From: a virus
Taxonomy: Duplodnaviria; Caudoviricetes
Reading direction: 5' to 3' (one strand)
Length of the DNA stretch: 34,233 nucleotides
IMG/VR virus record: IMGVR_UViG_3300027756_000030
Span: 1 to 34,233 of that record
Part shown: positions 1 through 34,233 of the stretch, one piece after another
Numbering within the stretch: the first letter of the stretch is position 1
Layout: each line of letters opens with the position of its first letter
The notes under the pieces: generated by a model
The model's input: only the letters and a program-made list of their open reading frames with translations
Database searches by the model: none
What the model was told of the DNA's origin: nothing
Translations under genes and position numbers: made by a program

Positions 1-676
1 TACCTGGCTTAACTATTGGAACAATCTTTGGTGGAGTCTTTGGTTCAATTTTAGGTGCAGGCTTAGACGGTGTTTTAGGTGCAGGTTTAGCAGGTGTCGA
101 TGGTTTAACTGGAACTGTCTTTGGATAACCTGGCGCACCTGGAAGATCTCCTGGCTTTGTTGCAGGAGTTGTACGCGGTGCTGTGTAAGGTTTTGGTGCT
201 GGTGCCGGCTTAGGTGCAGGAACTGTTTTAGGTGCAGGAGCTGGTGCAGTCTTAGGTGCGGGAACAGTTTTAGGTGGAGCCTTAGGAAGAGTAATAGATG
301 GAAATTGTGGACCAGGCTTTTGCCATGGTGGAGTTGAAGGCGCAGGTGTTCCTGGTTTTAATGGATCAACTTTTGGAGCCGGTGGTGCTGTTTTAGGTGC
401 CGTCTTAGGTGCAGTTGATGGTGCGCTTTTAAGTGAATTAAAAGCATTGTCCCATGATGATGTTCTACCAGTTACAAACTCAGTAGTACGTGGAAGTACT
501 TTTGAACCAACGTCAGCTGCTTTTGGTGCCGCCTTCGGTGCAATAGCGGGCGCAGCTTTTTTTGCAACCTCTTGAACAACTTTTGGCGCAGCTTTCTTAG
601 CAACCTCTTTTACAATAACGCCTCCGGCAAGTCGTGCAGCAGCCAGAGCTGCAACTCCGATTAATGGAAGTACCAT
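1..676 (-). CDS. Pro/Lys/Ala/Thr-rich low-complexity protein (partial, runs off the window)
   Basis: Not in the ORF track. ATG at 676 preceded by GAGG; MVLPLIGVAALAAARLAGG... then many APK/PKT repeats; open frame to the window edge. Confidence 0.8.
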   Translation of the reverse strand, partial: MVLPLIGVAALAAARLAGGVIVKEVAKKAAPKVVQEVAKKAAPAIAPKAAPKAADVGSKVLPRTTEFVTGRTSSWDNAFNSLKSAPSTAPKTAPKTAPPAPKVDPLKPGTPAPSTPPWQKPGPQFPSITLPKAPPKTVPAPKTAPAPAPKTVPAPKPAPAPKPYTAPRTTPATKPGDLPGAPGYPKTVPVKPSTPAKPAPKTPSKPAPKIEPKTPPKIVPIVKPG

Positions 677-678
677 GA

Positions 679-906
679 CTACCTCATATCCATATTGCGT
701 ATTTGACGATTCAAAATGTCAGCTGATTGTTCGGAAACATTGTATCTTCCATAGGTTGGTCTTGGACCGTCAAACTGTCCTGTGTGTGCATATCTAAATT
801 GGTTGACTCTGCTACGCGGAGCCTTGAGAGAATTTTTTGGTGTAACTCCACCTAAGCCTGCACGTACCTGCTTACTATCGCCCCAAGCTGGATCTTGAAT
901 CTTCAC
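679..906 (-). CDS. hypothetical protein
   Basis: 75-aa ORF tightly packed between co-oriented neighbours. Confidence 0.65.
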   Translation of the reverse strand: MKIQDPAWGDSKQVRAGLGGVTPKNSLKAPRSRVNQFRYAHTGQFDGPRPTYGRYNVSEQSADILNRQIRNMDMR

Positions 907-1352
907 TTCTTCTTACCACGCTTTGGTGCAGCAGCTTTCTTAGGTGCGGGAGCTTTCTTTGCTTTCTCTTGTCTAATAGCACGTCCAGCATTAGTTCCTT
1001 TGTTGGGATTAGCTTTAGCCCATGCAATCATTGAATCGCGCTTGGCTGCTTTATCTTCATCAGACTTAGCTCCACCTTTACCGGTAACAGGACGTGCGGC
1101 TTTCCATTTAGCAACCATAGCTTCACGCTTGTCTGTGCCAGCACGAGTCATAGTTGTAGGTTCTTTTTGGAACTCAGCTTTACGAGATTGCGCGTTTGCT
1201 TCACGGTTGGGATTGCTTTTACCCCATGAGGACCAAGATTCACCAGAACCAGATAGCGGGGATGAGTTTTTCCACTCAGAGTTATCTACGCGAGTAGTCT
1301 TGTTCTTAGGTGCCTTTGGAGTGGTTACCTTAGTGATCTTGTCTTTAGGCAT
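903..1352 (-). CDS. Lys/Ala-rich basic protein
   Basis: 149 aa, histone H1-like KKAPAPKKAAAPK tail; TAATG coupling with the upstream gene. Confidence 0.75.
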   Translation of the reverse strand: MPKDKITKVTTPKAPKNKTTRVDNSEWKNSSPLSGSGESWSSWGKSNPNREANAQSRKAEFQKEPTTMTRAGTDKREAMVAKWKAARPVTGKGGAKSDEDKAAKRDSMIAWAKANPNKGTNAGRAIRQEKAKKAPAPKKAAAPKRGKKK

Positions 1353-1489
1353 TACTTACTCTTCTTCTTTGGGGCAGCTTTTTTCTTTGTCTTAGTACTG
1401 CCTGCGGGTACGCAATTAGGAACGGACTTGCCGTTCTTCATCTTCATACCTTTTTGCTCGTAGCCATCCCAACACGGTCCTTGTGCCAT
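1352..1489 (-). CDS. small basic protein with CWDGY...VPNCVP motif
   Basis: Hand-translated 45 aa MAQGPCWDGYEQKGMKMKNGKSVPNCVPAG...; TAATG overlaps at both ends. Confidence 0.8.
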   Translation of the reverse strand: MAQGPCWDGYEQKGMKMKNGKSVPNCVPAGSTKTKKKAAPKKKSK

Positions 1490-1578
1490 TAGTGACCTTT
1501 CGTAATGTAAGGCATGATTCCGTAATCATACTCGTCTTCTAACCAAGTTTCGCTAAAGCCAGTACCTTCAGTAGACAT
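1489..1578 (-). CDS. 29-aa hypothetical protein
   Basis: MSTEGTGFSETWLEDEYDYGIMPYITKGH exactly fills the gap, with TAATG overlaps at both ends. Confidence 0.6.
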   Translation of the reverse strand: MSTEGTGFSETWLEDEYDYGIMPYITKGH

Positions 1579-1841
1579 TAACAATCCCACTTTCTACGAG
1601 CTTTGTTTAATCTGCTGTTTGGATCTTTTGCTGCTTTTGGAAAATCTTTAGCTTGTCCTGCTGATCGTGCACAATAACTCTTACGACGTGCTGCACTCTT
1701 AGGAGATTTCTTAGCTTGTTCTTTTGAAACCGGAGGTTTGATATTTTGACCTTTAGCTTTTAAAGATGCACGCCCCTTAGCATTTAATCCGCCTTCAGGG
1801 TTCTGTCCTTCTTTGCGTGTCCATGCTTCACTTTTTGCCAT
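1578..1841 (-). CDS. conserved basic phage protein (DUF6321-like)
   Basis: MAKSEAWTRKEGQNPEGGLNAKGRAS...RRKSYCARS...DPNSRLNKARRKWDC; start moved to ATG 1841 (GGGAG upstream); family name from memory. Confidence 0.75.
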   Translation of the reverse strand: MAKSEAWTRKEGQNPEGGLNAKGRASLKAKGQNIKPPVSKEQAKKSPKSAARRKSYCARSAGQAKDFPKAAKDPNSRLNKARRKWDC

Positions 1842-2055
1842 CTTTGTCTTCTCCCATCCAACCAGGACCGGTAAGTAGTTTGTAATCATTGTGAATAGCT
1901 AAAGCTTCCATATCATGTCGATCTTCTGGAGATTGGTTGTATTCAACTGGCATAACTTTTCCAGTTAATTCTTTTGCCATGCGTGTTTTAGATAAATCAA
2001 TTACTCGTCTTTTATCTCCAGACCGATCACGGACTCCGCGCTTGTTATCAGGCAT
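1828..2055 (-). CDS. hypothetical protein
   Basis: Likely start ATG 2055 (MPDNKRG...), which avoids overlap with 2069..2296. Confidence 0.6.
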   Translation of the reverse strand: MPDNKRGVRDRSGDKRRVIDLSKTRMAKELTGKVMPVEYNQSPEDRHDMEALAIHNDYKLLTGPGWMGEDKDGKK

Positions 2056-2068
2056 GTTTAATTGTCTC

Positions 2069-2296
2069 TTATTCAGCCTTGTTAGACTTGTTATACGCAG
2101 CAAAGGAGGTAAAAAATCTGGCAATGAGAGCTTCTTTGTTCTCGCGATGAATACCTTCAAAATGCAATAACCAATCATTGCTGGAGAACCTGGGATTAGC
2201 GCAGCCATTGTTGACATCGTCATAGCAGACCTTAGCAAAGCGGCCAATAGGGCTATCTTCCTCTAGCTGATTCCATAGCCATACTGTGTATCTCAT
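2069..2296 (-). CDS. hypothetical protein, possibly YozE/SAM-like; leaderless
   Basis: YTVWLW...DSPIGRFAK resembles YozE-like N-termini; CATACT lies 6 nt before the ATG. Confidence 0.6.
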   Translation of the reverse strand: MRYTVWLWNQLEEDSPIGRFAKVCYDDVNNGCANPRFSSNDWLLHFEGIHRENKEALIARFFTSFAAYNKSNKAE

Positions 2297-2332
2297 GGAG
2301 GTAGTATGGCTACCGCAGCTTCCGGCTACTGC

Positions 2333-2422
2333 CTAAAAGGGTAGATCTAAAATTTCATCTACGGCATCGTCAATATCGCGAGCGCCATGTTCAGCTGCAC
2401 AGTTACCGCAGTTTTTGCACAC
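2333..2422 (-). CDS. 29-aa Cys-rich peptide
   Basis: GTG start; MCKNCGNCAAEHGARDIDDAVDEILDLPF; 1 nt after the stop of 2424..2567. Confidence 0.6.
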   Translation of the reverse strand: MCKNCGNCAAEHGARDIDDAVDEILDLPF

Positions 2423-2423
2423 T

Positions 2424-2567
2424 TTACTTACAGCTAGTGCAGTAGTTGCCTACACGTAGGTTGCCTACCGCAACTCGGTAAGAGCGACCGCAATGAGTGC
2501 ATGCAACATCGACTATCCGAGCTTCCCGCTCAGGAGCTTTCCGCAGCTCTAGTCCAAATAACATCAT
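2424..2567 (-). CDS. 47-aa zinc-ribbon protein; leaderless
   Basis: MMLFGLELRK...CTHC...CTSCK with two CxxC; TGA-TAGTAT 6 nt before the ATG. Confidence 0.7.
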   Translation of the reverse strand: MMLFGLELRKAPEREARIVDVACTHCGRSYRVAVGNLRVGNYCTSCK

Positions 2568-2660
2568 GGCTTAATACTATCAAATTCGGCTACTGCCTGG
2601 CAAATATAGTGCTACCCGTTCATATTCCCTGGTGGCTTTCTCGATTTGTCGACTCTTTAA

Positions 2661-2794
2661 CCCCCACCCCCTATAACGATTTGATAACGATTAGAGGTGG
2701 GTCGGCGTGTCGGCTGGTGTATGCGTGGCAGGTATGGTTCTATTAGTTCATCAAGCAAGGGGCTTGATATAGATACCTTGATAGGGGTAATCAA
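2661..2794 (+). promoter_or_regulatory. conserved upstream element copy 1 (partial)
   Basis: CCCCCACCCC 2661; ATAAC-N6-ATAAC 2673-2688; GGCGTGTCG 2704-2712; hairpin 2750-2768; GATAGGGG RBS. Lacks GTTTGTGTTG and has a non-canonical -10. Confidence 0.7.
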
Positions 2795-3166
2795 ATGACA
2801 ACAGCAACACACAGCGTGGAGTGTGAATACTTCGCACAATCACAGACTGCTACACAGGTCTTGGCACAGTTCAAGACAAATGTCCGCGACTCATTCATTG
2901 ACTTCGCAGACCTTCACGATATCGACACAGATGATGCCAACGCCTTCTTAGAAGGACTAGGACTAGAAGGTATTGAGTCCGAGTTCCCAGTTACCGCTTC
3001 ATTCACTTACACAATCGAGTTGACAGTCAAGGCTCGTAATGTTGACTCAGCCTACGAAATCGCAAAGGAAAACCTTTACGATATCGCTCCTCAGTCAATC
3101 CGTATCGAATCAACCGACGCTATCGAATCAGGTAGCGCATACCTTCAGGACTATGATGTCGACTAA
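2795..3166 (+). CDS. acidic hypothetical protein
   Basis: 123 aa, D/E-rich, strong RBS. Confidence 0.85.
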   Translation: MTTATHSVECEYFAQSQTATQVLAQFKTNVRDSFIDFADLHDIDTDDANAFLEGLGLEGIESEFPVTASFTYTIELTVKARNVDSAYEIAKENLYDIAPQSIRIESTDAIESGSAYLQDYDVD

Positions 3167-3311
3167 GTTCGACAAGGTAGTGGGGCTCTTCGGAGCCCTG
3201 CTACTCCTAGGGGTTCTTATGCTCCACGCCTTCTACACACCAATCTATGGCAATTGCCAACAGACACCAGACGGACGCTCCTGCGACTTACTAAGATGGG
3301 AAAAGAAATGA
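3153..3311 (+). CDS. small membrane protein
   Basis: Start ATG 3153 after AGGA; hydrophobic VVGLFGALLLLGVLML. Confidence 0.65.
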   Translation: MMSTKFDKVVGLFGALLLLGVLMLHAFYTPIYGNCQQTPDGRSCDLLRWEKK

Positions 3312-3457
3312 AATGCTTGATATGTGAAAGTGATGAGGTTGTCTACTCAGGTGTAGACGCTCTGATGTATGGAACGGGAGTGACCGAGAAGTTCTGTCAT
3401 AGATGTTCCCGCGCTTACTACGAGATCAGCCGATACTTAGAAACAATCAAAGTTTAG
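3308..3457 (+). CDS. small zinc-binding protein
   Basis: MKCLIC...CHRC; ATGA overlap with the upstream gene. Confidence 0.7.
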   Translation: MKCLICESDEVVYSGVDALMYGTGVTEKFCHRCSRAYYEISRYLETIKV

Positions 3458-3468
3458 CTGAGCCCCTA

Positions 3469-3500
3469 GAAGCCCCTCGCGCCGTCACGCGGGGGGTTTC
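3469..3500 (+). terminator. intrinsic terminator, operon 1
   Basis: GC-rich hairpin AAGCCCCTCGCG...CGCGGGGGGTTT. Confidence 0.7.
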
Positions 3501-3521
3501 GCTCTGCTCGCGCTCGCGAAT

Positions 3522-3696
3522 GTTTGTGTTGGCCCGCCCTCCCCATTCTATTTCATAGGGAATACATACATAAGAGAGATGAATAAATCGTTATCTAATC
3601 GTTATACAACTAGGGCGTGTCGTGTTGAGGTTTGTCGGTGGGTGTGCCTATTATTAACTCATCAAGCCAAATTGGTTTGATAGATAGGGGAAGCAA
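3522..3696 (+). promoter_or_regulatory. conserved upstream element copy 2
   Basis: GTTTGTGTTG 3522; GTTAT-N6-GTTAT 3590-3605; GTGTC 3617; TGTCGGTG 3633; -10 TATTAT 3649; hairpin 3661-3681; GATAGGGG. Confidence 0.85.
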
Positions 3697-3900
3697 GTGT
3701 TATTAGAAATAGGTCAGAAATACACTACTCAAGTGAGTGGCGTAAATGGTTGGATTATGGAGATAGTTCCAAATCGCACTGGTTCTTTCAGATTGCGACT
3801 ACGCACCGAGGATAACGAAATCCGTTGGACTACTTATGTTCCACCAGTAGTTCTTGATTATCCTTGTGGCGATTTCATAGGTGAGGGGCTTATCAAATGA
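3697..3900 (+). CDS. hypothetical protein
   Basis: GTG start after a strong RBS; 67 aa. Confidence 0.75.
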   Translation: MLLEIGQKYTTQVSGVNGWIMEIVPNRTGSFRLRLRTEDNEIRWTTYVPPVVLDYPCGDFIGEGLIK

Positions 3901-4103
3901 GCGAGCCAATGTGGTTAGGTGGCGATAGCGCCTCTTATAGCGACACTTATGAAACTATCCAAGAAGTGGAGTGTGATTGCGGTAATCTCCAAGAAATCCC
4001 TGTGGATACCGAGTATCACTCAGTTACTAAGGAAACATCGTGGTGGGGCGAGTGGGTCTGCCTGAACTGTGGTATCAAACACGAATCAGAAGGGTGGTAT
4101 TAA
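3897..4103 (+). CDS. acidic zinc-ribbon protein
   Basis: CDCG...CLNCG; ATGA overlap. Confidence 0.75.
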   Translation: MSEPMWLGGDSASYSDTYETIQEVECDCGNLQEIPVDTEYHSVTKETSWWGEWVCLNCGIKHESEGWY

Positions 4104-4104
4104 A

Positions 4105-4221
4105 ATGAGCCAAGCGCAGAGCCTAGCCAATAAATTATGGCAGTTGCTCCCAGTGGTTGGGGCAGATAATAGCCAAGTCATCTATGACGCAGTTCTTTAT
4201 CTGGAATCCATAGAAGAATAA
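4105..4221 (+). CDS. 38-aa hypothetical protein
   Basis: MSQAQSLANKLWQLLP... fills the gap before the terminator. Confidence 0.55.
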   Translation: MSQAQSLANKLWQLLPVVGADNSQVIYDAVLYLESIEE

Positions 4222-4234
4222 CCAGCTCAGCGAG

Positions 4235-4268
4235 CGCGGTCTCTCACTTCCCCGAGAGATCGCGTTTT
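4235..4268 (+). terminator. intrinsic terminator, operon 2
   Basis: CGCGGTCTCTC-acttcccc-GAGAGATCGCG-TTTT. Confidence 0.75.
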
Positions 4269-4283
4269 GCTTTGCGCGAAAAT

Positions 4284-4457
4284 GTTTGTGTTGAGACCCG
4301 CCCACCCTGTCTCTGACTTACTTCGTAAGGGAGTTGTTGGAGAGAGATTGTTATCAAATTGTTATAAATGAATGGCGTGTCGGATTATGTATCTATCCTT
4401 GCCAATGGTAATTTTCTCTCAACGGCAATCCCGCCGTCTAGTAGATAGGACTAGATT
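4284..4457 (+). promoter_or_regulatory. conserved upstream element copy 3
   Basis: GTTTGTGTTG 4284; hairpin 4317-4329; GTTAT-N6-GTTAT 4350-4365; GTGTC 4377; TGG-TAATTT with the -10 at 4409; hairpin 4422-4437; GATAGGA. Confidence 0.85.
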
Positions 4458-5351
4458 ATGAATAAAGAATTAGTGGAGCGTATCAACGCTTTAGTAGTTG
4501 AGCAATTGGAGAATGGTATCGCGCCATGGTCTAAGCCATGGAATTCAAGCGGATATATGCCAATGAGCCTAACAAGCAATAAAGAATATTCGGGAATAAA
4601 TTCCCTACTATTGGCAATATGTGGCGCACAATATAAGCGGTCTCTATGGGTCACTTATAAGCAAGCGCAGGCCCTAGGCGGCAACGTACGCAAGGGAGAG
4701 AAGAGTCTGCCCGTCGTGTATTGGTCACGCATCATCAAGCCCGGCGAGGATGGCAAGCCCGTCTCTAAGGGAGCTTTCATGAAATTCTATAGCGTGTTCA
4801 ACGTTGAGCAATGCGACGGGATTACTATCCCCGCAATTTACGACGTCAAGCGCGAGCCCGTTGCTACTATCCCCGCATTGGATGCGATAGTGGCCGCATA
4901 TGCTAGCAAGCCAGAGATTTACTATAAGGAGCAAGGCCGCGCCTACTATGACATGTTGGCCGATTCGATTACCTTGCCACCGTTGGCCGCATTCGATAGC
5001 GCAGAGAGTCACGCTTACACTCTATGCCACGAGATGATTCACTCTACCGGTCACCAATCACGCTTAGACCGATTTAGCGAGGATGATAAGCCCGCACGAT
5101 TTGGAGATGCTAACTATGCCCGCGAGGAGCTAGTTGCAGATATCGGGGCGCAGATGCTACTTAGTGCCAATGGGATCACCGTTGACATGCAGAATTCAGC
5201 ATCATATATCGCTGGTTGGTTAAAAGCTTTAAAGAATGATCCAAGCTTGATCATCAGCGCCAGCGGTAAAGCTCAGCGGGCCGCGGATTACATCCAAGGT
5301 ACCAGCCGCGTAGAAGCTAGCGCGACGATCGCAGAAGAGGTGAACGCATGA
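4458..5351 (+). CDS. ardC: ArdC-family antirestriction protein (ssDNA-binding domain plus zincin-like MPTase domain)
   Basis: PWSKPW, YSGIN, WVTYKQAQALGGNVRKGEK, VFNVEQ, HEMIHSTGH (HExxH), YAREELVA, SASYIAGWL. Confidence 0.92.
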   Translation: MNKELVERINALVVEQLENGIAPWSKPWNSSGYMPMSLTSNKEYSGINSLLLAICGAQYKRSLWVTYKQAQALGGNVRKGEKSLPVVYWSRIIKPGEDGKPVSKGAFMKFYSVFNVEQCDGITIPAIYDVKREPVATIPALDAIVAAYASKPEIYYKEQGRAYYDMLADSITLPPLAAFDSAESHAYTLCHEMIHSTGHQSRLDRFSEDDKPARFGDANYAREELVADIGAQMLLSANGITVDMQNSASYIAGWLKALKNDPSLIISASGKAQRAADYIQGTSRVEASATIAEEVNA

Positions 5352-5506
5352 ACATTGAGAAAGCCATCAAGCGCGATGCAAAAGCACGTGCCAAGCGTAT
5401 TAAGCACCGCAATAAGAAACTAGGAAAGCACGGAATCCAATTCGTGCGCTGGGTCAAACATCATGACGGAACACGCACAATGGTTTTAAAGAAGGTGAAC
5501 GCCTAG
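5348..5506 (+). CDS. 52-aa basic protein
   Basis: MNIEKAIKRDAKARAKRIKHRNKK...; GAGGTG RBS and ATGA overlap with ardC. Confidence 0.7.
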   Translation: MNIEKAIKRDAKARAKRIKHRNKKLGKHGIQFVRWVKHHDGTRTMVLKKVNA

Positions 5507-5523
5507 ATCTTCCCTATCAGAAG

Positions 5524-5560
5524 ACAGCGAGCCCCGGCCCAACAGCTGGGGCTTTGCTGT
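5524..5560 (+). terminator. terminator-like hairpin, operon 3
   Basis: ACAGCGAGCCCCGGC-ccaaca-GCTGGGGCTTTGCTGT. Confidence 0.7.
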
Positions 5561-5573
5561 TGGATCGCGAAAA

Positions 5574-5726
5574 GTTTGTGTTGGCCCTCCCACCCCTTTC
5601 TCTTCCAGAGGGATAAGTAAGTAAGAGAGCGACACGCCGTATGTGGGTCAATACACGGAATTGTCGGTGGTAGGCACTATGTTTATCTCAATGCCAACAA
5701 GGGCAGACCCTGATAGGAGAAAACAA
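5574..5726 (+). promoter_or_regulatory. conserved upstream element copy 4
   Basis: GTTTGTGTTG 5574; CGACACGCC 5630; TGTCGGTG 5662; -10 TATGTT 5678; hairpin 5692-5705; CTGATAGGAG 5710. Confidence 0.85.
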
Positions 5727-6143
5727 ATGGCAAAAGCCATAACAGTAAAGGTGGCAACACCAAAGGTAATAAAGGCACTAGAAGCACGCTTGGAGAAAAT
5801 CCAGAGCGATTACTCAACGCAAGAAGCAAAAGAGGAGAAGTTTCGTAAAGAAACAGATGCTTGGAAAAAGGAAATAGGTAAGTGGGCTATTGACCGCTTC
5901 TCAAAGGCTGAGAACATCAGGACTAATTATCGTGAGTGGAACAAGACACTCAATGTGGATTTTGACATCACAGTTTCAGGTGATGGCTTTCCAAAAGAAC
6001 CACAGCGTGATTTCACTACTATCCATAAGCACTCGTTTGACGAGATGGTTGAGGACATCACCAATGCTCTCTCAATCTTAAAAATGACTGATGAGGAAAC
6101 AGTCAATGCCTCTACTATGAAATCCATAGCACGCTACCTCTAG
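5727..6143 (+). CDS. hypothetical protein (coiled-coil N-terminus)
   Basis: Start reassigned to ATG 5727 (MAKAITVKV...) behind GATAGGAG. Confidence 0.85.
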   Translation: MAKAITVKVATPKVIKALEARLEKIQSDYSTQEAKEEKFRKETDAWKKEIGKWAIDRFSKAENIRTNYREWNKTLNVDFDITVSGDGFPKEPQRDFTTIHKHSFDEMVEDITNALSILKMTDEETVNASTMKSIARYL

Positions 6144-6152
6144 CCCTATCGG

Positions 6153-6190
6153 ACAAGAAGCCCCTGCCAGACGGCGGGGGTTTTTTGTTT
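6153..6190 (+). terminator. intrinsic terminator, operon 4
   Basis: AAGCCCCTGCC-agac-GGCGGGGGTTTTTT. Confidence 0.85.
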
Positions 6191-6203
6191 GCGCTCGCAA
6201 AAA

Positions 6204-6370
6204 GTTTGTGTTGAGCAACCCACCCTCCCAGCTCTATCCCTAAAGGGAATAGGGAGGAGAGAGAGCGACACGCCGAAGGTAGCCAAATGCCATAGATTGT
6301 CGGTGCTAGCCACTAAAGTTATGCCAATGCCGAAAGTCGGCAGGATTGCTAAAGATAGGAGTTATACCAA
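6204..6370 (+). promoter_or_regulatory. conserved upstream element copy 5
   Basis: GTTTGTGTTG 6204; TCCC-taaa-GGGA; CGACACGCC 6266; TGTCGGTG 6298; -10 TAAAGT 6314; hairpin 6328-6342; GATAGGAG. Confidence 0.85.
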
Positions 6371-6970
6371 ATGGGTTTAGATATGTATCTAAGTGCCGTG
6401 AAGTATGAAAGCAATTACTCTTTCCAGAAAAAGGAAAGCGGAGAAAATGAGCGGTTCAATACTGTTCTTTCTGCCTTCCCTAATGTGAAAGTGTCTGAAC
6501 ACTCTCCAAGTTTGGAAGTGTCCTTTACTGTTGGTTATTGGCGCAAAGCCAATGCCATACACGCTTGGTTCGTAAATAATTGCGGAAAAGGCGTTGATGA
6601 GTGTCAAGAAATGTATGTTTCTCACGAACACTTACTCGCACTAAAAGAAGAGTGCCTAAAAGTTCTTTCTTCTGATATCCCTGTCAAAAAGGCTGACGAG
6701 ACTTCTCGCGGTATGACTATTGACGGCACTTCCGATTTAGATATCGGCTCTTTTATCGCCGCAGGTATGGCGGTTGAAAGCACACTCATAGGCTCTGAGC
6801 CTGTTGATGACCTTCCTCTTCCACCTGTCGCAGGTTTCTTCTTCGGAGGAACAGAACGCGACGAGTGGTACTTCAATGATATTAGAGAGACCCTATCTCT
6901 AATAAATGACCTTATTCGGGATTATCCTGATGAGGACGGCTGGCGCTTTTCATATCGCGCTAGTTGGTAA
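6371..6970 (+). CDS. conserved phage protein of unknown function (MGLDMYL family)
   Basis: MGLDMYL...YWRKANAIHAWFV...GVDEC...GFFFG...YRASW motif set. Confidence 0.85.
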   Translation: MGLDMYLSAVKYESNYSFQKKESGENERFNTVLSAFPNVKVSEHSPSLEVSFTVGYWRKANAIHAWFVNNCGKGVDECQEMYVSHEHLLALKEECLKVLSSDIPVKKADETSRGMTIDGTSDLDIGSFIAAGMAVESTLIGSEPVDDLPLPPVAGFFFGGTERDEWYFNDIRETLSLINDLIRDYPDEDGWRFSYRASW

Positions 6971-7087
6971 GCCACTCTCCTGAGCACGAGATAAAAAGGC
7001 TCACCTTTCGATCGAGCTACACCGGTTCCAAATGATAATGGAGTAAGAGTCGCGTATGGTCGCGGCCACCGGCGCAGCTTGATTTTT

Positions 7088-7253
7088 GTTTGTGTTGACC
7101 CACCCTCCCCTTATCCCTTCGGGATAGGGTATTGAGAGAGATGCGACACGCCCGACACGCCCTAAACGCCAACATCCCACACTTATCCAAGCGTGATGGT
7201 AATTTTCTCTTACTGGGCAACACCGCTCAGTAATCCTGATAGGAGATAGTTAA
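7088..7253 (+). promoter_or_regulatory. conserved upstream element copy 6
   Basis: GTTTGTGTTG 7088; TATCCC-ttc-GGGATA; tandem CGACACGCC 7144 and 7153; TGG-TAATTT with the -10 at 7200; hairpin 7210-7233; CTGATAGGAG 7236. Confidence 0.85.
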
Positions 7254-7733
7254 ATGACTGTAAAGGAAAACCTTACAGTTGGGAGAGGTGTTGAGAGCCT
7301 AAACGCACTCATTAACTCTTTCAAAGATAACCAAGAGTTTGCCCCTGAATTAGTGGCAGATATGGCAGAAGTAGTTTCTGCTGACCTACAAGTCCGTGAT
7401 TACCTTATGGGCTTACCGCTTGAATTATCCGTAATGGATAGTATCCGCTTCGCAGAAGCCATTATTCCCCTAGTGGAAGAGAAGCACCGCACCCCTTGGT
7501 ATGCCGTTCTATCGGCTTACCATTACGAGAATGGCGATACCCCTACCGCCTATCTCGCACTCACCGAGTGCCTAAAGTTGGCACCCGATTACTCACTAGC
7601 AAAATTGCTAACACGAGTGTATGGCTCAGGTTGGCCAGCACCAGCGTTTGCAAGTATGCGTGACGAGTTGCACCCAAAGGTCAAAGCGACCATAAGTGAA
7701 ACCGCAAATGACTTTATCTCTCCTATCGAGTAG
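7254..7733 (+). CDS. DUF4192-like protein (C-terminal helical region)
   Basis: VRDYLMG, AVLSAYHYENGD, PDYSLAKLL...GWP resemble the actinobacterial DUF4192 C-terminus. Confidence 0.7.
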   Translation: MTVKENLTVGRGVESLNALINSFKDNQEFAPELVADMAEVVSADLQVRDYLMGLPLELSVMDSIRFAEAIIPLVEEKHRTPWYAVLSAYHYENGDTPTAYLALTECLKLAPDYSLAKLLTRVYGSGWPAPAFASMRDELHPKVKATISETANDFISPIE

Positions 7734-7745
7734 ATAAACCAAGGG

Positions 7746-7783
7746 AAGGCTCCCCAGCTACGGCTGGGGGGCTTTTTCTTTTT
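7746..7783 (+). terminator. intrinsic terminator, operon 6
   Basis: GCTCCCCAGC-tacg-GCTGGGGGGC-TTTTT. Confidence 0.85.
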
Positions 7784-7863
7784 CTACGATCCGCGCAGCT
7801 GCAAAAGGTACATTTGAGAAGAATATTGGTGGGGAAATGTACCTTAATTTTGTGGCGCAAAAT

Positions 7864-8019
7864 GTTTGTGTTGAATGCCCACCCTCCCATTCAACCCTAA
7901 AGGGTTATATATAAAAGAGAGACGACACGCCGAGAGCCTGGCATCCCAGACTTTTACCTGGATGGCCGTACCTTTGTCTCAGTGGCAAAGCGCCACGTTT
8001 TTTCCTGATAGGAGAAGTT
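7864..8019 (+). promoter_or_regulatory. conserved upstream element copy 7
   Basis: GTTTGTGTTG 7864; AACCC-taaa-GGGTT; CGACACGCC 7923; -10 TACCTT 7969; hairpin 7982-7996; CTGATAGGAG 8005. Confidence 0.85.
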
Positions 8020-8556
8020 ATGTACAAAGTTAAGTATTACGTCACCGACGTAGAAGGTAATGAAGTAGAGAGTGCAACGACTTATACCAATGAAGATTTT
8101 GAGAGTTATGTCGCTGCTGCTGAATGGTTAGAAGGAGAGAGTGACTGGTTCGTAGAGGCCTGCACTATCGATACTAAGAACAATGCGGAGTGCGTAGAAG
8201 TTGCTGATGAGTTATCAGTAGTTCGTATCGCTCCCCGCGGAGAGAATGATCCAATAGAAGAGATTCCACTACTGGCTGGTATCGAGATCGAGACCGCCAT
8301 ACAAACCGTTACGGAGTATCGCAATGATTTCCACTTTAGATTCGAAGGCCACGACTACCAATGGACCCAGTTCGTTGGCGAGCGCGGGGTCGTCGAATAC
8401 TGGAAGAAGGATGGTATCCAGTTTGAAGGTGGTGATGAGGGTGTCATATACGACATCTTCGGGGAAGATATCTCTGACGTCTTCAATAACAACCTCGGTA
8501 TCCACTGTAACCACACATTCCGCCAGGAATGCCGTCGCTGTGGAAAGGAGGGATGA
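8020..8556 (+). CDS. highly acidic hypothetical protein with C-terminal Cys/His cluster
   Basis: 178 aa, D/E-rich, ends HCNH...CRRC. Confidence 0.85.
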   Translation: MYKVKYYVTDVEGNEVESATTYTNEDFESYVAAAEWLEGESDWFVEACTIDTKNNAECVEVADELSVVRIAPRGENDPIEEIPLLAGIEIETAIQTVTEYRNDFHFRFEGHDYQWTQFVGERGVVEYWKKDGIQFEGGDEGVIYDIFGEDISDVFNNNLGIHCNHTFRQECRRCGKEG

Positions 8557-8777
8557 TGGAGAAGGATCCAATGCTTGAAACGTATTACTCGTGCGACCTT
8601 GCTATCTCTATTACAAGTATCAAGGCCAAGAATAAACATCACGCGGAAGCCGCTATGCAGACCTTTATAGATGAGATCGGCAAAATTATGGTGGATGAAG
8701 TTAGTTGGGACGATGCCCAATGGGACATCATAACGAACACTTATGTACCTGAATATGAGAGTTGGGTAGAGGAATGA
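8553..8777 (+). CDS. acidic hypothetical protein
   Basis: Start ATG 8553 after AAAGGAGG; ATGA overlap. Confidence 0.75.
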   Translation: MMEKDPMLETYYSCDLAISITSIKAKNKHHAEAAMQTFIDEIGKIMVDEVSWDDAQWDIITNTYVPEYESWVEE

Positions 8778-8887
8778 GCGCTCAGTGCCCCTGGTGCGGA
8801 GATCCATATGAGGCAAGAGCCTGGGATCCCCCACATAATTGCAAAAATGAGTATGATGTGAACCTAAACGAAGGGATAGAGGAATGA
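8774..8887 (+). CDS. 37-aa Cys/His peptide
   Basis: MSAQCPWCGDPYEARAWDPPHNC...; ATGA overlaps at both ends. Confidence 0.65.
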   Translation: MSAQCPWCGDPYEARAWDPPHNCKNEYDVNLNEGIEE

Positions 8888-9141
8888 CACTTAAAGTAGT
8901 ACCTGATCAATTAGAGAGAGGCCTACGTGGCACTCACTTACAAAACGGAGCGCTGTGTATAGCTGTAGCTCCTCATAGATATGATGGAGAGTTCGTTGTA
9001 TTAGCTTTCCGCGATCACCCAGTGGATCCATATGTAGTGTGGTATTCGGACTCAGCTGGCAATTGCTGGCAGGGTGACTACTGCACAAGCTTGATGTATG
9101 CCTCTGCACGCTTTTTTGAGAGAGCGGGGGTGAGTGCGTGA
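8884..9141 (+). CDS. hypothetical protein
   Basis: 85 aa, coupled ORF; PYVVW...GDY. Confidence 0.75.
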   Translation: MTLKVVPDQLERGLRGTHLQNGALCIAVAPHRYDGEFVVLAFRDHPVDPYVVWYSDSAGNCWQGDYCTSLMYASARFFERAGVSA

Positions 9142-9467
9142 CCATCCAAAACAAGGCTATGACCGATGAGAGTATCAGCTGGGGAGAGCTAGCTGAGCTC
9201 ACACACGTTACCCAGGTAGAGAGATTCGGCTTTTGTATGTGCGAAGATGCACCCAAGGCCTATTCAGACTGCCCGCGCAAGAGATCCGAGATCGACGACC
9301 TGGTCGATAGCTATGTAAACACGCTAAAAGATGGCCAAGACGGCCACGACGGTCAAGCTTTGGACCTGGTTCAACAAATAATAGCTATGGGAGGCGAAGA
9401 AGCCACCGATGGTGAATGTTTGGACCTGATCCTGGAAGTATTGACTGAATGGAAGAGATACTACTAG
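9138..9467 (+). CDS. acidic hypothetical protein
   Basis: 109 aa; GTGA overlap. Confidence 0.75.
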   Translation: MTIQNKAMTDESISWGELAELTHVTQVERFGFCMCEDAPKAYSDCPRKRSEIDDLVDSYVNTLKDGQDGHDGQALDLVQQIIAMGGEEATDGECLDLILEVLTEWKRYY

Positions 9468-9476
9468 TCTAATCTT

Positions 9477-9515
9477 CTCGCCCCAGCTGCGACCTATCAC
9501 GCGGCTGGGCGCGAG
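9477..9515 (+). terminator. hairpin ending operon 7 (no U-tract)
   Basis: CCCAGCTGCG-acctatca-CGCGGCTGGG with an outer CTCGC/GCGAG stem. Confidence 0.55.
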
Positions 9516-9549
9516 CTCACAGCTTTGTCGGCATTTTGCCGGCAAAATT

Positions 9550-9967
9550 GTTTGTGTTGGCCCACCCACCCCATTTAATGGGAATATATATAGCTTGAGA
9601 GAGGAGTGTGAGAGAGAACACAGCTGACAATGCTTGACAAAGCTGGACCGGCCGTGATAGCCGGCTAAGTAGCAATTGTCGACAAAGCTACTTATCGATT
9701 CCGGCTACTGCCAAAAGTCGACAAAGCGACACTGCGGATATGGCCAGATTTACAGCTATTCAGCTGAGAGAGCTATCTGATAGGAGAGAGTTGCCAGGAG
9801 AGAGAGAGAGTAGCTCCGACACGCCGAGAGAGAGATCTATCCTAGATACTAGGAATATGGGTAGTCGGAGGGTATTGTCTCCCTTGTAAGCCATAGGTAT
9901 CTATATGCCTATCCAGTAATCGATATACGATTACCGCGAAATTAGCTTACAGATAGAAGATATACCA
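9550..9967 (+). promoter_or_regulatory. conserved upstream element copy 8 (expanded)
   Basis: GTTTGTGTTG 9550; CCCAT-tta-ATGGG; about 200-nt insert; CTGATAGGAG 9777; CGACACGCC 9817; -10 TATTGT 9873; branched leader 9885-9951. Confidence 0.75.
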
Positions 9968-10144
9968 ATGATAAAAGAGGTTGAGCTCCCTAAGCTTAAT
10001 GCTAGAAAGAAAGTAGCTACCTGCCTAGTAGATAGCACTACTAATGAAGTACTTGTCTATGCAGAATTAACTCCAGCATCTACCAAGCGATTCATCAAGG
10101 AATACGCTATTTATGGTATCTATGCAGAAGTGAAGGTAGCGTAA
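9968..10144 (+). CDS. 58-aa hypothetical protein
   Basis: MIKEVELPKLNARKK...; TAATG coupling to the next gene. Confidence 0.7.
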   Translation: MIKEVELPKLNARKKVATCLVDSTTNEVLVYAELTPASTKRFIKEYAIYGIYAEVKVA

Positions 10145-10731
10145 TGACTACCGCCGAGTTGACCCTATATAAGGGCTACACAATTGCAATTGATTACGAT
10201 TCTGATCCATCCAACCCCCGCGAGTGGGATAACTTAGGCCATATGGTTTGTTTCCATAATCGCTATGCGCTGGGTGATTCATTCCGTATCGATAATCAAG
10301 ACTTACATTCATGGCCTGAGATGCACGACCATATTAAGTCCGAGATGGATGGAGTAATCATCCTTCCGCTATATCTTTATGACCATTCAGGTATCTCCAT
10401 CAAGGTTGGCTCATGGAATGGCATAGTCCAGCATGCAGGTTGGGATAGTGGGCAGGTTGGGTTTATCTATGTAACCCAAGCCGACCTCGACCGCGAAGGT
10501 ATTACCGACCTTGAACAAGCCGAAGCCCTATTGCGTGGCGAAGTCAAGACTTACGATAAGTATCTAACTGGAGGTTTCTATACCTACCGCATTACCAAAG
10601 AGTCTAAGTGTGAAGCTTGTAATCACACCTCGGAAAATTTTGAGGACTCCGTGGGTGGATGGGAAGAGGCGGACGATGCTATGAGTGAAGCAATGCAAGT
10701 AATTGACTATCTAAGTGGGGAGCGTATCTAA
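10144..10731 (+). CDS. conserved phage/mobile-element protein of unknown function
   Basis: NPREWDNLG, LPLYLYDHSG, WDSGQVGFIY, EVKTYDKYLTG motifs. Confidence 0.85.
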   Translation: MTTAELTLYKGYTIAIDYDSDPSNPREWDNLGHMVCFHNRYALGDSFRIDNQDLHSWPEMHDHIKSEMDGVIILPLYLYDHSGISIKVGSWNGIVQHAGWDSGQVGFIYVTQADLDREGITDLEQAEALLRGEVKTYDKYLTGGFYTYRITKESKCEACNHTSENFEDSVGGWEEADDAMSEAMQVIDYLSGERI

Positions 10732-10889
10732 TGAAGTACACAATAACCGCCGAAGTCGACCAACAATGGTTCGATATGCTAGGCCAGCTAACCCGTCACC
10801 AACCTGGGTTCGTATGGCTAACCGTAGAGCCCGAGGACCGTGTTATCAGAATAGATAGCAACGGCAATAAGTTTTTAGGAGATAACTAA
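10731..10889 (+). CDS. 52-aa hypothetical protein
   Basis: MKYTITAEVDQQWF...; TAATG overlaps at both ends. Confidence 0.7.
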   Translation: MKYTITAEVDQQWFDMLGQLTRHQPGFVWLTVEPEDRVIRIDSNGNKFLGDN

Positions 10890-11236
10890 TGACCGAGATG
10901 ACTAGCGTTCAGCAAGATTATGCCGAGTTTGCCGCACAATGGACGGCATCCCTTGTGCCTAAAGATATTGAAGGGGCTAAGTTGTATCACCTCAAAGCCC
11001 TAAAGATGTTTGAGACTGCAAGAGGCGTGACGTGGAAGGCCAGTATCTATGCCAACCGCACCCGCATCGGCCAAGTAAGTAATGACGGCAATGGTGGATG
11101 TAACTTCTATGTATTCAATACGCTTGTATTGCAGGATCAGTTTGAAAGCTTCGTTGCAGATAACTATCCTACGACTGTATATGACCGCCAAGATCACTTC
11201 ATCGAGTATCTAATAGATAGAGATGGGTTGGGATAA
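10889..11236 (+). CDS. hypothetical protein
   Basis: 115 aa, VSNDGNGG motif; AGGAG RBS. Confidence 0.8.
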   Translation: MTEMTSVQQDYAEFAAQWTASLVPKDIEGAKLYHLKALKMFETARGVTWKASIYANRTRIGQVSNDGNGGCNFYVFNTLVLQDQFESFVADNYPTTVYDRQDHFIEYLIDRDGLG

Positions 11237-11448
11237 TGCGGACTGAGCATCACTTTATAGTCAAGTACATATCCGGCATGGGCTGGGTATGGGATATTGC
11301 CTTGGAAGAGGCTAGGTTTCCGGAAGGCACAGTATGGACCGGAGATGGGTGGGTTGTCTCTGATATCTCACCGAGTATAGTAAAGGCTGACCGCGAAGTC
11401 TGCGACCAGCTATTGAGATCACTAGACGTAATGAATGGAGACTTCTAA
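11236..11448 (+). CDS. hypothetical protein
   Basis: 70 aa, TAATG coupled. Confidence 0.75.
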   Translation: MRTEHHFIVKYISGMGWVWDIALEEARFPEGTVWTGDGWVVSDISPSIVKADREVCDQLLRSLDVMNGDF

Positions 11449-11627
11449 TGAAGATAACCGCAAGCGCAAGTATCACTTATGACACAGATGATGTACTATC
11501 TGAGTTACAACGGGACTATCCGGAAGATAGTTTTGATGAAAAGTATGCCAAAGAAATGATTCATGGTTGGATCCGTGATGATTTTGGTGGTTTACTTATT
11601 GAATACACAACAATAGAAGAGAGCTAA
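11448..11627 (+). CDS. 59-aa acidic protein
   Basis: MKITASASITYDTDD...; GGAG RBS, TAATG overlap. Confidence 0.7.
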   Translation: MKITASASITYDTDDVLSELQRDYPEDSFDEKYAKEMIHGWIRDDFGGLLIEYTTIEES

Positions 11628-11628
11628 G

Positions 11629-11913
11629 ATGGCAAAGAAAGTTAACTATACCTTTAGTGCAGATCTAACAAAGAACACTGAAAAGGGTGGGGCATGGATT
11701 GGGCATTTCGTTATTCGTGATGATCAAGAGAGTGCACCCAAAGGTCAATTCAAAGCATGGGCTAACGCCTCGGCCGGCAAGCGTTGGTTAAAGGCTATGG
11801 CCGCTGAGCACACACCTCGCAAAAGTGTAAAGCTTGAAGCAGGAGAGACGTTGGATGAGAAAGGTAAGCCAGTATCATTCAAGGGCTCATTTAATTATAA
11901 AGGAGAGGCGTAA
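11629..11913 (+). CDS. basic hypothetical protein
   Basis: 94 aa, AWANASAGKRW. Confidence 0.8.
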   Translation: MAKKVNYTFSADLTKNTEKGGAWIGHFVIRDDQESAPKGQFKAWANASAGKRWLKAMAAEHTPRKSVKLEAGETLDEKGKPVSFKGSFNYKGEA

Positions 11914-12074
11914 TGGATATTCTGCCTGATCCAATAATTGAACCCGTCTTCCCCAGCATCCGTAGAGAAGATATTGATGAAGATGAAGATGATGATTTCG
12001 AGATTGAAGAAGATGATGGTGATTACGATAAGCATGCCCTTGACGAGACACGTTTTGGGTTCCAACAAGATTAA
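11913..12074 (+). CDS. 53-aa extremely acidic peptide
   Basis: ...EDIDEDEDDDFEIEEDDGDYD...; AAAGGAG RBS, TAATG overlap. Confidence 0.65.
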   Translation: MDILPDPIIEPVFPSIRREDIDEDEDDDFEIEEDDGDYDKHALDETRFGFQQD

Positions 12075-12083
12075 GGAAGAGAC

Positions 12084-12287
12084 ATGGTAGCTGGAGACTT
12101 TTTAGGACCCTCAATTTATTTGGGCATTATGGCAATAATTGGAGTCTTTGTTCGCCCTCATTGGAAGAACATGGATAACTTTACAAAGACTGTCGTTGGT
12201 TTCTTACCGGCATTGGGAGTTGTGGCATTTTTAGCTTTAATTGTAGGAGTACTTATCGGTTACGATCCGTACCCTATTATTCCGTAA
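12084..12287 (+). CDS. small two-helix membrane protein
   Basis: Two hydrophobic segments; AAGGA RBS. Confidence 0.75.
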   Translation: MVAGDFLGPSIYLGIMAIIGVFVRPHWKNMDNFTKTVVGFLPALGVVAFLALIVGVLIGYDPYPIIP

Positions 12288-12296
12288 TCTTAATTG

Positions 12297-12390
12297 AGCT
12301 ATGAGAGAGTTAAAGCGGTCCTAACCTTTCTTACGCTAAGGATAGTCATGATCGGCTCCTATCAGCCGTAGCTATACCTGCTCTCAAATA
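12297..12390 (+). ncRNA. candidate structured RNA or 3' UTR element with anti-RBS loops
   Basis: TGAGAG 12302/CTCTCA 12381 closing stem; TCCT/AGGA stem with CCTTTCT in the loop; CGGCT-cctatc-AGCCG hairpin; possible -10 TAATCT 12285. Folded by eye only. Confidence 0.45.
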
Positions 12391-12391
12391 G

Positions 12392-12424
12392 AAAAAGCCC
12401 CCTGCATACTCACAGGGGGCTTTT
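12392..12424. terminator. bidirectional intrinsic terminator
   Basis: AAAAAGCCCCCTG-catactca-CAGGGGGCTTTT between convergent blocks. Confidence 0.9.
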
Positions 12425-12432
12425 AGTTTTAA

Positions 12433-14457
12433 CTATGGTTTTGGTACTTCACAGAAGTCTGTACTGCAATACTTCTCACCGATTGCATCAGCGGCCATGC
12501 CGGCGTACACGTCGGTAAAGTCGATTGGCAATAGTTTTAGCTTGTAGTCTTCGTATACTTCCTGAGTTGTCTGCGTGTATGGCATCTGAGGATACACAGC
12601 GTTACCCATTGGCAAGAACGATACAGTCTTTAGCTGGCCATCAAACATATGTAGCACAGTGCCAACCGCATCCTTTTCTTTCTCTGCATCAAACGACACG
12701 GTTACTGAGACTGAGTTGTCTGACCAGTAACGCTGAGCTGTAGCGGCAAGAGATGTCTTCTCATAGATTGAGACGTCCTTCTCTGATCGCTTAGCTTCTG
12801 ATTTAATTGGGAAGAACACTACGCTAGTTGTCTTTGGTGACTCACTGGCCGGCTCAACAATGTAACCGGAAGCTTTAAACAAAGGAAGCATTGGATCTTC
12901 ATTAGCAAAGCGAATAGCTCTCATGAAGTATTCACCGCCCGGTGTCCAGTGTACTCCCGGTGATTCACCGGCTAGGATGGATACGGTTCCAGATGGCTTT
13001 ACAGTTGTGGTCTTGATTGATTCACGGATGCCCAGCCACTCTGAGTAAGTCTTATCGTAAGCTTGTACAGCTGCGTAACCGGAGTCCATCCAGTCACGAA
13101 GGGTAGGTAATCCCACACGATCTGCAAAGTTAGCTACACCGGACATAGAAGTTCCAATACGGCGATTGCGTTGCATGATTGCATTGGTTTCTTCCCAGTG
13201 GGTAGGAAGGAGTGTTACAGTCTTGGCGTATAAATACGCAAACTTTAATGTGCGCTTGAAGTCTTCAAATGAGTCATGTCGATTGAGATATGTTTCTACC
13301 AACGTACAGCACTCAAAGCTTTCAAGTGATTGCTCAGCGCATGGGTTATACCCAGCAGCTCTGTGGTCCTTGTTGTTAATTGGATCAACTAGACGTCCAT
13401 ACTTACGTGTAACGTCCATCCAAAGAACACCCGGCTCACCGTTAAGTGCGATACCTTCTACGATATGGCTAAGGTCATCTCCTACACAAACTTCGACGCT
13501 GTTGTTGCTCATCCAGGCCCAACCTGGGTTCTTAGGGTCATATGAGTTGCGCTCTGGGTATACCTCTGGGTTCTTTAAGTTTAGGAAGTCTTGATCATCA
13601 AGGCGACCCATAAGAAGCTCAGCACTACGGCGGACATTGCCAGATACAACGCACACTCCAATAAGATTGCCAATATCCGCGATGTCTTTACGAGTAAGTT
13701 TTTCACCTGCACGTCCTTTGAAAGTGGTTCTAACATAGTTATGTAGTTTCTCTAATGGTTCGTGGCCTGCGGCGGTTCCGCCAAAGGTTTTAATCGGAGT
13801 ACCAGCTGGCCGGATTTGTGTGTAGTCGAATACTGGGCTCTTCTGATCTGATTTAAGGAAGCTATTGATGACGAGCGCGACTGATTCAACCCAGCCTTCA
13901 CGGGTATCTGGGATGACAATTGGTGCTGTGTCTGGTTCTGGCTCATAGATTGTAAAGTCCTTATCTGCGCCCTTGTCGTCGAAGCCAACTCCCACGCCAA
14001 GCATGGAAGCTTCCATAAGAAATGCAAATGGTTTTGCCGGATCAAGCTTCGTCATAGATGACGTTGATACGAATGAACAGTTCTGTAATGCCGCTGAGTT
14101 CTTCTGCTCATTGACAAGTGGTGTACCCATAACCCAAAGGCCTCGGCCCGGTGGGGTCCATTTTAAGTTAAACAAGCGATCAAATGCCTCTTTAGCTGAA
14201 GCTTGAGCTTTAGCGTCTGACCAAGGTAGTCGCTGAGCTTTTGCATGATCCTTTTGAATTGAGTACATGCCATTGATAACGCGCTCACACACGTCGACCC
14301 AAGTCTCTTTAGTTCCATCTGCCTTTAGACGTGAATAGGTGCGAAGGAAAGTGATCTCTCCTACCGAGTTACCGGCCGCATCCGCATATCCCCAAGGTAC
14401 TTTCTTCTCCTTGTATGCGCCTACAAATTCGTCTGCTAAATGGAACGATAATGACAT
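12433..14457 (-). CDS. nrdJ: class II (adenosylcobalamin-dependent) ribonucleotide reductase
   Basis: RTYSR, PPGRGLW, ALQNC, NVRRSA, NPCAEQ, TVKPSGTVS, C-terminal CSTDFC. Confidence 0.93.
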   Translation of the reverse strand: MSLSFHLADEFVGAYKEKKVPWGYADAAGNSVGEITFLRTYSRLKADGTKETWVDVCERVINGMYSIQKDHAKAQRLPWSDAKAQASAKEAFDRLFNLKWTPPGRGLWVMGTPLVNEQKNSAALQNCSFVSTSSMTKLDPAKPFAFLMEASMLGVGVGFDDKGADKDFTIYEPEPDTAPIVIPDTREGWVESVALVINSFLKSDQKSPVFDYTQIRPAGTPIKTFGGTAAGHEPLEKLHNYVRTTFKGRAGEKLTRKDIADIGNLIGVCVVSGNVRRSAELLMGRLDDQDFLNLKNPEVYPERNSYDPKNPGWAWMSNNSVEVCVGDDLSHIVEGIALNGEPGVLWMDVTRKYGRLVDPINNKDHRAAGYNPCAEQSLESFECCTLVETYLNRHDSFEDFKRTLKFAYLYAKTVTLLPTHWEETNAIMQRNRRIGTSMSGVANFADRVGLPTLRDWMDSGYAAVQAYDKTYSEWLGIRESIKTTTVKPSGTVSILAGESPGVHWTPGGEYFMRAIRFANEDPMLPLFKASGYIVEPASESPKTTSVVFFPIKSEAKRSEKDVSIYEKTSLAATAQRYWSDNSVSVTVSFDAEKEKDAVGTVLHMFDGQLKTVSFLPMGNAVYPQMPYTQTTQEVYEDYKLKLLPIDFTDVYAGMAADAIGEKYCSTDFCEVPKP

Positions 14458-14570
14458 GTGAAGCCTCCCGTGATTGATGGAAATATAGTTTATGTGCCTA
14501 GTACTTGTAGTTCGCCGTGAATGGTCTTACTTGTTATGCTAGCAACCTCTTATATGATAATAGGAAGCTG

Positions 14571-16037
14571 CTAATCTTCTGTTAGATCCTTAAGTATCTT
14601 CGTGGTTTGCTCTTCATTTAAACCTCCAGTTGGGAGCTCATTTAGTATCTGAGCCCTCTCTCCGAAGATGGAACTTAGCACACCAGCCGACCCTTGGCGC
14701 TCCACTGTCATGCGAATAAACTCACGTGAATCGTCTAATTCTTTAGTAGTTTTAATCAATTTAAACAAGCGGTCGATTTCCTGAGAAACGTTAGGATCCG
14801 CGTATCCACCGTTGATTTCTTCAGCAAAACGCATAAAAGCTACACGTTGTCCCTGCATTTCAATGATGGCATTGATTAAACTCTTTAACTGTTCTTTAGT
14901 TTTAACCTCAACCGGAAGCTTAAATGCACAGGTGCTTTGAGGTTTAAAAGCGGGGCAATTAGAAGCTATAAAGCATGTATCGCACACCCTAAGACTGGTC
15001 TGTTGCGACTGGATTACGGGTATGTCTTTAATGACTCCGTGCTCGTCAATTTCAGTCTTTACCTCGTACCCAAACACCGGTAAATTGACAATTTCATCTG
15101 CATTTCGGGGTTCAAGTTTCCGCATCTGTATACCCTTATTATCAGATATGGCAGGGGTAGTTTCCCCACTTTGCTCCACTTCACTCCCATCGCTATTATC
15201 ATATAACAGTGAGTCATCTTCGTTAGGGTTCATTGTATTTATCCTCATCTCAAACTGTTCATATGACCATACAGCAAGCTTGCATACTTCTTTTGGATCA
15301 TCTTCTAATATCAAATCTGCATCGAGCCCAGCCTTCTCATAGACCGGACGATAGCGGGATCTAGCTTGGTCTTTCATCTTCTTTGGGTAACGCACTAGCC
15401 TAGTGCCATCCCAGACTATAGTCTCGCCATGCAACATTGGGGATAGCCACGACAAGGTACTAGCTGACTCAACCTTTACCTGTCGTAGGTTATCTGGCTT
15501 GGCACAACCTAAGGCGTGGAACCTAGTTCCATCCTGTATGACGTGAGCTCTTGTGGCGCTAGCAAGCATGCTGTCGGCTTCAATAGCCTCTCCAGGTATA
15601 GCTATATCCAAATAGGTGTCTACAAGCTTTTTAAGGCCTGTCAAGCGAGTGTGAGGGTTCCACACGGGTTGAAACTTGCCGGGTGGGACCTCGGACCAAG
15701 CCGTCTTTCGTTGTAGCTCTACAAAGTCTTCTGGTACCCACTCGTGGTTAATCTCTGTAAAGGAGGTCAACCGATCAATATTGTTAGCTATAAAATCTTC
15801 GTATTGTGCGGCAAAAATCTCTAAATCTAAACGGTCTAACCGAGTGCCTTTTGGGATGCCCGGGTGTACGTATATGTAAAAGTCTTTACCGAAGTAGTTT
15901 TCTAATAAATAGTCGCTTTTCTTGGGTAGACCGCGTTTTGTCAAACGCCAGTAACTTACCCCTACATGGTTAGCTGTAGTGGACTCTAAAAGTGTCCTAT
16001 TACTTGGCACCTCGGCACCTAAGTAGATAATTTTCAC
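14571..16037 (-). CDS. hypothetical protein; possible degenerate TGT/DpdA-like barrel plus Cys cluster
   Basis: FHALG...SASTLSW...G resembles the H-x-LG...S-x-DSSSW motif; CDTC-x5-C-x8-C in the C-terminal half. Confidence 0.55.
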   Translation of the reverse strand: MKIIYLGAEVPSNRTLLESTTANHVGVSYWRLTKRGLPKKSDYLLENYFGKDFYIYVHPGIPKGTRLDRLDLEIFAAQYEDFIANNIDRLTSFTEINHEWVPEDFVELQRKTAWSEVPPGKFQPVWNPHTRLTGLKKLVDTYLDIAIPGEAIEADSMLASATRAHVIQDGTRFHALGCAKPDNLRQVKVESASTLSWLSPMLHGETIVWDGTRLVRYPKKMKDQARSRYRPVYEKAGLDADLILEDDPKEVCKLAVWSYEQFEMRINTMNPNEDDSLLYDNSDGSEVEQSGETTPAISDNKGIQMRKLEPRNADEIVNLPVFGYEVKTEIDEHGVIKDIPVIQSQQTSLRVCDTCFIASNCPAFKPQSTCAFKLPVEVKTKEQLKSLINAIIEMQGQRVAFMRFAEEINGGYADPNVSQEIDRLFKLIKTTKELDDSREFIRMTVERQGSAGVLSSIFGERAQILNELPTGGLNEEQTTKILKDLTED

Positions 16038-16495
16038 CCTTGAACTCTAGGATCTTCTGTAAATTGCTCCTGTTGTTTAACTATCTCGTCAACAATAGCT
16101 GACCAACTCTTTACTCCAACTTTACTGTCCGGCCTAAAATTTTCTGTAATGTAACTAGGCTGTAAAAAAATTAAAGTGGTAATTCCGGCCTCCAGTAGTC
16201 GTTTGCCCAACACAGGGTCGGAGCATATCACCATCTCAACTGGACCTTGTGCCCTTACATACTCAACTTGTCGCCAACTTGGAAAGTCTGTAATTCCTGG
16301 GATGTCGGTACCAACTAAATCATCTAATTTATTAATTTTATGCTGCCGCAACCAAATGTCATCTTTAGTTTTATTTTCACACAAAAGTATTACTTTGTTA
16401 TTTTCATTTAATAACTTATACAAAGCAAGACCTTGATATATAGGTCCACCCTTTTGACTACGAAGTACACCTTCGACAAACATTAAAAACGCCAC
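16034..16495 (-). CDS. HAD-fold-like protein, catalytic motif degenerate
   Basis: LMFVEGVLR in place of DxDGVL; WLRQHKI; GGAG RBS. Confidence 0.55.
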   Translation of the reverse strand: MAFLMFVEGVLRSQKGGPIYQGLALYKLLNENNKVILLCENKTKDDIWLRQHKINKLDDLVGTDIPGITDFPSWRQVEYVRAQGPVEMVICSDPVLGKRLLEAGITTLIFLQPSYITENFRPDSKVGVKSWSAIVDEIVKQQEQFTEDPRVQG

Positions 16496-16524
16496 AGTTT
16501 ATGCTCCAATTTAAGTAGTGAATA

Positions 16525-17457
16525 TTATCGTTTAGCTGATAAGGCGCGTCTCACTAAAGTATTTGCGTCAGGAAGCTCCATACCGTATGTAGATGCCTCA
16601 AACTCTTTTCTACTCTTTGTGTTTAACTCTTTTAACTGTTTTAATGCTTGTACCGTACCAGCTGATTTACCAGACTGCCAACGATAATTAGCTACGTCAG
16701 CATACCCTTGTCCGCTTGGGCTAAAGGCCGTCTTACGAGCTTGATGAATCATATCAAATAGCGCTGATCCTTGTTCTACTGCTAGCTTTAAAGCGGCTTC
16801 AGCATTTCGTCTTGCGCTGTCGTTGCTAGCTGCTCCAATAGTATTTAATGCTTTTGTATATCGATCTAAAATCTCCATAGTAAATGAAGTGTCTCTAGAT
16901 ACGGTTTGATCCCATACTTTGTTTACCGGAGCTTTGCGAAGCTCGGGTGAAACAGTCCAATCATCATTGGTAAGGGAGTAAGCTGCGTAAGGTTTAATAC
17001 TTCTAATATCAGATTTTACGTTTACATAAAAAGTAAGCTCATACGCATTTAAAAACTCTTCTGTTATAGGGTGGAGTTCTTTCCTAAAATCTTCGTTAAA
17101 CATATCTGCAATCTGTTGATCACTCAAAGCTTTGTACTCTGGGTTGGTCTGACGGAACCTAAGGTAGTTCACGCCAATCAAACAATCAAGGTCTGCGGGG
17201 CTACGAGCTCCGGCCCATTGATAGGACACAGCAGATCCAGCTAACCATACGTGAAGGTAAGCTTCAGGGTTGTAATAATGCTTCCGTAGGTGCTCTGACA
17301 AAATACGCAATACAGAAGATCTAACTGCCGGAACCAGCTTGTTGTCCCTAAACAGTCTAGGGTCAAGACCTACTCCGGGATTACTAAAATAAGAAGTCTC
17401 GGACGGAACCACTTCCACGGGTGTTGCTTGTGCAACAAGCGCGTCATAGTAGTTCAT
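16525..17457 (-). CDS. Pol-beta-superfamily nucleotidyltransferase; leaderless
   Basis: LAGSAVSYQW...ADLDCLI (GS...DxD) and YELTFYV; TATAAT 6 nt before the ATG. Confidence 0.75.
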   Translation of the reverse strand: MNYYDALVAQATPVEVVPSETSYFSNPGVGLDPRLFRDNKLVPAVRSSVLRILSEHLRKHYYNPEAYLHVWLAGSAVSYQWAGARSPADLDCLIGVNYLRFRQTNPEYKALSDQQIADMFNEDFRKELHPITEEFLNAYELTFYVNVKSDIRSIKPYAAYSLTNDDWTVSPELRKAPVNKVWDQTVSRDTSFTMEILDRYTKALNTIGAASNDSARRNAEAALKLAVEQGSALFDMIHQARKTAFSPSGQGYADVANYRWQSGKSAGTVQALKQLKELNTKSRKEFEASTYGMELPDANTLVRRALSAKR

Positions 17458-17464
17458 CTGATTA

Positions 17465-17671
17465 TTATAGTTCTTTTTCCTTCTGTTCTTTGTAGATAAC
17501 GTCCAATCGACGCATCTTTTCTTCTACGTTTTGGTCTATAGGTTTTGTCATATAACCACACTCATGATGCGCGTTAATAAAAGATTGCGCCCACACCATG
17601 GCAAGGGATTCGTGATCCGAAGTATCAGATTGAAACGATGCGTCACATTTGCAAGTCATCTCAATAAACAT
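17465..17671 (-). CDS. small Cys/His protein
   Basis: 68 aa, CKC...HHEC; GAAAGG RBS. Confidence 0.7.
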   Translation of the reverse strand: MFIEMTCKCDASFQSDTSDHESLAMVWAQSFINAHHECGYMTKPIDQNVEEKMRRLDVIYKEQKEKEL

Positions 17672-17714
17672 ACGGTTGCCTACCTTTCATTGGGTGTAGG
17701 TACAGTATACCGCT

Positions 17715-18002
17715 TTACTCGGTAAGAGTTCCGCCTGAACCCATGGCGCCTTGACTGCCCTTTTGGAGGCTTTCAATGACTGTACCGGCAATTTCCTCAC
17801 GAATTAGGGCTTCGTACAGCTCACGGGAGGCAATCTTCATATCTAAGAAGGTTGCTGACCGGGCTACTTTAAAGGGGGTGGACAAATCGGTCACTGCGCC
17901 AAATGATCCATTAGGCTTTTGAAATAAAATAAATGCAACGTTTGCTTCTGTCACTTCTACTGCGTCTTCAATTGGTGTTGCGTTTTCTGTTGATTTGCTC
18001 AT
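17715..18002 (-). CDS. hypothetical protein
   Basis: Start ATG 18002 (TAATG overlap). Confidence 0.7.
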   Translation of the reverse strand: MSKSTENATPIEDAVEVTEANVAFILFQKPNGSFGAVTDLSTPFKVARSATFLDMKIASRELYEALIREEIAGTVIESLQKGSQGAMGSGGTLTE

Positions 18003-18550
18003 TATTTGTATAGTCCCTTTTCTGTATAGGCTTTCTTTTGCACGAACGACTTTACCACACAAAAATCACAAAGGTAAGTTTTGACCTTGGATTTGCCTAG
18101 GCCTGCCTCTTTACGCTCTGCATCTGTCTTTGGGGTCAATACTTTACGCTCTGTCTTGTAATCGGAGCAATCACCTTTTGGCCGGTTATGTAAGGAGTAA
18201 CAGCTCATTGCATCATCTGAAAATGTAGCTTTAACATTGTAAAAATCGGTACCAAATACGTCTAGTCCGCTTGACCCACCAAGCAGCTGAGCCTTGATCT
18301 GTTTAATAGTGGACTCGCGTCCGTCCTTAGACATCCAAAAAAATGAGTCACAATCAAAGATACGGCCAAGGTGTCCCTTTTCCCCATGCCAGTCTACAAG
18401 CGGAGGAAGGAATGGGTTATCGGATTGATCATACTTGCCATCACCAAGGTATTTACCGCTCTTGGTGTAGGGGGCTTCTTCAATACTCTTGCAGGTATAG
18501 CAAACGACTATGTTAATTAAGTCTTCGCCCTGCTTTAATTTGTCTGACAA
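18002..18550 (-). CDS. Cys-rich hypothetical protein
   Basis: 182 aa, CYTC, CDFC; AGGAG RBS with TTG start. Confidence 0.8.
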   Translation of the reverse strand: MSDKLKQGEDLINIVVCYTCKSIEEAPYTKSGKYLGDGKYDQSDNPFLPPLVDWHGEKGHLGRIFDCDSFFWMSKDGRESTIKQIKAQLLGGSSGLDVFGTDFYNVKATFSDDAMSCYSLHNRPKGDCSDYKTERKVLTPKTDAERKEAGLGKSKVKTYLCDFCVVKSFVQKKAYTEKGLYK

Positions 18551-18588
18551 TTTATGCTCCTAATTGTTGGTCCGAATACTATCGTACT

Positions 18589-18867
18589 TTAGTTGTACAT
18601 GTCCCCTTCGCGGGCGGCAAATGAAAAATTAGCTTTTCTAACACCCATTGTGCCTTGCGTGCCAGCCCCACCGGTATCTATATTACCGGCGCCGGGAGCA
18701 AATGCGGTGTTGCCAATATCCTCAGGCTTGTAAGTTACTCGGGCACCGTCTTCATCTGAGAAGTTACCGCTATAACCCGTAGCTCGACCTAAAGCTTCTT
18801 GCATTTTATTGAAACTACCTACTGAACGTGCGGTGTCTTCTCCGCGATCTGGTAAACGATTTAACAT
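18589..18867 (-). CDS. hypothetical protein
   Basis: 92 aa, Gly-rich, coupled. Confidence 0.7.
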   Translation of the reverse strand: MLNRLPDRGEDTARSVGSFNKMQEALGRATGYSGNFSDEDGARVTYKPEDIGNTAFAPGAGNIDTGGAGTQGTMGVRKANFSFAAREGDMYN

Positions 18868-19391
18868 TACGGCATAGTCCTTCCCATTTTTCCCTGTGGG
18901 ATTTTAAATGGTTTAGCTGGTTTTAACTTTGGAGACTCTGGCTTAAACGGCATGTTCTCAATCTTACCTGGTGTTTTTCCCGGTATAAAAGGCATGTTCT
19001 CAGCTTTACCTGAGTTTGGTCCTGGAATAAAAGGCATTGGTTGTGCTTGAATTCCGCCATAGTTTCTAGGAGCTGGCATTGTCTTTTTCATTTCTGGACC
19101 AGAACCAGTACTACGTCGCATATCATTAGCACGATCTGGGGCAGGTTTCAAAGGCATTGGTGCAGGGTTAGAAGGTTTATTGTATCCAGCTATTCCACCA
19201 TTAATAGCGCCCACTATAGGAGCAACTGGGTTTATGTTAATCATAGGTTTTCCGTCAAGTGTGGTGCCGCGAGTTGAATTAATAGCACCATCCACGGCGC
19301 CTTTAATTGCTCCACCAATTTTTTGTACAGTAGATTTTGGCTTTGGTTTTGGTTTTGGTCGAACCGGCGGGCTTGCAATATTTCTTGCCAT
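18867..19391 (-). CDS. Pro/Lys-rich repeat protein
   Basis: PKPKPKP and three MPF(I/K)P repeats. Confidence 0.75.
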   Translation of the reverse strand: MARNIASPPVRPKPKPKPKSTVQKIGGAIKGAVDGAINSTRGTTLDGKPMININPVAPIVGAINGGIAGYNKPSNPAPMPLKPAPDRANDMRRSTGSGPEMKKTMPAPRNYGGIQAQPMPFIPGPNSGKAENMPFIPGKTPGKIENMPFKPESPKLKPAKPFKIPQGKMGRTMP

Positions 19392-19392
19392 G

Positions 19393-19602
19393 TTAGTTAC
19401 CTAGTGGGTTTACTTTAGCTGGCTCTTCTGAATTAATAAATCCATAGTTCATGTATGGATGTAGACCAGCGCGGTTCTTGATTACAAGCTGGTCGCCCAT
19501 GCCTGGATCAACAGTTGTATTTGGACGGCGCTTGCGGTACTTACCGTCTGTTGCGCCTTCTAACATATCTGCGTTCTCTGAACGTGCTTTACGAACTGTC
19601 AT
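19393..19602 (-). CDS. hypothetical protein
   Basis: 69 aa, GAAAGG RBS, ATGA overlap. Confidence 0.75.
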   Translation of the reverse strand: MTVRKARSENADMLEGATDGKYRKRRPNTTVDPGMGDQLVIKNRAGLHPYMNYGFINSEEPAKVNPLGN

Positions 19603-19817
19603 GCCATTCGGCCTTTCACTAAGTTAACCTTCTTGCGTCGACTGCAAGATGGGCAAAGCTGGTCTTCAATACTACGCAATGATTCTAATGGATTCATCAC
19701 GCTTCCACACCCCATACAGCCCTTAGAACCGTTATAAATGGTCTCTAAAGACACATCTGTGGCCCCCGGCATACCTTCGCCAGTGCCATCTGTAAATGAC
19801 CCAACATCATTCTTCAT
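19599..19817 (-). CDS. small zinc-finger protein
   Basis: CMGC...CPSC. Confidence 0.75.
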   Translation of the reverse strand: MKNDVGSFTDGTGEGMPGATDVSLETIYNGSKGCMGCGSVMNPLESLRSIEDQLCPSCSRRKKVNLVKGRMA

Positions 19818-20176
19818 ATAGCTGATCCTAACGTGTTGCGGCTTGTAGATTGTGTGCTGTTTGGAGTGTTTGAAAAATCAGACTCAACGCGTTGCTGGGA
19901 GGCCCCACGGCGAGGTAGGTCAATTATATCCTCAACGCCAATCTCGTCCTCGGTATACCCGTATCGAGCTGGAAACAGTTGAATTTGTGGAAGCGGTGGT
20001 CGAACAAACTCTTGTACTTCCGCGGGTGTCATACTAAATGCTGCTAGTGATTGGCTCATTAAACGCTCTTGATTGCTTTGAAAAGGACCAATATATTCTT
20101 GCGGTGGGTATAAAGCTTCAAGTGGAGCTGTCCACGGGCGTGGCCCATATACACCATCGGCATATCTACCTGCCAT
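19814..20176 (-). CDS. hypothetical protein
   Basis: 120 aa, within the operon. Confidence 0.75.
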   Translation of the reverse strand: MAGRYADGVYGPRPWTAPLEALYPPQEYIGPFQSNQERLMSQSLAAFSMTPAEVQEFVRPPLPQIQLFPARYGYTEDEIGVEDIIDLPRRGASQQRVESDFSNTPNSTQSTSRNTLGSAI

Positions 20177-20177
20177 T

Positions 20178-20708
20178 TTATTTCCAAGCCGGACGTAAAC
20201 GAGCCATCTTATCTGTGCGAGGCTTGTTCATTTCTAGTGGTGAAGTACTACGCATGTTAGCCTTTCCATCATTAGGAAGGTGTGGGGCTGGCGCGATTGA
20301 AAAGTTTGGTACGTGGCGGGCTGAACGATAAACGTTACCGTCTTTAGCAGCTTTCATTTGTCGAGCAATACCACTAAAGTTTTCTAAACCCTCTGGGTAA
20401 TAATAATCTGATGCGTCAATACGCTCACCGCGATGAACACCACGTTGATATGAACGCTGACCAATACGTACCTTTAAACCATCTAATACTTTATCGGATA
20501 CGCTAGATGGACGACCGCGATCATCTCTGCGTGAACGAATAGTTCCTAAATAACCATCTGGATATTCTGCTGAAGGTTGACGACCAACACCCATACGCAA
20601 GAAATCTAAATCAGATCTTGCAATAGGAACGCCACCGCCACCGTAGGTGGTGTTGGTGCCGTACAAGCCGGATGCGCCTAGGCTTTGTATATTTTGATTG
20701 TTAGGCAT
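20178..20708 (-). CDS. hypothetical protein
   Basis: 176 aa, Arg/Gly-rich, AEYPDGYLGTI. Confidence 0.8.
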   Translation of the reverse strand: MPNNQNIQSLGASGLYGTNTTYGGGGVPIARSDLDFLRMGVGRQPSAEYPDGYLGTIRSRRDDRGRPSSVSDKVLDGLKVRIGQRSYQRGVHRGERIDASDYYYPEGLENFSGIARQMKAAKDGNVYRSARHVPNFSIAPAPHLPNDGKANMRSTSPLEMNKPRTDKMARLRPAWK

Positions 20709-20712
20709 AAGC

Positions 20713-21921
20713 CTATGGTAAGCGGTTTTCTCCTGATAAAACTGCTAAATCTCTTCTTGGGTCATAGTCGGGACCCACTACTAATGACACAATGCCTGTT
20801 GGGGATTCTAAACCGCTCTTATCCCTAAACCAAGCACTGCCGCCGTCCATAGCCGGTACCTGTATCCAAAGTCTTGGTCCAATTTGATTTGCTTTAAAAT
20901 GGTGAAAGTGGCCGGTCATTAAAACATCTGCTGATCCCACTGGGGTACGGCCAGTAGCCTGACCGGCAATCCATTTACCCATATCCCTAGATTGATGACC
21001 ATGAGCTAGTCCTAAAATTGTTCCACCCAAATCAATTGCCAGTGTTGCGTGGTCTGCTGACGGGTAACGAAACACAACATGGGACAAAGCTGGGTTTTCC
21101 GCACAAGCATCCTGCACAGCTGCGGCAATCTCAATCTGCCACGAGTCTGTTGGATCAGTCATCATAATTCGATGAGTTTCATCGTGGTTACCTGGTACTA
21201 CTGGGATAATTAATTCATTACAAAGTGGTGCAAAAGCTTTTATCCATGCCATGAGGATGCGACGGCCGACTCGTACCTGCTGTGTAACTCCCAAGTCACT
21301 TCGTCCAAGGACTCTACCGCCTTGCGAAGTACTTCCTTCAATGCAGTCTCCGAGTTGTGGTAAAACAACAGTTCCAATTGGTCTTCCGCTTGCGAGTAAT
21401 TCTTTGTGCCTTCCAACAGCTTCATCAATTGCATGCAGGACTCGTCTAATTGTTGCTTCAGTACCCCCACCTGCGTCTTTTCCATATTGAGTGTCTCCAA
21501 TAGCATAGATAGCAAATAGTGGGCCTTTAGGAGCCTTGGTAGGTCGTGGTGTGTACTCATTTATCTCCTCTATTAAATCATCGTAATCAACATCGTTGTT
21601 GTGATTATAGTTCCGTGCTGGCTTAATGGATACTCTAGCAGCTTCTAGCCATTCTCCGTCATACCGCTGCCAACGGGACTTACGTACGCTTATAACTTCC
21701 CAAACTTCTGGATCTAAATCAAAATCTTTAAATAAATCTACGGCATCTGGTAGTTCTCCAGCGTTTCTTGGCGTAGATATAAAAAATCCGCCGTCTTCGC
21801 TAATATCTAATCTAGCTCTCCATTCCTGTGGGACATTGGAAGCTTTTAAATCTGAGCCGGGATTTGTTAAATCCCCAATAGTTTTACTTAAAACTTCTGA
21901 CAAACTTAATTTTTCTGACAT
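20713..21921 (-). CDS. calcineurin-like metallophosphoesterase
   Basis: GDTQ, LGDCIEG, GNHD, AHGH, GHFHH motifs. Confidence 0.88.
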   Translation of the reverse strand: MSEKLSLSEVLSKTIGDLTNPGSDLKASNVPQEWRARLDISEDGGFFISTPRNAGELPDAVDLFKDFDLDPEVWEVISVRKSRWQRYDGEWLEAARVSIKPARNYNHNNDVDYDDLIEEINEYTPRPTKAPKGPLFAIYAIGDTQYGKDAGGGTEATIRRVLHAIDEAVGRHKELLASGRPIGTVVLPQLGDCIEGSTSQGGRVLGRSDLGVTQQVRVGRRILMAWIKAFAPLCNELIIPVVPGNHDETHRIMMTDPTDSWQIEIAAAVQDACAENPALSHVVFRYPSADHATLAIDLGGTILGLAHGHQSRDMGKWIAGQATGRTPVGSADVLMTGHFHHFKANQIGPRLWIQVPAMDGGSAWFRDKSGLESPTGIVSLVVGPDYDPRRDLAVLSGENRLP

Positions 21922-22142
21922 GTGCAGTAACCCCTCATGTGTGACCTAAAAGCGGTAAGTTTAAATGGTAAATCCATTTCAAATGACAAATCTTTGTACA
22001 AAATTGCACATTGAAGTTTTTCTTTATTTTTTTGTAATAAACTAAAAGCTTCTTGTTCATCACTTTTTAAACTTTTTATCCACGTGTTTACAACACAGCT
22101 TGAAGGCGTATCCTCTAAATGCTTATTTAATATATCGAGCAT
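21906..22142 (-). CDS. hypothetical protein
   Basis: 78 aa, ends HMRGYCTC; AAGGAG RBS. Confidence 0.75.
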   Translation of the reverse strand: MLDILNKHLEDTPSSCVVNTWIKSLKSDEQEAFSLLQKNKEKLQCAILYKDLSFEMDLPFKLTAFRSHMRGYCTCQKN

Positions 22143-22194
22143 TTACTCTCCTTGTTAGCGCCTTGATGGGCTCACGGTGGCTTAACATTAGCAC

Positions 22195-22232
22195 AAAAAA
22201 AAGCCCCAGCAGTCTCGGAAGACGCTGGGGAG
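22195..22232 (-). terminator. intrinsic terminator
   Basis: CCCCAGC...GCTGGGG hairpin with A8 on the plus strand (U-tract on the minus strand), after 22245..22586. Confidence 0.8.
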
Positions 22233-22244
22233 CTAATTTTTATT

Positions 22245-22586
22245 TTATGGTTGTATTGCGCCTTCAGAAAATGAAGGTGACTGACGGTTCATTGCACTCT
22301 TAAGAATGCGACCGTTGCTCTGTGTTGCTCCAGCTGATGGATCAATAGATGCTTGGTACTTTACACGAATGCCGTAGCGAGCGCCACCGCGAGCGCCTGC
22401 GGCTGGAACGTTTGAACGAGATGGCTTTGCTTGACGGTATGGATCTGTTCCGCCTTTAGCGTTACCAACATTCTTTACAAGTGTTCCGCGTTCTGGTGCT
22501 TTGTAATTTGGTCGTGCGCTTGAAGAAGCCATTGGACCTGTTGAGGCAGGAGCAATTGGCTTTGAGTTCTTAGTTGAATCTTTCAT
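22245..22586 (-). CDS. basic low-complexity protein
   Basis: 113 aa; AAAGGA RBS; own terminator. Confidence 0.8.
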   Translation of the reverse strand: MKDSTKNSKPIAPASTGPMASSSARPNYKAPERGTLVKNVGNAKGGTDPYRQAKPSRSNVPAAGARGGARYGIRVKYQASIDPSAGATQSNGRILKSAMNRQSPSFSEGAIQP

Positions 22587-22649
22587 TTTGTATCCTTTGG
22601 CCTAAAGGGGTTTAATTAAAGGTACGGTATATCCGCTATAAATACAGGC

Positions 22650-22928
22650 TTAATTAGCAACAATCAAAAACACAATGGCGCTGATAGTGCCGTCGTGGCT
22701 TTCAATAGTAGCAAATCCTGGAATACAGGCTAGATCAATACCTCTTGGTGCGGTGTAGCCACGGGCAATAGCAATTGCTTTTACAGCTTGATTTACGGCT
22801 CCTGCGCCTACAGCTCTGACTTTACAGCTTCTAGTTTCATAGATATTGTGGGCAATAGCTGAAGCTAAAGCTTGTGGATTACTTCCAGCGCTAACGCGTA
22901 GGATGTGTTCTTCTGGTGATTCGGACAT
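22650..22928 (-). CDS. spoVS: SpoVS-family (Alba-fold) protein
   Basis: ILRVSAGSNPQALASAIA...RAVGAGAVNQAVKAIAIARG is the SpoVS signature. Confidence 0.9.
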   Translation of the reverse strand: MSESPEEHILRVSAGSNPQALASAIAHNIYETRSCKVRAVGAGAVNQAVKAIAIARGYTAPRGIDLACIPGFATIESHDGTISAIVFLIVAN

Positions 22929-22999
22929 GTGATACCTCGTTTGACGAATAGTGGAGCCCCGCGGTAATTATTATGGGGTAACCACAAGTATCTGTAAGG

Positions 23000-23173
23000 C
23001 TAAAAGTCGTCTATAGGCGTTGGAGCGGTCGCTAAAGACCCGCACAGAGCACATTCCATGTCTAACATATAAAGGCTTATTTGACCGTCCTCAAACATAG
23101 CCTGGACCTTCCACAAAGTAGACCCGCAAACACAGACCTCTAATGGATTGTCTTTATCTCTTAGGTCAAGCAC
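23000..23173 (-). CDS. 57-aa zinc-ribbon protein
   Basis: Hand-translated, GTG start: CVCGS...ECALCGSLATAPTPID. Confidence 0.75.
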   Translation of the reverse strand: MLDLRDKDNPLEVCVCGSTLWKVQAMFEDGQISLYMLDMECALCGSLATAPTPIDDF

Positions 23174-23180
23174 TCCAACC

Positions 23181-23324
23181 TCACAGCTCTATGCCTATCC
23201 AAAAGCATAAAAAGTCAATGTTAATACTGTACCTGTCAATAGAAAACCCTAAACCAAAACGTCTACCGTAACCCCAAGAAATCCAACGGTTACCGCGATT
23301 ACCAAGCTTACGTTCGTAATGCAC
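23181..23324 (-). CDS. 47-aa aromatic-rich hypothetical protein
   Basis: GTG start overlapping the upstream TAG; fills the operon gap. Confidence 0.6.
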   Translation of the reverse strand: MHYERKLGNRGNRWISWGYGRRFGLGFSIDRYSINIDFLCFWIGIEL

Positions 23325-23482
23325 TATGCACCTACGTTTTCTTTAGCCCAGTTGTTCCACTCTTCGTTTATCTCTGCAACGTCTATTGTTTTATCAAACC
23401 CATTTTCACGTAAATATTCAATAAAATCGTCATCAGCCACAAGTATTGGTAAGCCGTTGTATGTAACACCATAATCAATCAT
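23324..23482 (-). CDS. 52-aa acidic hypothetical protein
   Basis: MIDYGVTYNGLPILVADDDF...; ATGA overlap. Confidence 0.65.
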   Translation of the reverse strand: MIDYGVTYNGLPILVADDDFIEYLRENGFDKTIDVAEINEEWNNWAKENVGA

Positions 23483-23649
23483 TGTCCGCCCCATCCTCCG
23501 CCTTTAAATTGAACTGCTGGTGGTGTAAAAACTTTACTCATAGGACTCCCACATCGATCGCAATTAGGTCGCTCATTAGATTTAAAAGCAATGTGCATTT
23601 CTACAACGCTACTCTCACAGGTATCGCATTTGAAATCGTATTTAGGCAT
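23479..23649 (-). CDS. FmdB-family zinc-ribbon protein
   Basis: MPKYDFKCDTC...CDRCG...VQFKGGGW. Confidence 0.85.
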   Translation of the reverse strand: MPKYDFKCDTCESSVVEMHIAFKSNERPNCDRCGSPMSKVFTPPAVQFKGGGWGGQ

Positions 23650-24200
23650 TACTTCTCCCGAAACTTTGGATCCTGTAGCTTATCGTACACCTCTTTTTCG
23701 TACGCGAACACGTGCTGGCCTGAAACTAGGCGAGCTAAAGCGTAGGAATCTGCGGCGTTGTCGTCAGAAAACTCTACCTGCCACCGCTTGTATATTTGTA
23801 AAAGCATTTGACTCTTTGGTACGCCCTGGCCCTTGCCGGTAACGTACTTTTTGAGGCTGGTTGGCGGCACAATTAAAGGGTAAATACCAAAATCAAGCAA
23901 AGTTAGCTTTACCATACCGCCAAGCTCACCCAACATATTAGCCATCTGCGATCCAAAGGCGTAGCCTTCCATGGCCACGTCAGCAATGTTGTTAAACTGG
24001 TAAAGCCAGTTCATTACGTGAACCTGTATGTCTTTAAGCCGGTCTATCCCACCCTGCTCAGATTTGTAAACCTCGCAATAGAATGCGTTATCTTGTAAAG
24101 CGGTTATAGCGAATCCACTATAGGACTGGTCTATGCCAAGGTATACAGGCTTATCACCGTCAATAGATCCGTCGTAAAATACTTTCACGGCGTGAGCCAA
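23649..24200 (-). CDS. ruvC: RuvC-like Holliday junction resolvase
   Basis: LGIDQS, VAMEGY, LKKYVTGKG, DDNAADSYAL. Confidence 0.85.
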   Translation of the reverse strand: MAHAVKVFYDGSIDGDKPVYLGIDQSYSGFAITALQDNAFYCEVYKSEQGGIDRLKDIQVHVMNWLYQFNNIADVAMEGYAFGSQMANMLGELGGMVKLTLLDFGIYPLIVPPTSLKKYVTGKGQGVPKSQMLLQIYKRWQVEFSDDNAADSYALARLVSGQHVFAYEKEVYDKLQDPKFREK

Positions 24201-24688
24201 GGGGCCCTGCCGACGGCTTTGTTAAGGTTTACTCGTCGGGTAATCTCACGGTTGATAAAAGATATGTCTTTAGATAACTTTTCCGACATCATTTGGATCA
24301 AACTGTGGTAATTAGAAAGCTCTTGATACTTATCGGCCTTATCTCGGTAGACCTCGTCTACCTCAATCTCAGCATCTATGATGGCTACTGCTTTACCGCC
24401 AGCCTTCATGGTCAGTTTTTTTCTAGCCTTCTCTATAATCATTTCTTTTTCGGCTTCGGCTTTATCTGTGTGGGCACACCACACCTGTAAATTAATAAAC
24501 TCCAAGTAAGCTACATACTTAGCGTACAAATCCATTAAGTTCTCATCACCCACAGATGTAACATCTTCTGGAAGTGAGGGGGGATCATAACTGTAACCCT
24601 CGTTTAATGACAGACCTTGACCCTTTAACTTACTAATAGCTCTTTTGCTAGCCTCTGCTAGTTGTAGTTCAATTGGACTCATTTTCAT
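24185..24688 (-). CDS. helical protein, possible UvsY-like recombination mediator
   Basis: Coiled-coil character and position in the recombination cluster; function is inference. Confidence 0.55.
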   Translation of the reverse strand: MKMSPIELQLAEASKRAISKLKGQGLSLNEGYSYDPPSLPEDVTSVGDENLMDLYAKYVAYLEFINLQVWCAHTDKAEAEKEMIIEKARKKLTMKAGGKAVAIIDAEIEVDEVYRDKADKYQELSNYHSLIQMMSEKLSKDISFINREITRRVNLNKAVGRAPWLTP

Positions 24689-25529
24689 ACCCCTTGCACT
24701 TGGCGCATCCTGTTGCCCCTATATTACATGCTGGTGCCGTATTGGAGTCAACAGCTTCATTGATCATCTTTGCTGCATCAAATAGTTGGGTAATACCAAA
24801 ATCGCTTTTGGGTATAACAAACTCTTTAGCTTCTTGATTTGCCTTTGATTCATAAATAAGTACAGCCTCTTGCGGCACGTCCTCATACCCCAATAGCTCA
24901 GCTAGTTTCATATAAATCTGAACCTGAGTAATATGCTTCATAAAAGGCTCTTTGATGGACTTCCAAGTTTTTTCTACATCATTGTTGTTCTCTTTAAGTA
25001 TTTCTGGTATCTCATACCTAAGCGTTCCCGCACCCACAGATTTAATCTCAAGCATTAGTGGATCGCCAAACCCCTTTAGCCAACCATCTGAATGACCTGA
25101 GATGCGTAACGGTTTGTAATCTAAAGGCACTTCGTTATAACGCAAAAACTTTGGATCAATTTTATGATCAGAAGGTACGCCCCAAAAAGTATCTTTACAA
25201 TCGGTGCAATGCCACTGTCCGTACAGCTTATCCATTTCTTTAAACCAATTTTGCCATTTAGCATGAATAGCGTGGCCCTCTTCAAATACAGATAAAAGTT
25301 TAAATGAATAGCTACGTGGATTAGGGACTTGACCTAACAAATGAAAATAAGAAGCTCTGTAACACCAATCTGATCCAGCCATTTCTGAGGGGTGTAGAAC
25401 ATTTGTTCTACGAGACTCATCACGTGGGCTAGCTAGTACGTGTCGTTCAACTGATGCAAGTACCCTACTTGGAATCTTGCCAGCTGCAATAAAATTCTTT
25501 AATGATCCCGTAGGTTTGTATGCACTCAT
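24669..25529 (-). CDS. Cas4-like PD-(D/E)XK exonuclease; leaderless
   Basis: HPSE..C, GHAIH, GHSDG, LEIKS, QVQIYM, C-terminal Cys cluster. Confidence 0.85.
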   Translation of the reverse strand: MSAYKPTGSLKNFIAAGKIPSRVLASVERHVLASPRDESRRTNVLHPSEMAGSDWCYRASYFHLLGQVPNPRSYSFKLLSVFEEGHAIHAKWQNWFKEMDKLYGQWHCTDCKDTFWGVPSDHKIDPKFLRYNEVPLDYKPLRISGHSDGWLKGFGDPLMLEIKSVGAGTLRYEIPEILKENNNDVEKTWKSIKEPFMKHITQVQIYMKLAELLGYEDVPQEAVLIYESKANQEAKEFVIPKSDFGITQLFDAAKMINEAVDSNTAPACNIGATGCAKCKGYENESN

Positions 25530-25541
25530 AGCGGTAATCTA

Positions 25542-25856
25542 TCACGATTTACGGGTATCTACCCATTCTTTAAATGTTAAACCGGCCTTCTTAGCTTTGC
25601 GTTTTAATGCGTTGCGTTCGCGGTGAGACATGCCGCCCCAAATACCGTGCTGTTCATCCATCTTGTCTGAGTACAACAAACATTGTTTACGAACCGGGCA
25701 TTCTGGTAATCCATCTTTGCCGTAGCAAACGGCTTTAGAGACCTCAGCTATAACTCTGTATTTAGCTTTGTCTCTTGGTGGGAACCAGAGTTCTGTATCC
25801 ATGCCTCGGCACTTGGCTTTGTATCGCCATGGCTCTGGTCCTGCGCTGTCGTACAA
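25542..25856 (-). CDS. whiB: WhiB-family transcription factor
   Basis: AKCRG..LWFP, AVC..CPVRKQC, HGIWGGMSHRER; CAGGAG RBS with TTG start. Confidence 0.9.
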   Translation of the reverse strand: MYDSAGPEPWRYKAKCRGMDTELWFPPRDKAKYRVIAEVSKAVCYGKDGLPECPVRKQCLLYSDKMDEQHGIWGGMSHRERNALKRKAKKAGLTFKEWVDTRKS

Positions 25857-26173
25857 GTATGCTCCTGAAGAGTTTGGCGCAATTCTAGAAAATCATCTTC
25901 AGTTAAGATAACGTAATTTTCGTTATTCAAACTTATTCCGAGGACGGGAGTCCGACTGTCAAGAATTGCTTCTTTAACAATCTTTTCCAAAACCGCTGCT
26001 TTGACGGTAAAGGAGGCTTTGCCAGTCCACTTATGTTCTATTAACAAATCAGTGGAACGCACATCACCTTTCCGACTCCAAAACGCACCGCTTGCAGCTG
26101 ATCGCTGCCCGCCAATTGCTTTAGCTAATCGGTCCTCATGCTTCTTAGACTGTTTTTGTCCTTCACTCCTCAT
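25748..26173 (-). CDS. PD-(D/E)XK Holliday junction resolvase (Hjc-like)
   Basis: HEDRLAK, ASGA, KGDV, LIEHK. Confidence 0.8.
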   Translation of the reverse strand: MRSEGQKQSKKHEDRLAKAIGGQRSAASGAFWSRKGDVRSTDLLIEHKWTGKASFTVKAAVLEKIVKEAILDSRTPVLGISLNNENYVILTEDDFLELRQTLQEHTCTTAQDQSHGDTKPSAEAWIQNSGSHQETKLNTEL

Positions 26174-27218
26174 CGGAGTCTTCGGCTACGAATTTAGATC
26201 CGGCTTTAATCGAATCTAGTACGTCCCGCTCAAGGGTTTCTTTCAGGTCAATCTCTTCCCGTATTGAGCTAAGCATAGCATCACTACCCTGCCATTGGCG
26301 ACCCGCGTAACGATAGTAGGCACCTGCTCTGGTAATCACCTTATTAATAATTCCCATGGCAATTACTTCTTTAGCAAAATCAAACTCTCCGGCTGGAACG
26401 GTCTCTCCTTCTAAAAAGTAAAAGTCAACTGTAGCCACTTGGGAAGGGGCTGCTGATTTATTTTTAATAATACGGGCTTTAATAGACTGCCCAACACGAC
26501 GTTTTTCTTGGCCTGTGCCGGATTCAATCCACTCATCGCGCCGTACTTCGGTGCGAGTAAAGAACGCGTAGTCTTTGCCTAGGCCACCTGGGGTAGTTCT
26601 AGGATCCCCATACATAACGCCAATCTTCATGCGGTACTGGTTAATGACAATACCGATAAATGGGCGCTCTGGGGAAACAAGGGATCTCTTGGAAGCTTTG
26701 CCAACTTTACGGAAGAACTTATTAGTTAAAAGTGCGCCCCTGCCTACCGTGGATTCATCCATTTCTTTATCGTCTTCTGCTGAAGGGACCAAGGCAGGTA
26801 AAGAATCAAGAACAATACAATCGATTGCTTTGCTTTCTGCAAATTTGATAACTGCCCCATAGGCTTCCTCCATAATATTTGTTGAAACAACATAGACTCT
26901 AGAGGAGTCCACGCCACACAATTCTGCGTAACCAACTACCCACTCTTCAGCAGCAACCCATACAGTAGTAAACTCTGGATCTCGTTTTTGATTAGCGGCA
27001 ACAGTTTTTAAAGCTAAGGCCGTCTTACCATTACTTGCTTCACCAATAATCTCATGCCACTGATTAGGGGGCCAGCCGCCACCAAGTGCCACATCAATTG
27101 ATAATGAGCCGGAAGTAAAACGAGGTGGTGAGGCAATAATGTCAGAACCTAAAACAATAGTTCCGGCACCAAGATCTTTATTAATTTTGTTAACAACTGC
27201 CATTGCCTCTTTGTTCAT
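26163..27218 (-). CDS. recA: RecA/UvsX recombinase
   Basis: SGSLSIDVALGGG, GEASNGKT, VLDSL, INQYRMKIGVMYGDPRTTPGG, KNK. Confidence 0.95.
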   Translation of the reverse strand: MNKEAMAVVNKINKDLGAGTIVLGSDIIASPPRFTSGSLSIDVALGGGWPPNQWHEIIGEASNGKTALALKTVAANQKRDPEFTTVWVAAEEWVVGYAELCGVDSSRVYVVSTNIMEEAYGAVIKFAESKAIDCIVLDSLPALVPSAEDDKEMDESTVGRGALLTNKFFRKVGKASKRSLVSPERPFIGIVINQYRMKIGVMYGDPRTTPGGLGKDYAFFTRTEVRRDEWIESGTGQEKRRVGQSIKARIIKNKSAAPSQVATVDFYFLEGETVPAGEFDFAKEVIAMGIINKVITRAGAYYRYAGRQWQGSDAMLSSIREEIDLKETLERDVLDSIKAGSKFVAEDSDEE

Positions 27219-27580
27219 TAAATGTGTCCAATAATTGTTGTTGGGTTAAAGCCACCAGTTGGTACTTGTGTAGCCGGTGTTGGAGGTCCTGAAGTTTGGC
27301 CGCCTTGGCCAATAATACCGGTGCCTGCGCCACTACCTGATTGTTGAATTGGGTAGCCGCAATCGTAACAACGAGCCCTGCTCTCTGCTGTTCCTCCGTA
27401 ATTACCGCTACCGCAACCTGGGCAACGGGGAGCAGACGGCTGTGTCTGTTGTGAAGGTGGATAAGTAGGTTGTTGGGGTGTTGCATACTGCGCTGGTTGT
27501 GGTGCTACATACGCCGGCGCGGGCGTCCCTGTCTGTTGAGGTTGTGTTCCAAGCTTCTGTGCCCACCAATTACTACTCAT
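27218..27580 (-). CDS. Pro/Gln-rich zinc-ribbon protein
   Basis: Start ATG 27580 after GGAGG; CPGCGSGNY...CYDCGYP. Confidence 0.8.
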   Translation of the reverse strand: MSSNWWAQKLGTQPQQTGTPAPAYVAPQPAQYATPQQPTYPPSQQTQPSAPRCPGCGSGNYGGTAESRARCYDCGYPIQQSGSGAGTGIIGQGGQTSGPPTPATQVPTGGFNPTTIIGHI

Positions 27581-28040
27581 GATTATCCTCCATTTGTATG
27601 AACCCCGTTGGTGCTGAGGTTGGGTTAATAATTTGTAAATGCGTTCCCACTGAAAAAGTTCCAACTAAAGTTGACAATGCAATTGTTTTAAAAAGAGCCT
27701 GCATCATCTCTATCTGCCTATCATCAATTGAATCAGCTAAAAGACCTGAGTCTTCTAGTTCTTTTGTATGTATAGTTGTAATTAAATTTGCGCTAATTTC
27801 TGCCATTTGTTTTAAAAATGGAATGTATTGTTCTATAGCCTCTAATCTGTTGTCACTGTCCTCTTGTTCTTTTACATCACCTTCTTGACTAACCTTGCTA
27901 AGGCCAATCAATTCTGCTAATTCATTTTGATCAGCAAAATCTGTGTCATACATATACCACCGTACTATAGTGCTAACCGGGATATCTAGCCGGTGTACAA
28001 CATACTCCTCTCTTCCAAAAAGCCGGCGAAGCCAGTTCAC
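27573..28040 (-). CDS. hypothetical protein
   Basis: GTG 28040 overlapping the polymerase stop (GTGA). Confidence 0.75.
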   Translation of the reverse strand: MNWLRRLFGREEYVVHRLDIPVSTIVRWYMYDTDFADQNELAELIGLSKVSQEGDVKEQEDSDNRLEAIEQYIPFLKQMAEISANLITTIHTKELEDSGLLADSIDDRQIEMMQALFKTIALSTLVGTFSVGTHLQIINPTSAPTGFIQMEDNHE

Positions 28041-30016
28041 TTGGCATCCCCCCATTTTTGAACAGTTGCCATATCAGCTAGTAAGGGTATAGAAAGCAAG
28101 TTGATGCCCTCCATAGCCTCTTTAATAGCAGTCTCAGTCTCTTTAACCAAGTGATCTGGAGTCAAAGTTACAAGCTCATCATGCACTGTGAGTATCAAGC
28201 TTGCCTCCTTTGGAATAAAGTCTTGAGCGCGTATCATAGCAAGTTTAATGATATCTGCTGCCGAACCTTGGATTCTTGTGTTAAAGGCTTGACGCTCAGC
28301 GCTGGCCCTAAACCCTATGTTTTTAGATGTAATGTCCGGTAAGTAACGTCGACGATTAAGAATAGTTGTGACATAGCCTAGATTACGAGCAACCCCAACA
28401 ACCTTGCTTTTGTAGTCGCTGATGGCTGAAAACTTCTGAGAAAAATCATTTAATAATTTTTTAGCTTCTTTGGCTGAGCAACCAATTGATTTAGCAATCT
28501 TGTCTGGGCCTACACCATAGGCGATAGAAAGAACCAAGACCTTGCCAGCTTTACGGTCTACACCCATAGTGTTTCCAACCGTTGTGTATATGTCCTCACC
28601 CTTCATATAGTTGTCTATCATGATCTCATCTTGTGACATGGAGGCAATTACTCGCGGCTCAATCTGTGAGTAGTCAGCTACTACTAACTTAAAACCCTCT
28701 GGCGCTATAAATAAATTACGAATGGCTCGACCATGCTCAGTGTGTGGAGCCGGTACGTTTTGAAGGTTAGGGTTTCGACTAGAAAACCGACCAGTCTCAG
28801 CACCCCACTGAATGAAGTCACCATAAATCCTGCCGTTTACTAGCAAGCTCTCTTTGTCTTCAACCTTAGACTTGCCGTTAACAGTCTTTACAACCTCTCC
28901 ACCTATGTAGGGAGTGACGTATGTGCTAAGAAGTTTATTAAGTTCAGAGTATTTAAGTAAAGCGTCAACAAGCTCGTCCTTACCTCTAAACTCCTCTAAA
29001 GCCTCAGCTGATACAGAGTAGTCCTTGTAAGTTAAGGACTGCTCACCCTGTGCAATGATTTTCTTTTCTCCACGACCGGTTAATACCTGAGTACGAAGAC
29101 CGCGGCACCCTTCTTCTTTAGGGCCGTACAAAATCCACTGCTTATCACCGTTAGAGTTCATATTAAATATACCGCCAATAGAATAAATCTCAGCTTTTGC
29201 CGCCTCAACCTCTTCAGTAAGCTTGTCGTACAGAATCTTTAATTGATTGGTGTCAATTGGCGCCCCAGTTAATTTCATTTTACAAAGTACATAAAGTACA
29301 TCCATCTCAAGTGCCATAACTTTTTCTACGTTTGCGGCAACAATTTTAGGGGCCAGTACTTTCCAAAGTAGAAATGTGTATTTAGCATCAAGAAATGCGT
29401 ATTTTGCTACGTCATTAAAACCGTAGATCTCCACCATATGTCCAATGCCTTTTTTCATTGAATAGCCTAGTTCTCTTAGTAAACAATCATCTAGACCCAA
29501 CTTGTTCTTGTTCTTATTGTCATACAAAAAAGACCCCATCAAGGTGTCAAAATAAGGGCCAGAAGGAATATTACCTTCGTAGTACTTTGCTACAGAGCTT
29601 AAATCAAAAGCTAAGTTGTGGCCTACAGTTAAAATATTGTTGTTAAAAAATAAAGGTTTTAATGCCTCAAAGACCTCTGCTGGGAATAGCTGCGTAGGAG
29701 CCGGTCCGAAAGATCTAAGAGATTTTTTGCGATCAACAGAGTAATCACTTTCGCGTAATGAAAGACCTTCAAGTATGCGTTTTTCTCCTTGAGGTGTAAG
29801 CGGGAAAACTTCTGACTCAAACTCACCATGTGGGTGGCCAATCGGAATAACATCCCCGCGACCGTGTGTAGCAAAGCTAAGCCAAAGTACTTCGTTAACA
29901 GCTGGAATACCACGTTTATCTCCTACAGTTTCGACGTCATAAGCAAACGCGTCTTGAGTGAGATAGTAAGCAACCATCGCATCAAGGTCTGCCTTAGTTG
30001 TAATTATATGATCCAT
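28037..30016 (-). CDS. polA: family A DNA polymerase with 3'-5' exonuclease
   Basis: YDVET, HNLAFD, YAFLDA; TGRFSSRNPNLQN, ADYSQIEPR, RKAGK...YG, IQGSAAD, VHDEL. Confidence 0.95.
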   Translation of the reverse strand: MDHIITTKADLDAMVAYYLTQDAFAYDVETVGDKRGIPAVNEVLWLSFATHGRGDVIPIGHPHGEFESEVFPLTPQGEKRILEGLSLRESDYSVDRKKSLRSFGPAPTQLFPAEVFEALKPLFFNNNILTVGHNLAFDLSSVAKYYEGNIPSGPYFDTLMGSFLYDNKNKNKLGLDDCLLRELGYSMKKGIGHMVEIYGFNDVAKYAFLDAKYTFLLWKVLAPKIVAANVEKVMALEMDVLYVLCKMKLTGAPIDTNQLKILYDKLTEEVEAAKAEIYSIGGIFNMNSNGDKQWILYGPKEEGCRGLRTQVLTGRGEKKIIAQGEQSLTYKDYSVSAEALEEFRGKDELVDALLKYSELNKLLSTYVTPYIGGEVVKTVNGKSKVEDKESLLVNGRIYGDFIQWGAETGRFSSRNPNLQNVPAPHTEHGRAIRNLFIAPEGFKLVVADYSQIEPRVIASMSQDEIMIDNYMKGEDIYTTVGNTMGVDRKAGKVLVLSIAYGVGPDKIAKSIGCSAKEAKKLLNDFSQKFSAISDYKSKVVGVARNLGYVTTILNRRRYLPDITSKNIGFRASAERQAFNTRIQGSAADIIKLAMIRAQDFIPKEASLILTVHDELVTLTPDHLVKETETAIKEAMEGINLLSIPLLADMATVQKWGDAK

Positions 30017-30035
30017 TTTATACCCCTTAAAAGGA

Positions 30036-30065
30036 TGGGGCTAATGCCGTTAAGCACTAGCCCCA
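30036..30065. other. intergenic hairpin between SSB and polymerase
   Basis: TGGGGCTA-a-TGC...GCA-c-TAGCCCCA; no U-tract. Confidence 0.55.
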
Positions 30066-30081
30066 CCTGCAATGAACTAAC

Positions 30082-30753
30082 TTAGAGAAGACTATCGGCT
30101 ACGGCTTCTAGTTCTTCCCACGTTGAGGACTTAATAGCTGAAGCTTCGTAAGGAACTAGTGCTTCAAGTGCTGCCTCATGTGCAGTTACGTCAATGCCCC
30201 AATCTTCTAAAAGATCACGAGCCTTAACTGGATTAAGGAGGTAAGCGGTGCTTTGCATTTTGCCGGTACGGCTTATTGCCCAATAGTTCTTTGTTAAAGG
30301 ACCGGTAGGTGAGAAGTGTGCGGCGTGCAGTGTCTTGTAAAGACGTGGACTTGCAATAAGCATCTGTCGTTCTACGCCACTAGCGGTCAGAATAGCAAGG
30401 CTAAAAGCCTTCTTATCTTCAGGCTTGCTTCCAAGCTTTACGCATAGCGGATCGTTGGCCCCTAGTGAAATGTAAGAGCGCTTGCCAGTGGTTTTCTGTG
30501 ACAAGAAGTGTTGCTTGTATACAGCGAAGGGTCCGTTTGGATCAAGGAACTTAACGATTTGATACTCACCGTCAGTAAACTTGAACTCAGTTGGATAATC
30601 ACCTGCGGGTACTGCTGATTTTTCAGCGGCATCCCAACCTGATTGAACTGTTGAGATAGTTGCTTTTTGAACTGGTCTTGCATTGATATCTGAGTCTGTT
30701 TTTGCAAACTCATCTGCCGTTGGGAGGTAATCCTCTGTTCGGTTTATTGCCAT
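30082..30753 (-). CDS. putative single-stranded DNA-binding protein (gp32-like)
   Basis: IVKFLD...PFAVYKQHF pattern, acidic tail, next to the polymerase. Confidence 0.65.
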   Translation of the reverse strand: MAINRTEDYLPTADEFAKTDSDINARPVQKATISTVQSGWDAAEKSAVPAGDYPTEFKFTDGEYQIVKFLDPNGPFAVYKQHFLSQKTTGKRSYISLGANDPLCVKLGSKPEDKKAFSLAILTASGVERQMLIASPRLYKTLHAAHFSPTGPLTKNYWAISRTGKMQSTAYLLNPVKARDLLEDWGIDVTAHEAALEALVPYEASAIKSSTWEELEAVADSLL

Positions 30754-30773
30754 ATGTTTTTCATCCTTTTATG

Positions 30774-31247
30774 TTAGTTGTCAGTGTTTTCATTTGCTCG
30801 GGTTTGACTCCAAGCCTCGGCTATATCTAAAGATACCTGCCGGTGTAATGGCCATTCTATGCGCTTTGTGTGCAATAGTCCAGCCTTATCTAGTATCTCT
30901 ACTAGCTTTTCCACCATGGCTCTTGAATACAACCTTCTCCCGGCGTGGTCTTTTCCATTTATATCCTTCTTCATTGGAAGTCGGTATGGAGATGCTGGTA
31001 TGTAACCCTGTTTGATCCAAGCACGTATTGAAACAACTGGGCGACCTACAGCAGCAGCTAAAGCGCCAATAGTAAACATTTCAAGGTCTCTGCCGTTGGG
31101 TAATGTTTTAGTAACAGGGTTAGCATCCCAGGATGTATCTAACTTTGTTTCTAAGGGTTTAGCTACTATTGGTTTTCTTTTGCGTTTACTGTTTGGATAA
31201 TAACTATCCAAGTCAGCAAAAGTAGATTCAATTAAATCATCAGTCAT
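30774..31247 (-). CDS. MerR-like helix-turn-helix protein
   Basis: FTIGALAAAVGRPVVSIRAWIKQGYIP...RLYS; start ATG 31247. Confidence 0.8.
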   Translation of the reverse strand: MTDDLIESTFADLDSYYPNSKRKRKPIVAKPLETKLDTSWDANPVTKTLPNGRDLEMFTIGALAAAVGRPVVSIRAWIKQGYIPASPYRLPMKKDINGKDHAGRRLYSRAMVEKLVEILDKAGLLHTKRIEWPLHRQVSLDIAEAWSQTRANENTDN

Positions 31248-31653
31248 TTGATGCTTTAACCAAAAATGCGTAAGAAATTTTAGATGGGAACATCCGATCA
31301 ATGTCGGCTTCTGAAAGTTCATCTGTGTAAACACAAGACATAATTGCGTCTTCTTGAAGAACAGGAATCATTTTTACGCACTTGTCGTAAATGCCACGTT
31401 CTTTAAGTAGAGCTTCTGCAATATCCATATCAAGAGTTTTTGATACGCGACGTTGTTGTGTAAGGGTTACTTCACCTGTAATTTCGTCATCAACTTTAAG
31501 TGTGACGTGTCCGCGATCATCGGTTTCACCGGCGGATTCAACTGTAGATTTAAGACGAGACTTTAATTCGTCTTGTCGTTTTGTTAATACTTCAACTTCT
31601 TTTTTAAGTGAAAGATACTGACGTAGATTAGATTTTATATCGAGTAGACTCAT
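31240..31653 (-). CDS. hypothetical coiled-coil protein
   Basis: 137 aa; AAAGGA RBS. Confidence 0.8.
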   Translation of the reverse strand: MSLLDIKSNLRQYLSLKKEVEVLTKRQDELKSRLKSTVESAGETDDRGHVTLKVDDEITGEVTLTQQRRVSKTLDMDIAEALLKERGIYDKCVKMIPVLQEDAIMSCVYTDELSEADIDRMFPSKISYAFLVKASND

Positions 31654-31705
31654 GCTTTTCCTTTGTTTAGCTTAGAGCACTTGTGCCCTGTAGCGACGTA
31701 AGGAA

Positions 31706-31735
31706 AACTTATACCTGCCCACTGACAGGTGTCAA
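31706..31735 (-). promoter_or_regulatory. sigma-A-type promoter of the replication operon
   Basis: TTGACA-18 nt-TAAGTT with TGTCAGTG in the spacer. Confidence 0.75.
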
Positions 31736-31736
31736 G

Positions 31737-31892
31737 TTACTGGTCAGTACGACCTTTTGAGTAAGCCTCTAGCGCCTCAATAATGACTGAGGTAACGGTT
31801 ACACCCTCTTTGGCTGCCTTGTACTGTACGGCCTTCCAGAGGTCGTCAGGGACACGTATGGTACGCGTCGGGGTCTTAGGTGCGTTAGGCAT
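31737..31892 (-). CDS. ribbon-helix-helix DNA-binding protein; leaderless
   Basis: Not in the ORF track. MPNAPKTPTRTIRVPDDLWKAVQYKAAKEGVTVTSVIIEALEAY; TACAAT 6 nt before the ATG. Confidence 0.85.
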   Translation of the reverse strand: MPNAPKTPTRTIRVPDDLWKAVQYKAAKEGVTVTSVIIEALEAYSKGRTDQ

Positions 31893-31917
31893 CCATCAAT
31901 TGTACAGGGCAATACGG

Positions 31918-33585
31918 CTAAACAGTAGCCATATACAGGAACTCTTTAAGGCTTCCTACGTTCATAGGTATTCCACCTTGGTCATCAATACCCTCGCCGT
32001 CGACTACCGCGCTCGCCAAAGCGTTCTTCTGCTGTAGAGCCTCGTACTGGCGCTCCTCAATAGATCCGGCAATAATTAGATCTTGAATAACAATTGAGGG
32101 CCATGTAGATGAAGCTCTCATAATACGACCATTGCGTTGAACAGCTCCACCCGAGGTCCATGGTAAGTCGTAGTTAACTAGCAAATTAGCTGCCGGTAGG
32201 TCTACACCATAACCCCCAGCGTCTGAGCTAATCAAAACACGAACTGCTGGATCTGTGTTAAAAGCAATTTTATTATTTTCTTTACTCTTGGCATCTAACT
32301 TGCCTGAGTATTTTCTACATTGATCTGGTCCAAGACCGTTAGCAATCATGTCTAACATATCTACATAGGTAGCAAATATAACTACCTTGTTAGCTGTGTT
32401 GAGGTCTAAAAAATCTTTAACATAACTAATTAAATATTCAAGCTTTGGGGAGTCGTCAATGCCGTCAAGTAAACCTGACTTTACTAACTCTGAGGCGTAA
32501 GCAGAACCACCCTTAGTTCCAAAGGTGGGGGTCATTTTACTAAACATAACAACAGTTCCGTCGTCGTCTTCGTCTTCCCAAAGAACGGTTTTATCAATTG
32601 AATTATATTTTCTAGCGCTGGCGCGTAGTAAGTTTGGATGGGAACACAGCATTTTTAAACAGCCCATTTTAGACATAATTCGACCTCGAATCTCGTCTTC
32701 CGGCCCCCCACCTTTTTTCTCGTATCCGTAATGGGATATTAAATTAAAAGATGCACCAAACAAATTCTGGGCCTCATCTAAATCTTTAATTAGATCTTCT
32801 TTAATAACGTCATAAAGCTTTACGTTTTTACGGTCAAATACAATACGGACAGGCTCTTTATGTATAGCGTCTGGAAGGTAGGGAGCTACATCTTCATCTT
32901 TCTGGGTCTTACGCACACAAGCTTCTTGTAGCTTTTCGTGTAGCGTAGACAAGTTTCTGTAACGCTGAACCCCACCCCAGTTATTACGAACAATAAAAGC
33001 GGAGTCAAAGATGTCAAAGCGCCCTAAAACTTGTGCATCTACAAACTGCATAATGCTAAATAACTCTTCTGGTTTACCGTTTTCAATAGGTGTTCCGGTA
33101 AGAGCGTATCGATATGGTGAACTAATTAAACGTTTGACTGCCTTTGATCGTTTAGATCTAAAGGACTTGATGGCTGTGGCTTCGTCGAGGACAACAAATC
33201 CTCTTGGTAAATTCTTGATGGAATCCCAGTCGTTAACAATTTGCTCGTAGTTAAGAATAATGTAATCAACCCCGGAGCTTCGCCAGTCCATGGCCTCAGC
33301 ATATTGCTCTGCTCTTTTCTTCGGCGTTCCATCAATGACCAAAGCCTTAGAAGTTCCATCGGTAAATTTCTCAATCTGATTAGCCCACTGATATTTCAAT
33401 GAGGATAGGCAGATTATAAGCCCTGGTTCTTTAACTTTGTTCTCATCCATCAAACGTTCTATAGCAGCAATGGTAAGAACGGTTTTACCCAAGCCAAGAT
33501 CGTATGCCACTAGAACCCTATGACGATCGACCATACGGTCTACGGCTTCAGGTTGGTAGGGGAGTAGTGTTCCTTTAAAGGTCAA
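31918..33585 (-). CDS. SNF2-family helicase
   Basis: DLGLGKT, VLDEATAIK, LTGTPIEN, GGYGVDL, QRNGRIMR. Confidence 0.92.
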   Translation of the reverse strand: MTFKGTLLPYQPEAVDRMVDRHRVLVAYDLGLGKTVLTIAAIERLMDENKVKEPGLIICLSSLKYQWANQIEKFTDGTSKALVIDGTPKKRAEQYAEAMDWRSSGVDYIILNYEQIVNDWDSIKNLPRGFVVLDEATAIKSFRSKRSKAVKRLISSPYRYALTGTPIENGKPEELFSIMQFVDAQVLGRFDIFDSAFIVRNNWGGVQRYRNLSTLHEKLQEACVRKTQKDEDVAPYLPDAIHKEPVRIVFDRKNVKLYDVIKEDLIKDLDEAQNLFGASFNLISHYGYEKKGGGPEDEIRGRIMSKMGCLKMLCSHPNLLRASARKYNSIDKTVLWEDEDDDGTVVMFSKMTPTFGTKGGSAYASELVKSGLLDGIDDSPKLEYLISYVKDFLDLNTANKVVIFATYVDMLDMIANGLGPDQCRKYSGKLDAKSKENNKIAFNTDPAVRVLISSDAGGYGVDLPAANLLVNYDLPWTSGGAVQRNGRIMRASSTWPSIVIQDLIIAGSIEERQYEALQQKNALASAVVDGEGIDDQGGIPMNVGSLKEFLYMATV

Positions 33586-34093
33586 CTTTAATCTTCTTCT
33601 TTAAATCTTCAATCGTGCCGTTATTAACAATAGTCTCATCAAAGATCCAAGCGTCTAACGCTGTTTCAGAGATGTGGTCGTTAACCGCGTCCACACCCGG
33701 GCGCTCAATACGCCAAAGCTGTCCGCCCTGTGAAGAAATAGCTGACGCTTCATTAGGAAATCTAACGTCGGTAATAACATAGCGGCCTTCGTGTGGGTCT
33801 TTAATTTGTGACAAAGTCATAGCTACCCATAGATACTCGTCAATACCTTGTCTGCCAGCTTCGCCGGTAGTTTGTAGTAAACGACGAACTTCTGGGTCTT
33901 GTTTAACAATATCCCAACCATACTCATTTACCATTCCTTGAATCTCAATTGAATTAATTTTAGGATTAATGTCGTAAACAAGAGCTTTAATTGGATCAGC
34001 AAAAGCAAGTGCAATAAATCCATGATGGTCTACCAAAATGTCTGCCACAGTGTTCTTACCTGATTGGGCGTAGCCCGAAAGTCCAATAATCAT
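33575..34093 (-). CDS. deoxynucleoside monophosphate kinase
   Basis: GLSGYAQSGKNT, FADPIK, RRLLQ, ITDVRFPNE, HISE. Confidence 0.9.
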   Translation of the reverse strand: MIIGLSGYAQSGKNTVADILVDHHGFIALAFADPIKALVYDINPKINSIEIQGMVNEYGWDIVKQDPEVRRLLQTTGEAGRQGIDEYLWVAMTLSQIKDPHEGRYVITDVRFPNEASAISSQGGQLWRIERPGVDAVNDHISETALDAWIFDETIVNNGTIEDLKKKIKVDL

Positions 34094-34233
34094 ACTTTTC
34101 CTCTCACCATGTGTTTAGCGTTTTCTAATCCAAACTCTATCTCAACCTTGCTCATAGCGCCAATGTCTTTCATATCGGTCTGTGAGTAGTTAAAAAACAA
34201 CGCCTCTTTCCACGTCTCTCTGCACATATCAAG
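34090..34233 (-). CDS. C-terminus of a gene, possibly DNA primase (partial)
   Basis: Open frame ...FNYSQTDMKDIGAMS...; KD-x-G motif resembles a Toprim end; ATGA overlap. Confidence 0.45.
   Translation of the reverse strand, partial: LDMCRETWKEALFFNYSQTDMKDIGAMSKVEIEFGLENAKHMVRGKV

Follow-up and report, generated by a model that had tools for sequence, protein, structure and literature searches.

A stretch of 34,233 nucleotides from an uncultured lake phage (the window; coordinates below are positions in it, on the plus strand) raises the question of why phage early operons should end in a sequence complementary to the ribosome-binding site (RBS) with which they begin. A preliminary description had proposed that each of eight early operons ends with the reverse complement of its own RBS. 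All the matches that it quoted are present in the window sequence. As a rule for every operon, however, the proposal holds for operons 2, 3, 4, 6, and 7, is weak for operon 1, and fails for operons 5 and 8. Across the phage family, a short hairpin loop complementary to a shared 5′ RBS tag closes many early operons.

Tags and trailers in the window

The first gene in seven of the eight early operons bears an extended ribosome-binding tag. GATAGG lies upstream of 7 of the 8 first genes, compared with none of the 16 internal starts examined (one start is off by one base). The complement of the tag (the trailer) lies at or just past the last stop codon in most operons, usually inside a hairpin loop. 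The genes of the early operons encode proteins of 38 to 297 amino acids, mostly of unknown function. Seven conserved spacer anchors, (T/A)GTTTGTGTTG..CCCWCCC (3521 to 9559; at 3521, 4283, 5573, 6203, 7087, 7863, and 9549), separate the modules and are context rather than the anti-RBS element.

In operon 1, the tagged RBS TGATAGGGG (2779 to 2787) precedes the first-gene ATG at 2795, and a weak trailer, CCCCTA (3463 to 3468), lies 6 nt past the last stop (3457); in relatives L071 and L151 this trailer is the loop of a clear hairpin. The tagged RBS of operon 2, GATAGGGGAAG (3683 to 3693; first-gene GTG at 3697), has its trailer CTTCCCC (4247 to 4253) in the loop of a terminator-like hairpin, and the same two relatives keep an identical loop on an altered stem. 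Operon 3, with an ArdC-like gene, has the RBS GATAGG with an AGAT extension (4444 to 4456). Its trailer, TCTTC-CCTATCA-GAAGA (5508 to 5524), forms a 5-bp stem by eye, the local minimum free energy favoring other pairing, and matches the RBSs of operons 1, 4, 6, and 7 over 8 nt versus 6 nt for its own. In operon 4, CTGATAGGAG (5710 to 5719; ATG at 5727) is matched by CCTATCGG (6145 to 6152) immediately 3′ of the stop; this trailer is missing in all 13 other modules with the same terminal gene family. Operon 6, with a DUF4192-like gene, has the tagged RBS TGATAGGAGA (7237 to 7246) and a hairpin spanning its stop codon (7713 to 7739), of which TCTCCTATC (7719 to 7727) forms the 5′ arm and loop. 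In operon 7, the tagged RBS CTGATAGGAGAAG (8005 to 8017; ATG at 8020) is paired with CCTATCA (9493 to 9499) in the loop of a long 3′ hairpin, and relatives L016, L376, and L074 retain this loop on altered or identical stems.

The remaining two operons do not follow the proposed rule. Operon 5 has a tagged RBS, GATAGGAG (6354 to 6361), and no trailer that is credible as its own: CTCCT (6977) belongs to a distinct conserved motif, resembling a pseudoknot, of which it forms the first stem, and CCTATCT (6892) is intragenic. Its RBS is a candidate target in trans. The 5′ partner proposed for operon 8 (9777) is not a conserved RBS. It lies about 190 nt upstream of the first-gene ATG (9968), which itself has no match; seven other relatives that keep the box read CTGATAAG there, one window-identical copy keeps the window's sequence, and one relative lacks the box.

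The 3′ element assigned to operon 8 sits inside a conserved, covarying multi-stem RNA of about 100 nt (12294 to 12394), located between the last early gene and a two-way terminator-like hairpin (12393 to 12424) that separates the early block from a ribonucleotide reductase gene. This terminal RNA has a pyrimidine-rich loop, AACCTTTCT (12318 to 12333), and a second loop, CCTATC (12358 to 12363), which matches all seven tagged RBSs (operons 1 to 7) over 6 to 10 nt and the first gene of operon 8 not at all. Support for the fold comes from covariation, the folding z score of the RNA alone being −1.45. Rfam gave no credible match in 2300 to 12600 at an E value of ≤1 (3 weak hits) and none at gathering score in three relatives. 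A model of the terminal RNA matched 2 of 79 loci of 115-kb sister phages, and there was no meaningful match among cultured phages. In 17 genomes, the loops did not significantly track the genome's tag (P values of 0.13 and 0.16, with several loop extractions faulty).

CCTATC is overrepresented in the window's trailers: 5 of its 10 plus-strand copies fall inside the eight trailers (840 of 34,233 nt; binomial P = 2e−6). The fractions of background windows (n = 1,904) with an equal or longer match were 0.11, 0.025, 0.064, 0.08, 0.23, 0.012, 0.035, and 1.0 for operons 1 to 8; the combined Fisher P value of 6e−4 is inflated by the mutual resemblance of the RBSs. Chance may still explain operons 1 and 5. 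Folding of full transcripts, with guessed starts, gave a probability of pairing between the RBS core and the 3′ end of about 0.8 to 0.99 in operons 3, 4, and 6, about 0.1 in operon 1, at most 0.2 in operon 5, and 0 in operons 2 and 7. The loop elements of operons 2 and 7 would need a kissing geometry, which is beyond the folding program's model. RNA-library contigs, which carry no strand or end information, reach or pass some elements. Over 12289 to 12600 their depth was low (1.38 in one run, 0 in three) and carries no weight in either direction, and for the two contigs that cover the spacer at 9484 to 9830, DNA carryover or read-through is possible.

Tag and trailer in related phages

We extended the comparison to relatives, excluding two window-identical loci and modules that failed start-distance, coverage, or strand filters (257 reduced to 234; 240 kept in a later set). 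Removal of duplicates left 159 of 240 modules and, for near-identical genomes, 50 of 79. Flanks were complete for 80 of 113 and 80 of 111 pattern loci. As an outgroup we used 115-kb sister phages (80 loci), which share the operon 4 gene with the window family; the nonanchored sister phages have neither spacer anchor nor trailers. In 20 of the 159 unique modules (2 to 4 per kb), an exact cognate complement of at least 8 nt that includes the Shine-Dalgarno (SD) Gs starts between −20 and +20 nt relative to the last stop; the coding region, about 116 kb, has 8 such matches. Cognate matches of at least 7, 8, and 9 nt occur in 42, 22, and 16 of the 159 modules versus 4, 0, and 0 of 412 sister-phage units. 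The element is not universal, since only about a quarter of the modules (42 of 159) have a match of at least 7 nt. It is specific to first RBSs (24 of 92, versus 4 of 162 internal RBSs), and 19 of 33 elements lie in hairpin loops, where shuffled flanks predict 8.6 (P = 3e−4). By DNA polymerase (38.6%), Streptomyces phage Alone3 is one of the nearest cultured phages. None of 26 genes in it reaches a 7-nt match, and because both anchor and trailer are missing from the 66 kb examined of its 116 kb, it is no laboratory model.

The preliminary description had also noted that the 3′ element changes with the RBS, and this joint change is seen across lineages of relatives. CCTATC loops occur in 7 of 14 GATAGG genomes and in none of 36 others. 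Cognate loops were found in 2 of 3 genomes with the tag GGGCTG (0 of 47 others), 3 of 8 with GGGGCAA (0 of 42), and 4 of 6 with GGGGTT (3 of 44). Summed over 10 tags, 28 of 105 modules with the tag also have the anti-tag, compared with 5 of 106 untagged modules in the same genomes and 20 of 1,209 modules elsewhere. The tags, which overlap, were picked after the data had been seen; for 3 of the 10, the P value was >0.1, and the counts, made without a tree, are inflated by relatedness.

Pairing of the 3′ end with the 5′ RBS at the RNA level is supported by where the element sits, by its display in loops, and by its covariation among relatives, but the restriction to "its own" RBS is too narrow: the loop element is largely the complement of the tag common to a genome's early operons. 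Within genomes, an excess of own-RBS matches is significant by energy (P = 8e−4) and at ≥9 nt (13 versus 7.8; P = 0.003) and not at ≥7 nt (32 versus 28.3; P = 0.14); among orthologous 3′ ends the preference has P values of 0.003 to 0.07. The own RBS is uniquely the best partner for 15 of 53 elements and tied for 10, and a sibling's is better for 28. Elements favor their own RBS modestly, and many fit sibling operons equally well or better.

Possible consequences of the proposed pairing

Sequence analysis establishes the tag, its complements, their position, their display in loops, and their joint change between phages. We think it probable that the 3′ loops of early mRNAs pair with tagged RBSs, in cis and in trans, and damp early translation much as in Staphylococcus aureus icaR. 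Trailer loops would base-pair with the tag of their own finished mRNA and of sibling early mRNAs, and this would stop new ribosomes from loading and favor mRNA decay. Accumulating trailers, together with the conserved terminal RNA, would silence every tagged early mRNA, giving early shutdown without a protein. CCTATC is carried by 14 of 38 GATAGG modules, and action in trans is favored because the other 24 have no trailer and because the second loop of the terminal RNA fits all seven tagged RBSs. The helices have only 6 to 10 bp, which is short for stable repression.

Posttranscriptional shutoff of early genes in lytic phages is mostly credited to proteins. A more tentative extension, which we hold to be possible but doubtful, is a protein-free timer from early to late expression, in which a private tag marks early operons, accumulating anti-tag loops silence the class, and terminating ribosomes keep busy mRNAs unlocked. 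The anti-tag loops would come from mRNA tails and from a single dedicated RNA, branched and not catalogued before, that closes the block. Such an addressable tag/anti-tag RNA circuit would, if real, be a new control layer for phage early genes and would widen the icaR case to an entire class of genes, with compensatory changes in nature as evidence.

The same pairing could aid expression, if a terminating ribosome opened the duplex and passed the RBS on or if paired ends were shielded from nucleases. Of the 22 long matches starting from −20 to +60 nt relative to the last stop, 20 lie within 20 nt of it, a distance inside the footprint, and so the reach, of a terminating ribosome. A helix between the 5′ and 3′ untranslated regions of Bacillus subtilis hbs modulates RNase Y cleavage (PMC5737220). 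We nevertheless consider an aid to expression unlikely: the terminator-loop copies 25 to 50 nt past the stop (operons 2 and 7, L015, and L007) and the terminal RNA are beyond the ribosome's reach, and the helix spans the SD itself, an arrangement that blocks initiation in icaR (PMC3868564). If the loops worked purely in trans, as small anti-SD RNAs directed at the mRNAs of siblings or of the host, their apparent own-RBS preference would come from modules travelling as units. Loop matches of at least 7 nt are nearly as frequent with sibling RBSs (14.8%) as with the own RBS (17.7%, 20 of 113), compared with 3.8% for other genomes; the own leader is never the strongest two-strand folding partner of a trailer (0 of 8); some loops have no own-RBS match (L373 module 3, L376 module 1, and L022 module 4); and CCTTTC, the first loop of the terminal RNA, is conserved regardless of tag. 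Purely trans action is nonetheless decidedly unlikely in our judgment, given that the anti-tag is rare in untagged modules of tagged genomes, that single modules combine a private RBS with its private complement (L022 module 0 and L054 module 3), and that a complement on the same molecule would be hard to keep from pairing in cis.

The preliminary description offered DNA inverted repeats bounding recombinase-exchanged cassettes as its alternative. Modules are indeed shuffled between phages, and G-U and A-C pairs at helix ends, which would separate RNA from DNA by a strand bias, do not differ (16 versus 15; P = 0.70). Several 3′ copies, however, lie in terminator loops or last codons, where cutting would split a hairpin or gene, and the repeats vary between modules and are missing from most. 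Homology of orthologues generally continues past the trailer (identity, 0.47 to 1.0; 15 pairs) and, in the other direction, past the RBS (0.5 to 1.0; 28 pairs), with few pairs having different neighbors. Breakpoints or excision joints at the repeats were not found: none of eight joints in contigs from four DNA runs, a sample of limited power, falls at an element. We regard cassette exchange as very improbable. Individual matches have just 6 to 10 nt and could arise by chance or from terminator arms rich in C; some matches are the GCCCC arm of a terminator (L064 module 3 and L386 module 1). At the level of the family this explanation is hardly tenable, being refuted by the peak in position, the display in loops, the specificity for first RBSs, the covariation with the tag, and the empty outgroup.

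Comparison with known systems

The preliminary description knew of no system of this form, yet icaR (PMC3868564) and the toxin mRNA aapA (PMC6733600) precede it. In icaR, a short C-rich 3′ element pairs with the SD of the same mRNA to repressive effect, blocking ribosome loading and promoting RNase III decay (PMC3868564). The likeness extends to sequence (UCCCCUG with UAGGGGG in icaR; CCCCUA with UAGGGG in operon 1) and to the choice between cis and trans, which that report also leaves open. Whereas icaR is one host gene with its motif 260 nt past the stop (PMC3868564), the phages have many early operons with hairpin loops at the stop, and in contrast to icaR the phage tag reaches past the SD, with covariation of tag and loop across lineages. 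An SD complement of the icaR type is present in operons 1 to 4, 6, and 7 and in 42 of 159 modules of relatives, and absent from operons 5 and 8. The position of the element fits a shared transcript, and natural covariation, scored without a tree, is the form in which compensatory change is seen. Our literature search turned up no description of such trailers among phage early operons, with subscription journals largely outside its coverage and supplement catalogues of candidate phage RNAs outside it.

Other resemblances are partial. The type I toxin mRNAs aapA and hok are likewise silenced at full length by their own 3′ ends. They stay off while being transcribed, and 3′ trimming activates them later; the timing predicted for the phages is the reverse, and such systems comprise a small toxic peptide and an overlapping antisense antitoxin (PMC6733600). 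The MS2 maturation gene shares the logic of an off timer, a translation window before an inhibitory long-distance helix, but belongs to an RNA phage and is a single gene with the inhibitory strand in the 5′ untranslated region (PMC4615214). Cuckoo RNAs also show anti-SD sequence in hairpin loops; they have 2 to 4 adjacent CCUCCUCCC hairpins in Alphaproteobacteria (PMC4615179), whereas the terminal RNA has a branched fold and no counterpart in Rfam, and the loops here read CCUAUC, CUUCCCC, and AACCUUUCU.

The start-associated sequence (SAS) of cluster K mycobacteriophages, GGGATAGGAGCCC, is an extended RBS tag with GATAGGAG, found before nonstructural genes after larger gaps. Its conserved positions are unexplained by 16S pairing, an RNA or protein partner was proposed, and each of four genomes has one reversed copy (PMC3203893). 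The 13-bp consensus and ESAS repeats were not seen here: none of the RBSs inspected has GGGATAGGAGCCC with ≤2 deviations just upstream of a start, the GATAGGAG core alone is common, and the phage tag varies by lineage, with several complements at operon ends. Given the common core, anti-tag loops are a testable candidate answer to what reads the SAS tags. The abstract on PeSL cassettes of T4-type phages (PMC2839356) makes no mention of an anti-RBS trailer; the likeness is confined to the architecture of the spacers, repeated units of terminator plus early promoter between shuffled modules.

Module architecture of the early-type region

The window, which spans an entire assembly, is a phage fragment; its minus-strand genes include those for DNA polymerase A, RecA, an SNF2 helicase and a B12-type ribonucleotide reductase. 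Judged by polymerase, its closest cultured relatives are Streptomyces phages (37-39%), so the host is probably actinobacterial; the sequencing runs containing the region are freshwater. Eight plus-strand modules of small genes (operons 1 to 8), including ArdC-like and DUF4192-like genes, occupy 2.8-12.3 kb. Their spacers have a conserved order: terminator-like hairpin, TGTTTGTGTTG anchor, CGACACGCC box, promoter-like sequence and leader hairpin. This architecture suggests that the modules are early genes. The 9-bp box upstream of each promoter, likely a DNA-binding site, reads GGCGTGTCG at 2704, 3614 and 4374 (modules 1-3); it is inverted to CGACACGCC at 5630, 6266, 7144, 7153, 7923 and 9817 (modules 4-8). 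Palindromic ATAACGA/TTGTTAT boxes, also common in relatives, are repeated upstream of promoters 1-3 (2672-2692, 3586-3606 and 4347-4366). The leaders of operons 1-7 (2740-8000) each open with a short hairpin directly before the ribosome-binding site (RBS), e.g., ATCAAGC-AAGGG-GCTTGAT, possibly a 5′ stabilizer. In a related strain, a deletion flanked by short GTGAACGC repeats removes the second gene of operon 3 (5337-5493) and spares the trailer; L071, another relative, has the same layout. At ~420 nt, the spacer preceding operon 8 (9560-9960) is twice as long as usual and contains GA-repeat tracts of variable length and, in relatives, a conserved CTGATAAG box; RNA-library contigs cover it in part. 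Elsewhere on the minus strand are a queuine tRNA-ribosyltransferase-like gene (14571-16037; PHROG 887), possibly for 7-deazaguanine DNA modification, and a long repetitive Pro/Lys/Ala-rich open reading frame with TTTTAGGTGCAGG repeats (1-700) that extends beyond the window start.

Complementarity between RBSs and operon 3′ ends

The preliminary description held that each early operon ends with the reverse complement of its own RBS. All the matches it quoted are present in the window, although individual operons stand out only modestly from background (fractions, 0.012 to 0.23). The extended RBS, or tag, GATAGG precedes 7 of 8 first genes versus 0 of 16 internal starts. Of the 10 copies of its complement, CCTATC, 5 fall in the 840 nt of trailers, an enrichment with p = 2e-6. 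Two assignments were incorrect. The 9777 site assigned to operon 8 is no RBS, being situated ~190 nt before that operon's first gene; the seven non-identical relatives that retain the box have CTGATAAG there. The CTCCT of operon 5 is the first stem of a separate motif.

Two anchor-based scans of viral contigs, one of metagenomes, and protein scans, with anchor patterns that exclude the element itself, yielded 134 merged sequences; custom gene calling gave 240 modules (159 unique) in 60 sequences. In 20 of the 159 unique modules, an exact cognate complement of at least 8 nt began no more than 20 nt from the last stop; coding sequence gave 8 such complements over about 116 kb. The same stop-proximal count was ~10 with sibling RBSs and ~3.5 with RBSs of other genomes. 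Complements were aimed at first RBSs (24/92) rather than internal ones (4/162), and 19 of 33 were displayed in hairpin loops (8.6 expected). Hairpins with CCC or CCTA loops were present at 74 of 136 last stops, a count to which terminators contribute; the corresponding figures were 27 of 153 for internal stops and 30 of 170 for coding windows. In the 115-kb sister phages, where RBSs are A-rich and units were set heuristically, 0 of 412 units had an 8-nt match.

Orthologous 3′ ends also shift along with the RBS, as the preliminary description had noted between operons. RBS/3′-end pairs of related phages include TGGGGCTA/TAGCCCCA (L064) versus GGGCTGA/TCAGCCC (L031), AGAAAGGGGA/TCCCCTTTCT and GGGGGACTA/TAGTCCCCC (L054) versus AAGGGATAAGG/CCTTATCCCTT and AGAGGGG/CCCCTCT (L051), respectively, and GATAGGAGA/TCTCCTATC (window) versus TTGGGGG/CCCCCAA (L040). 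Two modules of a single genome, L011, carry different pairs, TGATAGGGGA and TGATAGGAG. Permuting RBSs among orthologous 3′ ends gave p = 0.003-0.07. At the genome level, tag and anti-tag were associated at the 0.05 level for 6 of 10 tags, which were picked after inspection and compared without a tree. We conclude that the 3′ anti-RBS feature is real and conserved.

Within-genome permutation (126 modules, 34 genomes) revealed an excess of matches to a module's own RBS by energy (p = 8e-4) and at ≥9 nt (p = 0.003), which was not significant at ≥7 nt (p = 0.14). Among 53 elements, the own RBS was uniquely best for 15 (8.7 expected), tied for 10 and beaten for 28; the RBS of the following module was not favored. 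CCTATC was carried by only 14 of 38 GATAGG modules, by 2 of 4 untagged modules of GATAGG genomes and by 2 of 117 modules elsewhere. The permutation, best-partner and CCTATC counts therefore describe a genome-wide tag with anti-tag tails on some modules. The claim of "own" RBS pairing survives as a bias toward the own module, not as a rule for every operon.

Proposed action and alternatives

Folding of full transcripts from guessed starts predicted pairing between RBS core and tail for operons 3, 4 and 6 (P ~0.8-0.99), weak pairing for operons 1 and 5, and none for operons 2 and 7, which would require kissing. Most likely, the loops would be the first to pair with the tag and the 5′ arm would lengthen the helix, concealing the Shine-Dalgarno (SD) sequence. 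By analogy with Staphylococcus aureus icaR, whose 3′ element is complementary to its own SD (PMC3868564), such pairing would prevent initiation and promote mRNA decay; the likeness is in this mode of action as proposed, and the sequence features of that system appear to be present here. Because synthesis of the tail comes last, each mRNA would go through an initial period in which it is open, as for the MS2 maturation gene (PMC4615214). The stop-proximal position of the element suggests that terminating ribosomes would hold active mRNAs open. The main rival to such repression is that the 5′-3′ loop aids expression instead, followed by action of the loops solely in trans.

The elements might also be read at the DNA level, as cassette ends. 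However, elements occur within terminator loops and within last codons, homology continues beyond them, and the 8 joints from four DNA runs all fall elsewhere. A G-U versus A-C test was null. RNA-library contigs from four runs largely cover one module each, only a weak hint because they give neither strand nor ends: those of operon 2 run from 3675/3679 to 4221/4227 (4/4 runs), those of operon 4 reach 6148-6151 (3/4), and those of operon 6 pass its element to 7799-7805 (2/4).

A literature search found no paper on such pairing in phage early operons. The element falls outside the definition of cuckoo RNAs, which are anti-SD hairpin RNAs. The tag falls outside that of the start-associated sequences of cluster K mycobacteriophages, yet shares a GATAGGAG core with them (PMC3203893). 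Further 5′-3′ precedents are aapA (PMC6733600) and hbs (PMC5737220).

A branched RNA and a pseudoknot-like motif

A conserved branched RNA (12294-12394, plus strand) directly precedes a two-way terminator, and the operon 8 element is the loop of one arm of this RNA. Double changes occur at 14 of 20 pairs among 17 sequences. A model built on these gave 33 matches (23 distinct) in 73 sources, some outside the training set; in the model-fitted alignment 95.9% of cells pair, with slid controls all far below. Rfam contained no match. Related phages carrying it include L106, L396, L454, L458, L373, L352, L102, L089, L075, L096, L090, L260, L095 and L204. The RNA usually closes the early block; some phages have it within a module trailer. 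Junctions are nearly invariant, loops are pyrimidine-rich, and we take the internal loop to resemble a kink-turn. In the window, each of the seven tagged RBSs has a match in the second loop, 10 nt long for operons 4, 6 and 7; among the 42 minus-strand genes 1 does, and the first gene of operon 8 does not. By eye, 5 of 8 GATAGG-type genomes carrying the RNA have CCTATC loops; tracking of the genome tag by the loops was not significant across 17 genomes. The branched RNA probably has an additional role of its own.

The motif containing the operon 5 CTCCT is a small H-type pseudoknot-like element (6977-7003, plus strand; XYZ-CTGAGYA-N-X'Y'Z'..AAAA..GCTCA), with 53 distinct variants in 95 sources. 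It sits between early genes both in the window's phage family and in the 115-kb sister group, and its 3-bp first stem covaries (CTC/GAG, CAC/GTG, ATC/GAT, GAC/GTC, AAC/GTT and TTC/GAA).

Follow-up and report, generated by a model that had tools for sequence, protein, structure and literature searches.

A conserved structured RNA of lake actinophages with a loop complementary to early-gene ribosome-binding sites

Early-gene units and the RNA at their 3′ end

The window, the whole stretch of DNA that was analyzed (34,233 nucleotides), is a linear virus record that is 36% complete. Its ribonucleotide reductase (RNR) has a 70.5% match to Actinomycetia phage DSL-LC01, from which we infer an actinobacterial host. 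From 2.7 to 12.3 kb, the + strand carries a series of short transcription units, which are marked by TTTGTGTTG (7 copies versus 0.38 expected) and by promoter-like boxes resembling GCGACACGCC (9 copies versus 0.88 expected), and are also delimited by terminator-like hairpins. These units, which include the gene of an anti-restriction protein (phrog_7245, ATG at 4458), presumably comprise the early genes. The replication genes occupy the − strand as far as the hairpin at 12393-12424, where they end. Between 2700 and 9900, a cassette order is repeated: a terminator is followed by TTTGTGTTG, CCCACCC and an AG-rich tract, and then come a GCGACACGCC box, which can have either orientation, a 5′ hairpin, and a ribosome-binding site (RBS) with GATAGG. 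The short, very acidic ORF at 11913-12074, which has no match in PHROG, is found directly 5′ of the RNA described below in many lake relatives. A queuine tRNA-ribosyltransferase-like gene (14571-16037, phrog_887) may have a role in 7-deazaguanine DNA modification.

The RNA element at the 3′ end of the early region has the following parts:
12305-12385, + strand: core of the family RNA, from fold, covariation and the covariance model R1
12305-12310 with 12380-12385, + strand: stem P1, from fold and covariation
Between P1 and P2 of the core, + strand: junction strand J1/2, UAAA, from the fold
12315-12317 with 12334-12336, + strand: stem P2, from fold and covariation
12318-12333, + strand: loop L2, with CCUUUCU at 12325-12331, which repeats the last letters of the actinobacterial 16S tail and recurs in the family as a motif
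12339-12341 with 12377-12379, + strand: stem P3a, with bulged A12376, from fold and covariation
12342-12346 with 12371-12375, + strand: stem P3b, from fold and covariation
12347-12370, + strand: internal loop resembling a kink-turn, in which CAU-GA(U) at 12347-12352 faces UA at 12369-12370; the U at 2n is non-standard
12353-12357 with 12364-12368, + strand: stem P4, from the fold
12358-12363, + strand: loop L4, CCUAUC, complement of GAUAGG; opening of the closing pairs would lengthen it to 10 nt (12356-12365)
12393-12424, both strands: bidirectional intrinsic-terminator-like hairpin, the likely 3′ end of the transcript, outside the conserved family core

A preliminary description of the window had given this RNA a possible −10 element of its own (TAATCT at 12285). 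We reject this element, and a promoter of its own has no support: the hexamer overlaps the stop codon of the ORF at 12084-12287, it is absent in the closest relative (L123), and the listing of promoter-like sites has none at 12285. The RNA is more likely co-transcribed with the last operon of the early region. Also rejected was a small ORF within the element (7 codons from 12301), which has no RBS and is not conserved. In metatranscriptomes (8 of 18 runs, as contigs that carry no strand, end or level information), the early genes are covered and several contigs end at 12299-12321. None of the contig pieces listed spans the RNA; since assemblies would break at variable loops or structure, we give this observation no weight in either direction.

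A conserved three-way junction and its distribution

The closed multi-stem at 12305-12385, previously folded by eye, is both the minimum free energy (MFE) and the centroid fold. It forms a three-way junction closed by P1, with linkers YAAA, YA and one of zero length, and its P3 is broken by a bulged base and then by a CAY-GA/NA internal loop. The z score of −4.6 for 140 nt takes in the terminator. Because the 85-nt core alone reaches only −1.6 (14 of 200 shuffles were equally good), the fold rests on covariation and not on energy.

The first homologs were found beside the RNR gene in relatives. Junction-based patterns returned 48 and 11 viral loci, and the alignment A1 contains 43 distinct rows, including the window; five loci with unpaired stems (L206, L211, L228, L239 and L256) were left out by eye, and R1 later gave each of them at most 17 bits. 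Across the 43 rows, 13 of 19 pairs changed on both sides, with P1, P2 and P3 covarying. Pairing is kept in 93.0% of 815 cells, versus 72.7% in shuffled and 31-41% in slid controls. The search pattern did not include P2, P3b and outer P1, and it partly fixed the invariant junction letters. RNAalifold, unaided, returned an identical fold, and an 81-row alignment fitted to the model retains the covariation. The fold at 12305-12385 is real, supported by strong compensatory changes. Since the pair before the internal loop exchanges between U-G (26 of 43 rows) and C-G (15 of 43), the + strand is favored as the RNA. Both the multi-stem fold of the earlier proposal and a conserved structured RNA on the + strand are thus supported by the homolog alignment.

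R1 has a sole match in the window, at 75.9 bits (the window row is itself part of the model). Of further pattern loci, it matches 86 in one set of 100 and 56 in another; it finds the RNA at 25 of 80 RNR-relative loci within the flanks examined, and recovers one copy each in 48 of 50 whole records. The 130 distinct copies that we parsed come from lake actinophages, mycobacterial genomes, and cultured mycobacteriophages of clusters K1 and B1, and R1 also matches Mycolicibacterium and Mycobacterium contigs. In Adephagia, the RNA lies between genes 46 and 47 (36023-36118, 40.5 bits); in Suffolk, it lies directly 3′ of the RuvC-like gene 6 (44.8 bits). With these two copies as queries, blastn retrieved 129 and 367 Mycobacterium phage records, respectively, as overlapping sets. 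None of 101 genomes of the Nanopelagicus order and 3 of 101 mycobacterial-family chromosomes carry the RNA. It is likewise missing from five further related phage records, one of them complete; DSL-LC01 lacks it. Given its absence from the 101 Nanopelagicus-order genomes and the five phage records, the RNA is phage-borne and dispensable in some lineages.

In two small integrated mycobacterial elements (L272 and L261), which may be phage satellites, the RNA is directly 3′ of a capsid-like ORF, as judged by eye. L125 and L126 lack the family RNA; the post-RNR position is taken there by another fold, which has three arms and loops with TCCTCATCTCC and TTTCCGTCCCTTCG. The small (~38 kb) lake phages L202, L204, L207, L210, L213 and L249 have a third long hairpin downstream of the RNA, whose loop is, for example, AACCTTTCT or CCGTTC.

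Rfam 15 at the gathering threshold, which includes 6C, C4 and the Weinberg motifs, gave no match in the window or in seven homolog loci, and an E-value scan gave sub-threshold matches only, mostly driven by the terminator. The RNA therefore belongs to no catalogued family. We found no description of it in the literature listings searched, and six family words do not occur in three supplements of PMC10690425, although that paper may still hold an unnamed candidate. Two other searches were largely set aside: a scan of viral contigs for the 14-nt hairpin GGCTCCTATCAGCC gave 119 loci, none extending past the hairpin in blastn or nhmmer, and a loose pattern in genome contigs gave 120 loci, with 4 strong matches among the 100 scored; the hairpin loci and the remainder of the latter were treated as chance.

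Loop L4 and the ribosome-binding sites of early genes

The sites that L4 is predicted to pair with, and a second anti-RBS element, are the following:
2780-2787, + strand: predicted target RBS GATAGGGG, before ATG 2795
3683-3690, + strand: predicted target RBS GATAGGGG, before GTG 3697
4444-4450, + strand: predicted target RBS GATAGGA, before the anti-restriction protein’s ATG 4458 (phrog_7245)
5710-5719, + strand: predicted target RBS CTGATAGGAG, before ATG 5727
6354-6361, + strand: predicted target RBS GATAGGAG, before ATG 6371
7236-7245, + strand: predicted target RBS CTGATAGGAG, before ATG 7254
8005-8014, + strand: predicted target RBS CTGATAGGAG, before ATG 8020
9777-9786, + strand: fourth perfect copy of CTGATAGGAG, no ATG after it, upstream of a promoter-like box at 9816
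9477-9515, + strand: second anti-RBS element, a very stable hairpin (z = −6.7) with loop ACCUAUCA (9492-9499), after the stop of the ORF at 9138-9467

The GATAGG core precedes all seven cassette-first early genes, and L4 is its exact complement. CTGATAGGAG occurs four times on the + strand (5710, 7236, 8005 and 9777) and once on the − strand, at 12356-12365; the mean expected by chance is 0.04, and five copies were reached in 0 of 100 shuffles. The four perfect complement sites of the preliminary description are all present, but only three precede an ATG, and the one at 9777 is probably not an RBS. Similarly, the proposed 10-nt anti-RBS loop is a perfect complement of these sites, but only CCUAUC is unpaired, as the other 4 nt close the stem. 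Duplexes of L4 with an energy of −9 kcal/mol or lower are predicted for 8 of the 33 early starts, versus 1 of the 41 starts on the minus strand and 10 of 386 starts of the candidate host Nanopelagicus. This host set stands in for the actual host; it comes from a Nanopelagicus genome, of which 400 kb were used (20 regions of ~1.0 Mb).

In an early comparison of 41 low-GC members with at least 4.4 kb upstream, which are not independent of each other, P4 had 1.51 start matches per phage in its own phage versus 0.77 for the P4 of other phages. For the main test, we extended 14 regions, built an RNR tree, collapsed the members to 29 phage groups, and picked starts heuristically, leaving the loop out of account. 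The design of the test followed a first look at overlapping data. Matches of L4/P4 of at least 7 nt to own-phage starts amount to 31.6 versus 17.4 expected, an excess of about 1.8 times (permutation over 29 groups, median P = 0.008, range 0.002 to 0.032). Coding windows, used as a control, show none (7.2 versus 6.5), and scrambled P4 gives 10 matches versus 35 for the real one. The excess persists when the window’s group is removed (P = 0.017) and when only the loop ± 1 nt is used (P = 0.008), is weaker after removal of the three GATAGG groups (P = 0.07), and is not significant for the RNR clade alone at 8 nt (P = 0.07). By group, 19 of 29 follow the expected direction, and 10 of 29 have fewer own-phage than other-group matches.

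Loop classes are scattered over the RNR tree, and the RBS switches with the loop class in four orthologue clusters: CCGAAGGG in L149 and L419 versus ATGATAGG in L394 and L410; TGATAGG in the window, L394 and L410 versus GAAGGG in L240 and L434; GAAAGGAAG in L218 and L222 versus GAAGGG in L230 and L240; and GGCAAGGG in L210 versus TAGGGAG in L242. There are also exceptions: L215 has four start regions with CGATAGG and a non-matching L4, and L245, L213, L249 and L175 are further ones. Hence the pairing of L4 with the early RBSs of its own phage, as first proposed, has comparative support, but of moderate strength and with exceptions. What is new is that L4 is the complement of GAUAGG before all seven cassette-first genes, and that, on moderate comparative evidence, the loop appears to read the extended RBS and to evolve with it across lake actinophages.

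Of the 5 phages with this L4, 4 have strong hairpins with CCUAUC loops (8 copies, in two clades only), as against 0 of 20 others. One of these hairpins is that at 9477-9515, which has counterparts in L123, L394 and L410. The CCCUUC class shows no such enrichment of CCCUU-loop hairpins (3 in 12 phages versus 3 in 6). Of 8 early units, 4 have CCTATC at the 3′ end (5513-5518, 6145-6150, 7722-7727 and 9493-9498), a pattern less clear in relatives. The mRNA of such a unit could thereby pair with its own RBS by folding back, as type I toxin mRNAs do. At 4226-4266, a strong hairpin with the loop ACTTCCCC, shared with a hairpin of L240, is complementary to the GGGGAAG RBS of its unit (gene at 3697).

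Possible functions and related systems

As the best reading of these data, held with moderate confidence, we propose that the RNA is an antisense damper of early-gene translation. It would derive from the last early transcript, as its 3′ end, and the fold and terminator would let the RNA survive decay. The 6-nt L4 loop would kiss GAUAGG, after which two closing pairs could open to extend the duplex to 8-10 bp. Loading of 30S would be blocked on the first gene of each early unit, and the resulting repression would become negative feedback as the RNA accumulates, with L2, the copy of the 16S tail, as a possible second seed for canonical AAAGG-type sites. Besides the comparative data, it is favored by the place of 76 of 118 members close behind a stop codon, by the Adephagia copy in an early-transcribed region (below), and by the precedent of B11/6C. 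Against the damper we count the 10 groups without own-phage excess, the K1 and B1 mycobacteriophage loops, which vary freely and do not match the repeated RBS motif of cluster K (below), the limited presence of the RNA in relatives (25 of 80 RNR-relative loci within the flanks examined), and the invariant junction bases, which antisense pairing leaves unexplained.

The RNA would thereby work like known small RNAs with anti-RBS loops. C4 antisense RNA of phages P1 and P7 has several stems, and it controls one immunity operon through single-stranded parts that base-pair around the RBS of a phage mRNA. The window RNA is likewise phage-encoded and multi-stem, with a loop predicted to pair with RBSs, but up to seven separate early units share its target. 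B11/6C, a mycobacterial small RNA, represses host mRNAs by pairing of two pyrimidine-rich loops with the RBS, either loop being sufficient (PMC10470900). The window RNA shares with it the actinobacterial setting, the two pyrimidine-rich loops and the RBS complementarity. In contrast, B11/6C is host-encoded and consists of two simple hairpins with C runs in both loops, and the window RNA is a three-way junction of a phage with variable, U-rich loops that do not have this pattern.

The loop L2 points in a different direction. CCTTTCT at 12325-12331 equals the last 7 nt of CCTCCTTTCT in the Nanopelagicus 16S gene, which confirms the letters of the 16S-tail match reported earlier. In 100 of the 130 copies, retained after lenient clustering and still related, CCTTTC is found in 25 L2 loops versus 1.7 expected (32 of 100 for either loop), and TTCAT, the complement of AUGAA, in 18 versus 3.5 expected. 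L2 as a binder of own-phage genes was rejected, with 0 matches of at least 7 nt to starts in the window and a non-significant P2 (L2) result in the group test (29.6 versus 22.4, median P = 0.09). A MazF-decoy reading was set aside as well, as MazF is specific for UCCUU and L2 of the window is without it. The scaffold could instead be a host-directed mimic of translation initiation that shows 16S-tail (CCUUUC) and anti-AUG (UUCAU) seeds, with the phage RBS match being secondary. These loop counts favor it, although they are not independent, as do the shifts of the motif between L2, L4 and the downstream third hairpin, and the variation of the loops between K1 and B1 phages that are otherwise nearly identical. 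Before the 386 Nanopelagicus starts, the commonest hexamer is AAAGGA (16 versus 1 in coding controls), which also speaks for the mimic, but AGAAAGG, the exact complement of L2, precedes just 2 of these candidate-host starts, and a host mimic does not explain why L4 tracks the phage RBS classes. We therefore regard it as unlikely. TGATAGG precedes none of the 386 starts; on this stand-in host, L4 would thus distinguish the sites of the phage from those of the host, and canonical sites could be within reach of L2.

The conserved scaffold itself might be the functional part, with the junction and kink-turn-like loop binding a factor or stalling nucleases as a structural, protein-binding or 3′-protecting module and the loops merely pyrimidine-rich. 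Its junction bases are invariant and do not covary (in part fixed by the search pattern), and 76 of 118 members start at most 21 nt from the upstream stop codon. Among 123 members, the internal loop has the standard tandem GA/GA kink-turn pattern in 65, UA in 45, CA in 12 and AA in 1, a pattern partly imposed by the regular expression; with UA, the window copy is not a standard kink-turn. Actinomyces-1, drum, HOLDH as well as RAGATH-18 are bacterial motifs that contain a kink-turn, structured noncoding RNAs in which a 3-nt bulge is followed by G·A pairs (PMC8191799). By sequence, the window RNA resembles them in this arrangement, but it has UA in place of GA on the non-bulged strand and no Rfam match. 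The two variable loops, which differ in length and sequence, are U-rich and 64-66% pyrimidine. However, specific loop words are far above composition, and the own-phage excess found at RBSs, not in coding windows, and lost when P4 is scrambled, makes a purely structural role improbable.

A cis-acting role is very unlikely; in the window, it would amount to fold-back on the RNA’s own operon. Downstream contexts vary: among 114 members with enough flank, a terminator-like hairpin follows in 29, a same-strand gene within 150 nt in 36, and neither in 49. In some relatives, the RNA precedes a gene with a loop-matching RBS, for example in L187/L192, where L4 matches the next RBS across 10 nt, and the P4 own-gene match sum is 172 versus 153.5 (P = 0.001, inflated by near-duplicates). 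In the window, however, a terminator follows the RNA, and the operon to which it belongs has as its first RBS GATAGAAG (before 9968), which the loop matches imperfectly. The least probable alternative is an activating adaptor, whose L4 would bind the phage RBS and another part recruit ribosomes or protect the mRNA, raising early expression: the complementarity data are identical, the conserved scaffold shows two loops, and early leaders have 5′ hairpins beside the RBS, but L4 covers the Shine-Dalgarno and would block 30S binding by an established small-RNA mechanism (e.g., B11), and L2, having the same polarity as the 16S tail, cannot pair with it.

The early sites of the window resemble the start-associated sequence (SAS), GGGATAGGAGCCC, a repeated extended RBS before non-structural genes of cluster K mycobacteriophages with a single reversed copy per K1 genome, for which an RNA or protein binder was proposed (PMC3203893) and whose role is still described as “not known” in PMC11373665. 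They share the GATAGGAG core, GATAGG stands at the RBS position before the seven cassette-first, non-structural genes, and there is one reversed perfect 10-mer; the 13-bp consensus itself is not found, as the sites read CTGATAGGAG(A) and the flanks differ. In Adephagia, the stretch examined has 16 forward SAS and 1 reversed SAS (record 58682-58694). Unlike in the window, the reversed copy is in the loop of another long hairpin. We rejected the family RNA as the cluster K anti-SAS, as no loop matches SAS in Adephagia and three other K1 phages; loops of K1 and B1 vary freely without a SAS match. The hairpin with the reversed K1 SAS (L597:38660-38716; Adephagia ~58660-58715) lies in the gene 92-93 gap, where a late transcription start has been placed (PMC11373665). 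After gene 6, the B1 phages L598, L599, L600 and L601 have two P4 alleles, one of which shows CACCTTTCT, near to the 16S tail. The Adephagia RNA copy is in sense orientation inside the gene 44-65 region, for which higher transcription early in infection is reported (PMC11373665).

Combining these observations, we tentatively suggest a widespread phage RNA scaffold that can be re-targeted, with two loops that would act as swappable seeds for own extended RBSs, 16S-tail-type RBSs or AUG; together with the anti-RBS end hairpins, it might form an RNA-only timer of early shut-off and the missing reader of SAS-like motifs. The repeated extended RBS of actinophage early genes has been unexplained since 2011 (PMC3203893), and a reader RNA loop offers comparative evidence on it in lake actinophages. 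The scaffold is unannotated in cultured mycobacteriophages (367 records by the Suffolk copy), so that deletion and assay are feasible in M. smegmatis now. To our knowledge, the phylum of the actinobacterial hosts is generally said to lack Hfq, and in such a phylum a compact scaffold with swappable seeds is a possible gene-silencing tool. In Adephagia, gene 39 has an Hfq-like structural match (PMC11373665, Table 1), and its product could be a chaperone for such RNAs in cluster K.
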